Positions 1 to 21,704 of a DNA stretch of 21,704 nucleotides are shown here, in pieces. The notes below the pieces were generated by a model. That model did not search any database. It saw only the letters and a program-made list of their open reading frames with translations, and was not told where the DNA came from. Source of the stretch: a virus (taxonomy: Duplodnaviria; Heunggongvirae; Uroviricota; Caudoviricetes; Drexlerviridae); IMG/VR virus record IMGVR_UViG_2534682080_000005; one strand, written 5' to 3'. The translations under genes and the position numbers were made by a program. Each line of letters starts with the position of its first letter. Positions within the stretch are counted from its first letter, which is position 1.

Positions 1-786
1 AAGCATGAAGTGAATCCGCAGATGACCCTGCGTCGCCTGCCGGATGAAGATCCGCAGAATCTGGCGGACCCGGCTTACCGCCGCCGTCGCATCATCATGC
101 AGAACATGCGTGACGAAGAGCTGGCCATTGCTCAGGTCGAAGAGATGCAGGCAGTTTCTGCCGTGCTTAAGGGCAAATACACCATGACCGGTGAAGCCTT
201 CGATCCGGTTGAGGTGGATATGGGCCGCAGTGAGGAGAATAACATCACGCAGTCCGGCGGCACGGAGTGGAGCAAGCGTGACAAGTCCACGTATGACCCG
301 ACCGACGATATCGAAGCCTACGCGCTGAACGCCAGCGGTGTGGTGAATATCATCGTGTTCGATCCGAAAGGCTGGGCGCTGTTCCGTTCCTTCAAAGCCG
401 TCAAGGAGAAGCTGGATACCCGTCGTGGCTCTCATTCCGAGCTGGAGACAGCGGTGAAAGACCTGGGCAAAGCGGTGTCCTATAAGGGGATGTATGGCGA
501 TGTGGCCATCGTCGTGTATTCCGGACAGTACGTGGAAAACGGCGTCAAAAAGAACTTCCTGCCGGACAACACGATGGTGCTGGGGAACACTCAGGCACGC
601 GGTCTGCGCACCTATGGCTGCATTCAGGATGCGGACGCACAGCGCGAAGGCATTAACGCCTCTGCCCGTTACCCGAAAAACTGGGTGACCACCGGCGATC
701 CGGCGCGTGAGTTCACCATGATTCAGTCAGCACCGCTGATGCTGCTGGCTGACCCTGATGAGTTCGTGTCCGTACAACTGGCGTAA
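1..786 (+). CDS. E: Major capsid protein E, 3' portion (5' end lies upstream of the window)
   Basis: Frame is open from nt 1 to the stop at 784-786; the translation ends ...MIQSAPLMLLADPDEFVSVQLA, which I recognise as the C-terminus of lambda gpE. Position immediately upstream of FI fits lambda gene order. Confidence 0.9.
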   Translation, partial: KHEVNPQMTLRRLPDEDPQNLADPAYRRRRIIMQNMRDEELAIAQVEEMQAVSAVLKGKYTMTGEAFDPVEVDMGRSEENNITQSGGTEWSKRDKSTYDPTDDIEAYALNASGVVNIIVFDPKGWALFRSFKAVKEKLDTRRGSHSELETAVKDLGKAVSYKGMYGDVAIVVYSGQYVENGVKKNFLPDNTMVLGNTQARGLRTYGCIQDADAQREGINASARYPKNWVTTGDPAREFTMIQSAPLMLLADPDEFVSVQLA

Positions 787-827
787 TCATGGCCCTTCGG
801 GGCCATTGTTTCTCTGTGGAGGAGTCC

Positions 828-1226
828 ATGACGAAAGATGAACTGATTGCCCGTCTCCGCTCGCTGGGTGAACAACTGAACCGTGATGTCAGCCTGACGG
901 GGACGAAAGAAGAACTGGCGCTCCGTGTGGCAGAGCTGGAAGAGGAGCTTGATGACACGGATGAAACTGCCGGTCAGGACACCCCTCTCAGCCGGGAAAA
1001 TGTGCTGACCGGACATGAAAATGAGGTGGGATCAGCGCAGCCGGATACCGTGATTCTGGATACGTCTGAACTGGTCACGGTCGTGGCACTGGTGAAGCTG
1101 CATACTGATGCACTTCACGCCACGCGGGATGAACCTGTGGCATTTGTGCTGCCGGGAACGGCGTTTCGTGTCTCTGCCGGTGTGGCAGCCGAAATGACAG
1201 AGCGCGGCCTGGCCAGAATGCAATAA
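828..1226 (+). CDS. FI: DNA-packaging protein FI
   Basis: ATG at 828 preceded by GGAGG (819-823); 132 codons, matching lambda FI length; translation MTKDELIARLRSLGEQLN... recognised as FI. The ORF-track start at 789 is probably an upstream in-frame extension. Confidence 0.85.
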   Translation: MTKDELIARLRSLGEQLNRDVSLTGTKEELALRVAELEEELDDTDETAGQDTPLSRENVLTGHENEVGSAQPDTVILDTSELVTVVALVKLHTDALHATRDEPVAFVLPGTAFRVSAGVAAEMTERGLARMQ

Positions 1227-1237
1227 CGGGAGGCGCT

Positions 1238-1591
1238 GTGGCTGATTTCGATAACCTGTTCGATGCTGCCATTGCCCGCGCCGATGAAACGATACGCGGG
1301 TACATGGGAACGTCAGCCACCATGACATCCGGTGAGCAGTCAGGTGCGGTGATACGTGGTGTTTTTGATGACCCTGAAAATATCAGCTATGCCGGACAGG
1401 GCGTGCGCGTTGAAGGCTCCAGCCCGTCCCTGTTTGTCCGGACTGATGAGGTGCGGCAGCTGCGGCGTGGAGACACGCTGACCATCGGTGAGGAAAATTT
1501 CTGGGTAGATCGGGTTTCGCCGGATGATGGCGGAAGTTGTCATCTCTGGCTTGGACGGGGCGTACCGCCTGCCGTTAACCGTCGCCGCTGA
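1238..1591 (+). CDS. FII: Head-tail joining / head completion protein FII
   Basis: GTG start at 1238 after GGGAGG; 117 codons; translation MADFDNLFDAAIARADETIRGYMG... recognised as lambda FII. Confidence 0.85.
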   Translation: MADFDNLFDAAIARADETIRGYMGTSATMTSGEQSGAVIRGVFDDPENISYAGQGVRVEGSSPSLFVRTDEVRQLRRGDTLTIGEENFWVDRVSPDDGGSCHLWLGRGVPPAVNRRR

Positions 1592-1602
1592 AAGGGGGAT
1601 GT

Positions 1603-2185
1603 ATGGCCATAAAAGGTCTTGAGCAGGCCGTTGAAAACCTCAGCCGTATCAGCAAAACGGCGGTGCCTGGTGCCGCCGCAATGGCCATTAACCGCGTTGC
1701 TTCATCCGCGATATCGCAGTCGGCGTCACAAGTTGCCCGTGAGACAAAGGTACGCCGGAAACTGGTAAAGGAAAGGGCCAGGCTGAAAAGGGCCACGGTC
1801 AAAAATCCGCAGGCCAGAATCAAAGTTAACCGGGGGGATTTGCCCGTAATCAAGCTGGGTAATGCGCGGGTTGTCCTTTCGCGCCGCAGGCGTCGTAAAA
1901 AGGGGCAGCGTTCATCCCTGAAAGGTGGCGGCAGCGTGCTTGTGGTGGGTAACCGTCGTATTCCCGGCGCGTTTATTCAGCAACTGAAAAAATGGCCGGT
2001 GGCATGTCATGCAGCGTGTGGCCGGGAAAAAACCGTTACCCCATTGAATGTGGTGAAAAATCCCGATGGCGGTGCCGCTGACCACGGCGTTTAAACAGAA
2101 TATTGAGCGGATACGGCGTGAACGTCTTCCGAAAGAGCTGGGCTATGCGCTGCAGCATCAACTGAGGATGGTAATAAAGCGATGA
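1603..2185 (+). CDS. Z: Tail completion protein Z, reading frame interrupted (frame 1 to 2094, C-terminal 30 codons in the next frame to 2185)
   Basis: N-terminal 130 aa (MAIKGLEQAVENLSRISKTAVPG...) recognised as lambda Z. The C-terminal segment ...[34 protein letters not shown] is readable only in the next frame and ends at the TGA overlapping the U start (ATGA at 2182-2185). Total span is 583 nt versus 579 expected for 192 aa plus stop, consistent with four 1-nt insertions in A-containing runs between about 1985 and 2062. Confidence 0.8.
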
Positions 2186-2577
2186 AACATACTGAACTCC
2201 GTGCAGCCGTACTGGATGCACTGGAGAAGCATGACACCGGGGCGACGTTTTTTGATGGTCGCCCCGCTGTTTTTGATGAGGCGGATTTTCCGGCAGTTGC
2301 CGTTTATCTCACCGGCGCTGAATACACGGGCGAAGAGCTGGACAGCGATACCTGGCAGGCGGAGCTGCATATCGAAGTTTTCCTGCCTGCTCAGGTGCCG
2401 GATTCAGAGCTGGATGCGTGGATGGAGTCCCGGATTTATCCGGTGATGAGCGATATCCCGGCACTGTCAGATTTGATCACCAGTATGGTGGCCAGCGGCT
2501 ATGACTACCGGCGCGACGATGATGCGGGCCTGTGGAGTTCAGCCGATCTGACTTATGTCATTACCTATGAAATGTGA
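2182..2577 (+). CDS. U: Tail tube terminator protein U
   Basis: 131 codons; ATG overlaps the Z stop; translation [26 protein letters not shown]... recognised as lambda U. Confidence 0.9.
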
Positions 2578-2584
2578 GGACGCT

Positions 2585-3325
2585 ATGCCTGTACCAAATC
2601 CTACAATGCCGGTGAAAGGTGCCGGGACCACCCTGTGGGTTTATAAGGGGAGCGGTGACCCTTATGCGAATCCGCTTTCAGACGTTGACTGGTCGCGTCT
2701 GGCAAAAGTTAAAGACCTGACGCCCGGCGAACTGACCGCTGAGTCCTATGACGACAGCTATCTCGATGATGAAGATGCAGACTGGACTGCGACCGGGCAG
2801 GGGCAGAAATCTGCCGGAGATACCAGCTTCACGCTGGCGTGGATGCCCGGAGAGCAGGGGCAGCAGGCGCTGCTGGCGTGGTTTAATGAAGGCGATACCC
2901 GTGCCTATAAAATCCGCTTCCCGAACGGCACGGTCGATGTGTTCCGTGGCTGGGTCAGCAGTATCGGTAAGGCGGTGACGGCGAAGGAAGTGATCACCCG
3001 CACGGTGAAAGTCACCAATGTGGGACGTCCGTCGATGGCAGAAGATCGCAGCACGGTAACAGCGGCAACCTGCATGACCGTGACGCCTGCCAGCACCTCG
3101 GTGGTGAAAGGGCAGAGCACCACGCTGACCGTGGCCTTCCAGCCGGAGGGCGTAACCGACAAGAGCTTTCGTGCGGTGTCTGCGGATAAAACAAAAGCCA
3201 CCGTGTCGGTCAGTGGTATGACCATCACCGTGAACGGCGTTGCTGCAGGCAAGGTCAACATTCCGGTTGTATCCGGTAATGGTGAGTTTGCTGCGGTTGC
3301 AGAAATCACCGTCACCGCCAGTTAA
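2585..3325 (+). CDS. V: Major tail tube protein V, with C-terminal Ig-like (Big_2-type) domain
   Basis: ATG at 2585 after TGAGGA (2575-2580); 246 codons; translation [31 protein letters not shown]... recognised as lambda V. The ORF-track start at 2555 is an upstream extension overlapping U. Confidence 0.9.
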
Positions 3326-3340
3326 TCCGGGGAGTCAGAG

Positions 3341-3763
3341 ATGTTCCTGAAAACCGAATCATTTGAACATAACGGTGTGACCGTCACGCTTTCTGAACTG
3401 TCAGCCCTGCAGCGTATTGAGCATCTCGCCCTGATGAAACGGCAGGCAGAACAGGCGGAGTCAGACAGCAACCGGAAGTTTACTGTGGAAGACGCCATCA
3501 GAACCGGCGCGTTTCTGGTGGCGATGTCCCTGTGGCATAACCATCCGAAGAAGACAAAGCTGCCTTCCATGAATGAAGCCGTTAAACAGATTGAGCAGGA
3601 AGTGCTTACCACCTGGCCCACGGAGGCAATTTCTCATGCTGAAAACGTGGTGTACCGGCTGTCCGGTATGTATGAGTTTGTGGTGAATGATGCTCCTGAA
3701 CAGACAGAGGACGCCGGGCCTGCAGAGCCTGTTTCTGCGGGAAAGTGTTCGATGGTGAGCTGA
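3341..3763 (+). CDS. G: Tail assembly chaperone G
   Basis: 140 codons; RBS GGGGAG upstream; translation MFLKTESFEHNGVTVTLSELSALQRIEHL... recognised as lambda G; ends ...AGKCSMVS just after the slippery heptamer. Confidence 0.9.
   Translation: MFLKTESFEHNGVTVTLSELSALQRIEHLALMKRQAEQAESDSNRKFTVEDAIRTGAFLVAMSLWHNHPKKTKLPSMNEAVKQIEQEVLTTWPTEAISHAENVVYRLSGMYEFVVNDAPEQTEDAGPAEPVSAGKCSMVS
3739..3745 (+). promoter_or_regulatory. Programmed -1 ribosomal frameshift slippery heptamer G GGA AAG (G to G-T fusion)
   Basis: GGGAAAG lies in the G frame as G|GGA|AAG, 6 codons before the G stop; the -1 frame opens directly after it and encodes T-like sequence (VFDGELSFALKLAREMGRPDWRAMLAG...). This is the conserved G-T frameshift of lambda-like tail operons. 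Confidence 0.8.
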
Positions 3764-4176
3764 GTTTTGCCCTGAAACTGGCGCGAGAGATGGGGCGACC
3801 CGACTGGCGTGCCATGCTTGCCGGGATGTCATCCACGGAGTATGCCGACTGGCACCGCTTTACAGTACCCATTATTTCATGATGTTCTGCTGGATATGCA
3901 CTTTTCCGGCTGACGTACACCGTGCTCAGCCTGTTTTTCAGCGATCCGGATATGCATCCGCTGGATTTCAGTCTGCTGAACCGGCGTGAGGCTGACGAAG
4001 AGCCTGAAGATGATGTGCTGATGCAGAAAGCGGCAGGGCTTGCCGGAGGCGTCCGCTTTGGCCCGGAAGGGAATGAAGTTATCCCCGCTTCCCCGGATGT
4101 GGCGGACATGACGGAGGATGACGTAATGCTGATGACAGTATCAGAAGGGATCGCAGGAGGAGTCCGGTATGGCTGA
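3745..4176 (+). CDS. T: Tail assembly protein T segment of the gpG-T frameshift product; frame locally disrupted at about 3859-3910 with an in-frame TGA at 3880-3882
   Basis: The -1 frame after the slippery site gives T-like sequence; the C-terminal 84 aa (ORF 3922..4176, ...SLFFSDPDMHPLDFSLLNRREADEEPEDDVLMQKAAGLAGGVRFGPEGNEV...GGVRYG) are recognised as the lambda T C-terminus and end 8 nt into H, as in lambda. Between 3859 and 3910 three apparent 1-nt run-length deletions (TTTT>TTT, CC>C, GGG>GG) scramble about 17 codons and create a stop. The G-start to T-end distance is 3 nt shorter than in lambda. Confidence 0.75.
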
Positions 4177-6728
4177 ACCGGTAGGCGATCTGGTCGTTGA
4201 TTTAAGTCTGGATGCGGCCAGATTTGACGAGCAGATGGCCAGAGTCAGGCGTCATTTTTCCGGTACGGAAACTGATGCGAAAAAAACAGCGGCAGTCGTT
4301 GAACAGTCGCTGAGCCGACAGGCGCTGGCTGCACAGAAAGCGGGGATTTCCGTCGGGCAGTATAAAGCCGCCATGCGTATGCTGCCTGCACAGTTCACCG
4401 ACGTGGCCACGCAGCTTGCAGGCGGGCAAAGTCCGTGGCTGATCCTGCTGCAACAGGGGGGTCAGGTGAAGGACTCCTTCGGCGGGATGATCCCCATGTT
4501 CCGGGGGCTTGCCGGTGCGATCACCCTGCCGATGGTGGGGGCTACCTCGCTGGCGGTGGCGACCGGAGCGCTGGCGTATGCCTGGTATCAGGGCAACTCA
4601 ACCCTGTCCGATTTCAACAAAACGCTGGTCCTTTCCGGCAATCAGGCGGGACTGACGGCAGATCGTATGCTGGTCCTGTCCAGAGCCGGGCAGGCGGCAG
4701 GGCTGACGTTTAACCAGACCAGCGAGTCACTCAGCGCACTGGTTAAGGCGGGGGTAAGCGGTGAGGCTCAGATTGCGTCCATCAGCCAGAGTGTGGCGCG
4801 TTTCTCCTCTGCATCCGGCGTGGAGGTGGACAAGGTCGCTGAAGCCTTCGGGAAGCTGACCACAGACCCGACGTCGGGGCTGACGGCGATGGCACGCCAG
4901 TTCCATAACGTGACGGCGGAGCAGATTGCGTATGTTGCTCAGTTGCAGCGTTCCGGCGATGAAGCCGGGGCATTGCAGGCGGCGAACGAGGCCGCAACGA
5001 AAGGGTTTGATGACCAGACCCGCCGCCTGAAAGAGAACATGGGCACGCTGGAAACCTGGGCAGACAGGACAGCACGGGCATTCAAATCCATGTGGGATGC
5101 GGTGCTGGATATTGGTCGTCCTGATACCGCGCAGGAGATGCTGATTAAGGCAGAGGCCGCGTTTAAGAAAGCGGACGATATCTGGAATCTGCGCAAGGAT
5201 GATTATTTTGTTAACGATGAAGCGCGGGCGCGTTACTGGGATGATCGTGAAAAGGCCGTCTTGCGCTTGAAGCCGCCGAAAGAAGGCTGAGCAGCAGAGT
5301 CAACAGGACAAAAATGCGCAGCAGCAGAGCGATACCGAAGCGTCACGGCTGAAATATACCGAAGAGGCGCAGAAGGCTTATGAACGCCTGCAGACGCCGC
5401 TGGAGAAATATACCGCCCGTCAGGAAGAACTGAACAAGGCACTGAAAGACGGGAAAATCCTGCAGGCGGATTACAACACGCTGATGGCGGCGGCGAAAAA
5501 GGATTATGAAGCGACGCTGAAAAAGCCGAAACAGTCCGGCGTGAAGGTGTCTGCGGGCGACCGTCAGGAAGACAGTGCTCATGCTGCCCTGCTGACGCTT
5601 CAGGCAGAACTCCGGACGCTGGAGAAGCATGCCGGAGCAAATGAGAAAATCAGCCAGCAGCGCCGGGATTTGTGGAAGGCGGAGAGTCAGTTCGCGGTAC
5701 TGGAGGAGGCGGCGCAACGTCGCCAGCTGTCTGCACAGGAGAAATCCCTGCTGGCGCATAAAGATGAGACGCTGGAGTACAAACGCCAGCTGGCTGCACT
5801 TGGCGACAAGGTTACGTATCAGGAGCGCCTGAACGCGCTGGCGCAGCAGGCGGATAAATTCGCACAGCAGCAACGGGCAAAACGGGCCGCCATTGATGCG
5901 AAAAGCCGGGGGCTGACTGACCGGCAGGCAGAACGGGAAGCCACGGAACAGCGCCTGAAGGAACAGTATGGCGATAATCCGCTGGCGCTGAATAACGTCA
6001 TGTCAGAGCAGAAAAAGACCTGGGCGGCTGAAGACCAGCTTCGCGGGAGCTGGATGGCAGGCCTGAAGTCCGGCTGGAGTGAGTGGGAAGAGAGCGCCAC
6101 GGACAGTATGTCGCAGGTAAAAAGTGCAGCCACGCAGACCTTTGATGGTATTGCACAGAATATGGCGGCGATGCTGACCGGCAGTGAGCAGAACTGGCGC
6201 AGCTTCACCCGTTCCGTGCTGTCCATGATGACAGAAATTCTGCTTAAGCAGGCAATGGTGGGGATTGTCGGGAGTATCGGCAGCGCCATTGGCGGGGCTG
6301 TTGGTGGCGGCGCATCCGCGTCAGGCGGTACAGCCATTCAGGCCGCTGCGGCGAAATTCCATTTTGCAACCGGAGGATTTACGGGAACCGGCGGCAAATA
6401 TGAGCCAGCGGGGATTGTTCACCGTGGTGAATTTGTCTTCACGAAGGAGGCAACCAGCCGGATTGGCGTGGGGAATCTTTACCGGCTGATGCGCGGCTAT
6501 GCCACCGGCGGTTATGTCGGTACACCGGGCAGCATGGCAGACAGCCGGTCGCAGGCGTCCGGGACGTTTGAGCAGAATAACCATGTGGTGATTAACAACG
6601 ACGGCACGAACGGGCAGATAGGTCCGGCTGCTCTGAAGGCGGTGTATGACATGGCCCGCAAGGGTGCCCGTGATGAAATTCAGACACAGATGCGTGATGG
6701 TGGCCTGTTCTCCGGAGGTGGACGATGA
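4169..6728 (+). CDS. H: Tail tape measure protein H; frame interrupted near 5255-5286 (ORFs 4169..5290 and 5484..6728 are one gene)
   Basis: Both long ORFs are recognised as contiguous parts of lambda gpH (N-term MAEPVGDLVVDLSLDAARFDEQMARVRRHF...; C-term ...MRDGGLFSGGGR). The downstream frame is open back to 5271. Span is 2560 nt versus 2562 expected for 853 aa plus stop, consistent with two 1-nt deletions (GCCC>GCC near 5257, AAAG>AAG near 5283). AGGAGG RBS precedes the ATG. Confidence 0.85.
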
Positions 6729-7054
6729 AGACCTTCCGCTGGAAAGTGAAACCCGGTATGGATGTGGCTTCGGTCCCTTCTGTAAGAAAGGTGCGCTTTG
6801 GTGATGGCTATTCTCAGCGAGCGCCTGCCGGGCTGAATGCCAACCTGAAAACGTACAGCGTGACGCTTTCTGTCCCCCGTGAGGAGGCCACGGTACTGGA
6901 GTCGTTTCTGGAAGAGCACGGGGGCTGGAAATCCTTTCTGTGGACGCCGCCTTATGAGTGGCGGCAGATAAAGGTGACCTGCGCAAAATGGTCGTCGCGG
7001 GTCAGTATGTTGCGTGTTGAGTTCAGCGCAGAGTTTGAACAGGTGGTGAACTGA
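6725..7054 (+). CDS. M: Tail tip assembly protein M
   Basis: 109 codons; start overlaps the H stop; translation MKTFRWKVKPGMDVASVPSVRKVRFGDGYSQRAPAG... recognised as lambda M. Confidence 0.9.
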   Translation: MKTFRWKVKPGMDVASVPSVRKVRFGDGYSQRAPAGLNANLKTYSVTLSVPREEATVLESFLEEHGGWKSFLWTPPYEWRQIKVTCAKWSSRVSMLRVEFSAEFEQVVN

Positions 7055-7753
7055 TGCAGGATATCCGGCAGGAAACACTGAATGAATGCACCCGTGCGGA
7101 GCAGTCGGCCAGCGTGGTGCTCTGGGAAATCGACCTGACAGAGGTCGGTGGAGAACGTTTATTTTTCTGTAATGAGCAGAACGGAAAAGGTGAGCCGGTC
7201 ACCTGGCAGGGGCGACAGTATCAGCCGTATCCCATTCAGGGGAGCGGTTTTGAACTGAATGGCAAAGGCACCAGTACGCGCCCCACGCTGACGGTTTCTA
7301 ACCTGTACGGTATGGTCACCGGGATGGCGGAAGATATGCAGAGTCTGGTCGGCGGAACGGTGGTCCGGCGTAAGGTTTACGCCCGTTTTCTGGATGCGGT
7401 GAACTTCGTCAACGGAAACAGTTACGCCGATCCGGAGCAGGAGGTGATCAGCCGCTGGCGCATTGAGCAGTGCAGCGAACTGAGCGCGGTGAGTGCCTCC
7501 TTTGTACTGTCCACGCCGAACGGAAACGGATGGCGCTTGTTTTCCGGGACGTATCATGCTGGCCAACACCTGCACCTGGACCTATCGCGGCGATGAGTGC
7601 GGTTATAGCGGTCCGGCGGTCGCGGATGAATATGACCAGCCGACGTCCGATATCACGAAGGATAAATGCAGCAAATGCCTGAGTGGCTGTAAGTTTCGCA
7701 ATAATGTCGGCAACTTTGGCAGCTTCCTTTCCATTAACAAACTTTCGCAGTAA
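7054..7753 (+). CDS. L: Tail tip protein L; frame interrupted near 7519 (ORFs 7054..7596 and 7493..7753 are one gene)
   Basis: N-terminal 155 aa and C-terminal 75 aa (including the Cys-rich ...CTWTYRGDECGYSGPAVADEYDQPTSDITKDKCSKCLSGCKFRNN...) are recognised as lambda L in two frames. Span is 700 nt versus 699 expected for 232 aa plus stop, consistent with one inserted A at about 7519-7520 (CCGAACGG). Start overlaps the M stop (TGATG). Confidence 0.85.
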
Positions 7754-7758
7754 ATCCC

Positions 7759-8501
7759 ATGACACAGACAGAATCAGCGATTCTGGCGCACGCCCGGCGA
7801 TGTGCGCCAGCGGAGTCGTGCGGCTTCGTGGTAAGCACGCCGAGGGGGAAAGATATTTTCCCTGCGTGAATATCTCCGGTGAGCCGGAGGCGTATTTCCG
7901 TATGTCGCCGGAAGACTGGCTGCAGGCAGAAATGCAGGGTGAGATTGTGGCGCTGGTCCACAGCCACCCCGGTGGTCTGCCCTGGCTGAGTGAGGCCGAC
8001 CGGCGGCTGCAGGTGCAGAGTGATTTGCCGTGGTGGCTGGTCTGCCGGGGGACGATTCATAAGTTCCGCTGTGTGCCGCATCTCACCGGGCGGCGCTTTG
8101 AGCACGGTGTGACGGACTGTTACACACTGTTCCGGGATGCTTATCATCTGGCGGGGATTGAGATGCCGGACTTTTATCGTGAGGATGACTGGTGGCGTAA
8201 CGGCCAGAATCTCTATCTGGATAATCTGGAGGCGACGGGGCTGTATCAGGTGCCGTTGTCAGCGGCACAGCCGGGCGATGTGCTGCTGTGCTGTTTTGGT
8301 TCATCAGTGCCGAATCACGCCGCAATTTACTGCGGCGACGGCGAGCTGCTGCACCATATTCCTGAACAACTGAGCAAACGAGAGAGGTACACCGACAAAT
8401 GGCAGCGACGCACACACTCCCTCTGGCGTCGCCGGGCATGGCGCGCATCTGCCTTTACGGGGATTTACAACGATTTGGTCGCCGCATCGACCTTCGTGTG
8501 A
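7759..8501 (+). CDS. K: Tail tip assembly protein K (MPN/JAB + NlpC/P60). Residues from Met at 7902 form an intact 199-codon frame; the N-terminal 29 codons from ATG 7759 are in a different frame
   Basis: Frame 0 (7902..8501) encodes ...VALVHSHPGGLPWLSEADRR... (JAB H-x-H motif) and ...GVTDCYTLFRDAYHLAG... (NlpC/P60-type Cys), and overlaps I by 103 nt as lambda K does. ATG 7759, directly after L, encodes MTQTESAILAHARRCAPAESCGFVVSTP with the E-x-C-G JAMM-type N-terminal motif, but in frame 1, which stops at 7867-7869; joining the two needs a 1-nt change near 7842-7850. Confidence 0.75.
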
Positions 8502-9070
8502 AAACGGGGGCTGAAGCCATCCGGGCACTGGCCACACAGCTCCCGGCGTTTCGTCAGAAACTGAGCGACGGCTGGTATCAGGTACGGATTGCCGGGCGGG
8601 ACGTCAGCACGTCCGGGTTAACGGCGCAGTTACATGAGACTCTGCCTGATGGCGCTGTGATTCATATTGTTCCCAGAGTCGCCGGGGCCAAGTCAGGTGG
8701 CGTATTCCAGATTGTCCTGGGGGCTGCCGCCATTGCCGGATCATTCTTTACCGCCGGAGCCACCCTTGCAGCATGGGGGGCAGCCATTGGGACCGGTGGT
8801 ATGACCGGCATCCTGTTTTCTCTCGGTGCCAGTATGGTGCTCGGTGGTGTGGCGCAGATGCTGGCACCGAAAGCCAGAACTCCCCGTACACAGACAACGG
8901 ATAACGGTAAGCAGAACACCTATTTCTCCTCACTGGATAACATGGTTGCCCAGGGCAATGTTCTGCCTGTTCTGTACGGGGAAATGCGCGTGGGGTCTCG
9001 CGTGGTTTCTCAGGAGATCAGCACGGCAGACGAAGGGGACGGTGGTCAGGTTGTGGTGATTGGTCGCTGA
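8399..9070 (+). CDS. I: Tail tip assembly protein I
   Basis: 223 codons; translation MAATHTLPLASPGMARICLYGDLQRFGRRIDLRVKTGAEAIRALATQLP... recognised as lambda I; begins inside the 3' end of K. Confidence 0.9.
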   Translation: MAATHTLPLASPGMARICLYGDLQRFGRRIDLRVKTGAEAIRALATQLPAFRQKLSDGWYQVRIAGRDVSTSGLTAQLHETLPDGAVIHIVPRVAGAKSGGVFQIVLGAAAIAGSFFTAGATLAAWGAAIGTGGMTGILFSLGASMVLGGVAQMLAPKARTPRTQTTDNGKQNTYFSSLDNMVAQGNVLPVLYGEMRVGSRVVSQEISTADEGDGGQVVVIGR

Positions 9071-9088
9071 TGCAAAATGTTTTATGTG

Positions 9089-9115
9089 AAACCGCCTGCG
9101 GGCGGTTTTGTCATT
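9089..9115 (+). terminator. Intrinsic terminator or attenuator hairpin between I and J
   Basis: AAACCGCC (9089-9096), loop TGCG, GGCGGTTT (9101-9108), then a T-rich tail; perfect 8-bp GC-rich stem read directly from the sequence. Confidence 0.55.
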
Positions 9116-9130
9116 TATGGAGCGTGAGGA

Positions 9131-18614: not shown

Positions 18615-19748
18615 CTAAAGTCGGTTTTTTTCTTCGTTTTCTCTAACTATTTTCCATGAAATACATTTTTGATTATTATTTGAATCAATTCCAATTACCT
18701 GAAGTCTTTCATCTATAATTGGCATTGTATGTATTGGTTTATTGGAGTAGATGCTTGCTTTTCTGAGCCATAGCTCTGATATCCAAATGAAGCCATAGGC
18801 ATTTGTTATTTTGGCTCTGTCAGCTGCATAACGCCAAAAAATATATTTATCTGCTTGATCTTCAAATGTTGTATTGATTAAATCAATTGGATGGAATTGT
18901 TTATCATAAAAAATTAATGTTTGAATGTGATAACCGTCCTTTAAAAAAGTCGTTTCTGCAAGCTTGGCTGTATAGTCAACTAACTCTTCTGTCGAAGTGA
19001 TATTTTTAGGCTTATCTACCAGTTTTAGACGCTCTTTAATATCTTCAGGAATTATTTTATTGTCATATTGTATCATGCTAAATGACAATTTGCTTATGGA
19101 GTAATCTTTTAATTTTAAATAAGTTATTCTCCTGGCTTCATCAAATAAAGAGTCGAATGATGTTGGCGAAATCACATCGTCACCCATTGGATTGTTTATT
19201 TGTATGCCAAGAGAGTTACAGCAGTTATACATTCTGCCATAGATTATAGCTAAGGCATGTAATAATTCGTAATCTTTTAGCGTATTAGCGACCCATCGTC
19301 TTTCTGATTTAATAATAGATGATTCAGTTAAATATGAAGGTAATTTCTTTTGTGCAAGTCTGACTAACTTTTTTATACCAATGTTTAACATACTTTCATT
19401 TGTAATAAACTCAATGTCATTTTCTTCAATGTAAGATGAAATAAGAGTAGCCTTTGCCTCGCTATACATTTCTAAATCGCCTTGTTTTTCTATCGTATTG
19501 CGAGAATTTTTAGCCCAAGCCATTAATGGATCATTTTTCCATTTTTCAATAACATTATTGTTATACCAAATGTCATATCCTATAATCTGGTTTTTGTTTT
19601 TTTGAATAATAAATGTTACTGTTCTTGCGGTTTGGAGGAATTGATTCAAATTCAAGCGGAATAATTCAGGGTCAAAATATGTATCAATGCAGCATTTGAG
19701 CAAGTGCGATAAATCTTTAAGTCTTCTTTCCCATGGTTTTTTAGTCAT
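18615..19748 (-). CDS. Hypothetical protein, 377 aa (386 aa if started at 19775); AT-rich accessory gene in the b-region-equivalent slot
   Basis: Long uninterrupted minus-strand ORF in ~30% GC DNA, contrasting with the ~55% GC tail genes. Likely start is ATG at 19748 (MTKKPWERRL...) preceded by GGAGAG; the alternative ATG at 19775 lacks an obvious RBS. No Walker, PD-(D/E)xK, HNH or other motif that I can identify by eye. Confidence 0.7.
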   Translation of the reverse strand: MTKKPWERRLKDLSHLLKCCIDTYFDPELFRLNLNQFLQTARTVTFIIQKNKNQIIGYDIWYNNNVIEKWKNDPLMAWAKNSRNTIEKQGDLEMYSEAKATLISSYIEENDIEFITNESMLNIGIKKLVRLAQKKLPSYLTESSIIKSERRWVANTLKDYELLHALAIIYGRMYNCCNSLGIQINNPMGDDVISPTSFDSLFDEARRITYLKLKDYSISKLSFSMIQYDNKIIPEDIKERLKLVDKPKNITSTEELVDYTAKLAETTFLKDGYHIQTLIFYDKQFHPIDLINTTFEDQADKYIFWRYAADRAKITNAYGFIWISELWLRKASIYSNKPIHTMPIIDERLQVIGIDSNNNQKCISWKIVRENEEKNRL

Positions 19749-20578
19749 AAAACTCTCCATTTTGATAGGTTGCATGCTAGATGCTGATATATTTTAGAGG
19801 TGATAAAATTAACTGCTTAACTGTCAATGTAATACAAGTTGTTTGATCTTTGCAATGATTCTTATCAGAAACCATATAGTAAATTAGTTACACAGGAAAT
19901 TTTTAATATTATTATTATCATTCATTATGTATTAAAATTAGAGTTGTGGCTTGGCTCTGCTAACACGTTGCTCATAGGAGATATGGTAGAGCCGCAGACA
20001 CGTCGTATGCAGGAACGTGCTGCGGCTGGCTGGTGAACTTTCGATAGTGCGAGTATTGAATGATTTCCAACTGTTATCGATTTTGCGTATTTTTTGCATG
20101 AGAGGATTTTTACCTCCTCCCACCGATCCTCCATGGCTTTACGCCAGTGTCTCTGGTCTGCTATGTGCCAGGAGCAGCCATTGCTAAGTCCATCCTGTAT
20201 TGTGCAGGTCAGCTCGTTTTTAAAGAGTCCGGCCATCATCTTACTGGTACAGACACCATATACTTTGTGACGGTCAGGCTACATATGCACAACTCAACTT
20301 ATTCATCTATTTTTTGCTTTAGCATGTCAGTGTTGCTTTCTCGTCGGCGGGTGAGCGGTGACCTGACCTGTCGATAAAGGAACGTAGCACGTTTTATGCA
20401 ACACCCGCATGCGGCAGAAAATTATTGCCGAACGTTTACCCCTGTCAACAAGCTTTACTTTCTGAGGCGCGCCAGCCCGCGAGGAAAACAATCTGAACAT
20501 CAAACAATTAATGACACAAGAAATACGATTAAAGATTTTTTGTGCATGCCGATAGTGCTTTTTTAAAAGGAGAAATCT

Positions 20579-20773
20579 ATGTCTGTCACAATTCAGGGAA
20601 ATACCTCAACCGTTATTTCAAACAACTCCGCCCCGGAAGGAACATCAGAAATAGCCAAAATCACAAGACAAATTCAGGTGCTGACTGAAAAGCTTGGGAA
20701 AATCTCATCGGAAGAGGGGATGACGACACAGCAAGAAAAAAGAAATGGCTGCATTGGTACAGAAGCAAATTGA
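20579..20773 (+). CDS. Hypothetical small protein; may continue through an A-run frameshift into the adjacent 53-codon frame (20745..20906)
   Basis: Strong RBS AAAGGAG 7 nt upstream of ATG 20579. A second frame (ATG 20745, MAALVQKQIESLRAQLEQLLRQQAEKKNED...IDIYV, stop 20904-20906) begins inside the A7 run at 20735-20742 and ends just before a terminator hairpin. The two frames are joinable by a 1-nt run-length change. Confidence 0.45.
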   Translation: MSVTIQGNTSTVISNNSAPEGTSEIAKITRQIQVLTEKLGKISSEEGMTTQQEKRNGCIGTEAN

Positions 20774-20926
20774 AAGCCTCAGGGCTCAACTGGAGCAGTT
20801 GTTAAGGCAGCAGGCAGAGAAAAAGAATGAAGACGCGACAGTTCAGCCTGATAAAAAAGAAGAGAAAAAAGACGATACAAATACCGCTGGCACCATTGAT
20901 ATTTACGTCTAAGTGACAGCCGTATT

Positions 20927-20950
20927 GTGGCCCTCATCGGGCCACTTTTC
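20927..20950. terminator. Putative intrinsic terminator
   Basis: GTGGCCC (20927-20933), loop TCATC, GGGCCAC (20939-20945), then TTTT; about 20 nt downstream of the small-gene stop. Confidence 0.55.
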
Positions 20951-21272
20951 GCCATCAGCCTTTTCTTTAAAGACATATTATCTTTGTATCATTTCTGATA
21001 GTTAACATTACAAGATATAAGTAATGGACGCACTCCCAATTAGTCTATTTAAATCGCCACGAGTTTAACTGACAACCCATGATCAATTATGAATTGCAAC
21101 TATTTCTGTAGTCACTTTTGTGGGGACAGTCCACAAAACTGCCAACTTCCGCTTCTTGCTCATAGCGGACCTTACAACCACCTGATTGGTCCGCTCCGTG
21201 TCAGGAGCGGATACCGTAAGCATTTTATCCTCTGGAGGGGCATCCCTTTCAAGAAATGCATCCGTTGTGGAT

Positions 21273-21704
21273 TTATGCAACACCTGAAGCTACTAACAAA
21301 GAACAATTTGTCTGACCAAAGGCATTTTTTAGCAGCGGGAAAAGAGGGGGAAGTTCCGTTAGCGATTTTAGAGGCTTGAGGCTCTTAAGTGATTTAAGTG
21401 ATGGCAAATTAGGTGTGGTAACCATGTCTTTTACTGCACAGGCAACATAGCCATCGTGATCAATCAACATACCATTAGTAAACCAGCCTAAATGATTCCC
21501 ATTGAATCCATAAACATCAAACTCATTGTTCTGGTTATGTTTAAGGTAGGCGCTTGGTTCACCCTCCCAACTATATAAAGTCAACTCGTCATCAAGTGAA
21601 ATATAAACGACGGCGTTGCCTTGATTATCATATAGATCTAGGTCATTACTCGCAGTAACACAAGCTGAGAAAAGAAACATAACTAGCACGAGTGATTTTT
21701 TCAT
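21273..21704 (-). CDS. Hypothetical exported protein or lipoprotein (143 aa) with a C-terminal SLK-type tandem repeat
   Basis: ATG falls exactly at the window edge (21702-21704), so an upstream in-frame start cannot be excluded. N-terminus MKKSLVLVMFLFSACVTAS is a signal peptide with a possible lipobox-like FSAC. The C-terminal third is low-complexity (LPSLKSLKSLKPLKSLTELPPLFPLL). Confidence 0.5.
   Translation of the reverse strand: MKKSLVLVMFLFSACVTASNDLDLYDNQGNAVVYISLDDELTLYSWEGEPSAYLKHNQNNEFDVYGFNGNHLGWFTNGMLIDHDGYVACAVKDMVTTPNLPSLKSLKSLKPLKSLTELPPLFPLLKNAFGQTNCSLLVASGVA

Follow-up and report, generated by a model that had tools for sequence, protein, structure and literature searches.

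The AT-rich leftward gene after tfa in a lambda-like prophage is phage lambda ea47, a possible single-gene conflict or defence cargo

Results

Genes and features of the locus

The stretch of DNA analysed here (21,704 nucleotides, referred to as the window) carries an AT-rich leftward gene directly after tfa. By sequence alignment, this gene is ea47 in its canonical lambda position, where it converges on tfa at the right-hand end of a lambda-like prophage. The features of the locus are as follows.

17804..18388, plus strand: tfa (tail fibre assembly), 194 aa, upstream neighbour, which marks the cargo slot
18404..18437, no strand assigned: hairpin in the intergenic gap where tfa and ea47 converge, from folding
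18517..19748, minus strand: full ea47 footprint from the lambda alignment, 1232 nt here vs 1233 nt when intact
18517..18623, minus strand: out-of-frame 3′ remnant, from translation; the natural C-terminus PTLEISTADSKHDEKPYFMRSVLKAIGGDVNTMNN-stop is still encoded
18615..19748, minus strand: reading frame present in the window, residues 1–374 followed by N-R-L-stop, 377 aa
18625..18631, minus strand: frameshift site, an A7 homopolymer that is A8 in lambda, from alignment and sequence
19753..19758, minus strand: Shine-Dalgarno sequence GGAGAG, 4 nt 5′ of the ATG at 19748, read from the sequence
19776..20100, no strand assigned: AT-rich region upstream of ea47, lambda-homologous to about lambda position 24270
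19800..19827, minus strand: σ70-like promoter candidate, TTGACA (19822–19827), a 16-nt spacer and TATCAC (19800–19805)

In the ORF listing, the gene was first called as a frame of 386 aa at 18615..19775 on the minus strand, with its stop 226 bp from tfa. An earlier note on this DNA had described it as a leftward, AT-rich ORF (~30% GC) of 377–386 aa, convergent with the tail operon, and this description is confirmed, the called frame having 386 codons and ~31% GC. The GC content is 0.305–0.335 across 18400–19999 vs 0.49–0.555 in the tail genes, and the gene itself has a GC content of 0.315 vs 0.554 for positions 1–18388 of the window. The 386-aa start at 19775 was rejected in favour of the ATG at 19748 (MTKKPWERRL), which is preceded by the Shine-Dalgarno sequence and is where the homologues all start, as does the PHROG profile. 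Only the unusual composition speaks for a spurious open frame, or a gene wrongly called in AT-rich spacer DNA, and this reading is refuted by (i) the run of 392 stop-free codons as compared to a maximum of 141 in 500 shuffles (the probability of encountering no stop is ~5e-15 at this composition), (ii) ten family positions that are invariant down to ~20–25% identity across phyla, and (iii) a confident structure model.

The TTGACA-N16-TATCAC sequence upstream of the gene might be ea47's own promoter, with an imperfect −10 element. The equivalent site in phage HK629 is annotated as a promoter; a consensus promoter scan of the window omitted 19800..19827 because its −10 element is without the conserved final T. 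Further upstream, the identity to lambda falls off after ~20040. On the other side of the gene, the hairpin at 18404..18437 has a folding energy of −25 kcal/mol (z = −4.4), and none of 200 shuffles was equally stable. It may act as a two-way terminator; the terminator scan found none and did not list this hairpin, from which the canonical T-run is absent. Rfam and tRNA scans of the window found no RNA gene within the ea47 region.

Identity with lambda ea47

That the AT-rich leftward ORF is the lambda b-region gene ea47 is, on the strength of sequence comparisons, virtually certain. The locus is the same in both, directly after tfa and on the opposite strand, and the DNA is 99.4% identical to lambda 22558–24270 over 1712 nt, a stretch within which the lambda annotation places ea47 at complement(22686..23918). 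Fifteen other lambda-type records match at 99.4% identity as well. Apart from the frameshift, a synonymous change at 19659 (TTC/TTT, Phe30) is the sole in-gene difference from lambda, and residues 1–374 of the translation are identical to lambda NP_040606. The window protein matches phrog_19262 with an E-value of 5.5e-269 over profile positions 1–375 of 410, and its closest homologue shows 100% identity across 99% of the query. This homologue, like all those found, is tagged PF26900, a family named “Phage_lambda_Ea47” in Pfam, and a PGAP record gives the product name as ‘Ea47 family protein’.

The gene is thus an already known one, with a Pfam family and a PHROG named for it. The earlier note's view of it as an orphan and possibly a new family has to be abandoned, given its identity with lambda ea47, PHROG 19262 and PF26900 and its 456 close and 1,307 profile-level relatives. 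The note was right in stating that the gene is not an integrase, a transposase or a structural protein, and in describing a non-essential, compositionally foreign, single-gene cargo in the b-region slot after tfa. Among the findings that would speak against a defence function, the note lists homology to a b-region Ea protein whose role is known and non-defensive: an Ea protein it is, and the literature gives it no role. None of 51 publications that mention ea47 assigns it a function, the searchable literature reports no phenotype, and a search for ‘PF26900’ found no mention.

The likeness to lambda covers the position after tfa, the orientation, the AT-rich upstream region, the promoter-like site and the tfa-proximal hairpin. 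In lambda, however, ea47 is followed by ea31 (HNH) and ea59 (AAA ATPase), both absent from the window, where flxA and a gene for a 4-fold beta-flower protein stand in their place.

A one-base frameshift in the window copy

An intact 410-codon ea47 frame was sought in the window and is absent; the frame present there encodes 374 native residues plus three. Owing to the loss of one A from the A8 run at 18625–18631, the last 36 codons are out of frame, their residues are replaced by N-R-L, and the footprint is one nucleotide short. The stop at 18615 is therefore not the natural one, which lies at 18517–18519; ending there, the protein would be 410 aa long and the gap to tfa 128 bp.

Sequence comparisons suggest that this frameshift is probably an assembly or sequencing artefact, since about 20 similar single-base indels break the tail genes and flxA. 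We counted three single-base indels in 17625–21704 relative to a 99.5%-identical reference and 21 elsewhere in the window relative to a 98–99% reference, and the genes that they break are L, K, J and flxA. A 99.9% identical prophage, that of strain PS1Phumofeces1, has A8 at the frameshift site, as does lambda. The DNA around this site matches 121 complete E. coli genomes, of which FELIX_MS516 alone is 100% identical; the other 120 are less than 100% identical and, among the matches listed, show the one-base length difference expected of the A8 form.

The alternative is a true pseudogene in a decaying prophage, in which the slip is real and the 377-aa product non-functional. The damage is of a kind that would fit: the lost 36-residue tail contains one strand and one helix in the confident model and holds the family-conserved residues P376, L378, F393, P396, A400 and G402 (98% column occupancy), and the interruption of L, K, J and flxA by single-base indels is what a cryptic prophage might display. 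However, the indels are all single-base and many of them fall in homopolymers, at a substitution level of only ~0.5–1%, and the one other genome with A7, FELIX_MS516, is an assembly whose annotation marks the tail-fibre and tfa genes here as frameshifted and breaks ea47 up into three parts. We thus consider a genuine pseudogene unlikely. The homopolymer-indel pattern, together with the frameshifted genes of the FELIX_MS516 assembly, points instead to homopolymer miscalls by the sequencing technology, and the many single-base indels of the window assembly mean that neither its ORF lengths nor its ‘pseudogenes’ should be taken at face value.

Structure and conserved motif of Ea47

Intact ea47 encodes a soluble protein of 410 aa (48 kDa). 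In its AF2 model (pLDDT 88, pTM 0.87), the N-terminal part folds into a four-helix bundle whose polar faces are conserved, and the remaining ~300 residues make up an α/β region in which the model and alignment place the invariant residues R150, E325 and E347. The bundle carries the motif W-A-x-x-(S/A)-R-N-x-I-E-K-x-G-D-L, whose arginine, R83, is invariant across the broad family and which in the window protein reads R83-N-T-I-E-K88. The position five residues after the arginine is lysine in 254 of 259 relatives and histidine in the remaining five, a variation linked to that at positions 84 and 87.

A helical bundle with such a motif invites comparison with HEPN toxins and abortive-infection RNases (the HEPN-MNT structures 7ae2, 5yep and 8xdj, and Csm6), taken here as one of the nearest known systems. 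The HEPN signature R-x(4–6)-H is absent here, the catalytic-histidine position being lysine in 98% of members, and the family alignments contain no invariant histidine. Neither 99 full-length members nor 25 N-domains showed similarity to HEPN families of Pfam at permissive E-values, and PDB searches with full-length and N-domain Ea47 profiles returned no HEPN chains. On this sequence evidence, an HEPN-like RNase mechanism for Ea47 is doubtful.

Other comparisons gave equally little. The full-length profile had no hits among PDB sequences at E ≤ 10; N-domain matches to a Borrelia-type helical ‘surface protein’ and to CopM were rejected as compositional helix matches. For the C-terminal region of ~300 residues, no solved structural relative was found and no known nuclease fold (PD-(D/E)xK or others) was recognised in the model, and Foldseek against BFVD matched only uncharacterised phage proteins of ~190 aa. 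Searches of Pfam-A (in a copy that did not contain PF26900), NCBIfam and PADLOC with the protein matched no model, which fits the earlier observation that no Walker A, nuclease or HTH motif, or any other familiar one, is to be seen. A sub-threshold vRNAP_dom hit (E 0.03) was dismissed as noise, as were weak Pfam hits scattered across the 99 members and 25 N-domains (Mvb12, PEARLI-4).

Distribution of the family and its genomic slots

PF26900/Ea47 is a large family that has been transferred widely: its relatives comprise 456 close ones and, by profile search (E ≤ 1e-3), 1,307 clusters spread over many phyla. The taxa represented among 20 loci confirmed by tblastn are Gamma-, Beta- and Alphaproteobacteria, Cyanobium, Verrucomicrobia, Marinimicrobia and Actinomadura. 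At every one of 25 loci compared, the ea47-family gene has a lower GC content than its flanks, by 11 points on average. A conserved partner gene, as in a two-gene system, was sought in the surveyed contexts and none was found; the gene always stands alone.

The slots vary. Besides the lambda b-region, the family occupies the nin region of a Cronobacter lambdoid prophage, the gpV–gpS gap of a P2-like prophage, and a position beside the integrase of a Vibrio prophage. In strain CFS3313, the slot after tfa is filled by DUF2971 and DUF4236 genes and not by ea47. Elsewhere in Vibrio, a relative lies inside an array of small DUF645 ORFs resembling a superintegron cassette array, and many family loci are lone insertions among housekeeping genes.

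Two kinds of fusion were encountered. Distant PF26900 members of 850–945 aa have the Ea47 module N-terminal to a SEC-C zinc motif and TPR/TPR-S repeats. On one metagenomic contig, the module is fused in frame to an NAD-dependent DNA ligase and directly follows an SMC_N/AAA_23 (RecN-like) gene; this is a single case that may reflect a stop-loss or an assembly artefact.

Defence genes in the neighbourhood

We surveyed the neighbourhoods of ~45 loci. A recognisable defence gene lies within four genes of the ea47 relative in about one third of them, a proportion obtained with crude ORF calls and no background control. In a Pectobacterium integrase island, the relative is accompanied by AbiTii, UvrD and a DprA and PRTase pair of a validated type (PMC9122126). 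AbiLi (6e-89) lies beside the Shewanella relative, Drt8 (3e-140) immediately upstream of the Frateuria one, and an HEC-05/PDC-M55C-like gene near that of Stenotrophomonas; TIR-TM and PDC candidate families are found near some others. A 945-aa relative from the SEC-C/TPR fusion branch, tagged PF26900 only, is flanked by a Gabija-like pair, consisting of a GajA-like OLD/TOPRIM ATPase and UvrD, and across from it by HipBA. Viral ea47 copies are adjoined by AAA_13 and the S subunit of a type I RM system. The Ea47 protein itself matched none of the families of PADLOC-DB 2.0 (2023) at E ≤ 1, so the search for a defence model suggested by the earlier note came back empty; newer systems fall outside this library.

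Discussion

Ea47 was recognised as a protein decades ago. Lambda can grow and lysogenise without its gene, which was found to be non-essential by CRISPRi (PMC10695390) and is routinely swapped out for cargo (PMC9674246). In this it resembles the classical exclusion and conversion cargo of prophages (rexAB, sieB, lom and bor of lambda; old, tin and fun of P2), which is likewise non-essential and sits in variable slots, and relatives of ea47 are found in slots of P2-like and lambdoid prophages. Prophage defence hotspots are documented as a general principle (PMC9122126). The P2-type slots of ea47 relatives (gpV–gpS, or next to gpU/gpD/ogr or tail-fibre and sheath genes), however, are not the gpA–gpQ hotspot of old and tin described there.

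The fused relatives offer another comparison. Effector followed by sensor is the usual domain order in the effector-plus-TPR-sensor proteins of bacterial conflict systems. Distant PF26900 members share the layout of TPR-S effector-sensor proteins, and from its position alone the Ea47 module would be the effector in these fusions; the window protein and most family members differ in being without a TPR or SEC-C part. The neighbourhoods, cargo slots and TPR-sensor fusions of the relatives are suggestive of a role in defence, and the genomic company that the family keeps hints at an anti-phage one. We therefore regard a defence-type function of Ea47, as judged from such sequence contexts, as plausible, if somewhat short of an even chance.

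We propose the following model. Ea47 would be a self-contained mobile cargo that helps the carrying cell and not the lytic cycle of the phage. As a conflict or defence effector, it would counter other phages or mobile elements through superinfection exclusion or abortive infection. Its HEPN-like N-terminal bundle would act on nucleic acid, plausibly RNA, with R83 and K88 (the latter replaced by histidine in a minority of relatives) forming a phosphate-handling site. The C-terminal region would be the regulatory or trigger-sensing part, and in distant relatives this sensing might be extended by the fused SEC-C and TPR repeats. For the overall account, in which the identity with ea47 is combined with a single-gene conflict or defence cargo carrying an HEPN-like bundle, we see the chances as evenly balanced. 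Its most specific form is speculative: PF26900/Ea47 might be an unrecognised stand-alone anti-phage effector, present all the while in the most studied of phages, with a HEPN-derived bundle in which the catalytic histidine has become lysine, spread via prophage slots, integron cassettes and defence islands. Equally tentative is the corresponding reading of R-N-x-x-x-K, according to which R-x4-H would survive in ~2% of members and the C-terminal α/β region would be a sensor of novel fold.

Ea47 could instead serve the phage, as a delayed-early accessory protein expressed from the pL transcript upon infection or induction that acts on the host, for instance in counter-defence or host takeover. 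It was first seen as an early protein expressed from pL during lytic growth, and the ‘Ea’ name reflects this detection; such early expression fits a phage-serving role equally well. Its leftward direction is that of the pL operon, and on the lambda map it lies downstream of int–xis and the other genes of this operon. Gam and Ral of lambda are likewise early, dispensable and directed at the host, and dispensability on standard laboratory hosts, as found for ea47, is usual for anti-defence genes. Yeast two-hybrid hits to N and U, of low confidence, point the same way (PMC3224144). However, homologues occur far from phages, as lone chromosomal insertions, in the Vibrio DUF645 array and in integrase islands near defence genes; the TPR-sensor fusions have an architecture that is typical of cellular conflict effectors and not of small phage inhibitors; and in the prophage state of the window, the att site would sever ea47 from pL. 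We consider this reading improbable.

Slightly less probable still is a cargo that benefits the host in ways unrelated to phage defence, such as a stress enzyme, a protein of nucleic-acid repair or modification, or a regulator. Such a gene would ride in variable regions for no other reason than that accessory genes in general do. Many neighbours do have everyday metabolic or housekeeping roles, the protein matches no known defence model, integron cassettes and prophage slots carry many kinds of function, and the ligase fusion beside a RecN-like gene can be counted on the same side. This fusion, however, is the solitary and possibly artefactual case noted above, and known or candidate defence genes recur near family members across unrelated taxa. 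The TPR-S fusions, the persistent AT-richness and the patchy spread over phyla also stand against such a cargo.

The proposal that Ea47 is a conflict or defence effector turns an old loose end of phage biology into a testable hypothesis with candidate active-site residues: R83, K88, R150, E325 and E347. If it is false, ea47 remains a safe place for cargo insertion, as engineers already treat it. If it is true, ea47 would add one more family to the known defence repertoire, possibly a His-to-Lys variant of HEPN, and would explain the retention of the lambda b-region.

The AT-rich gene downstream of tfa is lambda ea47

The leftward, AT-rich open reading frame that the earlier note placed 226 bp past tfa, and convergent with it, is real and correctly placed, as both the ORF listing and the GC profile confirm. 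The GC content drops from 0.49–0.555 in the tail genes to 0.305–0.335 over 18400–19999, and the gene itself has a GC content of 0.315 compared to 0.554 for positions 1–18388. Its stop-free run comprises 392 codons, while the longest run among 500 shuffles of the same stretch was 141 codons; the probability of finding no stop at the composition of the ORF stretch is ~5e-15. The open frame is not a product of chance.

Features of the ea47 region of the window
17804–18388, + strand: tfa, 194 aa (ORF listing)
18404–18437: hairpin between tfa and ea47, −25 kcal/mol, z −4.4
18615–19775, − strand: ORF after tfa, 386 aa (ORF listing)
18625–18631, − strand: frameshift site, an A8 run short by one A relative to lambda
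Four bases upstream of the ATG at 19748: Shine-Dalgarno element GGAGAG (from sequence)
19800–19827: candidate promoter TTGACA-N16-TATCAC upstream of the ea47 start (from sequence)

Over 1712 nt, the region shares 99.4% identity with positions 22558–24270 of phage lambda, and 15 further lambda-type records (HK629, HK630, 4W and others) match it equally well. In lambda, ea47 occupies complement(22686..23918), directly preceded by tfa (orf-194) and followed by ea31, ea59 and attP. The profile match of the protein, to PHROG 19262 (unknown function; E 5.5e-269), begins at ORF residue 10, in line with the true start, which is the ATG at 19748 (MTKKPWERRL). PF26900 (‘Phage_lambda_Ea47’) is the precomputed Pfam tag of every homologue in a large protein database, and a PGAP record already calls the product ‘Ea47 family protein’. 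Our own Pfam scan of the protein found nothing because PF26900 is newer than the Pfam copy scanned. Given the lambda identity, the PHROG, the Pfam tag and the PGAP name, the gene is neither the orphan nor the possible new family proposed previously; it is the known lambda ea47, located where lambda carries it and probably frameshifted by a sequencing error.

The searchable literature treats ea47 as a non-essential b-region gene, a cargo insertion site and a CRISPR target, and our search of it for a function found no assignment. CRISPRi classed the gene as non-essential (PMC10695390), it is routinely removed together with ea31 and ea59 (PMC9674246), and the lambda interaction map gives Ea47 only low-confidence two-hybrid matches, to N and U (PMC3224144).

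The ea47 frameshift and other indels of the window

In the window, ea47 differs from its lambda counterpart at two places, a synonymous change at 19659 and the loss of one A. Residues 1–374 agree fully with lambda Ea47, and N-R-L-stop takes the place of the last 36 residues. The natural C-terminus is still encoded, in another frame that ends at its natural stop (18517–18519). The lost tail, which the structural model described below folds as one strand and one helix, contains the conserved P376, L378, F393, P396, A400 and G402 (column occupancy 98%) and belongs to the conserved fold.

Three sequence comparisons make an assembly artefact the most likely source of the frameshift. First, compared to strain PS1Phumofeces1 over 17625–21704 (99.5% identity), the window has three single-base indels, two of which fall in T-runs and one of which splits flxA. 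Second, 21 indels, mostly single-base, separate it from the 98–99% identical prophage of E. coli CFS3313 and interrupt L, K, J and other tail genes. Third, among the 121 complete E. coli genomes matching the ea47 stretch, only FELIX_MS516 does so at 100% and hence has A7 in common with the window; in that genome, the tail-fibre gene and tfa are annotated as frameshifted and ea47 is in three pieces. That this copy is a real pseudogene, produced by the decay of a cryptic prophage, appears somewhat unlikely, and such decay is compatible with the other readings.

In total, about 24 indels distinguish the window from 98–99.5% identical prophages, almost all of them single-base and many within homopolymers. 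They lie within 1054–17498 (e.g. at 3858, 3874, 3907, 7519, 7841 and 11873) and at 18624, 20535 and 20733, splitting L (7054–7596), K, J (9131–11926 / 11884–12627) and also flxA. They reflect either an error-prone assembly or a decaying prophage, and ORF lengths in the window are thus unreliable.

ea47 occupies a variable cargo slot

The site equivalent to 19800–19827 was marked as a promoter by the annotators of HK629. In the window it is only a candidate because its −10 element is without the conserved final T and a consensus promoter scan did not list it. We infer that the hairpin at 18404–18437 would halt both convergent transcripts.

Homology to lambda fades past ~20040–20100. The ea31 and ea59 genes are missing from the window. 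Their lambda annotations (24509–26973), HNH endonuclease and AAA family ATPase respectively, form a pairing reminiscent of two-gene defence systems. In their place the prophage continues, as in strain PS1Phumofeces1, into flxA, followed by a 4-fold beta-flower gene and host genes. In CFS3313, the post-tfa slot is occupied by opposite-strand DUF2971 and DUF4236 genes, which shows that this position is a variable cargo slot. These two minus-strand genes (22510–24712 of the CFS3313 locus) replace ea47 in a prophage that is 98% identical; DUF2971 genes also adjoin Ea47 homologues in an enterobacterial island.

Several further observations concern the flanks. About 100 bp upstream of ea47 (19989–20095) are 88–91% identical to HK106 and many Stx-converting phages, where this stretch is close to the end of the prophage record. 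Of 5,426 E. coli genomes, 3,344 match a 1.7-kb query containing it, but only 121 have ea47 itself; the stretch may be a conserved recombination flank of the slot. The flxA-like gene (Pfam FlxA; 20579–20912, + strand) is split into two ORFs (20579–20773 and 20745–20912) by a one-base insertion near 20733 and is intact (333 bp) in PS1Phumofeces1. The beta-flower gene (Pfam Bflower, E 5e-27) reaches the window edge (21273–21704, − strand). Since it is the last gene before the host LysR/pao genes in the closest genome, the right end of the prophage is probably just past it.

On the other side, a full-length match to the candidate sRNA family IS009 (Rfam RF02111; 18147–18345, + strand, 221.6 bits) lies wholly within the 3′ half of tfa. 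Within 13361–17804, the side tail-fibre gene (1152 aa) combines a prophage tail-fibre N-domain with a C-terminal SGNH/GDSL hydrolase domain. Two small ORFs with no Pfam match follow (~16891–17130 and 17130–17447), the second opening, as judged by eye, with a UmuD-like ‘GFPSPAxDY’, and then a remnant of the lambda stf C-terminus (17532–17804). The arrangement looks like a swapped receptor-binding module with residual lambda sequence.

Ea47 homologues are widespread single-gene insertions

A word-indexed search returned 456 relatives of ~410 aa, including proteins from Citrobacter, Vibrio, Shewanella, Photobacterium, Pectobacterium, Cronobacter, Aeromonas and Azoarcus. When 1.8 billion cluster representatives were searched in full with a profile, 1,307 clusters matched at E ≤ 1e-3, 401 of them at E ≤ 1e-30. 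Twenty loci from species-representative genomes extend the family to Beta- and Alphaproteobacteria, Cyanobium, Verrucomicrobia, Marinimicrobia and Actinomadura (25% identity). The homologue is AT-richer than its flanks in all 25 loci compared, with a mean difference of 11 GC points and a maximum of 31. No conserved partner gene stands beside it in any context surveyed, and Ea47 thus works as a single gene.

Cargo slots and loci of Ea47 homologues
Lambda: b-region
Cronobacter lambdoid prophage: between P and ninB
P2-like prophage: between gpV and gpS
Vibrio prophage: directly after the integrase, followed by a 371-aa and 584-aa (SMC_N-like) pair
Vibrio: inside an array of DUF645 small ORFs, presumably a superintegron cassette array
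Pectobacterium integrase island: with FRG, AbiTii, Hcp, DUF5677, Barstar, UvrD and a DprA + PRTase pair
Shewanella: adjoining an AbiL pair
Frateuria sp.: DRT8 reverse transcriptase immediately upstream
Stenotrophomonas: HEC-05/PDC-M55C-like gene nearby
Aeromonas and elsewhere: lone insertions among housekeeping genes

The type of DprA + PRTase pair found in Pectobacterium has been validated as a defence system (PMC9122126). Among 139 crudely called ORFs around the 20 genome loci, Pfam identified four integrases, a resolvase, PLDc_2, RloB and AAA_21 amid ordinary metabolism, and PADLOC identified AbiLi, Drt8, TIR-TM, HEC-05 and three PDC candidate families. Neighbours in 13 IMG/VR contigs included integrases, cI-type repressors, many P2-type tail genes, DUF2971 (twice), AAA_13 and a type I RM S subunit. 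This company is typical of defence genes, an association that is suggestive only because the sample is small and has no background control. Between the Frateuria Drt8 gene (8340–9890 of its locus; PADLOC, E 3e-140) and the Ea47 homologue that follows it on the same strand there are 110 bp, and the two might form an operon.

Domain organization and conserved residues

A confident AlphaFold2 model of Ea47 built from a 99-sequence alignment (pLDDT 88, pTM 0.87) consists of four helices (residues 5–89), a beta-rich insert (94–161), further helices and an alpha/beta domain (~253–400). Y24, F30, R42, W61, W78, R83, S96, R150, W152 and L157 are invariant across the broad family, down to 20–25% identity, and R9, Q49, K52, D73, N84, K88, G90, D91, E161, E325, W327 and E347 are nearly so. 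The sharpest motif, W-A-x-x-(S/A)-R-N-x-I-E-K-x-G-D-L, is in helix 4. Of the 259 family proteins, 252 have N at position 84; at position 87, 214 have E and 43 have V, and at position 88 (R+5) Lys is present in 254 and His in five. The His variants, which also differ at positions 84 and 87, read R-V-x-V-V-H, a literal R-x4-H whose Arg-to-His spacing fits the HEPN motif R-x(4-6)-H, whereas the majority form, including the window gene, has Lys at the His position.

In several distant members of 850–945 aa, an N-terminal Ea47 module precedes a SEC-C zinc motif and TPR repeats, among them the TPR-S ‘sensor’ family. A 945-aa relative of this branch, tagged PF26900 only, is flanked by a GajA-like OLD/TOPRIM ATPase and a UvrD helicase on one side and by HipBA on the other. 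On a single metagenomic contig, a 1137-aa ORF (8001–11414) directly after an SMC_N/AAA_23 (RecN-like) gene joins the Ea47 module in frame to a complete NAD-dependent DNA ligase; the fusion may be genuine or arise from stop-loss or misassembly and, as a single case, is not leaned on here.

A possible role of Ea47 in defence

The identity of Ea47, its dispensability, its behaviour as single-gene mobile cargo and its domain layout are shown by the analysis, and a defence-type role is a tentative proposal that we hold at somewhat below even confidence. Ea47 would be a conflict or defence effector that benefits the carrying cell, in which the N-terminal bundle may be the catalytic or nucleic-acid-binding part and the novel C-terminal region may act as a regulator or trigger sensor, a role that the TPR repeats would extend in the fused relatives. 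A HEPN-like RNase mechanism is a distinctly doubtful version of this proposal.

Ea47 was historically described as an ‘early’ protein. Together with the orientation of the gene, this history agrees with the main alternative, an early function that serves the phage, for instance in counter-defence or host takeover, and is expressed from pL; the chromosomal, integron-type-array and island copies and the sensor fusions fit it poorly, and we consider it unlikely. A host function other than defence is less probable still. The proposal of a defence effector would turn a gene listed for decades as ‘function unknown’ into a specific and cheaply testable hypothesis.
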